Shown here one piece after another: positions 1-64,000 of a stretch of DNA of 64,000 nucleotides. The notes under the pieces are model-generated. The model did no database searches and had not been told where the DNA came from. It saw only the letters and a list, made by a program, of their open reading frames with translations. The stretch comes from Bdellovibrionota bacterium. Its GTDB lineage: Bacteria > Bdellovibrionota_C > UBA2361 > CALJRW01. The stretch covers positions 1-64,000 of the forward strand of contig JBGSMD010000020.1 in NCBI GenBank assembly GCA_041740355.1, written 5' to 3'. The translations under genes were made by a program, and so were the position numbers. The number at the start of each line of letters is the position of its first letter. The stretch's first letter is position 1.

Positions 1-356
1 CTAGTATCACTAACTGGATAGAGAATTTCTACAATCCAAAGAGAATGCATTCTTCTCTAGGGTATTGTAGTCCTGATGAATTTGAAGAAATTCACAAGGA
101 AAGTTTATAGGGATTGGTGTCCAAGATTTTGGCGAAGCTCAAGTTACTTTTTGGACTCCCTACATATAGTCAGATTAGTACGGTCTAAACGATACAGCAT
201 GAAATGAATTATGAACGAGCAACTCGACAGATGATAAGTAGCAAAATACCTATCGTTACTTTAATGATACAAGTATCTTAAAGTCTGATGAAAAAGGTTA
301 ACTTTTGAAGCTAAGTGATAAACTTAATCCTGTTACACTCTATTTCCAAAACCTAT

Positions 357-2255
357 TTATAGTTCAAAATCCCTAGAGAACAAGATTTGTTTTAAATAGA
401 CAAAGGAAATTGAAACGGGTGGTAAATTAATTGGATTATTATAACCTAAATCAAAATCATAATTACGATTTGGAGGATTAAAATGTCCCCCAGGCCCAGT
501 TCCAGATATGATTGAACCATTACTATAGCGCGGAGTGGCAAGACTTACGAATGAACCCGTAATATTCATATCTCTTCCCGTCCAGTTTTCATGAAACCTA
601 GCAAAGTTATTCACACCGGCACTATTCGGGCTTAAGTTATGACCAGCAACACCCTCTGCTCCACCAGTAGTAATTGTTCCCGCTACAACGGCTGCATTCA
701 CTGTCGTATTAGAGGCATTGCGAGTTGTAAAACTTAAGTTAGAACCTGTATCTGACCATGAGTTAGAAAGAATATTAAGTGAATCAGAAATTATTGAGGC
801 TGGTTTTTTATTTACGGAATTATAATTTCCGGAAATATACATTGCTTGATCGGAAACAATAGTAAGTCCCTCAATTGCCGGAGCACTTGTAGCAGCCAAA
901 GTTGCGCCATTTCTTACTCTTACTCCATAGCGATTAATTGCGTTGCTGTATGGCCCTTCAACTGATAAGTGAAAAACTAAACCCTTATTTGTTGTATCAT
1001 TAAGAGCAACTAATCCTTCATTATGCAAACATTGTAGTAAACTGCCCATATCTACTTCCAACATACGAATATAGCCACCATCGATGTGATTATACATCGT
1101 ATTACTTGTTCCAATCGGGCGTCCATTAAAAGGAGCTCCTGCTGGACCAGCACAAGTACTTGTAACCATGCGATTAATTTTTTCAGTGATAGCTGTTTGT
1201 AAAGTACCTGACTGTGTGCGAGCTTCAATTCCCGTTGGAGAATTTGTAGTTATTGGGACGCCTGAAGAATTTACTCTCAAAACTAATCTTAAGTCGGAAA
1301 GATCCCAAAACTCGGAACCTGCAACCGGATCAAACTCTGTAATATTAGGAACTTCTAGGCTACCAACATGCTGCTTAATCATTCCATTCCATTGACTAAA
1401 GCTATTAGTTCCCAAAAATCTTCTGGTATTACCTGAAGCACAACTATACTGACTACTAACACCAAATGAAGTTAGGATAGAAGGATCAAGTGTTCCACTT
1501 GGCATTGCGTGAGCTACTCGAATTGTACCCGTGTAACACTCATTTGCAGCTTTTCTTCCACGATAAATATCTCCAACTGTTGTAATCTGACCATTAATCG
1601 TTAAATTTGCTGAAGTATTTAAATATAAATTACCATTACTATGAACTGGTCCACCAATCACCATGTCAGCTATCGGAGTAATTTCTAAATCCTTGTTATA
1701 GAAGGCCGCGAACTGATACATAGGTACTACCCGACTTTTAAAACGTAGTCCTAGTTTTGCACCAACTGATCCATCAGCTCTTTTAGCCGTAGAGAAAACA
1801 TCGTAACTATATTCTTGCGCATAAAGACCCGCAAAAGCTTCGCCTTGAGGAATGGTTACTGTTTCCGGAGTTGCCGATCGAGAGATCACATAAGTTTGTG
1901 CGGTGTTTTTTGCAAAAACATAACTTTTACAAGCATAATCTGCGGTTCCATTATTAGTACCTGTGCAAGGATTTGTTAAATTTGGATTAGTGCCCGTTGG
2001 TAAATTGTGATACGTAAAGATTTGTCGAAACTCCTCAGCACGAGCATTAAGGGAAGCTTCGGCAGCATAAAATGATTTCTCATAACGAGAAGAAGATTTT
2101 AATGTTGCTAAATCCAACGAAGAAATTGAATGATAAGTAGTTAACATGATACCCATCACTAAGACCATCATCATTGTAGTTAATAATGCAGCTCCTTGCT
2201 CAGCTTGCTTGCTGATAAGATAAGAACTGAAAGATTTTAATACTACAAATCTCAT
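357..2255 (-). CDS. Large PilX/GspK-like minor pilin (putative pilus tip protein), paralog 1
   Basis: Class III-like N-terminus G|AALLTTMMMVLV lacking Glu5, YAAEA motif typical of PilX-N; last gene of a prepilin cassette; shares many blocks with 6602-8773 (QFAAFY..DLE, GP.HSN.N.Y, LPP...SFV..KQ). Confidence 0.8.
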   Translation of the reverse strand: MRFVVLKSFSSYLISKQAEQGAALLTTMMMVLVMGIMLTTYHSISSLDLATLKSSSRYEKSFYAAEASLNARAEEFRQIFTYHNLPTGTNPNLTNPCTGTNNGTADYACKSYVFAKNTAQTYVISRSATPETVTIPQGEAFAGLYAQEYSYDVFSTAKRADGSVGAKLGLRFKSRVVPMYQFAAFYNKDLEITPIADMVIGGPVHSNGNLYLNTSANLTINGQITTVGDIYRGRKAANECYTGTIRVAHAMPSGTLDPSILTSFGVSSQYSCASGNTRRFLGTNSFSQWNGMIKQHVGSLEVPNITEFDPVAGSEFWDLSDLRLVLRVNSSGVPITTNSPTGIEARTQSGTLQTAITEKINRMVTSTCAGPAGAPFNGRPIGTSNTMYNHIDGGYIRMLEVDMGSLLQCLHNEGLVALNDTTNKGLVFHLSVEGPYSNAINRYGVRVRNGATLAATSAPAIEGLTIVSDQAMYISGNYNSVNKKPASIISDSLNILSNSWSDTGSNLSFTTRNASNTTVNAAVVAGTITTGGAEGVAGHNLSPNSAGVNNFARFHENWTGRDMNITGSFVSLATPRYSNGSIISGTGPGGHFNPPNRNYDFDLGYNNPINLPPVSISFVYLKQILFSRDFEL

Positions 2256-2256
2256 A

Positions 2257-3189
2257 TTAACTTGAAGAAATTATATTACGTGGGAAAACTTTTCCAGTCC
2301 AAGATCTACTTACAGTTTTTCCTGAACCAGTTTGAGTACTTGTGATCGTAATCACAACTGCTTGAATCTCTCTCCAATTATCAGCACTGGTAAAAGTATT
2401 TACTGTGCTACCATCTTGCATTTCAATTTCAGCTTGAAAGGCAGTAATGTTATTGGCAATATTTAAAAAATTAGTTGTGTCATCGGCATTAATTAATTTT
2501 AATACTCTATTTGTTGTATCAAGTTGTAATTCCCATTCTTCTAACAGGTAAATTGAGCCATTATTGATGTTGTAAGTATTGACCCAATTTCCAAGATTTT
2601 GCTTAACTAAGCGATAATACCCAGCACTGACACCAATATTATTAAATGTAAAAAATTCACCAACTTTAGTAGTTTGATTAAAAAGATAAGCCTTAACATT
2701 TCCAGAACCTTCCGCTACCCAATGACTATTCCAAGCATTATAATTATTTAAGTTCACCGTATAGCCACAAGAGGCAGGAGTTGGACTAGAAGTTGAGCTA
2801 TGCAGAGAAAAACGTAAATTACTAGCAGCAGTTCCTGCAGTAATTGTATTACAAAGCTTTAATACTTCCCCTAAAATATTCCTTCTGAGTGAAAGAACAT
2901 CAGGAGCTCCACTAGTCCCATTAACTAATGTTATTGCTGGAAATGTTGAAGGTAAGTTTTCTCCGACTAATCGCACTTCAGAGGCTACTAAATCAAAAAT
3001 ACCTCTTAAGTCCTGATTAGCTTTAGCTCGTAGCACATCATGATGATATAATTTGTTTAGTGAAATTAGAGAGCTTAGGGCAATCGCGCTAATCACCAAA
3101 AATAGTGTCATTGAAATCAATAATTCGACAATCGTGAATCCACGATCTGGATCTTTAGTTAAGTTTTGTAAAAACACTTTCGACCTCAA
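2257..3189 (-). CDS. PilW-like type IV minor pilin
   Basis: Prepilin motif RG|FTIVELLISM followed by hydrophobic helix; C-terminal PRN motif; TTG start uncertain. Confidence 0.8.
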   Translation of the reverse strand: MRSKVFLQNLTKDPDRGFTIVELLISMTLFLVISAIALSSLISLNKLYHHDVLRAKANQDLRGIFDLVASEVRLVGENLPSTFPAITLVNGTSGAPDVLSLRRNILGEVLKLCNTITAGTAASNLRFSLHSSTSSPTPASCGYTVNLNNYNAWNSHWVAEGSGNVKAYLFNQTTKVGEFFTFNNIGVSAGYYRLVKQNLGNWVNTYNINNGSIYLLEEWELQLDTTNRVLKLINADDTTNFLNIANNITAFQAEIEMQDGSTVNTFTSADNWREIQAVVITITSTQTGSGKTVSRSWTGKVFPRNIISSS

Positions 3190-3586
3190 AAATTAATTGG
3201 TTATTGTAACGAACGTCTACTGCCACATGACGCGTATCGTTTGTTGTAGTTGGTGGACAGTAAGTCAAATTGCGACAGTAAGTAACTGTGACTTGATAAG
3301 TAGTATTGCCAACAACGATATTTTGAGCGGCAGTCGAAGTCGTAGAGCTTGGCAAAGTTGCTGGATTAGACAGTCGCACAACATCTAAAATTTGTTGCCC
3401 AGCAATCTGCGCTTCCGATTTTATTTCCGCATTTTTTATTGAATTTGAAGCCTGAGTCAGAGATGTATGGAACGCACTTAGTACGAAGCCGAGAATGGAA
3501 ATTGATACTAGCATCTCAATTAAACTAAAGGCTTGCTCCCTTTGCACTTGAGTACAAGTAATTTTGTTAGTTCGATCCATGAACAT
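3155..3586 (-). CDS. PilV-like type IV minor pilin
   Basis: QA|FSLIEMLVSISIL prepilin motif; C-x4-C pair shared with paralog 5295-5687. Confidence 0.8.
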   Translation of the reverse strand: MFMDRTNKITCTQVQREQAFSLIEMLVSISILGFVLSAFHTSLTQASNSIKNAEIKSEAQIAGQQILDVVRLSNPATLPSSTTSTAAQNIVVGNTTYQVTVTYCRNLTYCPPTTTNDTRHVAVDVRYNNQLIFEVESVFTKLN

Positions 3587-3786
3587 AATATTTTTTATTT
3601 AAATATTCATTTGGAATGTTTTCAAAAATTGAAACATAACAAAACAAATATCCCACTAAGAATGTGCACTCCAGCTCAATTCTCAATGTAAATTTGTGTA
3701 ATTCAACAATTAAGGCAATTCTTTTTTATCATTCTAATTTTCATCATAGATAAAAAATTACTTGCTTTAGTTGTGGTATTTTAAAT

Positions 3787-4224
3787 TTAGCTAACCGATA
3801 GTCCTCCCCCTAAATAAATTTCGATTGTTTTTTCTGTTCCACCATTTTCTCTGACATCAAAAACAACATTGGCATCAGGAAATCCGCGTGTATCATAGCA
3901 AATGACCCAATTGTCATCGCCAAGATAAGACCCATTTGGTAAATTTAGAGTTAATTGTCCATCACTAACCCAAGGGTCTGCTGAGTTACAATCGTTGCGG
4001 AAGCTTGCAACTAATTGGTGCGTACCGTTTGGCTCAAGTTTATAAGAAACTGTGTTGGAAATTGCTTTGGAACGGACAACTTTTAGAATGCTAATTAATT
4101 CTTCGGACGCAGTGGTCGCCGGATTCACCAGTGTATGAATCCCATAGACTCCAAATCCAAGTAGGATTGAAGTTACGGAGAGCACTACCATCAGCTCTAC
4201 CAGAGAAAATCCTTTTAAGTACAT
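3787..4224 (-). CDS. FimT/FimU-like type IV minor pilin
   Basis: KG|FSLVELMVVL prepilin motif; ICYDTRG and IYLGG C-terminal strands typical of GspH/FimT-like pilins. Confidence 0.8.
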   Translation of the reverse strand: MYLKGFSLVELMVVLSVTSILLGFGVYGIHTLVNPATTASEELISILKVVRSKAISNTVSYKLEPNGTHQLVASFRNDCNSADPWVSDGQLTLNLPNGSYLGDDNWVICYDTRGFPDANVVFDVRENGGTEKTIEIYLGGGLSVS

Positions 4225-4836
4225 TTTTTTACTCTTAAGCTTAACTTCTTACTTTTTAATTAGATGTTAAATTGGCTAAAGAGGACTGTCGTCAAAATTA
4301 TAATATTTAATTAATCTATGAATAAAGATTTTTAAATTTTTAAATATAATATTGAGGTATGATAACGACATAATAAATTTCGATCCAAATGCTTTGACTT
4401 ATATTTTCTTTAATATAATTAAACACTTAGGTGCAAAGCTATTGCTATTATGTACATAAATCGACTTTAATAATTTCTATTCTCTAAGCATTTTATAGTG
4501 AAGATTAGTAAATTATAAATGCCTCTAAACTAATAGAACAAATTTTTCCTGTATAATCATCAATAAACAGGTAGTAAAATATTAAGGCTGAATGAAATTG
4601 TTTTAGTTTAAGAAATAAAGTGCATAGCATAAGGGTATTGTAAAGATTACTTATTTATTGAAATAACCCATCGCCCTTTATAAATAGCTGAAAATATTAG
4701 TGTTATTATTATAGTTTAAATAGAACAGGATTTAAGATGTATATTAATACATGCAAAATACTAAAGTAATAGAATAAAGGTGCCGATTTATACATCCAAC
4801 GTATACGTATATGCAATTTATTAAATTTTGATTTAA

Positions 4837-5298
4837 ATGACCGTTAATAATAAAGGATTCTCATTAATAGAACTATTAGCAGTTATGTCTTTGGCCGGAA
4901 TAATGTCAGTCATGATTGCACCTAGTCTAAAAGAATTAATTGATGATTCTCAAACTACCTCAAGTGAAATTTTGACTAATCTAAGAGCTATTAGATCATA
5001 TGCTAGGGTTGATTTAAATTCAATTATTGTTGACCCGATCAGTTCTACTGAATATCGTGCTTATTCTGTAGATAATTGTAGTGTTGTACTTTCAAGTTTG
5101 AGTGCGGCACAGTTATCGGCAGCAGAAATTATTGATTTTAGATACACAGCTAACGCATCTTCTACCTTTACTACAAACTGGGAGGTCTGCTTCAATCAAA
5201 TGGGAATTTCTGATTCTAATGATACAATTGATGTCACTGACAATGATAGTACTGAGCATGTAGAAATATTACTTGGTGGAACAATCAGAAAAACATGA
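4837..5298 (+). CDS. FimT/FimU-like type IV minor pilin, paralog 2
   Basis: KG|FSLIELLAVM motif; VCFNQMG and ILLGG match the 3787-4224 paralog. Confidence 0.8.
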   Translation: MTVNNKGFSLIELLAVMSLAGIMSVMIAPSLKELIDDSQTTSSEILTNLRAIRSYARVDLNSIIVDPISSTEYRAYSVDNCSVVLSSLSAAQLSAAEIIDFRYTANASSTFTTNWEVCFNQMGISDSNDTIDVTDNDSTEHVEILLGGTIRKT

Positions 5299-5687
5299 AA
5301 AATCAAGGTTTTACATTACTGGAAGTTTTAGTAAGTCTCACACTAGTAGCAATAGTCACTACGACTATGACTAATTCAGCTTTGATGAATGCCAGAACTA
5401 ACAATTCAATTCATTTAAAACTTACATCTGCTACAATTGCTCAAGAAATATTAGATAGCATGAGGACGTTAAATCAGGATGAAATTCAAAGCTTGCCAAG
5501 TACCAGTGGCACAACAACAACTCAAACAAAAACGGTTGATGGAAAAACATTTACAGTTAATACTGTCTACTGTCTCAATACCGCTTTCTGCGATACTGAC
5601 ATGCGTCATATTACACTAAGGATTTTATATCGAGGTATTCAAGTTTATGAAATTCAAACTATCTACAGTTCGCTCAATACAATATAG
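5295..5687 (+). CDS. PilV-like type IV minor pilin, paralog 2
   Basis: QG|FTLLEVLVSL motif; ATGA overlap with the upstream gene. Confidence 0.8.
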   Translation: MKNQGFTLLEVLVSLTLVAIVTTTMTNSALMNARTNNSIHLKLTSATIAQEILDSMRTLNQDEIQSLPSTSGTTTTQTKTVDGKTFTVNTVYCLNTAFCDTDMRHITLRILYRGIQVYEIQTIYSSLNTI

Positions 5688-6588
5688 AGAACTGGGTTTC
5701 ACATTAATAGAAACTTTAGTGGCATTAGGTCTCGGTAGCATTATTATGGCCATGTTTTTGGGCTATATTATGACTCAAAAGAAACTTTACAACATTGATA
5801 GCCTACGAGCACAGGCAGATACCGAGCTAAGTGGAGGAATGGATTTATTAGGTATTCGCATCCGGCAGGCCGGTCAGGGAATGTCTAAAGATTTTCCAGC
5901 AGTTCAATTAGTTAACGGTAGTGGTTCAAACCCCGATCGACTGATTGTCAGAATTCAAAATTCTGAAGCATATTTTAGAACTTGTAAGGTACATAGTTCA
6001 AGTTCAAATAATAATTATGTAAGTATTTACCGTGCTACCAACAGCAATAATCCAAGTTACTGTCGCCAAGGAACAATTATTTCTGACTACATGCCTGTAT
6101 GGGAAACGAGAAGAGTGGCGAATGGTGGAACACTGAAAGTTTTTTTCTATGACGATTCAGATGGAGATTATACATTTTTTAACTATAGTAGTTTTACAAC
6201 AGTTGGTTCTGGTAATAATGCTGAAAGAAGGATGCGAAGATCTTCGGGAACGTGGAGTGCTAATTTTGCAAATGGTTTATCATATGCATTATTAGCAGAC
6301 CAATGGGAGTTTTACATGGAAAACGGATATTTAAAAGTCAAACAGAATGACAATACTCCAGAGAATGTAATTTATGGTTTAACAAATTTTCAAGTTACCT
6401 TAGATGTTGCGGATGCTACTACAGGAGTAGTTAGTAATGTAAACGCCTTTTCATACAGTGGAAACTGGAAATTAATACGTTTAGTCAAAGTTCAAGTTAC
6501 TGCTACACTTAATGATCAAGGGGAAAGCTATCAACAAGTTTTTAATTACTCCTACTATCCTAGAAATATTTTATCAGTAGAGGGTTAA
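5647..6588 (+). CDS. PilW-like type IV minor pilin, paralog 2
   Basis: LG|FTLIETLVAL motif; FPAVQLVNG and YPRNI blocks shared with 2257-3189. Confidence 0.8.
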   Translation: MKFKLSTVRSIQYRELGFTLIETLVALGLGSIIMAMFLGYIMTQKKLYNIDSLRAQADTELSGGMDLLGIRIRQAGQGMSKDFPAVQLVNGSGSNPDRLIVRIQNSEAYFRTCKVHSSSSNNNYVSIYRATNSNNPSYCRQGTIISDYMPVWETRRVANGGTLKVFFYDDSDGDYTFFNYSSFTTVGSGNNAERRMRRSSGTWSANFANGLSYALLADQWEFYMENGYLKVKQNDNTPENVIYGLTNFQVTLDVADATTGVVSNVNAFSYSGNWKLIRLVKVQVTATLNDQGESYQQVFNYSYYPRNILSVEG

Positions 6589-6601
6589 TAAGGATATTAT
6601 T

Positions 6602-8773
6602 ATGAAAAATAAAAGTAATCATATTCTCAACTCAGACAAAGGAGTTGTCTTAATTACAACTTTGATCTTTTTAATGGCACTTACAGCACTTGCAGTTTCT
6701 TACTATAGAATTACAAACTATCACGTTGACATTGGAAAAAGCTCCAAGAAAACTTCCTATGGATATTACGCTGCAGAAGCTGGGTTAAATAGAAGAATCC
6801 AAGCTTTAAGATCGACTTTTATCAGTTACTCTACTCCAACTGGAACAAGCCCTACGTTGCCAACAGATGTTTCAGGAGATGCTGCTTGCGAAGGCGACAA
6901 TGATGGAACAGGAGAATTAGGCTGTCAAACATTAACGATCGGGGACCATACCGTTTACACTTATGTTGAAGAGCTTAATAATGGTGAGTCAGTAAAAAAT
7001 ATTATTGAGCCAGGTGATGATTATGCCGGTTTACAAGCACTAGATTTTCAATACATTTTACATTCTAAATCTATAAATCCAACTAACAATAAAACAGAAG
7101 CTGTACTAGGTATGCAAATTACTAGTCGTGTTATTCCAATGCTACAATTTGCAGCTTTTTATGATCAAGATCTAGAAGTTTTATCCGAACCAACTTCTTT
7201 TCAACTATTAGGACCAATTCATTCTAATAATAATATTTACTTTTATGGGTCAACAGGTGGAATTAAGGTTTCTGGACCTATTACTTCTGTTGGCACATTA
7301 CTTAAAGGTTGGAAGGGAACATCGAATACTGGCCTCTCCTTACAGGTGGATCAATTTGGAGGAAATGATGACACATATAACTGGAGAACTGTTTCATTAA
7401 GTGGATCTCATGCTTCTGGATATTCAAGTATTACAACTTCTGAAGTAACAAATTATAATAATAATATTCGTATTGGGGTAGATCCAGCAGATGCTACGGA
7501 ATATGCCAGTATTGCTCGCAATTCTAATAGTGATTATTGGGATCGTGCAAACTTAAGGGTTGTACTAAAATTAAATGCTTCAAATGCTCCCGACACAAGT
7601 TGTGTTACTGGAAACAATGGAATTGAAATCCAAAATTCTGATGGCTCATGCAATATTCCACTGACTCAAAAAGTAGTTACTAACTGTACTACAATGATTA
7701 ATACAAACTTAGCATTAAATAATGGGATTACTCTAAGAAACCATTTCCCTCAATTTGTGGTTAATGGGACTACATATTCTCCATCTGGTTCAGGAGCTTC
7801 AAGTGTTAAAACTTCAGTTGCCACAAATACATACAGCACCAATGTTTTCGGATCTACGAGTGCCGATCATGCTTATGGAAGATGTGTTCAATTGATGGAC
7901 ATTAATGTCTCTCAGTTAATGCGCTGTATTGAAGAACAAGAACTTATCCCAAGTGGGATTAATAAAACTGATGGCTTTACACTTTTCTTTTCTGTGGAAG
8001 GAAAAGATGCTGCAACCGTTCCAGCAACTTCGCCGAGATTTAATGAGGAAAATCCTTCTACACCCTACTACAGTAAGTATGCAATACGACTTCACAGTGG
8101 TTCAAATCTCAAAACTCCTTATAGCGGTGCCCCGTCAGTAGAAAGAGTTGCCTTTGTTACCGATTTACCAATGTATGTAAAAGGTCATTTTAATATTGGA
8201 ACAAGTCTTAGTAGTATGACATTTAATCAACTAAGAGATAACCCCGAAAATGCTGTTAATAAGATTCCTGCTATTCTTGTGGGCGATAGACTATATGTTC
8301 AATCGAGTAACTGGAGTAGTAACCTAGAAGATGACATCTCTTGTGGACAATTCGTTAGTGCAGGCGGGTTACAAGATGTCGACAATCGAGTAGCAACTGA
8401 TACTGCTATATTTTCGGGTTTTTTCTTTAAAATTCCTGTGAGCTGCGGCTCAATGACCTCATACAATTGTGGCCTAGGTGGCTCAAATTATGGACTTGGT
8501 AATTATGCACAACTTCAGGAAGATTGGGATGGACAGGATTTAGTAATGCATGGATCTTTTATTAACTTAACTAAATCATTGCATAGTACATCAACTTCAG
8601 ATGCAAACTATTCTTTTGGTGGAAATCAAATAAAAGACTATATTCCTGCTGAACGTTATTTCTCATTTGATACTGATTTTATGGATCTAGATGGACTTCC
8701 ACCTACAAGCCCAAGCTTTGTAAAGATTAAGCAAAAATTTTTTGTACAGTATTTTGAAGAAGAGGATTTTTAA
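6602..8773 (+). CDS. Large PilX/GspK-like minor pilin (putative pilus tip protein), paralog 2
   Basis: KG|VVLITTLIFL lacking Glu5, YAAEAGLN motif, colinear with 357-2255 but carrying insertions. Confidence 0.8.
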   Translation: MKNKSNHILNSDKGVVLITTLIFLMALTALAVSYYRITNYHVDIGKSSKKTSYGYYAAEAGLNRRIQALRSTFISYSTPTGTSPTLPTDVSGDAACEGDNDGTGELGCQTLTIGDHTVYTYVEELNNGESVKNIIEPGDDYAGLQALDFQYILHSKSINPTNNKTEAVLGMQITSRVIPMLQFAAFYDQDLEVLSEPTSFQLLGPIHSNNNIYFYGSTGGIKVSGPITSVGTLLKGWKGTSNTGLSLQVDQFGGNDDTYNWRTVSLSGSHASGYSSITTSEVTNYNNNIRIGVDPADATEYASIARNSNSDYWDRANLRVVLKLNASNAPDTSCVTGNNGIEIQNSDGSCNIPLTQKVVTNCTTMINTNLALNNGITLRNHFPQFVVNGTTYSPSGSGASSVKTSVATNTYSTNVFGSTSADHAYGRCVQLMDINVSQLMRCIEEQELIPSGINKTDGFTLFFSVEGKDAATVPATSPRFNEENPSTPYYSKYAIRLHSGSNLKTPYSGAPSVERVAFVTDLPMYVKGHFNIGTSLSSMTFNQLRDNPENAVNKIPAILVGDRLYVQSSNWSSNLEDDISCGQFVSAGGLQDVDNRVATDTAIFSGFFFKIPVSCGSMTSYNCGLGGSNYGLGNYAQLQEDWDGQDLVMHGSFINLTKSLHSTSTSDANYSFGGNQIKDYIPAERYFSFDTDFMDLDGLPPTSPSFVKIKQKFFVQYFEEEDF

Positions 8774-8807
8774 TATGGGGAACGGTTTACCTTAAATCAA
8801 ATTGGGG

Positions 8808-10163
8808 TTAATTTACCCCATAATGAAGCATGGCATCCGCAACTTTCACGAAACCAGCAACGTTGGCTCCTTGTACATAATTTACGTGAGTTTTCTCTTG
8901 GCCATATTCCACACATTTAGCGTGAATACTTTTCATAATACCTTGAAGTTTTTGATCTAGTTCTTCACGTGACCAACTAAGTCGCAGGCTATTCTGTGAC
9001 ATTTCTAACCCAGAAACCGAAACCCCTCCGGCATTAGCGGCTTTTCCAGGAGCATATAAAATTTTAGCCTCTAGAAATACATTAATCGCATCCAGATCGG
9101 ATGGCATGTTCGCTCCTTCGCTAACAACTTTACAGCCATTCTTAACTAATAACTTAGCATCTGCTCCATTGATTTCATTTTGAGTAGCACATGGAAATGC
9201 CGCATCACAAGGAACACCCCAAGGAGTTTTTCCGGCATGATATTCGAATTTATATTTCTCGGCAGCTTCACTAATCCGTCCACGAGTTAAAGTTTTTAAG
9301 TCATTAATCCAATTTAATTGATCACGATCGAGTCCGTTCTTGGCATAAATATATCCATCAGAATCAGAAAGTGTCAGTACTTTTGCTCCTTGCATAATCG
9401 CTTGTTCCGCGGCGTAAAGAGCCACGTTTCCAGAACCAGATATAACAACAGACTTTCCAATTAAGCCATCATTGACATGCTCCAACATATTAAGTGCGAA
9501 ATAAACGGCTCCATAACCAGTTGCTTCAGTCCGAATCAAACTTCCACCAAAAGCTAAACCTTTACCAGTAAGAACTCCGGTGAACTGATTAGTTAAACGC
9601 TTGTGCTGTCCATACATGTAACCAATTTCACGAATCCCAACTCCGATGTCACCTGCCGGAACATCAGTGTCTTTTCCTACATAACGTGAAAGTTCTGTCA
9701 TAAATGACTGACAAAAACGCATTACTTCTCGGTCTGTTTTTCCTTTGGGGTTGAAATCAGATCCACCCTTAGCACCACCCATCGGAAGTGTTGTTAAGCT
9801 GTTCTTAAATACTTGTTCGTAACCTAGAAATTTTAGAATGCTAAGATTTACTGATGGATGAAAACGAAGTCCTCCCTTGTATGGTCCAATTGCATTATTA
9901 AACTGAACTCGATAACCACGATTAACTCGAATGTTTCCTTGATCATCCTCCCAAGGAACACGGAAGATTACCGTTCTGTCTGGCTCAGTCATCCGTTCTA
10001 ACATGTAGGCTTCGTCGTATTTAGGATTTTGTTCGACAAAGGGAATAAGTGTTGTGACCACTTCTTGCACAGCTTGGTGAAATTCAACTTCGCCCGGATT
10101 TCTCTTGCGAAGTCCTTCCATGAATGTATCTAATCTTTGCTGTTGTTTTGTAGTCAGTTGCAT
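8808..10163 (-). CDS. gdhA: NADP-specific glutamate dehydrogenase
   Basis: GPYKGGLRFHPSV, MGGAKGGSDFNPKG, DVPAGDIGVG, SGSGNVA and EGANMP motifs. Confidence 0.96.
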   Translation of the reverse strand: MQLTTKQQQRLDTFMEGLRKRNPGEVEFHQAVQEVVTTLIPFVEQNPKYDEAYMLERMTEPDRTVIFRVPWEDDQGNIRVNRGYRVQFNNAIGPYKGGLRFHPSVNLSILKFLGYEQVFKNSLTTLPMGGAKGGSDFNPKGKTDREVMRFCQSFMTELSRYVGKDTDVPAGDIGVGIREIGYMYGQHKRLTNQFTGVLTGKGLAFGGSLIRTEATGYGAVYFALNMLEHVNDGLIGKSVVISGSGNVALYAAEQAIMQGAKVLTLSDSDGYIYAKNGLDRDQLNWINDLKTLTRGRISEAAEKYKFEYHAGKTPWGVPCDAAFPCATQNEINGADAKLLVKNGCKVVSEGANMPSDLDAINVFLEAKILYAPGKAANAGGVSVSGLEMSQNSLRLSWSREELDQKLQGIMKSIHAKCVEYGQEKTHVNYVQGANVAGFVKVADAMLHYGVN

Positions 10164-10227
10164 ATACTTTATTTAATAAAAAAGATTTTAATTAATGAAT
10201 TACTTTTTATTATGAATGAACTTCGGC

Positions 10228-10256
10228 AATCTACTATGAGCTTGTTCTAGTGACAA
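10228..10256 (-). promoter_or_regulatory. Putative sigma70 promoter of gdhA
   Basis: Minus strand TTGTCA-17 nt-TAGATT. Confidence 0.45.
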
Positions 10257-10362
10257 GCAACTAAGCAGTAAACCGAAAAAGACTAAGAAAAGATTAATTA
10301 GTTCGTAAAAATAATCTAAACTATCTTACGCTTAATAGAAATTCTCTTAAATAAGTCTGGAT

Positions 10363-10564
10363 TATACTCACCGGCTATTCATTTTTGATAAAAAATGAAT
10401 AGCAAGGAGAGCGAGCAAAATCCTGTCCCAGACAGGTTTTGCCGTAGAAAACAACACCTAACCCGCCGCAAATAAGTTGTGAGTATTGGCCTTGTCTTAT
10501 ACAGCGAAACTTGGCTTAAGCCAAGATTACGCTCGCCCTCCGCAAATTTCATATGCGGAGGGTT
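10363..10564 (-). repeat. Structured repeat family A, copy 1 (candidate ncRNA or MITE)
   Basis: Reverse complement aligns with 21876-22107; several hairpins with compensatory substitutions; overlaps the ampG stop codon. Confidence 0.85.
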
Positions 10565-11802
10565 ATAATTCTAATTAAAATTAGTCCTGGAATCCCAGCT
10601 AAAGTACAAATTGTAAAGAACCATGTCCAACCAACATCATTGGCTAAGAATCCACTAGTTCCCGAAAGTAAACTTAGTGGCACAGCCATTAAACTCGTCA
10701 TCAGAGCATATTGCGTTGCCGTGTAGGCGCGATTTGTAAGACTTGCCATATATGCTAAGAATGCGGCTGTTCCCATCCCGCCACTAGTATTTTCAAAACT
10801 AATTACGGCAGCAAAGAGTTGTAAATTATGTCCGTAAATACTTAGCAAAACAAAACCGCCAGTCGAAACCATTTGTAAGATTCCAAAATACCAAAGCGAT
10901 TTAGTAATCCCCCATCTAACTATTAAAGCACTACCCAGAAGCAATCCTAAAAACTGAGTAAAAAATCCAAAAGTTCCGTCGATTGAGGCAATTTCATCTT
11001 TTTGAAAACCAAGATCAATATAAAAAGGAGAAGTTAAAACACTGGCGTAACTATCTCCTAGTTTAAAAAACAGGATAAATAATAAAGTTAACACGGCACG
11101 TTTGGCACCGATCCGTAAAAAGAAATCTTGCAGGGGTAGAATGAAAGCTCCGGCAAAATTTGCTGGTCGTTGATCAATCTCCACCACTGGTTCTTTGGCA
11201 TGCCAAGTAGTAATCAAATTTAAGGCCATTAACCCCGCCATGGTTAAATATGCTGCCTTCCAAGAATAGTAAGTAGCTATGTAAAGTGGTACTACTCGGG
11301 CAATCCAAAGGGCAATCCGATAACCATAAACATAAAGTGATGAGCCAAAGGCTAACTCTTTATCAGTCAATGTTTCCCGTCGATATGCATCTACGGCAAT
11401 ATCCTGCGTGGCACTAAAAAAACAAATAAAGAAGGCAACAAAAGCAATTAGATTTAAATCTGTTGCCGGTTGTAAGAAACTTATGGCGGCAAGCGCTAAG
11501 ACCAACATCACTTGGCTTAAAATTAGCCAGCTAGTCCTTCGTCCTAAAATTGACAAACTAAAATGATCTAAATAAGGAGCCCAAAGGAATTTTAATGTGT
11601 AGGGAATTCCAGCCAAACTTATTAAACCAATACTTTCCAAATCTACACCAGATTCTCGAAGCCATGTTTTTAAAGTACTTTTTGTTAATAATAATGGAAG
11701 CCCTGAAGCAAGGCCCATCAAAGTTGCAATCAGTAAAGGTTGATTGGAAATAGTTGTCAGAAGAATTTTTTTGAAGCTTTTACTAGATTTTTGTTGGGGC
11801 AT
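10549..11802 (-). CDS. ampG: AmpG muropeptide MFS transporter
   Basis: GLASGLPLLL, PYTLKFLWAP, GRRTSW, SATQDIAVDAYR and ATQYAL motifs. Confidence 0.92.
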   Translation of the reverse strand: MPQQKSSKSFKKILLTTISNQPLLIATLMGLASGLPLLLTKSTLKTWLRESGVDLESIGLISLAGIPYTLKFLWAPYLDHFSLSILGRRTSWLILSQVMLVLALAAISFLQPATDLNLIAFVAFFICFFSATQDIAVDAYRRETLTDKELAFGSSLYVYGYRIALWIARVVPLYIATYYSWKAAYLTMAGLMALNLITTWHAKEPVVEIDQRPANFAGAFILPLQDFFLRIGAKRAVLTLLFILFFKLGDSYASVLTSPFYIDLGFQKDEIASIDGTFGFFTQFLGLLLGSALIVRWGITKSLWYFGILQMVSTGGFVLLSIYGHNLQLFAAVISFENTSGGMGTAAFLAYMASLTNRAYTATQYALMTSLMAVPLSLLSGTSGFLANDVGWTWFFTICTLAGIPGLILIRIITLRI

Positions 11803-11852
11803 GGTTGTCAGGTTAAGTAGATGCTAGTCAAAAAAGCAAAAGCTATTAAGTA

Positions 11853-13301
11853 TTACTCCGTCACTTCAGTTAGCCCAGAACGTAACATTTGTATTTCTGT
11901 TATTAGCTGTTTGACTGTCGGAACTTCATAGGTTCTTAGATCAGGGTGAACAGGTGGGATACTATACCCTTGTCGCTCCGAACGCCATAAGCCGAAATAC
12001 TTTCCTCCTCGGGAGTCTGCTGTAATCATGCGATCTTCTAAATCATCAATTAAAATCTTATCGTTTGCAGTTGGTTCAGTTGCAAAGCGATACCCTTTAC
12101 CATCATTGGTAAAGCCTGTACCAGAAGCAATTTGAAAGACTCCTTCTGGATCGTGAATTTCAATTGCATCCCCATCAGTTGCTGTATCATTTCCTGGGTA
12201 ACATCCAGGGCAAGGATTGCGGATGTACTGAACTCGATCGCCTAAAATATCGCGAGCAATATTCCGCATGGCAACATAAGAATCTTTTTGTAAATTATCT
12301 TCCAACATTACTATCGCAATATTTTTATTTGCCAAACTAAGTGCAGAATTATAGGCAAAGATTGATTCTGCATCTCGCACTATTGCCTGAAATTCATTCT
12401 TCGCTCGTTCTTCAGTTTGAATTAAATCTCGAAAAACTTTGGGCTCAATCCCATTAAAACCAGCAAGGATATCAGTTTGATTCCAGCGTCGCATCGTAGA
12501 CCCATTACTTAAATAGAGTGCTAAAGTTAAGCTCTCACAGTTATCACTAAGTTTCTTAATATTATTTTTTAGATATTCAAAATCTTTATTAAAAGTACCA
12601 TCAATTAAAACAGACAAATAAAGATTTTGAATTCCCGAAACAACCAAAGCTTCGATTTGGGCATCTACTGTTTCTCGTGCTTTAGGATGCATCAGATAAA
12701 GCATCACATAACCTCTAGGCTGGCCAGTCAGGAGCGGAAGTTCTTGGAAAGCTTCAGCTGTAGTTTGCTGATCTTCAGAATCATCCGTGACCGGAATTGC
12801 CTCACTAGCCGTTCTATTATGTACCCCTCCAATCAAACCAGAGTTATTATTAGGTGTCCCACTGTTGTTAAGAGCTTCCTGCTCTGCTGGCGTTAACTCA
12901 AAATAATCATTGCTGGAGTTATTTGAAGGTTCGCTAGCAGCATTATTTAAATTAGTTAAGTCAGGATCTGTCGGCTCATTTGGAGGAGAAAGGTCCAAAT
13001 TTGTACCGGAAGTTGCTTGTTTTAACTCAGCATCGGAAGTTAGTTCTTGCTGTAAATTAGCCAAGGCCTCATTAAACTCACTATCAGACTCTAAAATCTT
13101 TTGGTATTCTGCTTGATCCTCTAATGATTTTTTAGCAAGTTCCTGGGGGCTTAGAAGTTCATGCTCAATTTGCTTTGGTTCATAACTACTTGATTTTTGG
13201 AATGTTTTCTTTAAGGATGAGTTTACCGGCTCCTGTTTTAAGGAGAAATAGGCCAGAATGGAGATAAAAAAGAAAATTGTGATTAGAATTCCGCGAGTCA
13301 T
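11853..13301 (-). CDS. Hypothetical membrane-anchored protein with acidic linker and C-terminal globular domain
   Basis: N-terminal hydrophobic anchor, low-complexity N/S/E/P linker, then alpha/beta domain with RNPCPGC; no family recognised. Confidence 0.6.
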   Translation of the reverse strand: MTRGILITIFFFISILAYFSLKQEPVNSSLKKTFQKSSSYEPKQIEHELLSPQELAKKSLEDQAEYQKILESDSEFNEALANLQQELTSDAELKQATSGTNLDLSPPNEPTDPDLTNLNNAASEPSNNSSNDYFELTPAEQEALNNSGTPNNNSGLIGGVHNRTASEAIPVTDDSEDQQTTAEAFQELPLLTGQPRGYVMLYLMHPKARETVDAQIEALVVSGIQNLYLSVLIDGTFNKDFEYLKNNIKKLSDNCESLTLALYLSNGSTMRRWNQTDILAGFNGIEPKVFRDLIQTEERAKNEFQAIVRDAESIFAYNSALSLANKNIAIVMLEDNLQKDSYVAMRNIARDILGDRVQYIRNPCPGCYPGNDTATDGDAIEIHDPEGVFQIASGTGFTNDGKGYRFATEPTANDKILIDDLEDRMITADSRGGKYFGLWRSERQGYSIPPVHPDLRTYEVPTVKQLITEIQMLRSGLTEVTE

Positions 13302-13461
13302 TTGCCAAGATTATAAGTCATCTGCTTTCTTAGGGAAACCAAATATATTAGCTTAATTCTTAAAAGTAATTAGTTTTTGAGAAATTACTTTTTTATACAT
13401 TAAGATATTTAGAAGCAATAAATTAGTAACAGATGATAGGTTTTTATATAGAACTCAAGAT

Positions 13462-15117
13462 ATGGCATTAAATCTATTCTCACAATCAGGAACAAGTACC
13501 GCACAAGCCCCTCAAGCTAGTAGTCAAAATAACCCTATTGAAGGATCATTAAGTGGTCGGCAAGAAGCTCTTAAATCCACAAAATCACCTGTTGGTAATG
13601 AGCAACAACTTATAGCTAAGGCTAAAGAGAATATCTCCGACTTCTTGCTTGAACAAAAAAATCATAAAAATCTGACGACAGAACAAATTAAGGGATACCA
13701 TGAGATCCTAGCTTCTCCAGAATTTAAAACAGCTTTAAATGCAGTTGACTCTAAAGGACAAACTTTAGCTCTAACTCTAAATAAATTCATCACTAGCAAT
13801 TTAGATCGTGGTTTAGTAAATGCCTTTGATAAATCAGAGACTGCACTCAAAGCGGAATTACTAACGAGTATTCTAGATAAAGTTAAAACTCATGGGTTCA
13901 CTAACCAAGGTACAAAAAACACTTGCCTGATAGCAGCAGTTGAAAGCCAAGCCTTTAATGAAAATCCAGCTGAAGTCAGTCGAATGGTAATTGAGCTTGC
14001 TACTAAGGGAAGATATGAACTTCAACAGGGTAATCAAAAATTACAATTTAACTTGCCAGTGGAGCACTTAGGACAAGATGAAAAACATCCCAGATTTCAT
14101 GCTCGTAATGTTTTTGAGCAAGTTTTTCAAGAATCATCCGCGGTTACTATGCTTAAAGCAGTTGGTGGTGATGTTTCCAGCTATGACTCTCGCAATACGG
14201 GTTGGTCGCTACAAAATTCTTCTGGCGAATATGTTGATCTTCACGGAAAGTTTGCTGTCCAGGGAGAACTCCTACATTCGATGCTTACTGGTAAAGGCAA
14301 CGCCATACTAGATCGCGATTCAGATCTGAACAAACTGCAAAGTGCTACTTTAGCTACTTTAGAAAAACTTCAGGCTGGAAATAATTTATCTTATGACCCT
14401 GCTAGTAAGACTCTGAGCGGTTGTGACTTCAAAGAGGGAATAATTGTCCACATGCGCTGGGCACCTGATGGTGGAAGTCATGCCAAGCATTGTATTAAAG
14501 CAATGGGAGTTTATACCGACCCACAAGGAGAGAAATTTGTAATACTAGGTAACTCACATTATGAACAAGGATTTAAACCTGATAGTGTTTTTGAAATAAA
14601 TCGTAAATCTCCTCCTCATGAAAGATTAGAGATGATGCCACTTGCAGATTTTCAAAGGAGATTAGAAGAGGCTCATATCCCTGATGGTTCAAATCCAATT
14701 AGCATAGCTAGCGTGCGAAATGCAGTTCATAATGCCGTTGATAATTGTGAAAATGGAAGCTATTACATTCAGAATAATGCCGTAATGTTAACTGTCCCAG
14801 TTAATCACCAAAGCAAATCAACACTGGACATGTCCGATGTAAAGTATCGTACAGCTGGTGAAATTGGAACCGAGGCACACAGCAAAGCAACTATTATTCA
14901 ACAAGAAGCAGAAGCAGCTGATGTAGTTAAACTAAAACTTGGTGGGCTAAGTTTACAACAAATTCACCAGTTAGAAAAAAATGCTCGCAAAGGACAGGCA
15001 GCTTGGCAAGAAGAGGTAGACCTTGGTGGAAGTGTTACTAGAATTAAGAATTCAGTAATGTTTGGTCATAATGATGATGACAATTTCTTGTTTATTAAAA
15101 ACACCAAGAAACCTTAA
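13462..15117 (+). CDS. Orphan protein with candidate papain-like cysteine peptidase triad
   Basis: QGTKNTC (Gln/Cys), KHCIKAMG (His) and VILGNSH (Asn) occur in papain-fold order; S/T/Q-rich N-terminus without a Sec signal. Confidence 0.5.
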   Translation: MALNLFSQSGTSTAQAPQASSQNNPIEGSLSGRQEALKSTKSPVGNEQQLIAKAKENISDFLLEQKNHKNLTTEQIKGYHEILASPEFKTALNAVDSKGQTLALTLNKFITSNLDRGLVNAFDKSETALKAELLTSILDKVKTHGFTNQGTKNTCLIAAVESQAFNENPAEVSRMVIELATKGRYELQQGNQKLQFNLPVEHLGQDEKHPRFHARNVFEQVFQESSAVTMLKAVGGDVSSYDSRNTGWSLQNSSGEYVDLHGKFAVQGELLHSMLTGKGNAILDRDSDLNKLQSATLATLEKLQAGNNLSYDPASKTLSGCDFKEGIIVHMRWAPDGGSHAKHCIKAMGVYTDPQGEKFVILGNSHYEQGFKPDSVFEINRKSPPHERLEMMPLADFQRRLEEAHIPDGSNPISIASVRNAVHNAVDNCENGSYYIQNNAVMLTVPVNHQSKSTLDMSDVKYRTAGEIGTEAHSKATIIQQEAEAADVVKLKLGGLSLQQIHQLEKNARKGQAAWQEEVDLGGSVTRIKNSVMFGHNDDDNFLFIKNTKKP

Positions 15118-15178
15118 ATGTTTTCTGAGTCTAAAGATCAAATAAAACTCATTAATCTTTTTTTTAAAACTTTAGAAA

Positions 15179-15652
15179 TTATTTGATGCCAATTGTTTTT
15201 ATAAAAACTTCACAACTGCGCTCGACAATATCATAAACTTCTTGAAACGAATCGCCCGTTAATCCGTATGGATCAGGCACATTTAAATCCTTGGAAATTA
15301 GCGGATCAAATTCTCGTAAGAGCTGCAATTTTCCACGAACATCTCCAAGCTTTTGAATATTCTTCAAATTATGTTGATCCATCGCTAAGATGTAATCGAA
15401 TTTTTCTAGATCTGAAACTGCCAGTTGTCGCGCTCGTTGTTCTGTTAAATCAATCCCATGTTTTGCTGCTACTTTAATACTTCCTGGATCTGGCAAACCA
15501 CCCACATGCCAACTTCCAGTTCCACAAGATTCAATTTCAAAGTTTTCAGCATGCCCAGCATCAGCTACTAATTTTTTTAAAATACCTTCTCCCAGTGGAG
15601 AGCGACAAATATTCCCTAGACAAACAAATAGTACTTTAGTTTTTTTAGTCAT
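15179..15652 (-). CDS. Low molecular weight protein-tyrosine phosphatase
   Basis: VCLGNICRS P-loop and DPY motif; start placed at MTKKTK (15652) rather than 15691. Confidence 0.93.
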   Translation of the reverse strand: MTKKTKVLFVCLGNICRSPLGEGILKKLVADAGHAENFEIESCGTGSWHVGGLPDPGSIKVAAKHGIDLTEQRARQLAVSDLEKFDYILAMDQHNLKNIQKLGDVRGKLQLLREFDPLISKDLNVPDPYGLTGDSFQEVYDIVERSCEVFIKTIGIK

Positions 15653-16400
15653 TGAATAAACTCTCCGAGCAGTTCTTAATGTCATTTTCAACTTTCTCTA
15701 GAATTCTCTTCAAGTCTTGGGTGCGTTCTACAATAATTGGGTCCAAGGCTTTTAGGCTTACAGGAATGTTTGCTGGCACTGGAAGCATCTTGTCCTTTGC
15801 AATTAAATACGAACCATTTATTGCTACTGGAAAAATCATTACTTGTCCCAACTCTTCAACTAAGGTCTGAATACCACCGGTTTTAAATTTCTTCATTACG
15901 CCATCACGTGCCCGCGTGCCTTCAGGGAAAATTACTAAAATTAGATTATCTGATTTTAATCTCACAGAATACTCTTTAATTGCAGCTAGTGCCTGACCAC
16001 GATCTCCCCGGTCAATTAAACAATGTGGCACTTTGCGGAGGGCGATCGAAACATAGGGTAAAAACTTAGCTAGTTCTCTTTTGGCGATAAAGCGTACTTG
16101 ATTTGGCTCAAAAACAACATTTAACATCGCTAAGTCCATTAAAGACTGGTGATTAGCAACGATAATTTTGGGTAAGTTTGATTTTGCCTGTTGTAATACT
16201 GCTGCCCCAACTTGAAAGTCAAAAGTAATTCCACAAAATGTACTTAAAAATTTTAGAACTGTTCGATTTAAAAAAACATTTACTTTTCGATGTAGTTCTT
16301 GCGACCAGAAGCATCGTAAAATCAGATCACTTAACAACATTAAGGTAGCAAAGCAGATTAAAAAAGGAATTGTTCTGATCCAAGATGAAATTTTGTTCAT
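15645..16400 (-). CDS. plsC: 1-acyl-sn-glycerol-3-phosphate acyltransferase
   Basis: NHQSLMD (HX4D), FIAKRE and FPEGTR motifs; ATG at 16400 preferred. Confidence 0.88.
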   Translation of the reverse strand: MNKISSWIRTIPFLICFATLMLLSDLILRCFWSQELHRKVNVFLNRTVLKFLSTFCGITFDFQVGAAVLQQAKSNLPKIIVANHQSLMDLAMLNVVFEPNQVRFIAKRELAKFLPYVSIALRKVPHCLIDRGDRGQALAAIKEYSVRLKSDNLILVIFPEGTRARDGVMKKFKTGGIQTLVEELGQVMIFPVAINGSYLIAKDKMLPVPANIPVSLKALDPIIVERTQDLKRILEKVENDIKNCSESLFND

Positions 16401-16444
16401 AAAGCGAATATTATCTAAGTGAAGTATAGTGTCTGGCAACTAAA

Positions 16445-16515
16445 TTCTCCCCTTTTGGGACGCTCAACACTACGACAGACAATAATACTATCTGGTGCGT
16501 CACAAAAGGGGAGAA
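16445..16515. repeat. Long imperfect inverted repeat
   Basis: ttctccccttttg-g-gacgc ... gcgtc-a-caaaaggggagaa; an extra ggggagaatt at 16521-16530. Confidence 0.7.
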
Positions 16516-16528
16516 CAAGAGGGGAGAA

Positions 16529-17170
16529 TTAAATTTTTGTTAAATTACTTGGTGACGTATTCCAAGTATTTAATTGAAATTTGCCTCCCACTTCTTCTAA
16601 CACGGAAAGATGTCCGGTCTTAATTTTGAAATCATTAATACTAATCCGATTTTCAAACTCACCAGGAATTAATTTAAGAAAATAACGCAGCAGCCCATTA
16701 CTACTAACAATTAAAATTCGATCCTGGTCACTGTGTTTTTGCTTAAGTTCAGCCACAAAATTTTTAACAATATTAATTGTGCCAACCTCGGTGCCCATAA
16801 AAAATGTATCAGACCAAATACTTTGATCATTCCATTTATATAAATCCTGTTCTCCAAAACTATCAATAATTTCCTCTGAGGTCATCCCCCCCCAAAGTCC
16901 ATAATCAAGCTCGTTTAAACGAGAATCAATAATGATCTCTGCTGTGAAATTAATTTTACTAGCAACAATTTCAGCAAATTCTTTAGTACGTTGCAATGGC
17001 CCACAGTAAATATGAGTTGGAAGTTTTGCTAATTCTAAAAAACAGTTTGCGACCATTTCCGCTTGTTCTTTACCAAAACTGACTAGCGGTAAGTCTTGAT
17101 CACAGCCCGCCCAGACGACATCATCTCTAGGTCCGAAAGTGTTACCGTGTCTTGCTAAGATTAATTTCAT
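16529..17170 (-). CDS. Histidine phosphatase (phosphoglycerate mutase-like) family protein
   Basis: LILARHGNT, LQRTKE and LNELDYGLWGG motifs; ATGA overlap with kdsB. Confidence 0.88.
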   Translation of the reverse strand: MKLILARHGNTFGPRDDVVWAGCDQDLPLVSFGKEQAEMVANCFLELAKLPTHIYCGPLQRTKEFAEIVASKINFTAEIIIDSRLNELDYGLWGGMTSEEIIDSFGEQDLYKWNDQSIWSDTFFMGTEVGTINIVKNFVAELKQKHSDQDRILIVSSNGLLRYFLKLIPGEFENRISINDFKIKTGHLSVLEEVGGKFQLNTWNTSPSNLTKI

Positions 17171-17952
17171 ACTAGCTCGCCTTCTATTGCAATTAATTTT
17201 TCAGCAATAATTAAATCTTCGGGGGAATCAATTGATGCCATTGTGCGACCTTTTAAATCAACTGGTACTGTTAAGATTTCAATTCCATTTTCCAACATTC
17301 GTAGTTGCTCCAATTGCTCAATCTGCTCTAAGGATGATTCGGTTAGTGCCAGATATTTCTTTAAAGTATCAAAGCGGTAAGCATAGATACCTAAATGACG
17401 ATCGGCATATTTTTGATCATGATTCTTGCGAAAATAAGGAATAATTGCATTTGAGAAGTATAATGCCCGATGTTTGGCATCACTAACAACAAAAGTTCCT
17501 GAAGAACTACCAGCTAAACGCATTAGCTGAAACTCCTCATAAGCCGTATTTTCAATCCGGACTTTAGGAGTGGCACAGCCATATTCTGGTTGCTCCGCTA
17601 AAGCCGTTAAAAGGTCTTGAATAATCCAAGGAGGTGTTAACACAGCATCCCCTTGGAAATTTACAATTACGTCTGGTTGAAAATCTAATTGTTGTAAAGC
17701 ATCCCATACTCGTTCACTCCCATTTCGACAATCAGGGGAAGTCATAATAACTTGAGCAGAAAAGGATTTTGCAGCGTGCTCAATCTCCTGACTATCTGTC
17801 GCGATAAAAACCTGTTGCGGACTGAGCGCTAGACATGCCAGTTCCCAAACTCGCTGGATCATCATTTTACCAGAAATCATTTTTAGTGGTTTTCCAGGAA
17901 ACCTAGTCGAGGCAAATCTGGCCGGAATTACAATGATGGAATTTTTATTCAT
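17167..17952 (-). CDS. kdsB: 3-deoxy-manno-octulosonate cytidylyltransferase (CMP-Kdo synthetase)
   Basis: IPARFASTRFPGKPL, VNFQGD, HLGIYAY and LEQLRMLENG motifs. Confidence 0.93.
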   Translation of the reverse strand: MNKNSIIVIPARFASTRFPGKPLKMISGKMMIQRVWELACLALSPQQVFIATDSQEIEHAAKSFSAQVIMTSPDCRNGSERVWDALQQLDFQPDVIVNFQGDAVLTPPWIIQDLLTALAEQPEYGCATPKVRIENTAYEEFQLMRLAGSSSGTFVVSDAKHRALYFSNAIIPYFRKNHDQKYADRHLGIYAYRFDTLKKYLALTESSLEQIEQLEQLRMLENGIEILTVPVDLKGRTMASIDSPEDLIIAEKLIAIEGELV

Positions 17953-18088
17953 ATCTGATGCAAATTATAAAGTTTTACCATACTTGCAATCTGTAAGCGT
18001 TTTGAGTTTAAGCGGAGGTCGAAATAAAAAAATTAGTACTATGGCAGAGGTACTTGGAATCTCTCCAGTACTTTAGTAGTTTTTTTAT

Positions 18089-19612
18089 CTAGAGATCTGC
18101 CAAAGACTGCGCGTTTACAAGGCAATCTTCCACAACTTCAAATAATAAATCCACCTCCGCCGGAGTTATTTTAAACCAAGGTGTAAAACGTAAGCGATTT
18201 CCAGAACTATGAATCACATTTACTCCTTGCAAACGAATCTGTCGCTCAATACCATTTAGGCCTTCGATCGGAATTTGATCAATTAATTGCAAAGAAAATA
18301 ATAATCCTGTTCCTAAAATCTCCTTAACTTCCTTGGGGAATTTTTCTTTAAGTGCTTGAAGCTTTTGCAAAGCATAAGCACCTTGATCTTTAATGTTCTG
18401 AGTAACCTCCGAAGTGTGATAAGTTAGTATTGTGTTGGCAATATCTAATGCTCTTGGATTGGTCGTCATGGTATTTCCATAAGTACCTTTCTTATATGCT
18501 GAAATTGCTCGGGAACTAAGTGCCACTACTGATAAGGGATACTGTCCGGCATTAACCGCTTTAGAATAAGTTTCCAAATCTGGCGCGGCAGAGTCTTGAA
18601 AGCCTGGGTAATCTAAAATACTTAAATATCCATGACAACGAAGTCCGGCCTGGATTGAATCAACCACTAACATTCCACCATGCTGAGAGGTTAAGCGTCT
18701 TGCTTCATTATAAAATTCAGGCGTAATCGCAAAGCCCGCACGCCCCTCACCCATTACTGGCTCAATTAACATTGCTTCAAAAAAAACTCCGTCCTTTTCT
18801 GCTTGTTCAAAAGCAGCGCGAAGCTCGTCAATATTATTTGGCTCTACCGTTACCAAACAATGATTATCCTTAAATGATGCTAGCACTTGATAGGTCTGCC
18901 AAGTTGAATCGGAAGCTAGAGCTTCGCGTTGAGTTCTTCCATGAAAACTTCCTGCTAAAGTCAAAAATTTTATTTTTTTACCTTGATGCTTACCCCCGGC
19001 CTGAGTCATCACTAAAGCATTGGCATCACTAATTCGCGTAGCCACTGCTACTGCTTCAGTACCAGAATTTACAAACATAAATTTGTCGTAGGGACATTTG
19101 CCCTGACGAATATTCTGCTTTAGTGTCTGACAAGTTCGGCGTTGGCTAAAACAAACAGTTTTCACGTTAGCCATCACTTGCTCTTCGCAAAGACTTTGCT
19201 TTAAAAAAGCTGGGTTATGCCCGTACCCTAACATGCCGTAAGCGCCAACGTCATAGATAACTCCCCCATGAAATGTTACGATCCAAGGACCCATTGCCGT
19301 TAGTGGCACAAATGGTGGGATCCCATCAGCCGAATAAAAATTAAGAATATCTTGGTGTAGTTCTTGAATTAAATCTGCTGTGGATAAATTAACTGCCTCA
19401 GGAAATTCCTTCGTTATTTCCGAGAAACGCATTCCAGCCTGATAGACTGCCATTTGAAGGTTTTGATCCTCGGCCAAAAACTTTAGTATTTTTTGATCAT
19501 CTAAAGTTGATTCCGGTTGAAATTTATTTTGAGAACGAATTTGGTTAAGGATTCTCCAGAAATCTTCTCTCGCCAACTGATTTAAATTAATGGTATTCTG
19601 TTTACACTTCAT
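18089..19612 (-). CDS. Class III PLP aminotransferase, probably L-lysine 6-aminotransferase-like
   Basis: NSGTEA, SFHGRT, IEPVMGEG, DSIQAG and TYSK(PLP lysine); GPWIVT..G...YD.GAYGMLGYGH segment recalls the long LAT subfamily. Confidence 0.8.
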   Translation of the reverse strand: MKCKQNTINLNQLAREDFWRILNQIRSQNKFQPESTLDDQKILKFLAEDQNLQMAVYQAGMRFSEITKEFPEAVNLSTADLIQELHQDILNFYSADGIPPFVPLTAMGPWIVTFHGGVIYDVGAYGMLGYGHNPAFLKQSLCEEQVMANVKTVCFSQRRTCQTLKQNIRQGKCPYDKFMFVNSGTEAVAVATRISDANALVMTQAGGKHQGKKIKFLTLAGSFHGRTQREALASDSTWQTYQVLASFKDNHCLVTVEPNNIDELRAAFEQAEKDGVFFEAMLIEPVMGEGRAGFAITPEFYNEARRLTSQHGGMLVVDSIQAGLRCHGYLSILDYPGFQDSAAPDLETYSKAVNAGQYPLSVVALSSRAISAYKKGTYGNTMTTNPRALDIANTILTYHTSEVTQNIKDQGAYALQKLQALKEKFPKEVKEILGTGLLFSLQLIDQIPIEGLNGIERQIRLQGVNVIHSSGNRLRFTPWFKITPAEVDLLFEVVEDCLVNAQSLADL

Positions 19613-19618
19613 AATGAT

Positions 19619-19818
19619 GTAACCCTTTACATAGTCTGTAAAGTTTTAAAAGATTAAATCCCTTTCAAGGGGTCAATTTACGTAGTAAATTGGGGGTGGA
19701 GACATTAGCCGTTCACACTGTTGGACAAAATCGATCAGATTTTGACCAAGGAACAAATTAGTTTTTGCTCCTTAAAAGCTTTGACAACGTACTTTTGTAT
19801 TCCCCGTGAACGGATACA
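19619..19818 (+). repeat. Structured repeat family B, copy 1 (200 bp)
   Basis: Direct repeat of 22116-22315; internal hairpins and long-range ccgttcac/gtgaacgg pairing. Confidence 0.88.
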
Positions 19819-19869
19819 TATTTAAAGACTAACAAATTTCCCAATTAATCTCTACACCCATAAGTCATC

Positions 19870-21876
19870 ATGAGTACTTTTTTCGAAAATCAATTAAATG
19901 CCAAGCGTCGCACTAAGCAACTGCTATTTCTTTATGTACTTGCGATTCTAGTAATTGTCCTAGGAATTTATCTGTTGTTTGCCTTCACCTTAGCATCCGG
20001 CGTGATAACTGGCGGGATGTCTCCACTGCCCTTTGAATCTAAACTTGGCGTTCTTTGGAATTCCGCACTATTTCTAAAAGTCTTCTTAGGAGTTTCAATT
20101 ATTATTGCGCTAGCTAGTGTTTTTAAATCCCTACAACTTGGTGGCAGTGGGGCTCGAGTAGCATCGATGCTAAATGGTCGCTTAATTAATCCTAACACAA
20201 CACTAGCTACAGAAAAGCAAATTTTAAATATCGTCGAAGAAATTGCCATTGCTTCCGGAATGAAGGTTCCACCAATTTATGTCATGGAAGAGGAAGCAAG
20301 TATTAATGCTTTTGCTGCCGGTACTAGACTAGACAATGCTGTGATTGGAGTTAGTCGTGGAGCACTTGAAACTCTCTCGCGGGATGAGTTGCAAGGTGTT
20401 GTTGCTCATGAATTTAGTCATATCCTAAATGGTGACATGCGCTTAAATCTTCGACTGATTGGTATTTTATTTGGCATTTTATTCATCGCCTTAACGGGAC
20501 GACTAATCGTGGAAGGAACGGCGCGATCATCTAACTCTTATCGTCGTAGATCTAATGGTAAATCGGACGGAGGATCCGTCATTATAATTGGAATTGGCCT
20601 ACTTGTAATTGGCTACACTGGTGTTTTTTTTGCTAAATTAATTAAAATGGCTGTATCGCGTCAGCGGGAATATTTAGCCGATGCCTCAGCAGTGCAGTAC
20701 ACTCGTAATCCTCTAGGTATTGCTGGAGCTTTAAAAAAAATTGGGGCCTTAGCTGATGGGTCAAAAATCAAGAATGCCCACGCAGAAGAAATTAGTCATA
20801 TGTTTTTTGCTAATGGATTAAAAAGTAGTTTCACTAATCTATTCGCGACTCATCCCCCATTAACTGAAAGAATTCAAAGATTAGATCGCAGTTTTGATGG
20901 TGATTTTCAGAGCGTGGATGTTAATACGACAATCCCTCGGCAAGCTCGGGACGAGGCTACCTCTCGACAAGCTCGAGGTCCAGAAGCTAGCGCTTCTGGA
21001 GGTCCACTTGATCCACTCCTCAAAAACCCAGCGTTAGAGTCTATCTTAAATAACCCCGCAGGAAATATTTTAGGGACAATTGGGACAATGGGATTTGCTA
21101 ATTTAGAAGCAGCCAGAAATTTAATTAATAATCTTCCACCGCAAATTCATCAAGCTGTACACGAGCCCTACCTTGCTCCGTTTGTAATCTACACTCTATT
21201 ACTAGATGCCAAGCCAGATATTCGTGGAAAACAATTACAAATTCTGGAACAAAATCTTCCCTCAAGTTCTTTTCAGGAATTTTCTAAATTACTAATTACC
21301 TCTAAAGAAGTGAATCAAAATGACTTTCTCTCGATTCTAGATTTAGCACTTCCAACGCTCAATATGCTCTCCGAAAGTCAGTTTAAGCAAATGCGGGATT
21401 TAGTAACTCACCTAGCTCACGCCGATGCAAATTTAGATCTACATGAATATACCTTGCAAATTATTCTATTAAAACATTATGATCTAAAATTTAATCCTGA
21501 AAAATTTAAGGGTCAAAAAAACAAACCACTGGGCAATTTAGTACAATTTGCTTCCGACTTATTTCTTTGCTTAGCAGTCTTAGGTAATAAGGATAATTTA
21601 GCCGTCGCGGAAGAGGCCTATCGGGCAGGAATTAAACATTGTGCTATCCCCGCTGAATTTCAACATAACTTTCAGGAATTACCGAAGGTAGGTTTTCATC
21701 TCTTGGATCAAGCCATTAAAGAACTAAGCAATTCGGAATATAATGTGCGGGAAGTTTTACTAAGAGCTTGTATTTCATGCATCTCAATCGACAAAAAAAT
21801 TTCGACTCATGAGTTCACCTTAATTCGAGCAATAGCTGATAGCTTTAATTGTCCGGTGCCATATTTAGGTAGTTAA
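19870..21876 (+). CDS. M48 (HtpX-like) membrane zinc protease with large C-terminal domain
   Basis: INAFAAG, VAHEFSH (HExxH), SRQREYLADA and THPPLTERI motifs; TM helices. Confidence 0.9.
   Translation: MSTFFENQLNAKRRTKQLLFLYVLAILVIVLGIYLLFAFTLASGVITGGMSPLPFESKLGVLWNSALFLKVFLGVSIIIALASVFKSLQLGGSGARVASMLNGRLINPNTTLATEKQILNIVEEIAIASGMKVPPIYVMEEEASINAFAAGTRLDNAVIGVSRGALETLSRDELQGVVAHEFSHILNGDMRLNLRLIGILFGILFIALTGRLIVEGTARSSNSYRRRSNGKSDGGSVIIIGIGLLVIGYTGVFFAKLIKMAVSRQREYLADASAVQYTRNPLGIAGALKKIGALADGSKIKNAHAEEISHMFFANGLKSSFTNLFATHPPLTERIQRLDRSFDGDFQSVDVNTTIPRQARDEATSRQARGPEASASGGPLDPLLKNPALESILNNPAGNILGTIGTMGFANLEAARNLINNLPPQIHQAVHEPYLAPFVIYTLLLDAKPDIRGKQLQILEQNLPSSSFQEFSKLLITSKEVNQNDFLSILDLALPTLNMLSESQFKQMRDLVTHLAHADANLDLHEYTLQIILLKHYDLKFNPEKFKGQKNKPLGNLVQFASDLFLCLAVLGNKDNLAVAEEAYRAGIKHCAIPAEFQHNFQELPKVGFHLLDQAIKELSNSEYNVREVLLRACISCISIDKKISTHEFTLIRAIADSFNCPVPYLGS
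20933..21000. repeat. Three tandem palindromes inside the protease coding region
   Basis: tccc-tcggcaagctc-ggga, acctc-tcgacaagctc-gaggt and tccagaagc-tagc-gcttctgga; encode PRQARD...SRQARGPEASASG. Confidence 0.75.
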
Positions 21877-22107
21877 ACCCTTCGCAAATGAAATTTGCGA
21901 AGGGCGAGTGTAATCTTGGCGTTAGCCAAGTTACGCCGTAGAAGATAAAACAAATACTCACCGCCTATCTGCGTAGGGTTTAGTTGGCGTTTTCTACGGC
22001 AAAACCTGTCTGTGACAGGATTTTGCTCCCCGGGACTCGTTACACTCGCTCCCCCTTCAGGACAACTTTCTTTTCATTTTTCTCAAAAATGAAAAGCGCT
22101 GAGTATA
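21876..22107 (+). repeat. Structured repeat family A, copy 2 (candidate ncRNA or MITE)
   Basis: Homologous to the reverse complement of 10363-10564; begins at the protease stop codon. Confidence 0.85.
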
Positions 22108-22115
22108 AATTAATC

Positions 22116-22315
22116 GTAACCCTTCACTTATCTGTCAAAGTTTTAAAGGCACAAATCCCCTTAAAGGGGTCAATTTACGAAGTAAATTGGGGGTGGAGAC
22201 ACTATCCGTTCACACTGCTGGACAAAATCGTTCAGATTTTGACCAAGAAACAAATTAGTATTTTGCTCTTATACAGCCTTTTTAAAGGACTTTAACTTTC
22301 CCGTGAACGGATACA
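22116..22315 (+). repeat. Structured repeat family B, copy 2 (200 bp)
   Basis: Direct repeat of 19619-19818 with the same hairpins. Confidence 0.88.
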
Positions 22316-22316
22316 A

Positions 22317-22733
22317 TTAATCTTTACTAGAAACTTTTTTGCGATTTTGTTTTACGACAGAATGTTTCTGTTTATCAGCTAAAATTTTTTCTTTAGATTT
22401 TCGTGTCCGCCGACTTTTTTGACGACGAATCTTGGCGATCTCACGTTGTTTTTTGGACTCCTCACCTTCGGTTTGCTCTTGGATCTTATCGCAAAGCTCC
22501 ATTCGTGCATGAAAACGATTTAAAGATTGTGACCGCGTTCGCTGACATTTAATTTCAATACTCGTAGGCAAATGCTTTAAATATACACAGGAAGAAGTTT
22601 TGTTAATCTTTTGACCCCCATTGCCTGAACCACGAATAAACTTTTCTTCTAGCTGTTCTTCCTTTATACCTAAACGATCCATTAATGAAATTAGCGCTTG
22701 CTCCTTAGTATCACTGACTGCAAATTTTCCCAT
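22317..22733 (-). CDS. Short GGQ peptidyl-tRNA hydrolase (ArfB/C12orf65-like ribosome rescue factor)
   Basis: GSGNGGQKINKTSSCV, CQRTRSQSLNR and a basic C-terminal tail; no codon-recognition domain. Confidence 0.88.
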   Translation of the reverse strand: MGKFAVSDTKEQALISLMDRLGIKEEQLEEKFIRGSGNGGQKINKTSSCVYLKHLPTSIEIKCQRTRSQSLNRFHARMELCDKIQEQTEGEESKKQREIAKIRRQKSRRTRKSKEKILADKQKHSVVKQNRKKVSSKD

Positions 22734-23187
22734 ATTTCTTTCCTTTCAACTAAGCTGCCACTTTAATTTCATTCATATGTTAAATAAATTCAATAGGTTA
22801 AAATTATTTATAATTTTATAAAATAAATACTTGTGCTATCATTCTTTTTAATGGTATGATTATTTTATCGGTTCTTCTCAAATGCTGATTCAAGCACTTA
22901 CCCATATAACATATTAAATTTATTATCTTTTTTGAAAATCATTTTTTCAATTTTTTGCTAATTTCGCTCTAAAAATTACTTGGTATTTTTTGGGGATTAT
23001 TAAGTGGCTAAAAATACTAATATTAATTTAAATTATTAAATGATATTAGTTAGTTATGTCGGGCTTTCAAACCAACATAAACCGATGATTAGTGAATTAT
23101 CTAAATAATTAAATCTAAATTTGTGTCTGAGTGCCTAGCAAGTAGAGCTTTCATAGCTAGGAATAAGCTATAAATTTCCAGTATTAA

Positions 23188-23526
23188 TTAAGGACAGTCA
23201 TTAGGACAGTTTTCCTTTGTTTCCGTGCATGGACAACCCTGTCCTTGGCACACTAGCTCCGCGCAAAGTCCATCGCCACAGAGATTATTACAAAGAGGCT
23301 CAGTGGCATTCAAATCTCTGGTGAAGGTTTGGCCATTTTTAGTTCGGCACTTTGCTGGATAAGTCTTGAGCATTATCCCCCCTAATTTCACGCATTGCTG
23401 ATAGTTCTGAATAGTAATATTTTCACTGTCTGGAGCCTTGCTACTTTCAACTTGTTGCGAACAAGCAGAAATTGCGAAGAGTTGAACTAGAATCAAAATT
23501 TTACAAAAAGATTTCATATGCGTCAC
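23188..23526 (-). CDS. Small cysteine-rich lipoprotein
   Basis: Lipobox ISA|C; C-terminal CGDGLC...C..CPC...ENCPNDC cluster. Confidence 0.7.
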   Translation of the reverse strand: MTHMKSFCKILILVQLFAISACSQQVESSKAPDSENITIQNYQQCVKLGGIMLKTYPAKCRTKNGQTFTRDLNATEPLCNNLCGDGLCAELVCQGQGCPCTETKENCPNDCP

Positions 23527-24330
23527 CTTTATATTCTAACTATTTTTTTAACGTTAACCTGTTTATCAGCCTGCACAAACAGTGATAGTGACGATGATAA
23601 CAATAATAGCTCCGCTCAACCAGATAATAATTCCTGTGATGTTTTAGGCTTGAGCAATAAAATTGTAGGTGGTACCAGCTGTGCTAACCCAGAACGTTCC
23701 GCTATTGTTAGAATAGTAATTGAGACTAATAGTAATAACATTGGCTACTGCACAGGCACAATGATTACGAGCAATAAAGTAATTACAGCCGCACATTGTT
23801 TCGACGATGTAACTAGTGCTTCAATTCAAATTGGTGATAACTCAAACAGCCTAAGAACCATTTATGCCTCGACAGTCTATATTCACCCTGACTACTCTAA
23901 CGGAAACGACTCCGGTGATCTGACAGACATTGCGATTATGGAATTAGACAGTAACGCCGGACTGCCAGTACTGCCAATTTTACTAGGCAAAGATTTAGAG
24001 GACGGTGATATTGTATCCGTGTTTGGTTACGGTCAAGACGATAGTGGTGATATTTCGTCAACTTTAAAATCAGGTGAAATGAAACTTTCCGATGTTAGTA
24101 GCAATTCGGTACAAGCACTTTATGAAGGACCAGGCAGTAATGTCTGTTTCGGAGATTCTGGGGGCCCAATGCTGGCAACACATAATGGACAAATCGCTTT
24201 ATACGCAACAACTTCTTTTGGAACTAGAAATGATTGCAAACCGGGCGACCTAACAACTTTTGTTAAACTACAATCCGAAGATGCTTTGGAGTTTATTAAT
24301 AGAAATGCGGCGGGAGCACTATTTCAATAA
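23518..24330 (+). CDS. Trypsin-like (S1) serine protease lipoprotein
   Basis: Lipobox LSA|C; IVGG, TAAHC, DIAI and GDSGGP motifs. Confidence 0.93.
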   Translation: MRHLYILTIFLTLTCLSACTNSDSDDDNNNSSAQPDNNSCDVLGLSNKIVGGTSCANPERSAIVRIVIETNSNNIGYCTGTMITSNKVITAAHCFDDVTSASIQIGDNSNSLRTIYASTVYIHPDYSNGNDSGDLTDIAIMELDSNAGLPVLPILLGKDLEDGDIVSVFGYGQDDSGDISSTLKSGEMKLSDVSSNSVQALYEGPGSNVCFGDSGGPMLATHNGQIALYATTSFGTRNDCKPGDLTTFVKLQSEDALEFINRNAAGALFQ

Positions 24331-24338
24331 TATCATTC

Positions 24339-24371
24339 AATTCCTGTGTTATATCCTTTAGCACAGGAATT
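24339..24371 (+). terminator. Hairpin downstream of the protease gene
   Basis: aattcctgtgtta ... tagcacaggaatt inverted repeat; U-tract weak. Confidence 0.45.
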
Positions 24372-24444
24372 CAAACGCCAAGGAAAGATAAACTAGGGAA
24401 CTGAAGATAACTTCTAATACTTATCTAGTTTTTCTTCAGAGGGA

Positions 24445-24500
24445 TATAGAAAGTCCAAAAAGTAGTTTCCTTACGTAAATTAATTTTTGGACTCTCAATA
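24445..24500 (+). repeat. Palindromic repeat family D, single hairpin unit
   Basis: tatagaaagtccaaaaag...tttttggactctcaata, similar to 26276-26336 (reverse) and 53300-53358. Confidence 0.75.
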
Positions 24501-24512
24501 ATATAAATTTTT

Positions 24513-24541
24513 TTGGCAAAAGTAGTTCATCCTGATATAAA
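24513..24541 (+). promoter_or_regulatory. Putative sigma70 promoter of purK-purE
   Basis: TTGGCA-17 nt-TATAAA with TG extended -10 element. Confidence 0.5.
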
Positions 24542-24565
24542 TCTGAGTTTATAAAAATAAAAAAT

Positions 24566-25699
24566 TTGATGAAAATTAATCAGCTAAAAATTGGAGTTTT
24601 AGGAGGCGGTCAGTTAGGGCGCATGCTGATTAATTCCGCCAATGATTGGGGTTTAGAGCTACAATTTATCGATCCAGACCCTCAAGCACCTTGCCAAGCA
24701 ATTTCTCATAATTTTACAGTTGGAGACATTGAAAATCCTGATCAAGTTTTCGAATTTGGAAAAAACTTGGATGTAATTACTATTGAGATCGAGAAAGTTT
24801 CCGTGGAAGGCCTAGATCGTCTAAAAAATCATGGAGTAAAAGTAATTCCGGATCCTAAAATCATTTCCATAATTCAAGACAAGGCTAAACAAAAAGAATT
24901 CTTAGTAAAAAACAATTTCCCAACGTCCGCTTTTGAATTAATTACCAAGGAAACTTCTAAAGTTGAACTAATAAAACACCTGCCGTTCGTTCAAAAAATT
25001 AGAGTTGGAGGGTACGATGGACAAGGTGTTAAAATAATCAAACACGCTGAAGATTTGGAAAAAGCCTTTACTAAGGACTCCATTCGCGAAGAGTTAGTAG
25101 ATATTGATCGTGAGTTGGCAATCATTGTAGTTCGTAATCAAAAAGGGGAAGTTAAAACTTTCGATCCAATTGAAATGAAAATGGATCCAGAATTGCATTT
25201 AGTGGACTACTTATTCTGTCCTGCTTCTTGCAGTAAAGAACAAGATCAACTTATTCGTAAGCTAGCTGAAAATATTGCTTCAAAACTAGATTTAGTAGGA
25301 ATCTTAGCCATCGAAATATTTCTTACAAAATCTGGAGAAATCCTAATTAATGAGATGTCGCCCCGTCCCCATAACAGTGGTCACCACACGATTGAAGCTT
25401 GTGGTAGCTCTCAATATCAACAATTATTGCGTTGCTTACTAGGTCTTGGGCTTGGTTCAACAGCACTTCATTCCCCAGCTGTGATGATTAATCTTTTAGG
25501 GGCAGAAGGCTACACTGGATTACCTGACTATCAAGGATTAGAGAAAATTCAAGAGCCTGGAGTTTACCTTCATCTTTACGGAAAAAAACAAACTCGACCC
25601 GGTCGGAAAATGGGACACCTAACAATCCTGGCAGAGGACTTGACTTCAGCTATTAAGCAAGCCAAGATTCTGCAGACTTCATTAAAGGTACAAGCATGA
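24566..25699 (+). CDS. purK: N5-carboxyaminoimidazole ribonucleotide synthase
   Basis: [27 protein letters not shown] and RKMGH motifs. Confidence 0.96.
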
Positions 25700-26172
25700 A
25701 AAAAGTTCAAGTTGGAATAATTATGGGTAGCAAATCAGATCTGCCGATTATGAAAGAAGCCGCTGAAATTTTAAAAAAATTCAAGATTTCTTATGAAATG
25801 GAAGTTGTTTCAGCCCATCGCACTCCAGAGAGAATGTTTGACTATGCTAAATCGGCAGAAAGCCGTGGCCTGAAAATAATTATAGCTGGTGCTGGAGGCG
25901 CCGCACACCTTCCTGGGATGGTCGCCTCATTAACGATTCTTCCGGTGATTGGCGTGCCAATTAAATCAAGTAATTCTCTTGATGGTTGGGATTCAATTCT
26001 ATCCATCCTACAAATGCCAAATGGCGTTCCTGTTGCAACAGTTGCTTTAAATGGAGCTAAGAATGCTGGAATCTTAGCTGCAAAAATTCTAGCAACTAGC
26101 AATTTAGATTTATCCAAACAACTAACTAAATACCGAAGTGAACTTGCCACTCAGGCTTTGTTAAAAAAGTAG
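25696..26172 (+). CDS. purE: N5-CAIR mutase
   Basis: [21 protein letters not shown] and [11 protein letters not shown] motifs. Confidence 0.97.
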
Positions 26173-26275
26173 TGCTAATCTGAAAAAAGGCATTAAGTGA
26201 GTATCACGGATCAATAATTTAATTAGAGTTTTCAGTACTAAGCAAAGTCCTCTCCTGACTAATTCCGCTGCTGCT

Positions 26276-26424
26276 TATAGAAAGTCCAAAAAGTAATTTA
26301 CGTAAGAAAATTACTTTTGGGGGCTTTCTATCCCCCGCAAGCGTTATAAAATCATACGGTTATGACAAAAAAGCAAATTAATCTATATACTTTTTACGTA
26401 ATTTATTTTTTTGTCATCACTATA
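26276..26424 (-). mobile_element. Family D two-hairpin MITE-like element (TATAG...CTATA ends)
   Basis: Reverse complement is colinear with 53214-53358; two long hairpins; TA-flanked termini. Confidence 0.65.
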
Positions 26425-26436
26425 TAATAACCTAAG

Positions 26437-26901
26437 TTACTTTGCAGTTTTGACAAACATTAAGATTACCACGCCAACACAAATGTAACTGTCGGCAAAG
26501 TTAAATGCTGGCCAATGATTGCCGCTGATATAAAAATCCAAAAAATCGACAACCTTTCCTATCCGGATTCGGTCGATAATATTTCCAAACGCCCCCGCAA
26601 CTATTAAGCTAAGACAAAGGGAACCTACCTGCGAATTACGGTATTCTTTCAGATACATCCAAACGATCATGATGCTAGCCAGCAAGCCGATTCCAATCAG
26701 CAACATTTGTCTGGTACTATCATCCCAGTTAGCCATCATTCCAAAGGCTACACCCTTATTATAAACAAGAACTAAATTAAAAAATCCAGGGATAATGCTC
26801 AGGTCTTCCCCAAGCTGAAAGTAATTTTCGATTGATAACTTACTAGCCTGATCTAAAATAATTAAAACAATAATAATTAGTGCTAAGAGATTTTTTTTCA
26901 T
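26437..26901 (-). CDS. lspA: Lipoprotein signal peptidase II
   Basis: DQASK, YNKGVAFG, GAFGNIIDR, VVDF and WPAFNFAD motifs. Confidence 0.96.
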   Translation of the reverse strand: MKKNLLALIIIVLIILDQASKLSIENYFQLGEDLSIIPGFFNLVLVYNKGVAFGMMANWDDSTRQMLLIGIGLLASIMIVWMYLKEYRNSQVGSLCLSLIVAGAFGNIIDRIRIGKVVDFLDFYISGNHWPAFNFADSYICVGVVILMFVKTAK

Positions 26902-28142
26902 TGTGCTGGAATTTTAATAAAGCCACTAGGAGTTAAGCCATAAATAGTTTGATTAACCAAGACCAAATCTTGAAAATTACTAGACTCTAATTGTTTAGTA
27001 ATCTCTATTGGCGGACAAAATTTATCAAAAGAATTTTCAATTTGACTGACATTGATTTGATCCAAGTGAGTTAAGATTGATTCTTCACGAGTCTGGAACA
27101 AAACTCGATCCCATTCCGGGGTCATAAAAACCTTTTTTACTTTTGGTAAATCTAACTGACAAAGTTTTTCGAACCCACGTAAATTCCATAAATCAATTCG
27201 TCCATCCTTAAAATGAATGAGTAATTTTTCACCGGACTTGTTCTGAAAAATCTCTTCCACATCAGTTCCTAACTGTTGCCTTAGGCGAATTGCCTCTTCA
27301 GACCAAAATACGGGATCAAAAGGGTTATCTCGCTGTTGATATTCAAAAGGCTTTGCCTCAAAATTTTGCCAAGCACCAAGTTTCCCTTGCAAATCAATCG
27401 TAAAGAAAACGCGATCGCTTGGATGTACTATGATTTGCTTTAAAATCGACACGAGTCCCGAATATCTTGTTAGTTGAGAATAAACACTTGTAGCGGTTGG
27501 AAGATAATACCAATTATAGATTTTACCGGTTAAGGTTCCGGCATATACCGATTCACCATTTTCTGAGAAGCTCATTACCGAAAGTCGATCGGCAAGGCGG
27601 GGAGAAGCATTAATTAATCGCTTGTTAGTGATATCATAAACCACTAAGTGATCTCTTTTGGCACTAAAAGCAATTTTTCCGGAAGAATGCCAAGTAAAAT
27701 GATTTAATTCCAAAGCAGCTACTTGTAATGAAGCACAAGTATTATCAAGTTTGCAGACCTCAGCTTGACCATTAGCATTTTGAATTAAGATAACATCCTG
27801 ATTCTCGATTTTTATTGGCAATGATGATTTCGGTTTAAAGCTACTAAAATCAAGCTGTTTATATCTTAAATTATCCCAAAGTCCCCTGATTTCAGCTAGT
27901 TCAGTCAAGTTCATGAATTGACTTTGCGTTGACTTCTCATTAGTATGACCCCTTCTGTGGGTTCTATTTGTTGCTAGACTGGAATCATTTGTTTCTGAAG
28001 ATGGAACGATAAAATTGCACCCGGCAAAAACAGACGTCAGCAAGCAACAGTAAGCTATTAAATAACTAAATCGCAAATTTCTACCTACAGATAATAACTT
28101 AATTTTTATCAAAAATTTACACATGAACGAAGAATTAAACAC
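26898..28142 (-). CDS. WD40-like beta-propeller protein, probable lipoprotein
   Basis: FAG|C lipobox-like site; repeated beta units ending GKIYNW, GKLGAW and GRIDLW; start uncertain. Confidence 0.6.
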   Translation of the reverse strand: MFNSSFMCKFLIKIKLLSVGRNLRFSYLIAYCCLLTSVFAGCNFIVPSSETNDSSLATNRTHRRGHTNEKSTQSQFMNLTELAEIRGLWDNLRYKQLDFSSFKPKSSLPIKIENQDVILIQNANGQAEVCKLDNTCASLQVAALELNHFTWHSSGKIAFSAKRDHLVVYDITNKRLINASPRLADRLSVMSFSENGESVYAGTLTGKIYNWYYLPTATSVYSQLTRYSGLVSILKQIIVHPSDRVFFTIDLQGKLGAWQNFEAKPFEYQQRDNPFDPVFWSEEAIRLRQQLGTDVEEIFQNKSGEKLLIHFKDGRIDLWNLRGFEKLCQLDLPKVKKVFMTPEWDRVLFQTREESILTHLDQINVSQIENSFDKFCPPIEITKQLESSNFQDLVLVNQTIYGLTPSGFIKIPAQ

Positions 28143-29334
28143 ATCGGATGGAAACTCTCAAGAGTCTGCTACGGCTTCAACTGCTGAATTAAATCATATT
28201 TATTATGAAATCGAAAGCGATCTGCTAGCAAAACCAAATTCCCTTGCTGATATCCTGATAACTAACCCTCAACCAACTGTAGTTTTCTGTAACCAACCTT
28301 CAGAAGCTGATTTACTAGAAGTAATTCTTAATAAAAGACAGATTTCTTGTCGTAAGCTGATTGGACGTGTTCCAACATCAAAAGTACAAGCAACTGCTAC
28401 TCAAGTAGTGGATGGTGAAATTCAAGTCTTAATAGTAACGGATATCTCCGGTCGCGAACTTGATTGCGCTAAATTTACGCGTTTAGTGAATTATGCAATT
28501 CATGAAGATCCAGAAGTCTACATCCATAGAACATTAGTAACAGACAGCCAATCTAAGCTAAGAACAATAATTAACTTAATTAGCCCATTAGATCATGGCA
28601 ATTTTCATTACTTGAAAAAAGTAATTGATTTTGAAATTAAACAAGTTGAACTTCCAAGTAGCTCAGAAATTCATGAAGCTCAGTTTAAACAAATAATTGC
28701 TGAAGCTAAAAGCTGTGCTTACTCTGATAGCGTTTCTAAAAGTTTAGATGAACTTGTCACCAACATTAAAGCTTCTGCTGATTATGATGCTTTGTTAAAG
28801 TACTTTATCCATAATACTCTAAACGTATTACCGGAGATGAAAGTTAAAGCTAGCAGTGCTAGTTCAGGCTTTAATAACCGTCGCGGAGACCGAAATGAGC
28901 GTGGCGACAGAAGTGAGCGAGGTGGAGATCGGGATCAACAAGACAACAACTCTCGCGATGATTACAAAGACTTAGAAGCAAGAATCATTAGCCGCAATAT
29001 TCCTAAAATTGAATATTGTCGTTTCTATGTTGGTTCAGATAATGCTGCTGACATTGATGAAACAAAGATCACAAAGCTAATGAACGAAGCTGCCAACATG
29101 CCTGTGGAACATTTAGCTAAGTACACTGCGCGTGGAGCTTATGCCTTTGTTGATGTTCTAAAAGAAAATGCTGCTGGCCTAATTGATATCCTTGATGGGT
29201 TTCATTTAGATAGTGGTGAGAAATTAATCTTCAAGAAAGCAGCAACGATCTACATCAAAGCTGACCAACCTGAAGGAACTGCTGCTCCGGAACAAGCTAG
29301 CAAACAACAAGGTAACTCTGACGAAGAAGAGTAA
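28123..29334 (+). CDS. Degenerate DEAD-box helicase C-terminal half with DbpA-type RNA-binding domain
   Basis: VVFCN (motif IV), IVTDISGRELD (motif V), YIHRT (motif VI eroded), RGDR repeats and RFYVG...YAFVDV; no N-terminal DEAD domain. Confidence 0.75.
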   Translation: MNEELNTSDGNSQESATASTAELNHIYYEIESDLLAKPNSLADILITNPQPTVVFCNQPSEADLLEVILNKRQISCRKLIGRVPTSKVQATATQVVDGEIQVLIVTDISGRELDCAKFTRLVNYAIHEDPEVYIHRTLVTDSQSKLRTIINLISPLDHGNFHYLKKVIDFEIKQVELPSSSEIHEAQFKQIIAEAKSCAYSDSVSKSLDELVTNIKASADYDALLKYFIHNTLNVLPEMKVKASSASSGFNNRRGDRNERGDRSERGGDRDQQDNNSRDDYKDLEARIISRNIPKIEYCRFYVGSDNAADIDETKITKLMNEAANMPVEHLAKYTARGAYAFVDVLKENAAGLIDILDGFHLDSGEKLIFKKAATIYIKADQPEGTAAPEQASKQQGNSDEEE

Positions 29335-29349
29335 GCTTTCTTAAAAACT

Positions 29350-29385
29350 TGAGTAGTTTGCATTCACCTAAATGCAAACTACTCA
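29350..29385. terminator. Perfect 15-bp hairpin after the helicase-like gene
   Basis: tgagtagtttgcatt-caccta-aatgcaaactactca. Confidence 0.6.
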
Positions 29386-29665
29386 GTCCCTAATTCTCCC
29401 GATCAGTAGCGCTCTTCATAATCTCAAATTAGAATTGAACAGCTATAGTAAACCCAAAGTTCTTATTTATTTTCGACTGCCATTCAAATAGTAACTTTTA
29501 GATATTTGGAACGGCCACCATCCGAAGGCTTCCTAAGCAACTAAGAATATAAACAAAAAAGTTTAACCACTAAAAATTGCTGTTGAGAAAAAGAACTAAT
29601 CTGACTACTGATTAAGCTACTGCTCAAAGCTATGTTAAGGGCAGTTATGGTGATATTATCAAGAG

Positions 29666-30271
29666 ATGATTGCAGAAAAATGCCAAGGGACAACAGAGAG
29701 ACAATCAACTAGGCTCTCAGATCAAGAACTAATTTGCGCCGCCCAGAAAGGTGACGCTAAGTCATTTGAAAATCTTGTTCTTCGTCATCATGCTAATTTA
29801 CTTGGATTTGTTTGCTCCCAAATGGGTGGCAGTGATACTTCTCAAGATATTACCAATCAGGCTTTCACTAAAGCTTGGAAACGCCTTGAAAAATATACCC
29901 CGACCGCAAATTTTACAACATGGGTAACTAGAATTGCCCTTAACTTGATTTACGATCATTATCGGTCAGAGAAAGCGAGAGAGAAAAGAACGAAAGAACA
30001 TCCATTATTTATTTTAGAAAATGCTCATTCTCGAGCCCCCTCCCCTCCAGATGATTTGATAATGCAAATTGAAGATCAATCATTACGACAACAAAAGCTT
30101 AAAATGGCAATTAATAACCTTCCAGATCGATCTAGAAAATTGGTAGCACTCCGACTTGAGGGTCTTAGTTATGAGGATATCGCTAATAAATCAGAAATTC
30201 CTATTGGTACTGTGATGTCAGGACTGTCTAGATCTCTTAAAATATTAAAAGCAAATCTAAGCTTAACTTAA
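29666..30271 (+). CDS. ECF sigma factor
   Basis: Region 2 (DITNQAFTKAW, FTTWVTRIALN) and region 4 (GLSYEDIA, IPIGTVMSGLSR). Confidence 0.9.
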   Translation: MIAEKCQGTTERQSTRLSDQELICAAQKGDAKSFENLVLRHHANLLGFVCSQMGGSDTSQDITNQAFTKAWKRLEKYTPTANFTTWVTRIALNLIYDHYRSEKAREKRTKEHPLFILENAHSRAPSPPDDLIMQIEDQSLRQQKLKMAINNLPDRSRKLVALRLEGLSYEDIANKSEIPIGTVMSGLSRSLKILKANLSLT

Positions 30272-30317
30272 AGTGTCTGCATTAATTGAGCAACTATTCT
30301 AAGCAAGGATAATCATC

Positions 30318-30346
30318 TTGTGATTTAAACCTTGATCTACTATGAT
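30318..30346 (+). promoter_or_regulatory. Sigma70-type promoter pointing at the DUF3800 3' end
   Basis: TTGTGA (30318-30323)-17 nt-TATGAT (30341-30346). Confidence 0.6.
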
Positions 30347-30351
30347 CATTA

Positions 30352-30419
30352 ATGAACTACTGAAAATGTGAATACATCGTAGGTGGTGTTTAAAACTAGC
30401 GACCTTGGTCGCTTTTTTT
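30352..30419 (+). ncRNA. Candidate ~68-nt small RNA convergent with the DUF3800 gene
   Basis: Lies between a promoter and an intrinsic terminator; internal CUAC/GUAG plus AUGU/ACAU stem; DUF3800 genes are known neighbours of structured RNA motifs. Confidence 0.5.
30398..30419 (+). terminator. Rho-independent terminator (+ strand)
   Basis: agcgac-cttg-gtcgct followed by a T-run that overlaps the DUF3800 stop codon. Confidence 0.8.
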
Positions 30420-31209
30420 ATTTGGGGTACATCACAATACCAAATTTATCAGCTCTAGAAGCATTCAAATTTAGTACACTAGACAGCGAACTTAAATAAT
30501 ATTCGACCTCTTCGATTGATAAATAAGATTTCAACCTATTCGGAAAATCACCAAGATTCTTATTCTTTAATACATAAAGATAAGCAAGGTACGAAACCAA
30601 GTCGCAACATTGGATCAGATATGATTCTTTAGAGTCCTTTGGTAAAGGATCTTCAATCATACTTTTAATTTCCTGACGATAACTGCCAGAACTAAATTGT
30701 GATGGAATATAATTAATTTGTTGAATCTTCCTAGCAGTCTTAGTCATTTTACCAACTCGACCTTGATCTGTAATCATCATAAATCGCTCTTCAGGATTTA
30801 CACTAAGGTTTAGATCGTTTTCAACTCTTTGAATAGAATAGGTTAACGCTTTATCTAGTACATCGTAATCAGATTGAACAATATTAGCCTTGATTATAGC
30901 AACATTAATAATCTTTAAATTGAGTGTATTAATAAACTTACAATAATCAGCAATGATTTCCTTGCGAACTTGCTGCGAAAAGTTAAATGAGCGATAGGGA
31001 TTTTTATCTAGAAGAAAGGGCTTAACATGCATTTCAGTCTTAACCGGCAAACCATATTTCACTTTCAACTCCTTCCTAAAACTTGAAATTGCTTGATATG
31101 TATCTTTCCAGTTTAAATAATGAAGGTAAATAGTGGTTAAAACAAAAATTGGGGATGAATAATCTGGGTATCCATCATCCCCAGATTCATCACAATAAAC
31201 TATCCTCAT
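30418..31209 (-). CDS. DUF3800 family protein (RNase H-like fold)
   Basis: N-terminal YCDESG and C-terminal LIQCCDLVSY (QxxD) motifs; TAATG overlap with the upstream RM gene. Confidence 0.85.
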   Translation of the reverse strand: MRIVYCDESGDDGYPDYSSPIFVLTTIYLHYLNWKDTYQAISSFRKELKVKYGLPVKTEMHVKPFLLDKNPYRSFNFSQQVRKEIIADYCKFINTLNLKIINVAIIKANIVQSDYDVLDKALTYSIQRVENDLNLSVNPEERFMMITDQGRVGKMTKTARKIQQINYIPSQFSSGSYRQEIKSMIEDPLPKDSKESYLIQCCDLVSYLAYLYVLKNKNLGDFPNRLKSYLSIEEVEYYLSSLSSVLNLNASRADKFGIVMYPK

Positions 31210-33941
31210 TACTTCTTTCCAAAAATATTCGCCGTATACTTCTCATAAAGCTCAAACAAATATTCAATTCGCTTAACTTCGCTGGCAAAAGCCTGTGGCC
31301 GATAGGCAAGATCAACAGCTTTATCTAGTTCATGATGAGCTTTCACTAACTTTGGTGGCATTGTTAAGGGATCGTAGAAATCTGCCAAGGAACAATCAGG
31401 AAATTCAGCTCTAATATTTAAGACTTGCTGAGCAGCTTCTTCGACACGAGCTTTTTGTTTCTCTGTTGGGAATTCTGGCCAAGGGAAGTTGTTGTAGACT
31501 AATTGATTTGAGTACCGATAATCACTTTTCAACCTACCACTTATTAATCTTACCCAAGACATATGCATTGTAGAATGAATGATTGCAAAAACAAATAATT
31601 CTCTAGTTGATATAGTGTAAACAGACTCTCCAACTATAATATCTGAATTTAAAATATCGATAGGTATGTAATTTCTATTAATGGAAGATATTCTCGGGAT
31701 GGCAATAAAATCAGTGTTGGGTTGTCGAATTTCTCCAAATAAAGTTGGCGTTTTAGCTAACTTATTCGTTGCAGCTCTAGTACTACAAAATCTAATTTTT
31801 TGAACATCCTCCACTCGCTTTTTCACTAAAGGCATGGATTTAAAATCGCTTGGAAGTAAATCAAGAAGCCACAAACAATATCGTGGGATAGAATTGATCA
31901 ATTCCTCGCCCATTAGGTACTTTCTAATATACTTATTACTCAAGGGCTCATTGGAGACCAATTTATTCTTATCTTCTTCGTTCAGTAATAGAAACCCACC
32001 ATCATTAGGCATGCTGCCATAGTTCATTTGTGGCACACTACAAATTGGGAGTCTACGTTTTAGAATAATCTGCTCCCCACCAACAACTAAATATGGATTA
32101 ATGTTTTTAACATCAACCTTATGTGGCTCACTACTAATAGTTTCATATTCAAAAATATACTTCGGGGTAACGTCATAGGCAGCAAAACCAATAATCACAA
32201 CGTGAACTGCAGCATTGCCTTTAGCTTCATTACCCCATTTAAAAGTTTGATGAGCAAAGCAAATTTTAATTTTAAACTTACTAAATAAGTAGCTCCAAAG
32301 AATTCCAGGTTGTTCCCCTTGAGAAATCGAATTAGTCGAAACAAAGGCAACTTTAATCTTAGTATCCTGAATATAACTTGCAGCCTTTACATACCAAGCA
32401 GTTACAAAGTCTAGGACATTTGCTCCATTAACCTTAAGAAAGACATTATTCATGTCTTCTTTTTGTTCCTTAGTCTGCAATGATTTTCCAATAAAAGGTG
32501 GATTACCGAGCATGTATGAAAGTTGATCTTTAGAAATAACCGTCTCCCAATCTACTCGTAATGCATTGGCATGTATAATTTTAGCGGATTTTTTGAGTGG
32601 CAATCTCACAAAATATAAACCAAAATATTCACTAATTTGTAAATTCATTTGATGATCAATTAACCACATGGCGACTTCGGCAATCCTTGCCGGAAATTCT
32701 TCAATTTCAATTCCACACATTTGGTCAACTTCAACTTTCATGATTTGACTGACATCAAGCACAGTCTGACCATCTTTATAGATTGATTTGAGAACTTCAA
32801 GTTCAAGCAATCGAAGTTCTCGATAAGTAATTACAAGAAAATTGCCACAACCACATGCCGGATCCAGAAATTTTAATGTACTAAGTTTTTGATGAAAGTC
32901 TTTAAGCTTTTTTGAATTAGTTTTAATTGCTTCAAATTCTTGCCAAAGCTCATCTAGAAATAGTGGCTTAATAACTTTTAAGATATTTTTTTCGCTAGTG
33001 TAATGTGCCCCAAGGCTTCTACGCTCATTAGGATTCATGACAGATTGAAACATGGAACCAAAAATAGCTGGGGAAATTTTACTCCAATTTAAAGCACAAC
33101 AATCGAGCAATAATTCACGCATTGAGGCATCAAAGAATGCTGGAGGTAATGTTTCCTCAAACAATTTTCCATTAACGTAGGGGAATGCTGTTAATTGCTC
33201 ATCCAGATTTTTTAATCTTTTATCTTGAGGCGTATTTAAAATATAAAATATTTCGCTTAGCCTTGACGCTAAATCACTTCCGTCTTCACTAGTTCTTTGT
33301 TCGATAAAATCTTTAAAGATATTTTTTTCAAAGATAGTGGAATCATCTGCAAATAAGCAAAACAGTAATCGAACTAGATAAAGTTCTAAGTCATGACCAT
33401 CATAACCAATCTTTTTTAAATTATCATGAATCACAGCCATTAGATCGGCTGCTTTAATGTTTACGGGATCTTGTTCTTTATATACTTGTTTTTCATAACC
33501 AGCGATGAATCCAAAATGATGAACATTATCCACAAGATCTTTTAGATCAAATTCTAGGTATTCTTGATCCTTTGATAAATTGTCTAAATCAAATAATCGA
33601 AATTTTTGGAAATTACAGACAACAATATATTTCGGTAATTCGCGTTCTTTGAGTCCTGGGAAATAGTCTTTTGCTTGTCGGTAAGCCTTATCCAGATCCT
33701 TTCCTGCTGATTTATGTTCCACCAACAGTTGTCCACGCCATAGCAAATCAATGAAGCCACCAGCTCTAGTATTTTTCGTAACTTTGTGTTCAAAAGTTGC
33801 TACGCGCCTTCTAGAAATTCCAAATATCTGAAAGAACTGATCCCAAAAGGACTTTGCCTCAGCATTTTCGCTTATCTCATGCTCCCATTCTTTAGAAAAG
33901 ATTGCTGCTCGTTTTTTAATTTCGTTCCAACTGAGTGCCAT
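31209..33941 (-). CDS. MmeI-like type IIL restriction-modification enzyme (nuclease, m6A methyltransferase, TRD)
   Basis: FIDLLW...VEHKS (PD-ExK), GAHYTSE, LDPACGCGNF (motif I), GNPPF (motif IV), RYSN..VYNNFPWP and LADFYDP. Confidence 0.92.
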   Translation of the reverse strand: MALSWNEIKKRAAIFSKEWEHEISENAEAKSFWDQFFQIFGISRRRVATFEHKVTKNTRAGGFIDLLWRGQLLVEHKSAGKDLDKAYRQAKDYFPGLKERELPKYIVVCNFQKFRLFDLDNLSKDQEYLEFDLKDLVDNVHHFGFIAGYEKQVYKEQDPVNIKAADLMAVIHDNLKKIGYDGHDLELYLVRLLFCLFADDSTIFEKNIFKDFIEQRTSEDGSDLASRLSEIFYILNTPQDKRLKNLDEQLTAFPYVNGKLFEETLPPAFFDASMRELLLDCCALNWSKISPAIFGSMFQSVMNPNERRSLGAHYTSEKNILKVIKPLFLDELWQEFEAIKTNSKKLKDFHQKLSTLKFLDPACGCGNFLVITYRELRLLELEVLKSIYKDGQTVLDVSQIMKVEVDQMCGIEIEEFPARIAEVAMWLIDHQMNLQISEYFGLYFVRLPLKKSAKIIHANALRVDWETVISKDQLSYMLGNPPFIGKSLQTKEQKEDMNNVFLKVNGANVLDFVTAWYVKAASYIQDTKIKVAFVSTNSISQGEQPGILWSYLFSKFKIKICFAHQTFKWGNEAKGNAAVHVVIIGFAAYDVTPKYIFEYETISSEPHKVDVKNINPYLVVGGEQIILKRRLPICSVPQMNYGSMPNDGGFLLLNEEDKNKLVSNEPLSNKYIRKYLMGEELINSIPRYCLWLLDLLPSDFKSMPLVKKRVEDVQKIRFCSTRAATNKLAKTPTLFGEIRQPNTDFIAIPRISSINRNYIPIDILNSDIIVGESVYTISTRELFVFAIIHSTMHMSWVRLISGRLKSDYRYSNQLVYNNFPWPEFPTEKQKARVEEAAQQVLNIRAEFPDCSLADFYDPLTMPPKLVKAHHELDKAVDLAYRPQAFASEVKRIEYLFELYEKYTANIFGKK

Positions 33942-34078
33942 GATTTTATTTGTTATAACTAGAAAATAGTATTTTAGTTTAGAGTTTACGGCTAGTTACT
34001 AGTTTGGGCACGCTGTTTCCTGTAGTAGGATTCTTTGCCAGAAAAGAGTTGATATGTAAATAAAACTGGGAGTAAAGA

Positions 34079-35803
34079 CTACTGCCTGACCTTCAGTTCC
34101 TGCCCAATCCTTAAACCAGTACCCGTTATTTTATTCAGCTTACGAATGTCAGTGATGCTGACTTTATGCTGATTGCTAATTGACCATAAAGTATCACCAG
34201 GAGCTACCTTGTGAGTTTTACTGGAATCGACTAGTCCTTTAGTAGTAACTGGTGCTGCTGGAATTTTCTCCTGTACCGTTAACTTCTGCCCTTCTTTTAT
34301 CACGTTAGAAGTTATGCCATTGATACTTTTTAAATCACTGACTGTCATTCCATACTTAACAGCAATGGAACTAAGTGTTTCCCGATATTTTACTAAGTGC
34401 GTCCCTGTACCAACCGTAGGTAATGGAGCAATATCTTTCTCCTTAAGAACAGCAATCGCGCTTTCCCGTGGTGAAATATTTAGCTTCTGACCAATACGTA
34501 CAGTGTCAGAGCTGAGGTTATTAAGTTGTTTTAATTGCTTAACAGTCAGCTCATGTTTAACAGCAATTCCGGCGAGAGTATCCCCTGATCTAACTTTATA
34601 TGTTCCAACTCCATAAACAACACTAGCACTACCTGTTGTTGGCTCTGGAGCTTTCAGTGTAACTACTTTAGTTTTGTATTTACTTGGAATTTTTAATACG
34701 TAATTCTTAGGAATCTTGTAACGTCCCTGCCAAATGGCATCAGAAATTGCATAATTATATTGCTTTAGTTCTTCCAAGCTCACTCCTGTCCGAGTCATAA
34801 TATGAGTGACGGAAGTATCATTTGAAATTGGATATTCAGTAACTTGCAAGGCAGGCTCTACTTTAATTCCTGGAAAATATTTCTCACGATTATCATAAAC
34901 CTCATTAGCCGCTAAAAGTTCAGGATAAAAATTATTAGATGCAAAACCAAAAAGCTGTGTCGTTGGATGTTCAATTAAATAAGTAATATCACGGGAACCC
35001 ATCTTTTTAACTTTACCACGCACACCACCAACTCCATGATTATAGGAAGTAACAGCAAGTGGCCAGCGCTCTAAAGATTTATAAGCCGAACGTAAATATT
35101 TAGCAGCACCGCGAGTTGCTGAAATTACATCACGACGTTCGTCGATTAAATTATCAACACGCATGTAACTTTTGGCTGTGGCACGCATAAACTGCCAGAT
35201 GCCGGCTGCACCAACAGAACTATAGGCTTTATAATTAAAAGAAGATTCGACAAATGGAAGTCTAGTTAATTCTCGAGGTAGACCAAACTCTTTAATAAAA
35301 ATATTCTCAATAATCGGCATGTAGCGACCAGATAGAATAATTGCTTCTTCAAACTTTTCTTTAATTCCGGTTTGGCTACGAACTTTATCGTCGCTAATTG
35401 TACTTAAATACTTTGCTTTGCCATTTCCCGGAACATATTCCATGGCCGTTTCAATTTGTTCGGCTAATTTTGAACCATCATTTTTACCCTGAGCAAGTTC
35501 AGAAATAATTCTTCTAATTTTAGCTGTGTGTTCAGCTTTAGCTTTATTTACAGTTACATCATAAGCGGCAGTTTTACGTCCATATTTCTCTGCTACCCAG
35601 TTGTAATCAGCTACATCAAAAACCGCTTGGGGATAATCACGATGGTGGAAAATGGCGTGTTGTTGGGTATAAATCGCAAAGACTCCGATCCAAAAATCTA
35701 CCCGTGGACGAAGTTCTTCTGGCACTTTGAACTCAGGATTACTTGGACTTGCAAAAGAAACATTCGTTAAACAAAATAAGAAAATTATTAGTAGAATTCT
35801 CAT
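34079..35803 (-). CDS. MltD-like lytic transglycosylase with LysM repeats
   Basis: VESSFN, GAAGIWQF and SYNHG SLT motifs; three C-terminal LysM domains. Confidence 0.92.
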   Translation of the reverse strand: MRILLIIFLFCLTNVSFASPSNPEFKVPEELRPRVDFWIGVFAIYTQQHAIFHHRDYPQAVFDVADYNWVAEKYGRKTAAYDVTVNKAKAEHTAKIRRIISELAQGKNDGSKLAEQIETAMEYVPGNGKAKYLSTISDDKVRSQTGIKEKFEEAIILSGRYMPIIENIFIKEFGLPRELTRLPFVESSFNYKAYSSVGAAGIWQFMRATAKSYMRVDNLIDERRDVISATRGAAKYLRSAYKSLERWPLAVTSYNHGVGGVRGKVKKMGSRDITYLIEHPTTQLFGFASNNFYPELLAANEVYDNREKYFPGIKVEPALQVTEYPISNDTSVTHIMTRTGVSLEELKQYNYAISDAIWQGRYKIPKNYVLKIPSKYKTKVVTLKAPEPTTGSASVVYGVGTYKVRSGDTLAGIAVKHELTVKQLKQLNNLSSDTVRIGQKLNISPRESAIAVLKEKDIAPLPTVGTGTHLVKYRETLSSIAVKYGMTVSDLKSINGITSNVIKEGQKLTVQEKIPAAPVTTKGLVDSSKTHKVAPGDTLWSISNQHKVSITDIRKLNKITGTGLRIGQELKVRQ

Positions 35804-37182
35804 TGCTGATAAAGTAAATTAATGATTTTGTTTTCTAGTTCTCTAGAACTTGAGCCAGAAGTGACTTTGTTTTGGATAAAACCAAAAACATATTTATTAC
35901 GTTTCTTCGAACTCACCATTCCAACTAATGAATCCACACCATTAATTGTTCCTGTCTTAGCGCGAATCACAAGACCATCAGAAAACTTCACTTTTTTAAG
36001 TGTTCCTGTTTGTCCTGAGACTGCTAGAGAAGCTAAAAATTCTGGTGCGATGGAATAATCTTGCATCGATTCTTTAAAGATCTCCGCTAGCATCCGTACA
36101 GTAATGCGATTACTATGACTTAGACCTGAGGCATCATGTAATGAAATTTCGCTAGTATCAAAGCCTTTTGATTTTAAATAGCTAGTAAGATTCGCTAATC
36201 CTTGTTTGCGACTAAAGCGATTGTTTAGACTGCCGGCGCGATAAAGAAGTTGCTCAGCAATAAAATTACTGCTGAATTTATTTAAGTCAGCAATAATCTG
36301 ACTCAAGGCTTTTGATTGATGAGTGCCCAATCGTTTTGTAGTACCAGAAAATTTTTGCCGATAAATTTTCCCCGTTACAGTAATGCCGATATAGTTTAAA
36401 TTTCGTTGAACAGCTCCTGCTAAGTACTGAACAGTGTCGCTAACACTACGATAAACCTCGGAACATCCGGAATTACTCGGAACCTTGCCCGCCAAACGAT
36501 AGACTTGCGGGGAACTCTGGCCTTTCGGAGTAAAGTCATCCACACCATAAGCAACAGAGCGCCCACCTAACCCAACTTGCCCTTGAAATTGGATTGGATA
36601 CTCCCAAGGATCCGGAGTAACTCTGGCACTTCCACCACCTCCACCACAGACATTAAAAGTAATCGTGTTAAAATTAAAAGACAGTGCCGAATTAGATGCT
36701 TGATAAGCGCTTTGACCAGAACGGGGCATTTGCTCTACAAACGCAGTATCATCTAGGTAAATATTCCCAACTTCGGTAATTCCAAACTTCTTTAAATTAC
36801 GAATCAAAACCCAAAGAGATTCTGTTGTGAAACTAGGGTCTCCTTGACCTCTGATAATTAAATTATTAACTTTAGAACCATTGAAACCTTCACCTTCCAC
36901 ATATGTTTCAAAACGATAATCAGTTCCTAGTTTCTTTAAAGAATAATTAGTAATTAAAAGCTTCATAACGCTCGCTGGTTTTAGAGGAGCATCTGCATTA
37001 TGGCTAAAGATTAGCTGATTAGTGTCGGGGTTGATGATGTAAATGCCCTTACTGAATTTATTACTAGCATTAACTATCGATTGAATTTTAGAAGTTAATG
37101 CAGTGTCAGCAAGACAGATGTTAGAGAACACTACTACTAGAAGGCTTATAAGCCCGATTTTAGGAAATAATTTATTAAACAA
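35800..37182 (-). CDS. dacB: D-Ala-D-Ala carboxypeptidase/endopeptidase PBP4
   Basis: PASVMK (SxxK), SSN, DASGLS and AKTGT motifs. Confidence 0.92.
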   Translation of the reverse strand: MFNKLFPKIGLISLLVVVFSNICLADTALTSKIQSIVNASNKFSKGIYIINPDTNQLIFSHNADAPLKPASVMKLLITNYSLKKLGTDYRFETYVEGEGFNGSKVNNLIIRGQGDPSFTTESLWVLIRNLKKFGITEVGNIYLDDTAFVEQMPRSGQSAYQASNSALSFNFNTITFNVCGGGGGSARVTPDPWEYPIQFQGQVGLGGRSVAYGVDDFTPKGQSSPQVYRLAGKVPSNSGCSEVYRSVSDTVQYLAGAVQRNLNYIGITVTGKIYRQKFSGTTKRLGTHQSKALSQIIADLNKFSSNFIAEQLLYRAGSLNNRFSRKQGLANLTSYLKSKGFDTSEISLHDASGLSHSNRITVRMLAEIFKESMQDYSIAPEFLASLAVSGQTGTLKKVKFSDGLVIRAKTGTINGVDSLVGMVSSKKRNKYVFGFIQNKVTSGSSSRELENKIINLLYQQ

Positions 37183-37222
37183 GGAATCTGTACGAAAAAT
37201 AAAACTATCCGTAGTTAGTAAC

Positions 37223-37564
37223 TTATTTTCCTAAACAACGAAAGTCATCTAACTGTGAATCTGTTAAAGCCGAAGTATATTCTTCATTAATTTTTACAAA
37301 TTCTTGAAAGTCCCCGGGAACTGCACTGTCTTCATATATTGCTTCTACAGGGCATTCAGTTTCACAAGCACCACAATTAATACATTCATCTGGATGAATC
37401 ATTAACATTCCAGCACCTTCATCCCCATCATTGCCTTCAAAAGCAACTCCATATTTTTCATTCAAAGCAATTTTTTTAAAATTATAGAAGCAATCAACAG
37501 GACAAACCTCAACACAAGATCGATCTTTGGTCCCTAAACAAGGTTTGGTAACTACGTAAGCCAT
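37223..37564 (-). CDS. 7Fe/8Fe ferredoxin (FdxA-like) with a loop insertion
   Basis: MAYVVTKPC...SCVEVCPVDCF and CINCGACETECP; start placed at 37564. Confidence 0.9.
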   Translation of the reverse strand: MAYVVTKPCLGTKDRSCVEVCPVDCFYNFKKIALNEKYGVAFEGNDGDEGAGMLMIHPDECINCGACETECPVEAIYEDSAVPGDFQEFVKINEEYTSALTDSQLDDFRCLGK

Positions 37565-37630
37565 TTCTGAAAAATTAAGATAAACTGATATACCTACTTG
37601 TAACAACAGTTGGTGATTATTTCAACACGT

Positions 37631-37730
37631 CTTCGCTAAAGCTTCGGCGTGGCAAGCCCTGCCTTCGCCATCCTAAATTTCTAGTAGAATTATGACTAAA
37701 AAGCTTCGACGCAACAAGCATTGGCGAAGG
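37631..37730. repeat. GC-rich REP-like palindromic cluster
   Basis: ccttcgcca/tggcgaagg inverted repeat and two copies of ctaaa(aa)gcttcgRcg...caagc. Confidence 0.55.
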
Positions 37731-37746
37731 TGGAGTCTAATCAGAA

Positions 37747-37775
37747 TTGACTTCAAACAAACGTTTGATTAAATT
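37747..37775 (+). promoter_or_regulatory. Promoter with overlapping PsrA-type operator
   Basis: TTGACT-17 nt-TAAATT with palindrome TCAAAC-AAAC-GTTTGA (37753-37768) in the spacer. Confidence 0.75.
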
Positions 37776-37786
37776 ATAGTTAAATT

Positions 37787-38488
37787 ATGGACACAAAAAC
37801 TAAAATCTTAAATTCCGCCGAAGAATTATTTGCCGACCAAGGCTTCGAGAATGTTTCCATCCGAGCAATTATAAATAAAGCCTCAGTCAATATCGCCGCT
37901 ATTAATTACCACTTTGGTAATAAGGACGAATTAATTTTTGCTGTAGTGAAAAGAAGAATTATGGAAGTAAATAATTTTCGCGCTACTGGCTTAGAAGCAT
38001 TGCAAGATGAATACCAACAAAAAGCAATTCCAGTTAAAAAAATTATCCATGCATTCATTTATCCGGCATTTAAACACAGCAATTCTGATCAAAAAAATGG
38101 TTCAAGGTTCCTACAATTAATGGGACGGATAATGTCTAACACCTATCCAAATTTAAAATCTCGAGTCTTTGAAGTATTCGATCCAATTGCTCAGGATTAT
38201 TTGAAGGAATTAATTAAGGCTATGCCACAAATTAGCGCTGAAGAAGTTTCCCAAAAATTTTATTTCACCATTGGAAGCATGGCTCATATCTTATTAAATC
38301 ATGCTGAGACAGACTGTATTAAAAAATCTTATACGGCCGAACGTAGCTTAATGAAAACAGCCGAAGATTTAATTGAATTTTGTTCCGGAGGATTTCAGGC
38401 GATGTCTCCGGATTCACAAATAATCTACACAAAAAATAAATCTAAGACTAAATCTAAGCAACCTTCTGCTCGTCCGCTTGCTGCCTAA
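37787..38488 (+). CDS. TetR-family regulator, PsrA-like
   Basis: TKILNSAEELFADQGF...VNIAAINYHFGNKDEL HTH; PsrA-like C-terminus; cognate operator upstream. Confidence 0.85.
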   Translation: MDTKTKILNSAEELFADQGFENVSIRAIINKASVNIAAINYHFGNKDELIFAVVKRRIMEVNNFRATGLEALQDEYQQKAIPVKKIIHAFIYPAFKHSNSDQKNGSRFLQLMGRIMSNTYPNLKSRVFEVFDPIAQDYLKELIKAMPQISAEEVSQKFYFTIGSMAHILLNHAETDCIKKSYTAERSLMKTAEDLIEFCSGGFQAMSPDSQIIYTKNKSKTKSKQPSARPLAA

Positions 38489-41081
38489 AGTTATGCCGAA
38501 CTACATTGCTAGGGTCTAATTTCTTTTCCAAACTACCTACAACATCCTGAGATGTAATTATCTCATTACCTTCGATAGTATAAAATTCTACTCGAATCAG
38601 GTTTCCATCGCGCTCTACGATTCGAGATCGCTTATCTTGAAGGATTTCTGCTTTGATTTCTGTTCGTTTCTCAACTAAAGTTTCTCCTTGCGAATAGGCA
38701 TAAACTTCAGAAATATGCTTATCATCAATTACTAGTTCTTTTTCTTCAAATTCCAAATCTCGCCCTGCACGGTTACCCAATGACGAGCTTGAGTTTAATC
38801 GGAACTTAGCCATGGCCTTCTTAATTGCTTGCTCAACTGCTTCTTTCATTCCTTTTTCTAAGCCTTCACGATAAGCCTTAGTTGCAGCCTCAGAAAGATC
38901 ATCAGTAAATTCCTTACTTGTCTTGCCTGCTTTATTAGCAATTTTTTCCATCGATTCTTTATATGCAGGATTGTGGGTTAGAGCTTCATCTAACTGACTA
39001 CGATAAGCTTTACCAAAATGCGCCGTTGCGTCAGGCACAAGCTCTTTTTTAATTACTTCTGTAGCTTCTTTGGTTAAGGCTTCAACGATTTCACCATCAG
39101 TTGTTCCATTATTGAAAGCTTTACTGGAAGCTTTAGACATTTTCTTAGCATCTTTAGCGCTGAACCCGGCGTCAATTAATTTCTGTTTCAGCTCTTTTCC
39201 ACCATGTTGGAGATCTTTAAATGTTGCTTCAGCACCTTCCGTCAGGTGCTTGCTTATACCTGATCGCTCTAAGATTTCCTTAGCATTTTGTTGTCCTAAC
39301 TCTCCTGCTCGGGTGGCAATTTTCGCAGTAATTTGCCCCGCAGTTTCTTTTGTTACCGCACCAGCGCCTTCTTTGATCACTAAATCAACCGTTTCCTTGC
39401 CTAAGATTTCGGCACTTTGCTGCGCGACTTCTTTCGCAATTGATTTCGCTCCATTTTTGAGGCCATGCTCTAAAGCTTTTTCAGCTATCTCTTTACCAAT
39501 CTCTTTAAATCCTTGTTTTGCTACTTGTTTTAAGGCTTCTTTAGCAATGGTTCCGACAGCGGCATTAGCAATCGTTCCAACACCAGCAGTCCCAACGGTA
39601 ACAAGTAATTTACCACCGCCCAATGCTAAATGCATTGTTGCTTGTGCTGCTTCTAAACCCGCTTCAAGATGACGACCTTGTCCAACAAGAATTAAAGCAT
39701 TACATCCATGCTTCAAACCATAATAAGCATCAGCAACACCTGTAATTTCAGCTGCACATTTTAAACCACCAATAAGTCCATCTTTGGCAATTCTCATGTT
39801 CTCCATATAGTTTTGATTGGCAACTGCAAAACCACCACCAGGACGAGCAACGTCATAAATATATTGATAAGGAGCTTTTGCTGTCGCCCAGACACCCTTG
39901 GCGAGATCAGTTAATCCGATGGATTCAGACATTCCTTTGAAAAATGTACCAGTAGCTTTTAAGCTTCCAATAGGATCAGTAACTACTGCATAGATTCCAT
40001 TACCAATTCCCTTAGCTACGTAAACTCCTGCATTTAAAAGCATGTCTCCTGCTTTTACCCAATTTCTAGGATCGCTCACTGCAACTATCGCCTTTCCCGT
40101 ATATTCTAAGGCTTTTTGACCTACAGCGACCCAATCGGTCTCAACTGCCAAGTTATAAGCTCCTTTAGCAAGTACACCTACTCCTTTAGCAACAGCTGCT
40201 GCACCTTCAACTATTTTTTCTCCAGCACTAATTATATTTTGTCCAACATCTTTTAAGTTATCCAATTTATTTGAACACCAATTTTTCGCTTCGTAATACT
40301 TTCGCTGAACCCAGTTCAATTCCTTAAATGCAGCTTCTCTTTGTGCGGTGTAACTTTTAATAAATTCATCTTGAATCTGCCTTATCATTTCCGGGGACGC
40401 ATTAGTTTTAGCAGCTGTTTGCTCTAAATAAGTCTTAAATTCTTCACTTGTAATTACTCGATTCGGATCATCTTTAAAGTGAGTTTTGGCAATACTGTTT
40501 GCCATAGAACGCACTTCTTGAATTGTCTTTTCGTCCTGCTTTTTTTGAATGGTTTGTTCATTTTCTACTTGGATATTTTGAACTTCTGCGGCACGAATTG
40601 CCTCCCGTCTAGCAGCTTCTCTCTCGAGCTCTTTTTGCGCTTCTTCTCGCTCTCTAGCTTGTTGTAAAGCCACCTCTTGCAGCTCGGCAGCCTTATTACC
40701 AGAGGTGCTATCAATAACTAAATCTCCAGAACGAACTTTTCCCTCTAATTGCTTGGCAAGTTCTCGTTCCTGATTAATCACTGAAGCTTGACTGACACTT
40801 AATCCACTTGGGGCTTCGGGAGTCGCCTCGGGCAGAGCACGCTCTGCAGCAACTAGCTGATCAACTGTTTTTATAGCGCTGGTAAATGTTTCCTCTTCCA
40901 GATCAAAGTCACCTTTTTTCTTCTTATTTCGCAAATCTCCAAACGGATTAATATCTTTGGCAAATTCATTTCTTGCTTGATGATTAAGTGAGCCGGTACT
41001 GAGTGGTGTGGAGGATGGAGCTGTTGAAGGTTCAGTCGAATTTGTAACTGCTGTGTCTTGTTGAAGTTCTAATTTTGGCAT
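38454..41081 (-). CDS. Large orphan protein: coiled coil plus Gly/Ala-rich amphipathic region (translocator or pore-former-like)
   Basis: S/T/P-rich N-terminus, EAARREA coiled coil, long G/A/V-rich segment and K/E/A helical tail. Confidence 0.55.
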   Translation of the reverse strand: MPKLELQQDTAVTNSTEPSTAPSSTPLSTGSLNHQARNEFAKDINPFGDLRNKKKKGDFDLEEETFTSAIKTVDQLVAAERALPEATPEAPSGLSVSQASVINQERELAKQLEGKVRSGDLVIDSTSGNKAAELQEVALQQAREREEAQKELEREAARREAIRAAEVQNIQVENEQTIQKKQDEKTIQEVRSMANSIAKTHFKDDPNRVITSEEFKTYLEQTAAKTNASPEMIRQIQDEFIKSYTAQREAAFKELNWVQRKYYEAKNWCSNKLDNLKDVGQNIISAGEKIVEGAAAVAKGVGVLAKGAYNLAVETDWVAVGQKALEYTGKAIVAVSDPRNWVKAGDMLLNAGVYVAKGIGNGIYAVVTDPIGSLKATGTFFKGMSESIGLTDLAKGVWATAKAPYQYIYDVARPGGGFAVANQNYMENMRIAKDGLIGGLKCAAEITGVADAYYGLKHGCNALILVGQGRHLEAGLEAAQATMHLALGGGKLLVTVGTAGVGTIANAAVGTIAKEALKQVAKQGFKEIGKEIAEKALEHGLKNGAKSIAKEVAQQSAEILGKETVDLVIKEGAGAVTKETAGQITAKIATRAGELGQQNAKEILERSGISKHLTEGAEATFKDLQHGGKELKQKLIDAGFSAKDAKKMSKASSKAFNNGTTDGEIVEALTKEATEVIKKELVPDATAHFGKAYRSQLDEALTHNPAYKESMEKIANKAGKTSKEFTDDLSEAATKAYREGLEKGMKEAVEQAIKKAMAKFRLNSSSSLGNRAGRDLEFEEKELVIDDKHISEVYAYSQGETLVEKRTEIKAEILQDKRSRIVERDGNLIRVEFYTIEGNEIITSQDVVGSLEKKLDPSNVVRHNFRQQADEQKVA

Positions 41082-41361
41082 AGCTCGATTTATAGATGAA
41101 AATCCTATTTTCTAATCTGTCCTAGGTCTTATTTTGCTTCTGTTTCTAAAAGCTACAAATAATAAATAATAAATTCAACAATATTAAGCATTTAGCCATA
41201 TCGATTGATTATGCAAGGTTAATATGATGACATATCATTAGCTGCTAACTTAGCACCCAAATTACAGCATTGCTTTAAATCATCTCCGCTTCTAAGAATT
41301 TGCTAAATTAAAAATCCTTCTATATAATTCCCTCTCTAATTTTTTAAAGAATAAATTAAAA

Positions 41362-41451
41362 ATGGGCAGTGTAATTAAAAAACGTCGTAAGAAAATGCGT
41401 AAACATAAGCATAAAAAGCTTTTAGCTAAAACACGAAATAGTCGTAAGTAA
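41362..41451 (+). CDS. Small basic protein of the bS22/mS38 (AURKAIP1/COX24) family, 29 aa
   Basis: Translates [29 protein letters not shown], close to actinobacterial bS22 ([21 protein letters not shown]); not in the ORF track. Confidence 0.9.
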   Translation: [29 protein letters not shown]

Positions 41452-41654
41452 CTAAAATTATTACAGGCGTTCACTTTTGTTAAGATAAAATCTCCTTGGT
41501 ATTTTGACCATCGACAAGCTAAATTATAAAAGTGAGCGCTTGGCATATCTTTATCAATTTGCTCCACAAATTACTTCTTTAATCTGATACTGGGTCCTGA
41601 TGGTCATTCATCTTGGTACTAGCAAAAGGCTACATATTATAGACAAATAGGACT

Positions 41655-43844
41655 ATGCTTCTATCTAAGATCAGTCCTGTCTTGTTTTCGATTGCTATTC
41701 TTCTTGGTCTGACAGCTTGTTGTTTTAGTACAATCCACTTTTGGCAGCCCGACGGAGTAATCTTAGTTGGTGGCGCCAAAGAAAAAGCAATCCCATTTAT
41801 CGTTATCATTCTGGCTGCAATTCTTGCTGCTAAATTTCAAATTAAAAACCTAAAACTTATTCCCGAAGTATTTATCTTTGGATTAGTTCTAATCTTCTGT
41901 TCTGACTGGTTATATAATCCTTATGGATTAATGCCGGCTCCAAGCTCTCGGGGAGTAATTCTTTTATTCTCGTTAATTGCCGGATTTTGTCTTGCAATCA
42001 AAGCCAAAATTAATTGGTCATTAGTTGCGATTTCTTGCCTTAGCCTGTTAATCATAAATTTTCTAAATGAGGCCAATGGGCGAATTATTACTTCAGACGA
42101 TCACGCGACCTTCCTGCATCGCTTAATGCAACTACGCGAAAACTTATGGAACATTCCACTTTATGATCCATATTGGAACGCTGGTTATGATCAAAGGTAC
42201 TTTTTTGCTACCGGAGCAATTGGTTACTTCTTAATTTCACTTCCACTAACACTTTTTTTTCACCCAACTGAAGTTTATAACTTTTGCTTTATTTTAGCTG
42301 CGCTTGTACTGCCATTTTTTTCAACATACTTGGCAGCGCGCCTCCTAAAATTTTCAGTTAACGCTTCTTGGATTGCCAGCCTCTTAGTACTTGCTCCAAG
42401 TGCCGAGTGGTATCGCTGGACTTTTCAAACAGGAACGATGGGTTTTGTTGTAGCAACAGGACTGATTCCCCTGAACATCGCTCTTAGTATTAAAATACTA
42501 AATACGGAGGAAAAATTTCCTTTGATTTATGCGCTAACATTAATTTTTACATTCACCACGATGATCTTTTGGAGTATGTCGGGTTTAGTATTTATTCCTT
42601 TTATTATTCTTGCACTTTTTAAAATATTTACCGCTAAATTACTTAAGAAAAACTATATTAGCTTTGTCTTAGCAAGCTTATTAATTATTAACTTACCTTG
42701 GATTGTTACTTTCTTATCAGTATCCAAAGTTGGAAGTTTTTTAAAATCAGAACAACAAATCACCCCGGCAACTACCAATGCCGAGGGTCTTACTGCGACA
42801 GCTGACCAACGCTATAAGCACAAAGCTGGTAGTTTCGAATTTCGCAAATCTTTAATTTTGCTTCGAGAATTTACCTCTAATGCTAATCCTCTAATTCTTT
42901 TTATGGCATTACCAGGAGTATTACTTCTTGCAAAACCATATCGCTGGAAACTAATGACTGTCCTTATTTGGTTAATAGGAACTGCTGTTATCTTATTTCA
43001 AATAAAGCCTCAACTGGAGTTAGATCGTTTCCTCGTAATTGCTTCAGTTTTAGCTTGCTTACCTTGTGCTCTGGCAATTGAAAAAATATTGACTATTAAT
43101 CACGAACTACCCGCTCCAAGGATATTTGGAATAATCAATTCTGCGTTTATTGCGGGATTTTTAGTAGCCGCACCAATTTCTGCTAATGCCTTTATTAATC
43201 ATCAATCGCTGATCAACTATAATTTCCAAGGAAACCTAACTCAGCAGCTAATTGCCAATTTAGAACAATACCAAGGAAAAGGCCGGGCCTTATTCTCTGG
43301 AATGGTCATGCATGAAATAGATGGTGGGCACTTAGCCGCGATTCCCGAGCTTGCCGGCACGCCTACTATTGCTTCCACCTTTTTACATAATGTTTGGAAC
43401 TACAAGCAAGTATTCCCTGAGGAAGTCCTAACCAATAAGGATCTTTTTATTCCGGAGTACTTAAACTTAAATAATGTCGTCGTTGTCCTAGCACACGAAC
43501 CAAGTTGGATTAACTATTTTCAAAATCATCCAGAGTTATATCAATATAAAAAACAAATCGGCCGTTTCTTTCTTTTTGATTTCCTAGGAGCAACACACAC
43601 TTATTTTCAAGAAGGTAGTGGTCAAATCATTCAGCAGACTAATCACAATATTAAATTTAAGCTAGATCAACCTAAGGCGACAATTCGCTTTCGATATTTC
43701 CCATTCCTAGAAACCAATTCAAGCTGTAAGTTATCACCAAAAATTATGCTTGCTGGGCTTAGTTTGATAGAATTAAGTGACTGTCCAATCAATCAAGAAA
43801 TTATTATTAAATCAAAACCAGCGTGGCAAAGAATTTCATTTTAA
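41655..43844 (+). CDS. Polytopic membrane protein, GT-C glycosyltransferase-like
   Basis: Many TM helices; acidic TSDDH loop followed by YDPYWNAG; periplasmic C-terminal domain. Confidence 0.6.
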   Translation: MLLSKISPVLFSIAILLGLTACCFSTIHFWQPDGVILVGGAKEKAIPFIVIILAAILAAKFQIKNLKLIPEVFIFGLVLIFCSDWLYNPYGLMPAPSSRGVILLFSLIAGFCLAIKAKINWSLVAISCLSLLIINFLNEANGRIITSDDHATFLHRLMQLRENLWNIPLYDPYWNAGYDQRYFFATGAIGYFLISLPLTLFFHPTEVYNFCFILAALVLPFFSTYLAARLLKFSVNASWIASLLVLAPSAEWYRWTFQTGTMGFVVATGLIPLNIALSIKILNTEEKFPLIYALTLIFTFTTMIFWSMSGLVFIPFIILALFKIFTAKLLKKNYISFVLASLLIINLPWIVTFLSVSKVGSFLKSEQQITPATTNAEGLTATADQRYKHKAGSFEFRKSLILLREFTSNANPLILFMALPGVLLLAKPYRWKLMTVLIWLIGTAVILFQIKPQLELDRFLVIASVLACLPCALAIEKILTINHELPAPRIFGIINSAFIAGFLVAAPISANAFINHQSLINYNFQGNLTQQLIANLEQYQGKGRALFSGMVMHEIDGGHLAAIPELAGTPTIASTFLHNVWNYKQVFPEEVLTNKDLFIPEYLNLNNVVVVLAHEPSWINYFQNHPELYQYKKQIGRFFLFDFLGATHTYFQEGSGQIIQQTNHNIKFKLDQPKATIRFRYFPFLETNSSCKLSPKIMLAGLSLIELSDCPINQEIIIKSKPAWQRISF

Positions 43845-45544
43845 TTTTTATAAATATCCTAGCGATTGCCATTTTATTTTGGTGCGTGATCTTTGCATCA
43901 GAAGTGCAGATTCTTAATCCCTACCTGTTAGTTCAAGAAACATGGGGAGAGAATCACCAAATCATTAATTTGCTCTACAACTCATTTCACAGTTGGAGCT
44001 TTGATCCGCTTCTTAGCCAACTATTACTGCATTATCAAACACCGGCTATTATTATCCCTTACTCCTTATTTTTCTTCTTACTTGGCTGGTTTCTTTTATT
44101 AAGAAAACAACTTGAAATAACTGGTACTTTTCTGCAAGCAAACTTAAAAAGCTTATTTATTACTTTTGGGATTCTGGCGACACTTGGAGTAATTTTTCAA
44201 CTCGATTTAGTCTTACTGACAAGCCTTACTTGGCTTCCGTTTTTTATTTTAGCTACACAAAATTTCCTAGAGAAAAAATTTACAAGTCTGATTTATTTAA
44301 TACCTGCTAGCTTGCTATTGATCTTAAGTAGTAATCAGTTAAGTATTCTGTATCTAATCATAATTCTTAGTTGTATCTTGCTTCAAGAACAAAAAAAAAC
44401 AACCTCGCTAACTAGAGTAAGCTATCAAAAATTAGTTTTCTTTTTCATATTACTTTGCAGCTGCAGCTACATTCTGTTCTTTCCAAAAACGACATTCTTT
44501 GACTATCTAGTAAATCAACGAGTCCTAACCAAAGATTTTTTGCCAGTTTTGCCGCAGCCATTATTTGGCCCAAGTAGCCCGATAAAATTTCTGGAACTTG
44601 ATAATATTACCAATCAATTAGCTGGTGTGGCGCCCTGCTTATTAATTATCTCAATCTCTTTCCTTTGGATTTTCAAAAAGAATTTAACAGTTTGGCTAGT
44701 AATTTTTTTAAACACCCTGATTTTATTAGATCTGAATACTAGCTATCAATTTAAACATATTTTACCCTTAGAAGCACTAAGTAGGCTAATACCCCATTGG
44801 AGTTTTTTTGCCTTACCAATTTTCTTAACAGCACTAAGTATTAGCGCAGTTATTTACGTTTTAATTACCAATAAAAAATCAGTTTTAATTTTACCATTCT
44901 TATCGCTACTAGTGGGTAGTCATCAATTATTTAATCAAACTGAACCAAATAAATTACAAAACATTCGTTCTTTAAATGAATTAATTCGGGAAGCCGATTT
45001 AAAACACTTAAACTCCCCCTCGGCACAAATTATTCTTGCAAATCAATCAGAGAATTTTCACAAATTGTTCAAGCTCCAAAAAAAGCATTTTCGTCCCATT
45101 AAGAAGCTTCACCCAATTATCACTACAAGCAATAACCTAGAAGATACTAAGCTCCTAGCAGACAAAGATCCGACAAGTCATTGGGGTACAAAATTAACAA
45201 AACAACTGGGGGATGAATGGGTAAAACTCACATTTTCTAAACCTGTGGCGATTGAAGGGATTAGCCTTGATTCTGGCTACCGACACACAGATTTTCCAAG
45301 AGGATTAAGAATTAGTTCAAGTGCAGATTGCTCTCAAAATTTGACTGCTAGCCAAACTTTTTTTATGAAAAACCCTTGGAATGGTAGCATAGCCTTTACT
45401 AAACTAGGCTATCCTTATTATACTCACGAAAGTATGGTCAAAGTTTTCTTTCCAAGACAAACTGTAGCATGTCTCAAGATTGAACAAATTGGTGAAAATC
45501 AAAATTTTGATTGGGCAATAAACGAAATTAAATACTTAAAGTAA
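43823..45544 (+). CDS. Polytopic membrane protein with C-terminal discoidin (F5/8 type C)-like domain
   Basis: TM-rich N-terminal part; LADKDPTSHW...QLGDEWVKLTF...DFPRG...WAINEI pattern; GTG start. Confidence 0.6.
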   Translation: MAKNFILIFINILAIAILFWCVIFASEVQILNPYLLVQETWGENHQIINLLYNSFHSWSFDPLLSQLLLHYQTPAIIIPYSLFFFLLGWFLLLRKQLEITGTFLQANLKSLFITFGILATLGVIFQLDLVLLTSLTWLPFFILATQNFLEKKFTSLIYLIPASLLLILSSNQLSILYLIIILSCILLQEQKKTTSLTRVSYQKLVFFFILLCSCSYILFFPKTTFFDYLVNQRVLTKDFLPVLPQPLFGPSSPIKFLELDNITNQLAGVAPCLLIISISFLWIFKKNLTVWLVIFLNTLILLDLNTSYQFKHILPLEALSRLIPHWSFFALPIFLTALSISAVIYVLITNKKSVLILPFLSLLVGSHQLFNQTEPNKLQNIRSLNELIREADLKHLNSPSAQIILANQSENFHKLFKLQKKHFRPIKKLHPIITTSNNLEDTKLLADKDPTSHWGTKLTKQLGDEWVKLTFSKPVAIEGISLDSGYRHTDFPRGLRISSSADCSQNLTASQTFFMKNPWNGSIAFTKLGYPYYTHESMVKVFFPRQTVACLKIEQIGENQNFDWAINEIKYLK

Positions 45545-47256
45545 TGGCTAAAGCGATTGGTAAAATTAGTTTTTTAAAACCTAACAAATATCAAGCTTTT
45601 ACCGCTGTCCCCCTTGCCGATCGCACTTGGCCAAATAAACAGATCACTAAGGCGCCCATTTGGTGTAGTGTTGATTTGCGAGATGGAAATCAGGCTTTAA
45701 TTAATCCACTTAGTCCTGATCAAAAACTAGAACTATTTGCAACACTTTGCTCGCTTGGGTTTAAAGAAATTGAAATCGGTTTCCCCTCTGCCTCGCAAGT
45801 TGAATATGACTTTACTAGAGCAATAGTCGAAAACGATTTAATTCCAGCTGATGTGACCCCTCAAGTTCTTTGCCAAGCGCGAGAGCCGTTAATACGAAAA
45901 ACTTTTGAAGCTCTAGTGGGCTACAAAAAAGTAATTTTTCATCTTTATAACTCGACCTCAACTTTACAACGCCGAGTTGTCTTCAATAAAAGCCAGGCTG
46001 AAATTACTGAGATTGCTACTTCTGCTGTTACACTAATTAAAGAACTTGCCGCTAAACAGAATACGGAAGTCATTCTGCAATACTCTCCGGAAAGCTTTAC
46101 TGGTACGGAGTTGGAATTTTCTAAAGAGATTTGTGAAGCAGTGATGCTTAGTTGGGGTGCTTCTCCGACTAAGAGAATGATCTTAAATTTACCATCAACA
46201 GTTGAACTACACACTCCTAATATCCATGCTGACCAGATTGAATGGTTTACACGCAATGTTAAGAATAGAGACTCATATATATTAAGTTTACATACTCATA
46301 ATGATCGTGGCACAGGTATTGCCTCAACGGAATTGGGATTACTTGCTGGAGCAGATCGGGTAGAAGGAACGCTCTTTGGAAATGGTGAACGGACTGGCAA
46401 TGTTGATCTAGTAACCTTAGCACTGAATCTTTTCACGCAAGGGATCGACCCAGAGTTAGATTTTAGTCAAATTGGAAAAGTTAGATCAATTGCCGAACGC
46501 CTGACAAACTTACCTGTTCACGAGCGCCATCCTTATGCTGGGGATCTCGTCTTTACAGCTTTTTCTGGATCTCACCAGGATGCCATAAAAAAAGGCCTGG
46601 ATCTAATGAAAAATAATACCCCCGAAACTAATGCCCTTTGGGAAGTTCCCTACTTACCGATTGATCCTAATGATATCGGTCGAAGTTACGAAGCAATAAT
46701 TCGCATTAATAGCCAATCAGGCAAAGGTGGTATTGCTTTTATTCTGGAAAATGAATTTGCCTATCGTTTACCAAAACCAATGCACCCTGAAGTAAGCCAA
46801 GTGATTCAACTAATTTCAGATTCAACTGGCAAAGAAATTTCTTCCTTGCAAATTAAGGAAGAGTTTTTAGATAAATTTTTAAATCTAAAATCTCCTATTA
46901 AATTTTTAAATTTTAGTCACAATCCTTGTCCCGAAAACCCAGAAACTGTCGATTGTTGTCTAACAGCGGAAATACATGGAGTGGAAAAAATAATTTATGG
47001 CAACGGCAATGGTCCAATCAATGCCTGTAAACATGCTCTGGCAAAATTATTACCCTGCAATTTATCATTGACTGATTTTAGTCAGCATGCCCTATCCTCT
47101 GGCAGCAGTTCCGAAGCTATCTCCTACATTCAAATTAAAGATTTGAATCATGATTTTTCCTGCTATGGAATTGGAATTGATTCCAATACTGATAAGGCTT
47201 CAATTAAAGCTTTAATTAGCGCACTTAACAGAGCTTTGGTAAAACATGCAAATTAA
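45544..47256 (+). CDS. leuA: 2-isopropylmalate synthase (yeast/actinobacterial type)
   Basis: WCSVDLRDGNQAL, HTHNDRG, GNGERTGN and SGSHQDAI motifs. Confidence 0.95.
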   Translation: MAKAIGKISFLKPNKYQAFTAVPLADRTWPNKQITKAPIWCSVDLRDGNQALINPLSPDQKLELFATLCSLGFKEIEIGFPSASQVEYDFTRAIVENDLIPADVTPQVLCQAREPLIRKTFEALVGYKKVIFHLYNSTSTLQRRVVFNKSQAEITEIATSAVTLIKELAAKQNTEVILQYSPESFTGTELEFSKEICEAVMLSWGASPTKRMILNLPSTVELHTPNIHADQIEWFTRNVKNRDSYILSLHTHNDRGTGIASTELGLLAGADRVEGTLFGNGERTGNVDLVTLALNLFTQGIDPELDFSQIGKVRSIAERLTNLPVHERHPYAGDLVFTAFSGSHQDAIKKGLDLMKNNTPETNALWEVPYLPIDPNDIGRSYEAIIRINSQSGKGGIAFILENEFAYRLPKPMHPEVSQVIQLISDSTGKEISSLQIKEEFLDKFLNLKSPIKFLNFSHNPCPENPETVDCCLTAEIHGVEKIIYGNGNGPINACKHALAKLLPCNLSLTDFSQHALSSGSSSEAISYIQIKDLNHDFSCYGIGIDSNTDKASIKALISALNRALVKHAN

Positions 47257-47977
47257 ATCAGTTGGTATTATTGGTTTTGGCGCGATGGGTCAGCTGATAG
47301 CTGAGCAGGCTAAGAACTTTATTGAAAAAACACATATCAAAATTGTTGAGGCCAACACCTTACCATCTAGTTTTGAATATCAAAAAATTTCCTTTGAAGA
47401 ACTAAAAACTTGCGATTTGATTATTCCGGCTGTTTCAGCAAAGAGCCTTAAAGACGTTATTATTAAATTGGAAGAATTAAATTTAAATGGTAATCAAATC
47501 GTCTGTTCAATCGCAGCCACAATGTCTTACGCTGAAAAAATTCTGCGTGCGCATTTAACTTCGGCGCAAATTGTTTTAACGCATCCACTTTTTGGACCAG
47601 CTAGCTTAAAAGAAAATGAAAATTCTCTAAAAAACTTAGAAGTTGTTTTATGTTTAAATTATTGTCGTTCCGCAAATAAATCTTTAATTAAAGATTTCCT
47701 CATCAAACTAGGGCTTATTGCCCAAGAGATTAACTGCAAAGAACATGATCAAATAATGGCAAAGAATCATTTAATTCCATTTTTACTTAGTCACCTGTTA
47801 AAAGACTACGATTTTATTAAGTCAGACTTTCGTACAAAGTCTTTTAATCAATTATTAAAATTTCTAGATCACACATCATACAATCCTGGAGTGCTGGAAG
47901 AAATGATTACCTATAATCCTTATGCTCAAGAGGAGCTTAATAATTTTAAGACCTTATTTAGTAAGTACATTAAATAG
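47246..47977 (+). CDS. tyrA: Prephenate dehydrogenase-like protein
   Basis: IIGFGAMG Rossmann motif, THPLFGP and EHDQIMA. Confidence 0.8.
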   Translation: MQIKSVGIIGFGAMGQLIAEQAKNFIEKTHIKIVEANTLPSSFEYQKISFEELKTCDLIIPAVSAKSLKDVIIKLEELNLNGNQIVCSIAATMSYAEKILRAHLTSAQIVLTHPLFGPASLKENENSLKNLEVVLCLNYCRSANKSLIKDFLIKLGLIAQEINCKEHDQIMAKNHLIPFLLSHLLKDYDFIKSDFRTKSFNQLLKFLDHTSYNPGVLEEMITYNPYAQEELNNFKTLFSKYIK

Positions 47978-48169
47978 TTGCAGTCCTAGCACGCATAATT
48001 CATCAGCGGAAGTAACTGAAATAGAATTCCATCCACATTCCGATAACTTACGTCGGATTTGGAAGTTCTTAAAAATTACAATGCGTCTTCGGTAGAGCAC
48101 TACTACGGTATCGTAGTAGCTATTCTAAATTACTTTAAACTCCTAGTAATTTGTACTAATCTGTTATCC

Positions 48170-48991
48170 ATGATGAAACATATTTTTTTTCTTGGACCAG
48201 TAGGAACCTTTAGTTCACAAGTTGCTTTAAAATTATTTAATCCCAAAGAAGAACATTTAATTTCCTGTGCTAGTTTTGATGAGGTGGTGGAACAACTGAC
48301 CGATGATCATCACTTAGGAATCTTACCAATAGAAAATTCAATTAGTAACAATGTTCATCAGGTAATTGATCTGATTATTAAGAATCAATTATCGATCGTG
48401 GAAGAAGCATATCTTGCTGTAAATTTTAATCTTGTTGGTTTAGCTAAGAGCAATATCGATCTTATTAAAACTGTGATTGCTCACCCGATGGCAGCTGTGC
48501 AATGTGAGAATATTATCAAGTCCTTAGGACTTAAAGTACTTAACTCCAAGAGTAATATTCACTCCCAAGAGTTATTACTTACTAAAAACGATCCTAGTTT
48601 TGCAGCCCTAACTAACGAATTAATTGTAGACTCTGATAACCTAGAAATATTCCAATCTAATGTTGCTGATTACCAACATAATTATACGCGTTTTGTTGTA
48701 GTTCGAAGATCTCCCGTGAACTTATTACATGATGCTTCCAAGATCTCGCTTTTATTCAAAACTCCCCATCAACCGGGAAGTTTAGCCAAAATTCTTGGTA
48801 AATTAGCAGCACATCATCTAAATTTAACTAAAATTGAATCTCGGCCGATACCTGGTACAGACTGGGAATATCTTTTTTGGCTTGATCTTGAAAAAAACGA
48901 GTATAAAGTGAATAATCTGGTCCATCTTTTAGAAAATGAGGTCACTTACTTAAATATAATTGGCCTGTATCCAACTGGAAAAATATATTAA
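48170..48991 (+). CDS. pheA: Prephenate dehydratase with ACT domain
   Basis: [19 protein letters not shown] and NLTKIESRP motifs; start moved to ATG 48170. Confidence 0.9.
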
Positions 48992-50220
48992 TGTTTGATT
49001 ACGAAAAACATTTTGCAGATGTTATTACCAAAGTTAAAGCGGAGAACCGTTACCGTAAATTTATTAACTTAAGTCGGCAAGTTGGCAAGTTTCCACAAGC
49101 AACTTTTGAAGGTAAAAATGTAACTGTTTGGTGTAGCAATGACTACTTAGGAATGGGACAAAATCCTGTTGTCTTAAAGGCCATGGAAGATGCTATTAGA
49201 GTTTATGGCGCAGGATCTGGTGGAACAAGAAATATTTCTGGTACTCATGCAAAAATTATTGAATTAGAAACAGAACTTGCTGACTTACACCATAAAGATG
49301 CAGGCTTAGTTTTTGGTTCTGGCTATCTCTGTAATCAAACAGTACTTGCTACCCTTGGCAAAATCCTACCCAATTTAGTCTACTTCTCTGACCGACTAAA
49401 CCATGCTTCGATGATTGAAGGAATTAAACATTCCAATGTTGAACGGGCAATTTTTGAACATAACGATCTAGAGCATTTGGAACAATTACTTAAAGCTTAT
49501 CCAGTTGATCGCCCCAAGATGATTGTCTTTGAGGCGATCTACTCGATGGATGCCGATCTTGCTCCGGTAAAAGCAATCTGCGAACTTGCAAAAAAATATG
49601 GAGCTATGACTTACATTGATGAGGTTCATGCGGTCGGCATGTATGGAGCCCGGGGAGGCGGTCTAAGTGATCAACTTGGATTATCCGCTGACTTAACAAT
49701 TATTCAAGGTACATTAGCCAAAGCTTATGGTTGTTTAGGTGGATACATCACTGGCAGTAGCAGCTTAATTGATGCCGTTCGTTCATTTGCCCCTGGTTTT
49801 ATTTTCACAACATCTATTACTCCAGCATTAGCAGCGGGAGCTATTGCCAGCATTCAATATTTAAAAAACTCGATATCGGAACGAACACAACTTTTACTTC
49901 GTGCCAAACAATTAAAAACCGCTTTAAATAAATATAAAATTAATTTCATAGACGAGCCAAGTCACATAGTTCCAATAATTATTGGCGATCCAAAACTTTG
50001 CCAACAACTAGCTGAATATTTATTAAGCGAACATCAAATTTATGTTCAAGCAATTAATTATCCAACAGTCCCAAGAGGAACTGAACGGTTAAGAATTACA
50101 CCAAGCCCTGAACACACGGAAGAGATGATCGAAAAATTTGCTTTAGCAATTAGGACATTCCTAAATCTTGGATTAGTATTTAAGCAATCTAACACTAGTA
50201 CTTCCGAACAAACTATTTAA
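48991..50220 (+). CDS. hemA: 5-aminolevulinate synthase (Shemin/C4 pathway)
   Basis: [47 protein letters not shown] and [10 protein letters not shown] motifs. Confidence 0.93.
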
Positions 50221-53203
50221 TGAAAGGTGTTAACTCTTTGACACTACGCCGATCATAAAAACGCAAATCCGTAGCAGTTGAGAATGCTGGTATTACCAAA
50301 TTATCCCATAATGCTTTAAATTGTTTTTTCGTTGTGTTGTCGTAAATCCCTAATCCACGTCCAGTTTCATTACGAATAATCAGGTCATAAGTATCTAAGG
50401 TGAAATAAGAGTAAGGTGCTTGTAAAGCATTGAGTGAATTTGCTAAATAGAGTACCGGAAAAACTTCTTTTTCTGCACCAAGATCACTTAAGGTTTCTTG
50501 CCAGATAACTGCCTTCTCCATCATGTAATAAGGATTGATATTTCCAACAACTTGCCCCTTATGAAAATTTGCCAATGTTAAATTAAATAAATCTGAATAA
50601 CACTGTCCTGCCTCTACAGCTGCTAAAATTTGCTGATGTGCTAAATAATTTTGACGATCGCTATATACATTATTGTTAAGACCTTTAAGTGGCACACCCC
50701 AAATATCTTGATTGTTTGCTAAAAAACGAATCAATAATGTTTCATCTCTATCCTCTGTTCGCATCACATTACCGAAGCCACCAGCTAGACTTGTTCCACA
50801 GCCAACTCTGTAAACCGGCAATTCAAGTTCTTCGCCTAATTGTAATATCTTTTCAGGTCTTAGATTACTATGCTTACTATCTAGGACTGAGGAGTCTAGC
50901 TTACTAAATTTTCCAATCGGATACAGACATTTGGCTAATTCTTTGTCCAATATTTCGACTGGAATTAAGAATGCTAATTGTCCTGAATAATTATGATAAT
51001 GGTCATTAAATACTAGATAAGCATATTTAATATGATTAATAGTAAGTCTTGGATCTTGCGAGTTAGCAAAAGCTTTAAACGCCCGAGTTAAATAAGTTTT
51101 TGTTTTAGGATAATATTCCAAGGAGGTAGCTAACCAAGGCCAACTTTCTTGATACTTTATCAAAGGTTTCTTTCCGCTTTCTAAGTTAAATAAATTTTCA
51201 ATTTTGGGATAAGAAAATTTAAAACCTTTACCTGGGTAAGAATTACGATCTAAAGAGTGAATTGCTTCCACCGTATGGAAAACAATTTGTCCAAAATCTG
51301 CTAGTAGAGGTTCGGGACCCCTGGCATCATAAGTCAGCGATCCGAAACTACGGTAATCTTGATACATCCGTTTAAAACTTACCCCTAGATCCTGCTGCAT
51401 TTTAGCTATTAAGTCGGGGTTCGATGTGGGTAAGCGATCGGCATTTACAAATCTGACGAAGGTCCGACTATGAATTTCTTCCTCACTAAGTCCGTGTGTA
51501 GGGGAATTTATAATCAGGGTCAACAAACTATCAAAAGTAATTGCCTGATACTCCGGCAGAGAATAGCGACTCAAGTCTTCTACATTTAAAAACTTATCAA
51601 CTAAGTCTGTTAAATTTCGCTCTAAATATCCACTAGTTACAGCAAAAATCAAATTTAATTTATCATTCGCTATTGGTAATTCTAAAAGCTGTTTGCAGAG
51701 AAAATCTCGCAAATTTTCATCGGCCATGCAGATGAAACAATTCGCGATGATACTTATCTTAAAGAGCGGCAGTCTTTCCGACATTGCCGATAATAGGTCT
51801 TCTATAAAATCTAAATTCTGTACATTATAAATCGCACGCAACTCTCTTGTTTCTTCTAAGATAATTTGAAGATTAAAAAATTTATTTAAATCTTGGCCTT
51901 CTCTGATTAATAATTCCAGATTTAAAAATTCGGAGATATCGTTGGGCTTCGCGTCTGGAGTTGAATATTTTTGGCTAAAAACATCATTTAGGACTCCATA
52001 TAGTTTTAAACGAAAATCTAAATCATCTGCGGAAAGGCTATCTTGATAATCAAGAATTTTTTTAATCCACGAAGGCCAAGAAGAATCGACTTCAAAATAT
52101 TCAGGATATTGATTTGCCAGTGATAAAAGGGATAAATCTTCGGTTGGTGCTTGATGATAACAAGAATTTAATTGATTAACCATCGACAGGGTACCCTCAG
52201 AAAGGAGACCTAGTCTTGCGGTTCTTTGCACATTAGCACCATTAATATCTAGTAATTCCTCAAGATAACTGAGAGAAAAAGAATCGATATTATTTAAAAG
52301 ATCAATCACCAAGGGACCTTTACCCACCATTAATTGGTCTCGAATCGCCTCAGCTTTTAGTGGCTCTGGTATTTGGGCAGCAAGGACTTCTACAATCTTT
52401 AGTAAGGTAACAATTGGATCTTCAGAATCTAAAATCTGACTGACTAAATTTGAATACGCGGGTAATTCTATTGTAACTAAAAACTGTTCTAATCCCCTTA
52501 AGCCAATGTTTAAATCATATCCTTTAGAATAACCGGAACTCTCCTGAAGAAATGAAGAATAAAGATCACTGGGATTATCAAGCTGATCAATAAATAATTT
52601 ACTCACTGTAATAATATTTTTAATGAATCGACTTGTTTTTTCACCTATTAGTGGAACTTGACTGAGCGTTTCTAAGATTAATAATTCCCGATCCGCTTGT
52701 TTTACATCTTGTTCTATAATCTTTATTGCTAGAAGCAAGTCAGCATAAATTTTTTGTCGCACCTCAAAACTTAAGGATCGATTACCTTCAATCTTAAGTG
52801 CCATTATCTGAGCTTCCTGAGTGATTACTTCTGATGAAGTAACTTCCTTTAGCTTACTGATAAAAATATCTACACTTAAAACCCCAAGTAATGATAAATC
52901 ATTCTTAGCTGCTGTAGTTAGCGATTGTATTTGGTAACTCTTAAGCAGGTCTTCCCGCACTTCGCTCGGGCTTTTTTTGAGTAGGTCTGCAATTTGAATA
53001 ACATCTTGAATTGAAACGGTTTGTGATTCTGCAAGACTAGTTAAGAGACTTCTCCAAGCAAGCCCTGAAAGATTCAACTGATTTATTGCGCTGCTAGTAT
53101 TAACAATATCCAATTCTATATTAGCTACATTTGTGAATAGTTCTCCAAGCCGAATTTCAATTTCGTTTTGAGTCGGTGCTAAAATATTCTGTGGTGATAG
53201 CAT
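50213..53203 (-). CDS. Large orphan protein (996 aa)
   Basis: Long uninterrupted ORF; helical Leu/Glu-rich N-terminal two-thirds and a mixed C-terminal domain; no motif recognised. Confidence 0.6.
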
Positions 53204-53213
53204 TTGATTTATT

Positions 53214-53358
53214 TATAGTTATGAATAAAAGTAATTTCTGAATATTTAAAAGTTAGTTTTGTGATTTTTGTCATAACTAAATGATATTATTGTCCCTACG
53301 GGGGATAGTAAGCCCCAAAAAGGAATTCCCTACGGAAATAATTTTTGGACTTACTATA
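53214..53358 (+). mobile_element. Family D two-hairpin MITE-like element (TATAG...CTATA ends)
   Basis: Colinear with the reverse complement of 26276-26424, with compensatory changes in the stems. Confidence 0.65.
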
Positions 53359-53359
53359 A

Positions 53360-53593
53360 TTAATCTTTGCATGGACACCAAGGAATGATTTGTGGATGCA
53401 CCGGAAATGTATTCGGAGGAGTATCTGGTGTCGGAATAATTTTGGGAGAAGGCACGGTGCGTGGATTGGGCAATGGCTCTGCGGGAGGAAGTGTCGGCGG
53501 CTTTTCTTTTGGGCTTGGCTTGGGAGGAGATTTATCGGGTTCGACCTGCGGTTCCTTAGGTGGTACTAACGGTTTAGGAAAATTCTTAAACAT
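53360..53593 (-). CDS. Small proline-rich protein
   Basis: MFKNFPKPLVPP...PWCPCKD, 77 aa; locally GC-richer than flanks, with varied third codon positions. Confidence 0.5.
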   Translation of the reverse strand: MFKNFPKPLVPPKEPQVEPDKSPPKPSPKEKPPTLPPAEPLPNPRTVPSPKIIPTPDTPPNTFPVHPQIIPWCPCKD

Positions 53594-53678
53594 AATACAA
53601 AAGAAATTTATTTTGAAGAATAGAAAAACTATAGTCATCCCAAGAAATAATTTCCGTTAGGAAATTATAAAACAGATC

Positions 53679-53865
53679 ATGACGATAGAAGCGACCAGCG
53701 GGAGCCAAAAGACAAATAGTAAACCCAACTTTAAAAAACAGAGTTAAGCCATAGGTTTATCTATAAACTTAGATCCTTAAATTACTTCAGGGTAAAAAAT
53801 ATAAGGGTCAGCAAAAGTCTTAATTAATCTATTTATCGGAAATCCATTTTTGGGTTTACTATATC
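53679..53865 (+). mobile_element. Repeat family C, copy 1 (MITE-like)
   Basis: Colinear with 61464-61649; perfect 13-bp inverted repeat atagtaaacccaa/ttgggtttactat. Confidence 0.75.
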
Positions 53866-53949
53866 CTTATTCAAAGCTAAGCATTCAAAATTATAAGGGA
53901 ATCCATTTCTTAGTCAATAAAGACCATTATTTGCAGGTCTAAAAGTGAC

Positions 53950-55167
53950 TCATTTCTTGATTATTTGGAATTGCTCTAATCCTGCCCCAATAATTTCTGC
54001 TGATTTGGTCAGTAAGTCTTGCTCTATCACTCCTGCGATTCGCACCTGATTAAGACCTAGGTTTGGAGTAATATAAAATCCAGCAGCAGGTGCTAGAAAA
54101 ACTGTTGCCCCATTCAGCTCAAAATCAGACAACATGTACTTAATAAAATCAGTAGCATTACTGACTGGCAGTTCTAAGATCGAATAAAACGCACCATGAG
54201 GATTAAAAGCTTTAACATGGGGAATTTTACTTAATCCAAGGTGTAAAGCATCTCGACGTTCTTGATATTCATTACATACTTGTTGCACAAAATCTGGCGA
54301 AATGTTTGCTAACAAATAACTGGCTGCCAGCTGATCAATCGTTGGACTTGCCAAACGAGCTTGGGCTAAACTTAAAGTTTTAAGTAAAAAATCCATGTTA
54401 GCACTAATCAAACAACCAATTCGTGCACCACAAAGATTAAATCTTTTTGATAAACTATCAATTACAATCACATGCTGACTACTAGGAGCAATTTCTAAGA
54501 CTGATCGATTTTGTCGCCCATCAAAAACTAGATCGCGATAGGTCTCATCCACAATTAAAAATAGGCTATGATCTTCACAAAGCTCCAGCAATTCTTTGAT
54601 CTGCTCTTCGGAGTAAAGTGTTCCTGTCGGATTATTGGGATTACAAATTAAAATTGCTCGAGTATTAGCGGTTAATTTACTAACTACTTCTTTAATTGGT
54701 GGCAGGCTAAAGCCTGTTTCTAATGTCGTTGAAACAGGAACTAGATGTACTCCTGAAATGGCCGCAAAACCCATGTAATTAGCATATGTTGGTTCAAACA
54801 CAATGACTTCTGCTCCTGGATCGCAAGTTACCATGAAAGAAAAAACCAGGGCTTCACTAGCTCCTGTAGTAATCAGCATTTGTTCGGGAGCAACATCTAA
54901 ATTATTAGCCCGCTTTAAATACTTACACCAATTCGTTCTAACATCTAAGTTTCCTTCGGAAATTTCATAGGCCACTACCTTAGAATCAAATTTACGAAGC
55001 CCTACAAAAAATTCTGGAGGTGTTTCAAGGTCAGGCTGACCGATATTCAACCCGTAAACAGTCTTATTAGCTCTGGCAATCCTAGCTAAGGGACTCAAGC
55101 TGCGGATTGGCGATGCCGGAGTATTAATAGCACGGCTGGAAAGTAAGGGATTAGATTTATTCACCAT
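53950..55167 (-). CDS. Class I/II PLP aminotransferase (aspartate aminotransferase-like)
   Basis: LNIGQPD, TTGASEA, NPNNPTG, DETY and SLSKRFNLCGARIG motifs; start placed at MVNKSN. Confidence 0.9.
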   Translation of the reverse strand: MVNKSNPLLSSRAINTPASPIRSLSPLARIARANKTVYGLNIGQPDLETPPEFFVGLRKFDSKVVAYEISEGNLDVRTNWCKYLKRANNLDVAPEQMLITTGASEALVFSFMVTCDPGAEVIVFEPTYANYMGFAAISGVHLVPVSTTLETGFSLPPIKEVVSKLTANTRAILICNPNNPTGTLYSEEQIKELLELCEDHSLFLIVDETYRDLVFDGRQNRSVLEIAPSSQHVIVIDSLSKRFNLCGARIGCLISANMDFLLKTLSLAQARLASPTIDQLAASYLLANISPDFVQQVCNEYQERRDALHLGLSKIPHVKAFNPHGAFYSILELPVSNATDFIKYMLSDFELNGATVFLAPAAGFYITPNLGLNQVRIAGVIEQDLLTKSAEIIGAGLEQFQIIKK

Positions 55168-55209
55168 ACTATGAGATAACTTATTGTCGATCTTAGTACA
55201 AGTCCTATT

Positions 55210-56934
55210 ATGAAACTCGTCCGTGCCCAAAATTTTAAATTACTAACGAGACTGGTGGCAGAACATCCAAAACTGCTTTTGTTTGGTTTGGGTTCGCTCT
55301 TGATTGTCAGCTTAATTAATTTAAGTATTCCCTCTTTAATTAAAGATTTTGTTGGCACTATCCCTCAAGCTAATAGCCTGACACCTGCCTTAAAATTTTC
55401 AGCTATCTTAATTATACTCTTTATTCTACAAGGACTCTTTGGTTATTTTCGAATCTTATACTTCAATCAACTAGGCTTAAGCATTATCACAAAAATGCGC
55501 AAACAAATATTCGATGCAATCATTGCCAAGAAAATTCAGTTTTTTGAAACAGCTAAAACTGGCGATTTAATTTCTAGATTAAATACTGATACTCAATTAC
55601 TACAAGAAGTTATCTGTTCTAAACTTTCCGTAGCAATTCGCTACGCTGTGCAAGTAGTTGGTGGAATTGCTTTAATGTTTTTTATATCCTTTAAACTTAG
55701 CTTATTAATTATAGTAGCCTTACCAATTCTGGTTATAAGTTCAATGTTCTTAGCAAAGAAACTTAAAGCGCTTTCCCTACAAATTCAAACAAATATGGGT
55801 CTTGCTTCCTCATTAGCAGAAGAAAGCTTCACGGGAATAAGAGTAATCAAAGTTTTTCCAAATCAATCATTAATTAATAATTCGTTTCACCAGTTAATCA
55901 ATACAATTAACGAGCTCAGCCTGAAGCGCTCTAAGATTAGTGCCTTCTTTCAATCCTTTATTAGCTTTCTGTTATACTCTTTAATCATTCTATTTTTACT
56001 TGCGGGCATCTACCTAGCAAACCATCAAGAATTGGATTATCCCAATTTAACTGCTTTTGTTTTGTACTCAATCCTTGTTGCCGTTTCTTTTAGTTTTCTA
56101 GTTGCTACTATCGATGAATTAACTAAAGGGCTTGCAGCGACAAAAAGAATTTTAGAAATCCTTAATGATACAGAAGATTCAAAACAACAAACTATTACAG
56201 TTACTTCTGATTCAATCAGCTCAATTGAAGTTCAAAATTTAAATTTTAAATATGAGAGTCGGGATCAGCTTGTAATTAAAAATTTAAATTTTAAATTAAA
56301 TGTTAGTACAATTTATTCCTTGACCGGTCCCTCGGGAGTTGGGAAAAGCACCTTGATTAATTTAATTTTAGGTTTTAATAATCCCACATCTGGGGAAATT
56401 ATTTTCCATGGTTCCAGAAATTTATCTAGCAATGTTATTGATTACATTTCTTACGTTCCGCAGAATCCAACAATTTTTGATTTTAGTATCAAAGAAAATT
56501 TATTACTAGCGAATAATTCGGCTACAACAGAAGATCTTTGGGATGTTCTAACTCACGTCCGATTAGCTGAGTTTGTTAATTCCCTTCCTGAAGGTTTAGA
56601 AACTATTTGTGGATCGCGTGGATTAGAACTAAGCGGTGGTCAGCAACAAAAACTAGCAATTGCTAGAGCGCTCTTAAAAAATGTTCCTATTTTAATTTTA
56701 GATGAAGCAACCTCTGCCCTGGATAGTGATAGCGAAGCTAATATTTTAAATTATTTGCAAAGTATTAAATCAAGCAAAATCATTTTACTAGTTTCCCATC
56801 GTCTTTCCGCGATCAAAGCTTGCGATCAGCTATTATTACTTAATTACGATCAAAGAATAATAGCCGGAACACATGAAGAAATGATCCAAAAATCAGATTA
56901 TTATCAGTTTCTGATTAATCACCAAGCTGTTTAA
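55210..56934 (+). CDS. ABC transporter, fused TMD-NBD (ABCB/MsbA-like)
   Basis: TM domain, GPSGVGKST, LSGGQQQK, LDEATSALD and SHRLS motifs. Confidence 0.92.
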   Translation: MKLVRAQNFKLLTRLVAEHPKLLLFGLGSLLIVSLINLSIPSLIKDFVGTIPQANSLTPALKFSAILIILFILQGLFGYFRILYFNQLGLSIITKMRKQIFDAIIAKKIQFFETAKTGDLISRLNTDTQLLQEVICSKLSVAIRYAVQVVGGIALMFFISFKLSLLIIVALPILVISSMFLAKKLKALSLQIQTNMGLASSLAEESFTGIRVIKVFPNQSLINNSFHQLINTINELSLKRSKISAFFQSFISFLLYSLIILFLLAGIYLANHQELDYPNLTAFVLYSILVAVSFSFLVATIDELTKGLAATKRILEILNDTEDSKQQTITVTSDSISSIEVQNLNFKYESRDQLVIKNLNFKLNVSTIYSLTGPSGVGKSTLINLILGFNNPTSGEIIFHGSRNLSSNVIDYISYVPQNPTIFDFSIKENLLLANNSATTEDLWDVLTHVRLAEFVNSLPEGLETICGSRGLELSGGQQQKLAIARALLKNVPILILDEATSALDSDSEANILNYLQSIKSSKIILLVSHRLSAIKACDQLLLLNYDQRIIAGTHEEMIQKSDYYQFLINHQAV

Positions 56935-57042
56935 ACGCTCATCAAGTTCACTTTTAATAACGATTATTCAATCAATTCATTTTCAAGTTGACTAGCTAGC
57001 GCTATTGATTTCTAATGCTCATCAATAATCAAGGAAATACAA

Positions 57043-57555
57043 ATGTTAGTTGCAATTTATAGTTCTGGTCCCAAAGCTGGTCAATTAGCATCCACCGCCG
57101 ATGCTATTCGTGGATACCCAGGTAATAGAGAGGTCGCACTTTCGGAACTTGGCATTCGAGAAAAAAGCATGCCGACATCACTGAGAACGGCACTTTTAAA
57201 GCAAAAAAATCCAACCTATCCTGTTGAATATCGATCTCCTTCAATAGAAATTAAAAAACCTACCCGAATTAATTTAGCTTCCGAACAAATTGTTACTCCT
57301 TCCCGTAAACCACTTATACAAACTCATTCCTTTAATAATTTTAAAGGTGATAACTTACAAAGACTGGGAGAACTATTGGTATCAGGTACAAGATTTGATC
57401 TACTAATTGTTCAAAAAGGATCAAATCGCCCTCACCCATATCAAGGCGATGCCAAGGTGAGTCGTGATGCTGATGGAGTGTATTTAGAAATTAACGCTAA
57501 AAAAGTTACTTACCTAAAAACGGTCTTTACAATTACCGTAACCAAATTAGATTAA
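57043..57555 (+). CDS. Hypothetical basic protein
   Basis: 170-aa ORF with an AAGGA ribosome-binding site; no motif recognised. Confidence 0.55.
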   Translation: MLVAIYSSGPKAGQLASTADAIRGYPGNREVALSELGIREKSMPTSLRTALLKQKNPTYPVEYRSPSIEIKKPTRINLASEQIVTPSRKPLIQTHSFNNFKGDNLQRLGELLVSGTRFDLLIVQKGSNRPHPYQGDAKVSRDADGVYLEINAKKVTYLKTVFTITVTKLD

Positions 57556-57577
57556 TTTAATAAGTAAAAGTTCCAAG

Positions 57578-59098
57578 CTAATATGATTTAGCAAATATGG
57601 CATCAAGTGTAGATTCTCTGCCTGTGACTACACAATGGCCCGTCGTTCCACTTTGTTCCAAAGGAAAGCAGCGAATTGTTATTTTCAAGGCTTTCAGTTT
57701 TTCTTCCTCTACAGAATCGCCGCACCATTTTGCTAATACAAAACCCCCATGAATTTCTGGATTATCGGCGTTCTTTGGAGTAAAGAATGCTTTCATTGAT
57801 TCCCAATCCAAAATATCTCTTCGGATATTTTCTTCTAAGAATTGCTTAGCTTGATCGAAATAGTTTTTTTGTATCTCAGCTAAAATTAGAGGAACCTGTT
57901 CAATTAACTCCCCCAAAGTAAGGAAAGATTTTTCTTTGTGTGGTCGGTCACGACGCATTAAAACACACTTTTGATTTTCCAAATCTCGTGGCCCCACTTC
58001 AATTCGAAGCGGAATGCCTTTCTTGATCCACTGCCAACTTTTCTCTCCGCCGCGAATATCACGGGAATCAAGTTGAACAGTAATTTGATAATCATCAAAT
58101 CGACAACTAGTCAGTAATTTCCGAAGTTTTTCAGCATATTCCATCACAGCTGTTCGACATTCTTCATTAGGAATGACTGGCAAAATCACAATCTGTTTTT
58201 GGGCTACCCTTGGTGGTACGCGAAGTCCATCATCATCAGAGTGCACCATAATCATTCCACCAATTAATCGAGTGGAAACTCCCCAAGAAGTTGTATGAGC
58301 AAATTCCTGAACACCAGCCTGATTTAGGAATTTAATTCCGGCAGCCTTAGCAAAATTTTGTCCAAGGTAATGTGAGGTACCAGCTTGAAGCGCTTTACGA
58401 TCTTGCATCATCGCTTCAATACAAAGAGTATCCACCGCACCTGGGAATCGCTCCCCTTCTGATTTGCGTCCTCTAATAACTGGTAGCGCTAAAACATTTT
58501 CACACAACTCTGTGTAAACATCTAACATCTTATCTACTTCTTCTCGAGCTTCACTTTCTGTAGCATGAGCAGTATGACCTTCTTGCCATAAAAATTCAGC
58601 AGTACGCAAAAAAAGCCTAGTCCTCATTTCCCAACGAAAAACATTTGCCCATTGGTTAATTAGAATTGGAAGATCGCGATAGGATGTAACCCATTTAGCA
58701 AAAGCGTCTCCAATAATTGTCTCAGACGTTGGGCGTATAATTAATGGCTCCTCTAGTTCTCCCGCAGGAACGAGCTTGCCATCTTTTGCTTCCAAGCGGT
58801 GGTGAGTAACAACGGCGCATTCTTTAGCAAAGCCCTCCACGTGACTAGCTTCCTTTTCTAAAAATGAAACCGGAATCAACAAAGGGAAATAGGCATTTTC
58901 GTGTCCAGTTTCTTTAATCATATGATCAAGACGTTTTTGTAGATTCTCCCAAATCCCATATCCCCAAGGCTTAATCACCATACATCCCCGAACGGGTGAC
59001 ACTTCAGCTAAATCTGCTGCCTTTACTACTTGCTGATACCACTCTGGATAATTTTCAGCTCTGCTTGGACTAATGGCATTCTGCTCTTTATTAGACAT
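57578..59098 (-). CDS. proS: Proline-tRNA ligase, archaeal/eukaryotic type
   Basis: RPTSET, FLRTAEFLWQEGHTAH, QAGTSH and SWGVSTR motifs; C-terminal AKSY; no INS editing domain. Confidence 0.96.
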   Translation of the reverse strand: MSNKEQNAISPSRAENYPEWYQQVVKAADLAEVSPVRGCMVIKPWGYGIWENLQKRLDHMIKETGHENAYFPLLIPVSFLEKEASHVEGFAKECAVVTHHRLEAKDGKLVPAGELEEPLIIRPTSETIIGDAFAKWVTSYRDLPILINQWANVFRWEMRTRLFLRTAEFLWQEGHTAHATESEAREEVDKMLDVYTELCENVLALPVIRGRKSEGERFPGAVDTLCIEAMMQDRKALQAGTSHYLGQNFAKAAGIKFLNQAGVQEFAHTTSWGVSTRLIGGMIMVHSDDDGLRVPPRVAQKQIVILPVIPNEECRTAVMEYAEKLRKLLTSCRFDDYQITVQLDSRDIRGGEKSWQWIKKGIPLRIEVGPRDLENQKCVLMRRDRPHKEKSFLTLGELIEQVPLILAEIQKNYFDQAKQFLEENIRRDILDWESMKAFFTPKNADNPEIHGGFVLAKWCGDSVEEEKLKALKITIRCFPLEQSGTTGHCVVTGRESTLDAIFAKSY

Positions 59099-59232
59099 AA
59101 TAATTTTATAATAAAATCAGGAATCTATGCTGATGAAGTTACTAGGAACAAGAGTACCCCACTAAATGATTACCGAGTAATAAGAATATACTCTAAATTA
59201 CATTCTGACAAATAAATTTTACCAAATATTAT

Positions 59233-60507
59233 TTAAAAATTGCTTTCTAGAAGTTCCAGAATCTCAGCAAATTGAGGTCGCTCTCCGTGAACTAAATTTA
59301 AACATCTATCCATCAAAGTCTTTAGAAATGGTGTTGCTACTTCCTTGGTTTCACCAAGAAGATCCTGAATTAAATATCCAAAGGCACGCACTTCTATTTG
59401 TTCCCTCTCAATTGAGTTCCCACGATCATAAAATGACGCCGCACCAAAATCTCCCAAGAAGCACTCCCCAACATTTGTGGTTAAAATATTATGGGCATAT
59501 AAATCACCATGAGCAATTCCCCGCTGATGTAAATGATCTGCCGCCGAAGCAATATCTTTTAAAACTTGCAGAATAAATTCTAAGGACAAACTTGTCTCAG
59601 GTAAAAAGGTATCTCTAGTGCAACTCTCAAGGCTTGGTGGTAAGCCTAGCGATCGATAACTTGCGGGTATTAGCTTTAAAACCAATCCGGCATTTAGATT
59701 GCCATTTTCTGAGAATTGCCCATTAACTGGTATAATTTTTGGATGGGACTGAGCCGCAAGACAGGCTTTAAGATCATCAATTATATATCCATCACTGGTC
59801 ATTGTCCCTCGATACTTTTTAACAGCAACAGGCTCTTGATATCCCGCAATGGTCGCCTTCCAGACTTCACAGGAAGGACTTTCTCCAATTTTCTCCGTTA
59901 AATTAACTTGATCCCCATAAATAATAGGAACATTAATCAGTGCTAGATCTTTATTGTTAAAACAATTTCCTGAGTCTGCATACCAAGCTAATTTAGGTAA
60001 CTTAAAAAGAAAGCTCGGCTCTTGCGAAAGTTTATTTGCGGAAAGTCTAATTAATTCTAATTCTTGGCAAAGCTCCAGTTCTTTAGGAATTGATTGCAAA
60101 TCATTTCCCGTCAAAGCTAATTTTTTTAAATTTTTTAATTTACCAATAGATCTTGGTAAAGCTTGCAAATGATTGTCCGTTAAGATTAACCATTTCAAAT
60201 TTTCAGGCAACGCATCTTCCGCAATTATTTTTAGCTGACAGGACTTAAAACCTAAAACTTCGAGTTTGGTGCAATATTTTAAAACAGCTGGAATGTCTGT
60301 AAATAGATTCTTAGAGAAAAAGGCTATTTTAAGTTCTTGAAATTCTGTAATTGCCTCTGGCAAGCTAGTCAGCAGTCCTTGAGACATATCCAACACTTCA
60401 ATTTGATCAGCATAATCAAGTAATTCTAAGGGGAAATAACTCGCATTCCTAAGAGTTAGAGTTTTTGATTTAAGATCATAAAAGTGAAAAAAGGGTATCT
60501 CCTGCAT
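59233..60507 (-). CDS. Leucine-rich repeat plus Ser/Thr-type protein kinase
   Basis: LRRs (LKWLILTDNHLQALP), VAVK, HGDLYAHN and DFGAA motifs. Confidence 0.88.
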   Translation of the reverse strand: MQEIPFFHFYDLKSKTLTLRNASYFPLELLDYADQIEVLDMSQGLLTSLPEAITEFQELKIAFFSKNLFTDIPAVLKYCTKLEVLGFKSCQLKIIAEDALPENLKWLILTDNHLQALPRSIGKLKNLKKLALTGNDLQSIPKELELCQELELIRLSANKLSQEPSFLFKLPKLAWYADSGNCFNNKDLALINVPIIYGDQVNLTEKIGESPSCEVWKATIAGYQEPVAVKKYRGTMTSDGYIIDDLKACLAAQSHPKIIPVNGQFSENGNLNAGLVLKLIPASYRSLGLPPSLESCTRDTFLPETSLSLEFILQVLKDIASAADHLHQRGIAHGDLYAHNILTTNVGECFLGDFGAASFYDRGNSIEREQIEVRAFGYLIQDLLGETKEVATPFLKTLMDRCLNLVHGERPQFAEILELLESNF

Positions 60508-60638
60508 AATAAATTAGAGTAGCTAGTTATCTTTGAAATGCCAAGAACTCAGTTGATAGAGCCCCAACTTCTATTTCCAATAAGATTCAAAATGTCCTTC
60601 TTAAACCATATCCCTGCAATATTTTTTATGTTATTTTA

Positions 60639-61325
60639 GTGCTTGTGCAAAATTATCAAATTCTAATTATCGATGACGATCTTTCCTTTACTAATTTGGT
60701 GAAGATTCGTTTGGAGAAAATTCTTAAGAATATTAATGTACAAAACTTTGAATCTTTGGCCTCGGCTGAAAAATTCCTAAAAAAAGCCGATCCCAACTAT
60801 GACCTTGTCGTAATCGATCAACATCTTCCTGATGGACTTGGCAGTGACTTTATCAAAAAAGGACTATTTGGCTCTACGGCCGTTCTATCGATGAGCTCTG
60901 ATCAAGCGATAGAAATTACAGCTAAATCTATCGGTGCAGGCGCAACTTTTTTCCTTCAGAAAGACGATCTTACGAAGCCTTTGTTTGAATATTTAATTCA
61001 TGGCCTTATTCAACGGAATCAAATCGCCAAGGAACTGAGTGATACCAATAAAAAACTGGTCAAACTAGATACCATCAAAAAAATGATTTCAACATTTAAA
61101 CATGAAATTAATAATCCGCTAACAGCAATTTTTGGTGCTTCATTTATTCTTAAACGTAAGTACGAGCATGAGAAAGAGCAGATGGAAGCAATTAGTTTGA
61201 TTGATATTAGCTCGAAAAGAATTAAGGAAATTATTGAAAGCATCGATCGCAATCCCGACTTAACGGAGGAAAGCAAATCCAATCAAAATGTATATAAAAT
61301 TCCTGGTGATAAACCTTGGAAATAG
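60639..61325 (+). CDS. Receiver domain fused to HisKA (DHp) without an ATPase domain
   Basis: IIDDD, VIDQHLPDG and FLQK receiver motifs; H-box KHEINNPL; protein ends without N/G boxes. Confidence 0.85.
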   Translation: MLVQNYQILIIDDDLSFTNLVKIRLEKILKNINVQNFESLASAEKFLKKADPNYDLVVIDQHLPDGLGSDFIKKGLFGSTAVLSMSSDQAIEITAKSIGAGATFFLQKDDLTKPLFEYLIHGLIQRNQIAKELSDTNKKLVKLDTIKKMISTFKHEINNPLTAIFGASFILKRKYEHEKEQMEAISLIDISSKRIKEIIESIDRNPDLTEESKSNQNVYKIPGDKPWK

Positions 61326-61463
61326 TCTGCTTGCAGACTAACCCTAAAGCCTGTTGCGAAGCGAATCAGCTTTAGGACTAATATTAATATTGTTTTATTA
61401 CAATCGACTTTTGCTGAAAAAGTATCGAATTTTTTACATAGATTCTTTCAGCGCTTTATCTGA

Positions 61464-61649
61464 ATGACTATAGAAGCGACCAACGGGAGCCAACAGACAA
61501 ATAGTAAAGCCAACTTAAAAATAGAGTTAAACCAAAGGTTTATCTATAAATTTATATTCTTTAACTACTTCAGGTTAAAAAGAGATAAAAACCAGCAACA
61601 GTCTTAGTTACTCTGTTTTTCGGAAAACCTTTTTGGGGTTTACTATATC
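61464..61649 (+). mobile_element. Repeat family C, copy 2 (MITE-like)
   Basis: Colinear with 53679-53865. Confidence 0.75.
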
Positions 61650-61671
61650 AAATACTGGGCGATTATTTGCC

Positions 61672-61701
61672 AAAAAAAAACGACCCAATGGGTCGTTTTT
61701 T
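61672..61701 (-). terminator. Rho-independent (bidirectional) terminator
   Basis: A9-cgaccc-aat-gggtcg-T6, directly downstream of the RRM-S18 gene. Confidence 0.85.
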
Positions 61702-61723
61702 AAATTCCAGTAACTCCTACGAA

Positions 61724-62248
61724 TTACTTAGAGTATGCCATCAAACCTAAGCTCTGAGCTCGCTTAACAGCTTTCTTCATTTTTCTTTGGTTGTATGAAG
61801 AAAGGCCAGTGTACTTTCTAGAAAGTAATCGCCCACGCTCGCTAACAAATCTTGCTAGAGCATTTACATCACGATATGAAAGTTCTTTAGTTGGGTCCTG
61901 AACATAAGGATCCATTCTGCGATTACGCTTAAAAATTGGAACTCTTTGAATCGGTGGAAAATATTCTTGCTTAGTAGTTTCACGAACTTCAGCAGGTTTA
62001 CCTTTATCAAAGGCAACTTTCATTGGTCGACTATTGATAACTCTTTCGTTCAAAGCTTTAACAGCTTTCTCGGCGTCATCAACATTTTCCATTTCGATGA
62101 AAGCGAATCCACGAGAACGTTTTGTTTCACGGTCAACAGCGATGACAACGCTTAAACATGGACCAAACTCTTCAAACATTACTCTCAAATCGTCGTTAGT
62201 AACTTCAAAATCAATATTGCTTACAAATAATCTTCTTCTTTTTTCCAT
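61724..62248 (-). CDS. rpsR: Fusion of an RRM domain and 30S ribosomal protein bS18
   Basis: RNP2 LFVSNI and RNP1 RGFAFIEM, then SYRDVNALARFVSERGRLLSRKYTG...QRKMKKAVKRAQSLGLM (bS18 core); ATG at 62248 preferred. Confidence 0.88.
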   Translation of the reverse strand: MEKRRRLFVSNIDFEVTNDDLRVMFEEFGPCLSVVIAVDRETKRSRGFAFIEMENVDDAEKAVKALNERVINSRPMKVAFDKGKPAEVRETTKQEYFPPIQRVPIFKRNRRMDPYVQDPTKELSYRDVNALARFVSERGRLLSRKYTGLSSYNQRKMKKAVKRAQSLGLMAYSK

Positions 62249-62275
62249 TGCATTAATTAACAAAATAGCTCGCGA

Positions 62276-62304
62276 ATATTAGTTAATCTGAGGTTTTATG
62301 TCAA
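62276..62304 (-). promoter_or_regulatory. Sigma70 promoter of the RRM-bS18 gene
   Basis: Minus strand TTGACA-17 nt-TAATAT. Confidence 0.7.
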
Positions 62305-62631
62305 GGATTAGGAAAATTCCCAACTTCGCAGCATTTTTGGTTCCAAAACTTACTGTCCTGCTAAGCTATTAAAATTTAAAGCTAAATAAATGCATAATTT
62401 TTATAACTGTGTTTTATAGTTAAGCATCCAGTTTCATTGACAAAAAAATATTTTTTTTATAAATAACAACTTGTTACGCAAGAAATGTCGAAGATTTTTC
62501 TTGACTTAGCTTGTTTAAGTAGTTTATAGAAATTACTTAGTTTTTACTGTAAGTTAGGTTGACGTCCCTTTAGTTAATTTAATTCACTAGTTCGCCTCGG
62601 TTTTATACAGACAGTTTTTTGGAGCCCAATA

Positions 62632-62961
62632 ATGAGTACTAGCAACGCCTATAAGAGATTTGGATTTGAAGATGATGATTCCTTTTCGGAAGCCAAGTCA
62701 GAGGTAAAACCGGAAAGAAACCTGCTTGCAGCAGTTCTTTCTAGAGCAATTTGTGATGCTTTTGGAACGGCACATTGTGAGCGACACGTTGTAAGAAGCG
62801 CACGTCGTTGGATTTTTAGCCAATTAACACCTAAAATTCCTTTTAGTTTTGCTTGGGTTAGTATTCATTTAGATCTTGAACCAACTGAACTTCAAAATAG
62901 CCTTCGTACTTACGAAGATAATCCCGATGACATCCAAGACCGCCTTGCTCTTTTAAAATAG
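62632..62961 (+). CDS. Conserved-looking small helical hypothetical protein
   Basis: GGAG ribosome-binding site; PERNLLAAVL..AI.D, A..W..S and FSF.W....L pattern recalled from deltaproteobacterial hypotheticals. Confidence 0.7.
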   Translation: MSTSNAYKRFGFEDDDSFSEAKSEVKPERNLLAAVLSRAICDAFGTAHCERHVVRSARRWIFSQLTPKIPFSFAWVSIHLDLEPTELQNSLRTYEDNPDDIQDRLALLK

Positions 62962-62978
62962 TTCTTAAATAGATACTC

Positions 62979-63170
62979 GTGGATTACTCTAAGAAATTTA
63001 TCAGAAACTTTATCTTGATAGTTTCCTTAGTACTAGTTGCACGAGTTCTTTACACTGCAATTGAAGTTAATAACTGGAGAGGGTTTGCTTACTCCACATT
63101 ACATATCTTAATTGTGGGAGTCGGTGCATTTTTTGCACTAAGCGGAATAAGAAACAAGCAGCCAAAGTAA
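62979..63170 (+). CDS. Small two-TM membrane protein
   Basis: Two hydrophobic segments with basic flanks; GTG start. Confidence 0.5.
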   Translation: MDYSKKFIRNFILIVSLVLVARVLYTAIEVNNWRGFAYSTLHILIVGVGAFFALSGIRNKQPK

Positions 63171-63326
63171 CTCGTAAGCACTTTCTAGTAAAAATCATCA
63201 ATCAGAGATAATAACATGACGGACAGTCCATACACTGCCTTCTGCCCTTTTTATACCTATAGCCTTTACTTAAACAATTATAAATTCTTTTGGGACCTAA
63301 AAGGAATAGAAGGAGAAATGGTAGAA

Positions 63327-63743
63327 TTAGTGCCAAGTAATCTTCTTATCATCCATAACTTCGATAGTTTCACCAGAAAAATCTTTACTGGTATCCTCTC
63401 CTGACATTTTCATTTGTTGAACAACAATTGCAGAATTCTTAGTTAAATCATTCCAGCGAGTTTCAACAGTTTTCTTAAAGCGAATTAATTTATAAGCAAG
63501 GACAGAGAACACAACGCCAAAGAAAACAAAAAACATGCCAAATAAAACTGCGAAAAATTTAGGAAACAGTATTACCCCAACCCCAAAAGTTGCTAATAAA
63601 ATACCCACGGAAAATATCAAGGAGCCTGGATTAAGAACAGAGTTAATTACCACAAATTGAGGTTGAACTTTACTTTGCATACGCTCAACTTTGGATTTAA
63701 AAAATGTTTTCATAATAATCTTAATATTGGCCTTACAGTACAA
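63327..63743 (-). CDS. Hypothetical membrane protein
   Basis: Two hydrophobic helices and a C-terminal KKITWH tail; start uncertain. Confidence 0.6.
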   Translation of the reverse strand: MYCKANIKIIMKTFFKSKVERMQSKVQPQFVVINSVLNPGSLIFSVGILLATFGVGVILFPKFFAVLFGMFFVFFGVVFSVLAYKLIRFKKTVETRWNDLTKNSAIVVQQMKMSGEDTSKDFSGETIEVMDDKKITWH

Positions 63744-64000
63744 CTGAAAAGGTCATTTAAACTTAGAGTTATTTAACAATAACTTGGGTACCAATGACAA
63801 GGGTCTCAAAACATAGATGATAGAATTTATTCAGATATCAGACGTAGTGATTTGAAAATATTCACAAAAATACTTGAGAACTGAACATTCTACCGATCTA
63901 ATTATTTATTCAAAAATTGATCGGAAGTACAAATAAGGAATAACTTTATCAAACAGTACACTTCTGCTAATAATCATCATTAACCCTAATTTCAAGTTAA

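Follow-up and report, generated by a model that had tools for sequence, protein, structure and literature searches.

Two strongly folding copies of one dispersed repeat lie in a 64,000-nucleotide stretch of DNA (hereafter the window) from a Bdellovibrionota bacterium (GCA_041740355.1), each at the 3' end of a gene and in the sense orientation of that gene, and the question raised by this locus is what kind of element would take such a form. A reading made from the letters alone had proposed that the repeat, here called family A, is structured under selection and is thus an unrecognised structured RNA or an RNA- or single-stranded-DNA-folded mobile unit rather than neutral repeat DNA. Our analysis leads to a different identification. 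Family A is very probably a MITE that belongs to an IS630-family lineage whose long ends bear hairpins, and in it the left end has been joined to the right.

Both copies were checked in the sequence and found where that reading had placed them, at 10363-10564 on the minus strand and 21876-22107 on the plus strand, and the features that we assign to them are collected in Table 1. The first of these ranges takes in, besides the copy 1 body, the right TA and a single base of the left one, and copy 1 is short of one A relative to the consensus 5' AACCC. Copy 2 carries an additional 31-nt module 5' of H5 and has TA flanks at 21874-21875 and 22106-22107. The mean column identity of the two in alignment is 83%. 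An nhmmer profile built from them gave 72 matches in the studied genome (3.27 Mb, a 74-contig draft, 97% complete), 27 of which span the whole model, while the rest are fragments, relatives or opposite-strand matches of each copy (model positions ~25-156). The 27 full copies measure 196-263 nt, are dispersed through the genome, and are distinguished from one another by three optional inserts of ~30 nt, one in each of the loops of H2 and H4 and one 5' of H5. Four full copies were found in the congener (G001) and none in 39 other genomes of the order, where 37 were blank and two gave weak partial matches (E ~3e-4 to 6e-4); identity to one consensus is 85-96.5% for all copies of both species. Family A is therefore what is expected of a MITE in being small, dispersed and multicopy, with no transposase gene of its own. 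The sole open reading frame longer than 60 aa that overlaps a copy, one of 103 aa at window positions 21984-22295 (+), lies wholly within copy 2 and the adjoining family B repeat, and is most likely not a gene. When public collections were searched with a pattern of H4 plus its flanks, three loci in genome contigs were returned (one is a copy of the congener, one matches H4 alone and one fails the family A model), and a pattern of H1 gave 0 matches in public metagenome contigs and 0 in viral contigs.

Table 1. Features assigned to the two family A copies in the window and to their immediate surroundings.
Feature	Positions	Strand	Basis
Cut-off remnant of the original ampG tail (NPDLFKRISIKRKIV, then stop), still readable 3' of the element	10314..10361	-	Alignment with the congener; coordinates hand-counted
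Copy 1 right flanking TA, putative target-site duplication	10363..10364	-	Flank logo after GAGTA: T 24/25, A 21/25
Family A MITE (probable), copy 1, body	10365..10563	-	nhmmer 227 bits; orthologous congener site without element
H5, the long hairpin at the tip of the right inverted end, with CTCACC/GGTGAG as its closing pairs	10366..10412	-	Fold, stem comparison
H4, A-tract, cctgtc/gacagg hairpin and T-tract, terminator-like	10414..10443	-	Fold; covaries across 32 superfamily ends
H3, inner left end paired with inner right end (CCGTAGAAGAC / GTTTTCTACGG)	10444..10502	-	Fold; opposite-strand self-match of copies
H2 (cttggc/gccaag) with extension, left-end counterpart of H4	10503..10533	-	Fold; same stem is H4 in the relatives' insertion sequence ends
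H1, tip hairpin of the left inverted end, short counterpart of H5	10536..10562	-	Fold; homology with the insertion sequence left end
AmpG-family MFS gene	10549..11802	-	TIGR00901, 451.8 bits
Copy 1 left flanking TA, putative target-site duplication	10564..10565	-	Flank logo before AACCC: T 20/25, A 21/25
Family A MITE (probable), copy 2, body	21876..22105	+	nhmmer 269 bits; congener without element
Family B, a different ~200-nt dispersed repeat directly after copy 2, outside family A	22115..22315	+	Comparison with the congener, blast

The mobility of family A is evident from a comparison of eight of its sites with the congener. Five of these (copy 1, copy 2, C5:57247, C39:3183 and C46:30907) are empty in the congener, with the flanks adjacent, and the other three are uninformative, as at least one flank could not be located in the congener. 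At the copy 2 site the congener's flanks lie 23 bp apart, and the studied genome also holds the second ~200-nt repeat at this place; at C5:57247 the blast alignments place the flanks 2 nt apart. In the reverse direction, one of the four congener copies is common to both species, one occupies a site that is empty in the studied genome (giving one exact junction), and two, on congener contigs C27 and C54, are in spacers too diverged to align, such that exact junctions are not obtainable there. TA is frequent on both flanks of the copies (Table 1) and is present at the junction in all four of the empty sites read by hand, a set that is separate from the copy 2 junction. The junction at C46:30907 fits a TA duplication with one substitution, and the other three depart by 1-4 nt from a clean TA duplication, within A/T runs. 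These junctions are consistent with a target-site duplication of TA by family A but do not prove it. Compared with the empty congener site, the copy at C5:57247-57447 is preceded on its 5' side by 12 additional nt that resemble AACCTTGCTAAA and partly repeat the 5' tip, and is followed on its 3' side by an additional AC-TA; an earlier insertion may have left this footprint.

The lineage to which family A belongs is revealed by its relatives. A sister family, A', has a shorter model (~146 nt) with 20 full copies, and is bounded by tips, TAAACCC / GGGTTTA, that are cleanly inverted repeats of each other. The core common to both families, TTTTCTACGGCAAAA-hairpin-ATTTTGCTCGC-hairpin-GGGTTTA, was used to scan metagenome contigs and yielded one contig, L068, of 1453 bp. 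This contig encodes an IS630-family transposase of 344 aa, which scores 207.6 bits with NF033545 (cut-off 100) and 114.8 bits with DDE_3. The open reading frame is flanked by inverted ends of ~105 bp with TA outside each end, and in alignments these ends prove homologous to the 3' halves of families A and A'. Fragments of a transposase of the same type, with 48-63% identity, occur in 4 of 91 genomes of the order, all four in another family, and the same end module adjoins the transposase fragments in 8 of 8 loci from those four genomes. The left end of the L068 element also corresponds to the 5' half of family A, comprising the tip, H1 (a short H5), CGAGC, H2 (the counterpart of H4) and GCCGTAGAAGAC, and this correspondence identifies the 5' half of family A as a left end, and H3 and the closing stem as pairings between one end and the other. 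The inner AATACTCACCGC of family A is likewise an inner copy of the terminal motif, as the insertion sequence itself has TAAACCC / GGGTTTA ~100 bp inward. Thus the claim that the repeat is a mobile unit and not neutral repeat DNA is borne out, both by the empty sites in the congener and by the IS630-type ends.

No cognate transposase was found in the studied genome, in which the sole IS630-like gene is 27-28% identical to the L068 transposase (27% over 241 residues), nor in the congener at E<=1e-20. That one IS630-family gene, at C8:19300-20267, encodes 322 aa (DDE_3, 112.5 bits) and runs off the contig end; its 3' flank, read by eye, has no family A-like end, and its 5' end is off the contig. 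Among 25 occurrences of the tip in the studied genome, no 5' tip was found to be paired with its inverse at a spacing of 250-5000 bp, as would mark an autonomous copy, and copies of the cognate insertion sequence may be missing from the 74-contig draft assembly. The same genome contains no TnpB-type gene (PF07282) and one broken 148-aa match to the IS4/IS5-type DDE domain (PF01609).

The architecture of the ends accounts for the fold that first drew attention to this element. Each end has the same order, beginning with the terminal motif (TA followed by AACCC...), then the tip hairpin (H5, or H1 in the left end) and a conserved linker (GCGAGC / GCTCGC), and continuing further in with a second hairpin flanked by A/T runs (H4, or H2 on the left), a conserved block (GCCGTAGAAGAC / GTCTTCTACGGC) and the inner copy of the terminal motif. 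The outermost tips of family A, TAAACCCTCCGC / GCGGTGAGTATA, form an imperfect terminal inverted repeat that matches at 9 of 12 positions when read by eye, and the right tip is GAGTA where the insertion sequence has GGGTT. With nhmmer, model positions ~25-156 are also matched by the reverse strand of every copy, which makes each family A copy one long inverted repeat. Both copies are predicted to be much more stably folded than shuffled sequences, with -87.3 kcal/mol for the sense strand of copy 1 (z -8.2 against shuffles) and -86.7 kcal/mol for copy 2 (z -7.0), and the copy 1 antisense strand comes close to this (-76.7 kcal/mol, z -8.3). What looks like a five-hairpin fold is four end-internal hairpins plus the pairing between two ends, and it arises because two inverted ends of ~100 bp, with two local hairpins each, are joined. 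The same architecture bears on a pseudoknot that had been proposed between an atactca segment (10486-10480), which is the inner copy of the terminal motif within H3, and the 3'-terminal tgagtat (10370-10364). The complementarity holds, with 92.1% of cells paired in 28 copies, but covariation lends the helix no support, its 2 double changes being a number attained in 53 of 500 shuffles. The same 3' end can also pair in a nested manner, with the CTCACC that immediately precedes H5 on the 5' side. What had been read as a pseudoknot reflects the complementarity of the inner-left terminal motif to the outer right end.

A mobile unit rich in hairpins might also be a single-stranded-DNA element, either REP/BIME-like or derived from IS200/IS605, that is moved by Y1 (HUH) transposase-like genes of the host genome. 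There are hairpins at both tips of family A, GTAG/CTAC motifs are present in H3, and the studied genome has five genes with a Y1_Tnp domain (324-341 aa, 31.6-36.3 bits; 34.7 bits in Pfam). We nevertheless regard this explanation as scarcely credible, as no family A match lies <=2.5 kb from any of the five Y1 genes, which have their own unrelated ends, and as family A has TA on both flanks and ends that are demonstrably those of an IS630-family DDE element. Orientation relative to GC skew shows no bias (11 to 14 for family A, 8 to 11 for A'), and together with the mixed gene context described below this argues against a strand-specific single-stranded-DNA mechanism. Neither strand-specific insertion nor association with Y1 genes, the marks of IS200/IS605- or REP/RAYT-type elements, was found, and against the model for REP-associated tyrosine transposases the Y1_Tnp gene scored 59 bits, under the cut-off of 80. 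More generally, nothing was found that points to an RNA or single-stranded-DNA intermediate, and orientation is mixed with respect both to genes and to GC skew. The Y1_Tnp genes themselves (C16:249549, C51:14303, C51:22273, C26:27811 and C63:206275) show HIH and YxxxNP motifs by eye; three copies are 89-93% identical over units of ~1.2 kb, the ends of which look like an inverted repeat (TTGAGCCAC / GTTGGCTCAAG), and a ~220-bp 3' segment is tandemly duplicated at C51.

Insertion of the probable MITE has had visible consequences for host genes. Copy 1 does supply the end of ampG, as had been noticed, contributing its four final codons, which encode T L R I, together with the stop codon TGA (10563-10549). 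The ampG orthologue of the congener continues for 16 more codons (NPDLFK...), and a remnant of this tail is still readable after the element (Table 1), from which it follows that insertion took place inside the coding region and that the tail of ampG was replaced. For the M48 peptidase gene upstream of copy 2, the stop codon at 21874-21876 is composed of TA and the first A of the element. The association with gene 3' ends in the sense orientation holds for these two copies but not in general, as the upstream gene has the same orientation in 12 of the 27 copies; in a crude table of open reading frames the contexts are tandem sense in 8, tandem antisense in 4, divergent in 10, convergent in 4 and unresolved in 1. 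The new C-terminal tails and stop codons at ampG and the M48 peptidase gene, and possibly termination, are by-products of insertion. A single family A copy occupies a shared orthologous site (C12:61715-61914 in the studied genome, C24:39642-39840 in the congener). The gene whose ATG lies 28 nt downstream of it encodes 245 aa and has no Pfam match. Between the species this copy is 90% identical, whereas the adjacent spacer reaches 74-76% and the third codon positions of the gene that follows 50%. Simple neutral decay by vertical descent leaves this identity unexplained; recombination, selection on the copy, or a recent expansion in both species out of a shared source could each account for it.

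Whether the structure is selected is a separate matter from what the element is. The compensatory changes on which the sequence-only reading drew are real: in an alignment of 28 copies, columns 8/26 of H1 are CG in 22 copies and UA in 2, and columns 275/300 of H5 are UA in 25 and AU in 2, while the stems cttggc/gccaag and cctgtc/gacagg are identical in copies 1 and 2 and their loops differ. Covariation within family A, however, is at chance level: 6 pairs carry double changes where shuffled alignments average 5.4, and 234 of 500 shuffles attain that number. The nested fold leaves 92.0% of cells paired against 91.7% in shuffles, a value reached by 6 of 500. Stem deviations from the consensus are mainly disruptive, 172 against 79 that keep the pair. 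The wobbles said to favour the sense strand amount to three consensus G-U pairs, yet among the deviations G-T (56) is not commoner than A-C (78); other mismatches account for 94 cells and alternative Watson-Crick pairs for 23. A different result is obtained across the superfamily. In H4, compared over 32 ends (9 from insertion sequences, 6 from A and 17 from A'), 93.2% of cells are paired against 78.7% in shuffles and 8 of 12 pairs show double changes; four of five measures were reached by 0 of 500 shuffles and the fifth, further pair types, by 1 of 500, though these ends fall in about three lineages and hence represent few independent events. In H5, a hairpin is predicted in 30 of the 30 sequences that could be cut out (of 32), although two of these folds, at -2.4 and -10.0 kcal/mol, are weak, and the stem varies greatly from one sequence to another. 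Within A', where the pattern caught 11 copies and skipped 6 of 17, each of H5 stem positions 4-10 is occupied by 2-4 types of Watson-Crick pair and is paired in 8-10 of the 11 copies. Even the H5 stems of the two ends of one insertion sequence differ. Divergence from the consensus is 6.2% in stems and 15.1% in loops. Singleton substitutions are about equal (2.28% in stems, 2.86% in loops; Fisher p 0.26) and shared variants are about three-fold fewer in stems (3.9% against 12.2%), which together suggest constraint on lineages that are still transposing, followed by neutral decay after insertion. The claim that structure is under selection is thus supported for H4 and H5 across the superfamily, and not for the inserted copies of family A, in which covariation is at chance and singletons fall equally on stems and loops.

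Two explanations of these patterns compete with constraint on a transposing element. Quasi-palindrome correction, in which intrastrand template switching copies one arm of an inverted repeat onto the other, could generate compensatory stem changes without any selection, and it would suit both the A' H5 stems, which are very unlike one another yet almost perfectly complementary, and the different H5 stems borne by the two ends of one insertion sequence. The uncorrected mismatches that pile up in single family A copies (the 172 disruptive cells) and the roughly three-fold rarity of shared variants in stems, as is predicted by selection on propagating lineages, lead us to consider it improbable. 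Highly improbable, in our assessment, is that the copies are genes or cis-elements of a functional structured RNA kept by the host (an sRNA, an mRNA 3'-end stabiliser or a terminator) for which mobility is secondary. Such an RNA would be in keeping with the strong fold of both copies, with a sense strand ~10 kcal/mol more stable than the antisense and bearing the three consensus G-U pairs, with the terminator-like H4, and with the high identity of the shared copy 28 nt upstream of an ATG relative to its spacer and to third codon positions; MITEs can also yield sRNAs, for example the Coxiella QMITE (PMC5896051). It is at odds with chance-level covariation within the family, private substitutions that are equally frequent in stems and loops, the excess of disruptive over pair-keeping deviations, the mixed gene context (8/4/10/4) and an antisense strand that folds almost as well. 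H4 also appears terminator-like on both strands by eye, with a terminator scan flagging the sense strand in both copies. No sequence in the whole window matches an Rfam family at gathering score, and when copy 1 is compared with Rfam 15 under an E-value threshold instead, the one match is a chance-level score of 18.4 bits to a miRNA precursor whose cut-off is 52.2. The three sequencing runs listed as carrying the stretch are all DNA metagenome runs of one study, with no RNA run among them. The element matches the ends of an IS630-family insertion sequence, an outcome that the sequence-only reading had itself named as refuting its proposal.

Within the IS630/Tc1/mariner world, there is a structural parallel with elements of the IR/DR type, such as Tc3 and Sleeping Beauty, which have long inverted ends with the terminal motif at both the outer and the inner edge. 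The lineage of family A appears to share this organisation, judging by the recurrence of TAAACCC / GGGTTTA ~100 bp inward; local covarying hairpins inside the ends are, to our knowledge, no feature of Tc3/Sleeping Beauty-type elements. Among small bacterial repeats, MITEs with TA termini, stem-loop folds and in-frame gene fusions are well described (PMC2229807; PMC5896051), and the features of family A fit the description of bacterial MITEs given in PMC2229807. The repeat unit of pneumococcus (RUP), thought to be mobilised by IS630-Spn1, is like family A a small non-coding dispersed element with TA insertion, IS630-like ends and presumed mobilisation in trans (PMC2229807). Family A differs from it in being about twice as long, at 200-262 nt, and modular, with three optional ~30-nt inserts, in having ~100-bp ends with two covarying hairpins each, and in that no cognate insertion sequence was found in the same genome. 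Correia, ERIC and RPE-type MITEs resemble family A in being A+T-rich with TA termini and stem-loops, and in being intergenic but also fused to open reading frames, to which they give new C-terminal codons (PMC2229807); there is no sequence relationship, and for family A the parent transposon family is directly identified. QMITE1 and QMITE2 of Coxiella burnetii are likewise present in many copies, ~50 per genome, and share with family A overlap with gene ends, conservation among strains and hairpins, whereas their direct repeats are of 2-3 nt or 7-11 nt and of variable sequence, in contrast to the TA flanks of family A (PMC5896051). As described in the same source, QMITE2 carries a REP targeted by IS1111, and QMITE sRNAs are documented, with none documented for family A. 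A literature search for MITEs in Bdellovibrio found nothing related, and one for hairpin-bearing IS630 ends found nothing relevant among the matches listed.

Family A is not alone in its host, as the genus is rich in small dispersed repeats. Family B, which adjoins copy 2, has a second copy at window positions 19619-19818, upstream of the same M48 peptidase gene, and gave 12 blast matches in the studied genome and occurs in ~10 or more places in the congener. Just downstream of another family A copy, at C63:82187-85419 (locus positions ~1750-2150), there are three short repeat families of ~108, ~240 and ~47 nt, which together occur in >30 places in the congener, the ~108-nt family alone in about 20.

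In the mechanism that we propose for the probable MITE, the left end of an IS630-family element became joined almost directly to the right end, and the resulting unit would move by cut-and-paste into TA, with duplication of the TA, using a DDE transposase supplied in trans. The hairpins would be constrained in those lineages that keep transposing and not in each inserted copy, and H4 may serve as a two-way terminator that insulates the parent insertion sequence. We acknowledge that DDE transposition has no known need for local hairpins, yet H4 and H5 covary, and this counts against the MITE account, as do the failure to find a cognate transposase in either genome, the imperfect inversion of the tips, the 1-4 nt departures from a clean TA duplication and the high identity of the shared copy. 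A more speculative proposal, which we consider rather unlikely, starts from the ~105-bp ends of this IS630 lineage, in which H4 and H5 stems have repeatedly been replaced with pairing kept, even between the two ends of one insertion sequence: a Tc1/mariner-type DDE transposon may depend on folded ends, either as a cruciform or hairpin read by the transposase or as a two-way terminator that shields it from outside transcription, and, separately, the copy at the shared site may be a co-opted regulatory element.

In summary, what was a candidate for a new structured RNA is replaced by a documented MITE for which the parent transposon family can be named. The case carries a caution, in that compensatory changes between two copies of a repeat are no evidence of RNA function, and it leaves a modest puzzle in the compensatory changes that preserve hairpins within the ends of a DDE transposon. 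For the bacterium itself, the finding means that real genes are truncated and re-tailed by such an element, as in AmpG, which loses 16 codons and gains 4.

What the first reader, a model, noticed from the sequence alone, without database searches (positions are those of the whole stretch)
61672..62304. Stand-alone RRM-bS18 fusion: a ribosomal protein carrying its own ssRNA-binding domain
Seen: one ORF joins a complete RRM (RNP2 LFVSNI, RNP1 RGFAFIEM) through a ~30-aa linker to a complete cysteine-free bS18 core. It has its own TTGACA-17-TAATAT promoter and intrinsic terminator, and no rpsF, ssb or rplI neighbours. Established: bS18 sits on the 30S platform near the mRNA exit and anti-Shine-Dalgarno region, is normally encoded with rpsF, and bS6:bS18 also acts as a translational repressor. 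I know of no described RRM-bS18 fusion. Inference: the RRM is tethered where 5' leaders are recruited and could give S1-like or transcript-selective initiation, either in all ribosomes or as a swappable paralog making specialised ribosomes. Many genes here have A/U-rich leaders without a clear SD.
Basis: partly seen in the sequence, partly recalled or inferred. Interest (0 to 1): 0.88.

Follow-up and report, generated by a model that had tools for sequence, protein, structure and literature searches.

The report
RRM-tagged ribosomal protein bS18
The only gene for small-subunit ribosomal protein bS18 in this bacterium, and in almost all of its uncultured phylum, carries a built-in RNA-binding (RRM) domain, so its ribosomes probably all bear an extra RNA-binding arm beside the site where messenger RNA leaves.

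Summary
One ORF on the minus strand (61727-62248, 174 aa) joins a canonical RRM to a complete bS18. It is the only S18 gene in this 97%-complete genome. rpsF and rplI sit together elsewhere without rpsR. All 116 of 124 phylum genomes with an S18 hit have exactly one; 104 are verified as one-frame fusions. So it is the constitutive bS18, not a swappable paralog. The RNA-binding RNP1/RNP2 residues are conserved and the spacer is disordered and variable, 15-52 aa. That should place an RRM at the 30S platform next to the mRNA exit, but this placement is inferred, not shown. It fails across the phylum, where SD use ranges from background to about two thirds of ORFs. One lineage has deleted the RRM. 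Some public records truncate the ORF to an 82-aa S18. Nine literature searches found no description of the fusion. A highly conserved 109-aa gene of unknown function neighbours the fusion in 94 of 114 genomes. Structure and complex predictions could not be run.

The parts
61727..62248 (-). Coding sequence of the RRM-bS18 fusion protein (174 aa; stop codon at 61724-61726)
   Evidence: ORF list and translation. Pfam RRM_1 plus Ribosomal_S18. It is the only S18 hit in the genome.
62021..62230 (-). RRM domain (residues 7-76), with RNP2 LFVSNI and RNP1 RGFAFIEM
   Evidence: PF00076 match at E 7.0e-23 at these coordinates. G47 and F48 are invariant; F8, N11 and F50 are at least 90% conserved in 37 sequences.
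61964..62008 (-). Low-complexity spacer (residues 81-95). Relatives have 15-52 residues here, rich in G/S/R/E/D.
   Evidence: Mean pairwise identity is 0.25, against 0.50 for the RRM and 0.62 for the S18 core. Lengths are listed.
61727..61963 (-). Complete bS18 moiety: a conserved pre-S18/basic N-terminal tail (residues 96-112, FPPIQRVPIFKRNRRM) and the core (residues 113-174)
   Evidence: Residues 101-172 align to residues 4-75 of solved chain 5myj_AR, and F106 aligns to residue 9. PF01084 matches at 61739-61888. TIGR00165 scores above its cut-off.
62276..62304 (-). Sigma-70-like promoter TTGACA-17-TAATAT. It implies a leader of about 20 nt, AU-rich and without an SD.
   Evidence: Scan (10 of 12 matches; 5 sites found against 3.8 expected, so weak alone). 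Upstream SD duplex energy is +1.5 kcal/mol.
61672..61701 (.). Bidirectional intrinsic terminator: stem 61681-61695 (CGACCC/GGGTCG), with an A9 run on one side and a T6 run on the other
   Evidence: RNA fold of the minus strand gives a hairpin plus U9, z = -4.98. The consensus scanner did not list it.
62632..62961 (+). Conserved neighbouring gene (109 aa, no known family), divergently transcribed here. It may be functionally linked to the fusion.
   Evidence: No Pfam, NCBIfam, PHROG or PDB match. Present in 122 of 124 phylum genomes. Within about 2.2 kb of the S18 domain in 94 of 114 genomes (hand comparison). 0 of 61 sister-phylum genomes match.

Best explanation
This is the organism's one and only bS18. 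In an ancestor of the whole phylum, rpsR left the rpsF-rpsR-rplI operon and became fused behind an RRM gene. The phylum is uncultured; record titles read Bdellovibrionota, Bdellovibrionales, Oligoflexia or Deltaproteobacteria.

The product has three parts: an N-terminal canonical RRM, a short disordered spacer, and a full bS18 including its basic N-terminal tail.

Shown: the architecture; that it is the single copy; that it is conserved across the phylum; that selection acts on the RRM's RNA-binding residues.

Inferred: the bS18 part assembles with bS6 on the 30S platform as usual. Every small subunit would then carry an RRM on a flexible tether in the platform cavity, beside the mRNA exit channel, the 16S 3' end, bS1, uS2 and bS21.

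Most likely mechanism (inference): the RRM binds single-stranded RNA of the mRNA 5' leader as it approaches or leaves the exit channel. It would act as a built-in docking or standby site working alongside bS1, whether or not a Shine-Dalgarno sequence is present.
For: Architecture. RRM_1 plus Ribosomal_S18 lie in one frame. The S18 part aligns to solved bS18 chains from their residue 4/9 to the end.

Sole copy. There is 1 S18 hit in a 97.27%-complete genome. rpsF is followed directly by rplI with no S18 between them, both here and in 30 of 30 loci from 21 genera.

Phylum-wide. 116 of 124 genomes have exactly one S18 hit. 104 of these are verified as one-frame fusions, and 9 more lie in unchecked open frames of 190-224 aa.

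Presence in metagenomes. 115 protein clusters at least 170 aa long carry both Pfam domains.

Selection. The RNP1/RNP2 aromatic residues are conserved. RRM identity is 0.50, the S18 core 0.62 and the spacer 0.25. 30 of 33 listed differences to a roughly 90%-identical contig are at third codon positions, and the ORF has no indels.

Single origin is not rejected. The tree constrained to hold all fused RRMs together has a log-likelihood 4.27 higher than the free tree, p-AU 0.556.

Geometry from the literature. [quoted passage not shown] The E. coli bS18 N-terminus orders on mRNA contact, and the chloroplast bS18c N-terminal extension projects into the platform cavity (bioRxiv 10.64898/2026.07.03.736309, passages).

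Precedent. A free cyanobacterial RRM protein, Rbp3, co-purifies with ribosomes: 41 ribosomal proteins were enriched (PMC12232666, abstract and section 11).
Against: SD use varies widely among genomes that all carry the fusion, from 0.14 to 0.66 of ORFs. The RRM therefore does not track one mode of initiation.

One lineage (G048) has cleanly lost the RRM yet keeps the spacer and S18. There are 4-5 similar RRM-less proteins in metagenomes. The RRM is therefore dispensable in at least some backgrounds.

RRMs on ribosomes can bind rRNA instead of mRNA, as cS22 does.

An internal Met before the S18 part is present in 11 of 18 other-order sequences. This leaves room for a shorter isoform in those lineages, though not in this window.
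Confidence: 0.45

Rival explanations
1. The RRM binds the ribosome's own RNA. The target could be the pyrimidine-rich 3' tail of 16S rRNA (the anti-SD) or a platform helix. It would act as a structural element or as an anti-SD mask, doing the job that the bS21/bS18/bS6 pocket does in Bacteroidia.
For: This genome keeps an intact anti-SD (...GGAUUACCUCCUUU) but uses SD rarely. In Flavobacterium the 3' tail lies along a groove formed by bS6 and bS18 (PMC7797042, passages). The two RRMs of chloroplast cS22 bind 16S h6 and h10 (bioRxiv 10.64898/2026.07.03.736309, passages). cS22 is among the best PDB sequence matches of this RRM (5x8p_v, E 1.8e-20).
Against: SD use differs greatly within the phylum while the fusion is constant. 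12 of 26 ribosomal-cluster genes here have SD-like sites, so pairing appears to be in use. 0 of 5 mappable Bacteroidia pocket residues of bS18 are the same here, by coordinate mapping onto 7jil_w. Against E. coli 16S there are only two indels, in h6 and h17, far from the platform. An RRM-less lineage exists.
Confidence: 0.2
2. The RRM serves regulation or assembly rather than translation itself. It might bind its own mRNA, replacing the lost S6:S18 operon feedback. It might chaperone 30S platform assembly. It might work with the conserved 109-aa neighbour as a two-gene module.
For: rpsR has left the rpsF operon. No rpsF-leader motif or any other Rfam family was found in either locus. The 109-aa gene lies next to the fusion in 94 of 114 genomes (hand count). 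It is more conserved than the fusion itself, at 73% mean column identity. It was not found in the sister phylum (0 of 61). In one genus a strong GAGGAG sits upstream of the fusion gene. That recalls the proposed rpsR autoregulation in Bacteroidia (PMC7797042, passages).
Against: The leader implied by the promoter in this window is only about 20 nt, with no SD. That leaves little room for a regulatory structure. Nothing links the neighbour to RNA or to ribosomes. The complex prediction could not be run.
Confidence: 0.12
3. Two products come from one gene: the full-length RRM-bS18, and a short canonical bS18 made from an internal start. Only some ribosomes would then carry the RRM.
For: NCBI gene calls of 82 aa start at an internal Met (the MGYF... 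motif). P0280 is exactly the last 82 residues of the 191-aa ORF in G051, and P0295 is exactly the end of the G052 ORF. That Met is present in 11 of 18 other-order sequences.
Against: The Met is replaced by I, L, T, N or P in 7 of 18 sequences. It is absent at that position in this window, which reads QRVPI. The 82-aa calls are automatic annotations, not evidence of expression.
Confidence: 0.06
4. It is a swappable paralog that makes specialised ribosomes.
For: bS18 has C+/C- paralog pairs in other bacteria (PMC13000457, introduction passage). The S18 part here is cysteine-free.
Against: There is exactly one S18 hit in this genome and in each of the 116 phylum genomes that have any.
Confidence: 0.02
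5. It is an artefact: a frameshift, a mis-assembly, or a degenerate S6-like domain mistaken for an RRM.
For: One poor MAG (G114, 800 contigs, 84% complete) has the two halves in different frames. bS6 has an RRM-like fold (recalled). bS6-bS18 fusions exist in the sister phylum.
Against: 104 independent genomes show the same one-frame ORF. An independent contig has no indels. The domain matches RRM_1 at E 6.8e-23. It has no BLASTP similarity to this genome's own bS6 at E up to 100, and bS6 is encoded separately.
Confidence: 0.01

Closest known systems
Canonical bacterial bS18 (rpsR; PF01084, TIGR00165)
   Same: The C-terminal 70-75 residues are a complete bS18. They score above both curated cut-offs and align to solved bS18 chains over nearly their full length. 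It is the single copy in the genome.
   Different: About 100 extra N-terminal residues (RRM plus spacer). The gene is monocistronic and lies away from rpsF and rplI. There are no cysteines in the S18 part.
Chloroplast bS18c with its N-terminal extension
   Same: An N-terminal addition to bS18. [quoted passage not shown] Its length varies, 19-55 residues (bioRxiv 10.64898/2026.07.03.736309, passages).
   Different: The chloroplast extension is a repeated short basic/aromatic motif, not a folded domain. Here a whole RRM is appended.
Plastid-specific ribosomal protein cS22 (PSRP2)
   Same: An RRM-bearing component of a bacterial-type 30S subunit. It is a strong sequence match to this RRM (5x8p_v, E 1.8e-20).
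   Different: cS22 is a free-standing two-RRM protein at the foot of the 30S that binds 16S h6 and h10. The protein here has one RRM covalently joined to bS18 on the platform.
Free single-RRM proteins of bacteria (cyanobacterial Rbp1-3; NCBIfam NF058537 Rbp_regulator)
   Same: The same domain type (NF058537 gives 85.4 bits). Rbp3 co-purifies with ribosomes (PMC12232666). This genome also has a glycine-rich stand-alone RRM protein.
   Different: The NF058537 score is below its cut-off of 100. Those proteins are not ribosomal proteins and are not fused to any.
bS1
   Same: A flexible single-stranded-RNA-binding ribosomal protein at the mRNA exit side.
   Different: bS1 uses OB/S1 domains and anchors via uS2. 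This genome keeps a normal six-domain S1, so the RRM is an addition, not a replacement.
bS6-bS18 fusion proteins in the sister phylum
   Same: Another fusion at the N-terminus of bS18. It occurs in 12 of the 98 sister-phylum genomes that have an S18 hit. Two of the twelve were confirmed by Pfam.
   Different: There the partner is the neighbouring ribosomal protein bS6, joined by read-through of adjacent genes. Here the partner is an unrelated RRM, and bS6 stays separate.

Membership tests
bS18 (Ribosomal_S18 / TIGR00165) | Scores above the curated family cut-offs | tested here: met
   PF01084 65 bits against 21. TIGR00165 54.5 bits against 38.75.
bS18 (Ribosomal_S18 / TIGR00165) | Full-length alignment to bS18 chains from solved ribosomes | tested here: met
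   Residues 101-172 align to residues 4-75 of the 81-aa chain 5myj_AR. 80 PDB bS18 sequences match at E up to 0.001.
bS18 (Ribosomal_S18 / TIGR00165) | Serves as the genome's bS18, with no other copy | tested here: met
   1 hit in the genome. 1 hit in each of 116 phylum genomes.
bS18 (Ribosomal_S18 / TIGR00165) | Physically part of the 30S subunit, paired with bS6 | not testable with these tools
   Needs ribosome purification or cryo-EM. bS6 is encoded separately.
RRM (PF00076) | Scores above the family cut-off, with RNP1 and RNP2 motifs and their aromatic residues | tested here: met
   80.8 bits against 20.7. G47 and F48 are invariant; F8 and F50 are at least 90% conserved.
RRM (PF00076) | Beta-alpha-beta-beta-alpha-beta fold | not tested
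RRM (PF00076) | Binds single-stranded RNA | not testable with these tools
   Needs a binding assay.
NCBIfam NF058537 Rbp_regulator (free bacterial RRM regulator) | Score at or above the curated cut-off of 100 bits | tested here: not met
   85.4 bits.
Alternative (C+/C-) bS18 paralog system / specialised ribosomes | Two rpsR copies in one genome | tested here: not met
   A single S18 hit per genome.
Bacteroidia-type anti-SD sequestering platform pocket | bS18 pocket residues (F. johnsoniae K37, S38, I40, F50, N56) conserved | tested here: not met
   By the ungapped coordinates of the 7jil_w match (chain 35-92 to query 14-71), these map to Q117, D118, T120, A130 and S136, so 0 of 5 are the same. 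That alignment itself was not printed, so this is a mapping by coordinates only.
Bacteroidia-type anti-SD sequestering platform pocket | Genome-wide lack of SD despite an intact anti-SD | tested here: inconclusive
   The anti-SD is intact. SD use is low genome-wide, yet 12 of 26 ribosomal-cluster genes have SD-like sites, and relatives vary widely.

The most novel reading that the evidence does not exclude
The fusion is a 'Rosetta stone'. It would mark the 30S platform next to bS18 as the working site of bacterial single-RRM proteins in general, such as the cyanobacterial and Bacteroidota Rbp proteins. In this phylum that association has become covalent. Every ribosome would then carry an RRM arm that captures mRNA leaders. 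The arm may act together with the phylum-specific, highly conserved 109-aa neighbour, as a new ribosome-associated module.
Probability: 0.15. Interest if true: 0.85.

Novelty: new variant of a known kind. Interest (0 to 1): 0.66.

Why it matters
Core bacterial ribosomal proteins rarely acquire whole folded domains. I know of no other core bacterial ribosomal protein that carries an RRM (from recall, plus nine empty literature searches).

Here an entire phylum appears to have rebuilt the platform/mRNA-exit corner of its small subunit. That region governs mRNA recruitment, Shine-Dalgarno pairing and bS1 action.

The case offers natural controls. There are lineages that deleted the RRM. There are relatives with high and low SD use. 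There is a sister phylum with bS6-bS18 fusions.

It also gives a concrete hypothesis for where free bacterial RRM proteins act.

Finally, it exposes an annotation problem. Some public records call only an 82-aa S18 from an internal Met, which hides the architecture.

Tried and rejected
There is therefore no fold, no PDB fold search and no docking on the 30S.
- Complex prediction of the fusion (A3) with the 109-aa neighbour (A4) was never queued. No verdict was obtained.
- Sequencing runs: no RNA holder is listed, so nothing can be said about expression.
- The profile search of 1.84 billion representatives was swamped by multi-RRM proteins. Only 3 of the best 150 were single-stretch, full-length fusion types, so it says little about spread.
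- Rfam, on both the rpsF locus and the fusion locus, gave no credible family.
- The terminator consensus scan listed nothing. The hairpin was found only by folding.
- The idea that the RRM compensates for a loss of platform rRNA was rejected. There are only h6 and h17 deletions against E. coli.
- The idea that the RRM is a displaced bS6 was rejected.
- The idea that the fusion tracks SD-poor genomes was rejected. That test used small samples of 24-35 ORFs per genome and a crude start-calling method.
- The RRM tree has too few columns to resolve origins. The free tree puts the fused RRMs in 3 groups, and 0 of 200 bootstrap trees have them as one clade. Even so, the single-clade constraint is not rejected.
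- Supplementary files of the papers were not read. They may hold bS18 alignments that bear on the pocket-residue comparison.
Full report
WHAT IS THERE

On the minus strand, an ORF runs from the ATG at 62248 to the stop at 61724-61726 and encodes 174 residues.
- Pfam finds RRM_1 at residues 7-76 (E 6.8e-23) and Ribosomal_S18 at residues 121-170 (E 6.6e-18).
- The NCBIfam S18 equivalog TIGR00165 scores 54.5 bits against a cut-off of 38.75, over residues 107-172.
- Against PDB sequences, the RRM matches PABP, nucleolin and chloroplast cS22.
- Residues 101-172 align to residues 4-75 of an 81-residue solved bS18. With the S18 part alone as query, F106 aligns to residue 9 of that chain.

The bS18 moiety is therefore complete, including its basic N-terminal tail. 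The real spacer is only about 15-20 residues. The single cysteine, C31, lies in the RRM.

SIGNALS AROUND THE GENE

The region yields 5 such sites against 3.8 in shuffles, so on its own it is weak.
- The terminator scan listed nothing. Folding shows a 6-bp GC-rich hairpin followed by U9, about 25 nt after the stop (z = -4.98). It is flanked by an A-run, so it can terminate in both directions.
- The implied leader is about 20 nt, AU-rich and without an SD (+1.5 kcal/mol).

IT IS THE ONLY bS18

The genome has 3.27 Mb in 74 contigs and is 97.27% complete. It has one S18 hit, which is this ORF.
- rpsF and rplI lie side by side on another contig with nothing between them.
- The same rpsF-rplI junction without S18 is seen in 30 of 30 loci, from 30 genomes and 21 genera.
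- bS1 is a normal six-domain ORF of 570 aa.
- bS21 is present.
- A second RRM gene is an ordinary glycine-rich RRM protein at a contig end.

SPREAD ACROSS THE PHYLUM

The held phylum has 124 species genomes in a single class. Of these, 116 have an S18 hit, and each has exactly one. The 8 without a hit are 55-90% complete.

I verified both domains in one frame in 104 of the 116:
- 78 same-order and 12 other-order genomes by a single full-length match;
- 3 by two matches in one open frame;
- 10 more by an HMM built from A1, run on fetched loci;
- 1 by ORF listing.

Nine further genomes have S18 in open frames of 190-224 aa that I did not check individually.

There are three exceptions:
- G114, a MAG of 800 contigs, has the two halves in overlapping frames.
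- G049 is cut by a contig end.
- G048 has an S18 of 107 aa that keeps the spacer and the last residues of the RRM's final strand but has lost the rest.

Other points on spread:
- Metagenome proteins with both Pfam domains form 115 clusters of at least 170 aa.
- Every record title I saw for members is a MAG labelled Bdellovibrionota, Bdellovibrionales, Oligoflexia, Deltaproteobacteria or simply 'bacterium'. I saw no cultured isolate.

OUTSIDE THE PHYLUM

- A Silvanigrellaceae MAG has an S18 in a 97-aa open frame.
- In the phylum of a 'Bdellovibrionales' MAG, 98 of 101 genomes have an S18.
- 79 of those lie in open frames of 135 aa or less.
- 7 lie in frames of 141-161 aa. None of these holds an RRM next to S18.
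- 12 lie in frames above 200 aa. These are bS6-bS18 fusions. Two were tested by Pfam; the other ten share the same N-terminal pattern by eye.

I therefore found no RRM-bS18 outside the window's phylum in the genomes searched.

SELECTION AND ORIGIN

Thirty-seven sequences were aligned.
- G47 and F48 of RNP1 are invariant. F8 and N11 of RNP2 and F50 of RNP1 are at least 90% conserved.
- Mean pairwise identity is 0.50 for the RRM, 0.62 for the S18 core, 0.42 for the pre-S18 motif and 0.25 for the spacer. The spacer ranges from 15 to 52 residues and is rich in G/S/R/E/D.
- A roughly 90%-identical contig from another study spans the whole ORF without gaps. Thirty of the 33 listed differences inside the ORF fall on third codon positions, including 9 of 10 in the RRM and spacer part. 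This is my hand count; 76 further rows were not shown.
- An RRM-only tree of 78 rows and 81 columns is poorly resolved. It splits the fused RRMs into three groups. A tree constrained to keep them together is no worse: its log-likelihood is 4.27 higher, p-AU 0.556. A single ancient fusion is the simplest reading but is not proven.
- The RRM shows no similarity to this genome's bS6.

WHERE THE RRM SHOULD SIT (INFERENCE)

- They state that the E. coli bS18 N-terminus becomes ordered when it touches mRNA during initiation (bioRxiv 10.64898/2026.07.03.736309).
- They state that the chloroplast bS18c N-terminal extension projects into the platform cavity (same preprint).

An RRM on a disordered tether of 15-52 residues attached to that N-terminus would therefore hover at the platform and mRNA-exit corner.

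TESTING THE SD IDEA

- The 16S rRNA ends ...GGAUUACCUCCUUU, so the anti-SD is intact.
- I used a crude pipeline: non-overlapping ORFs of at least 120 codons, first ATG taken as start, and duplex energy to the anti-SD at or below -4.5 kcal/mol in positions -20 to -3.
- In this genome 14.7% of upstream windows pass, against 8.0% of control windows (2364 ORFs; energies computed on 1500 of them).
- A 50-kb E. coli control gives 74.5% against 11.8% (51 ORFs). This genome is therefore SD-poor.
- In the ribosomal protein cluster, with starts set by homology, 12 of 26 genes have SD-like sites, against 26 of 26 in E. coli. SD pairing seems to be used for a subset of genes.
- Ten other fusion-bearing genomes, sampled at 2 x 20 kb each, range from 0.14/0.14 and 0.17/0.07 up to 0.66/0.14 and 0.66/0.31.
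- Ten sister-phylum genomes lie at 0.25-0.54.

The fusion does not track SD poverty.

TWO FURTHER CHECKS

- The bS18 residues that form the anti-SD pocket in Flavobacterium are not conserved here: 0 of 5 by coordinate mapping.
- The 16S rRNA differs from E. coli only by deletions in h6 and h17, away from the platform.

ANNOTATION PITFALL

Four NCBI-named '30S ribosomal protein S18' calls of 82 aa begin at a Met inside the conserved pre-S18 motif.
- P0280 is exactly the last 82 residues of an uninterrupted 191-aa RRM-S18 ORF in G051.
- P0295 is exactly the end of the G052 ORF.

Public annotation thus hides the architecture in some records. That Met is present in 11 of 18 other-order sequences and absent in this window. 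An internal-start isoform is possible in some lineages but is not a general feature.

A CONSERVED COMPANION

The 109-aa ORF at 62632-62961 (+) has no Pfam, NCBIfam, PHROG or PDB match.
- It is found in 122 of 124 phylum genomes.
- It has 73% mean column identity, with long invariant blocks and invariant C41, C49 and H52.
- Comparing the coordinates by hand, it lies within about 2.2 kb of the S18 domain in 94 of the 114 genomes that have both. In 16 genomes the two are on different contigs, and in 4 they are 4-34 kb apart.
- It is divergent from the fusion gene in the window's order. In other orders it lies directly upstream on the same strand.
- It was not found in 61 sister-phylum genomes.
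- All names given to its 120 best relatives are 'hypothetical protein'.

Whether it binds the fusion protein could not be tested.

LITERATURE

Nine full-text searches found no description of an RRM-bS18 fusion.

I read passages of PMC7797042, PMC13000457, PMC10123108, bioRxiv 10.64898/2026.07.03.736309 and PMC13640635. I read the abstract and section 11 of PMC12232666. PMC5737520 I saw only in a search listing. Supplements were closed.

VERDICT

This is a phylum-wide, constitutive, RRM-bearing bS18. The 'SD-substitute' flavour is weakened. An mRNA-leader docking role at the exit channel remains the most likely mechanism, but it is untested.

Noticed in passing
window 62632-62961 (+); orthologues in L017-L023, L142-L159, L348: A 109-aa protein of no known family. 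It is more conserved than the ribosomal fusion itself: 73% mean column identity, with invariant C41, C49 and H52. It is present in 122 of 124 phylum genomes. It lies next to the fusion gene in 94 of 114 genomes (hand count). It was not found in 61 sister-phylum genomes.
   Followed up: partly
L240:554-1174 (-), L242:526-1137 (-), and ten further loci L241, L243-L251: bS6-bS18 fusion proteins of 203-250 aa in 12 of the 98 sister-phylum genomes with an S18 hit. Two were confirmed by Pfam as Ribosomal_S6 plus Ribosomal_S18.
   Followed up: partly
L348 832-1407 (+) against protein P0280; L145 570-1136 (+) against P0295: Public gene calls named '30S ribosomal protein S18' are 82 aa long and start at an internal Met of an uninterrupted RRM-S18 ORF of about 190 aa. 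The RRM therefore goes unannotated in those records.
   Followed up: yes
L154 624-947 (+) (G048); proteins P0273-P0276, P0281: A lineage whose bS18 has lost the RRM but keeps the spacer and the last residues of the RRM's final strand. The gene sits directly downstream of the conserved 109-aa gene. This is a natural RRM deletion.
   Followed up: partly
L017, L020, L022 (genus g10), just upstream of the fusion ORF: A conserved strong SD (GAGGAG, -8.2 kcal/mol) precedes the fusion gene in this genus. The window's own gene has none. 8 of 30 loci pass the -4.5 kcal/mol threshold.
   Followed up: no
window 59233-60507 (-) and 60639-61325 (+): A leucine-rich-repeat plus Ser/Thr/Tyr-kinase-like protein, and a small hybrid with a response-regulator receiver and a HisKA domain but no ATPase domain.
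   Followed up: no
G000:C2:44353-44706 and loci L279-L306: bS6 is only 20-38% identical between families of the phylum. That is far less conserved than the RRM-bS18 protein (33-62%) with which it should pair.
   Followed up: no
Control genomes: Among 14 named control genomes, RRM_1 is found only in Synechococcus elongatus and Bacteroides thetaiotaomicron. Both belong to lineages I recall as using few SD sequences.
   Followed up: no
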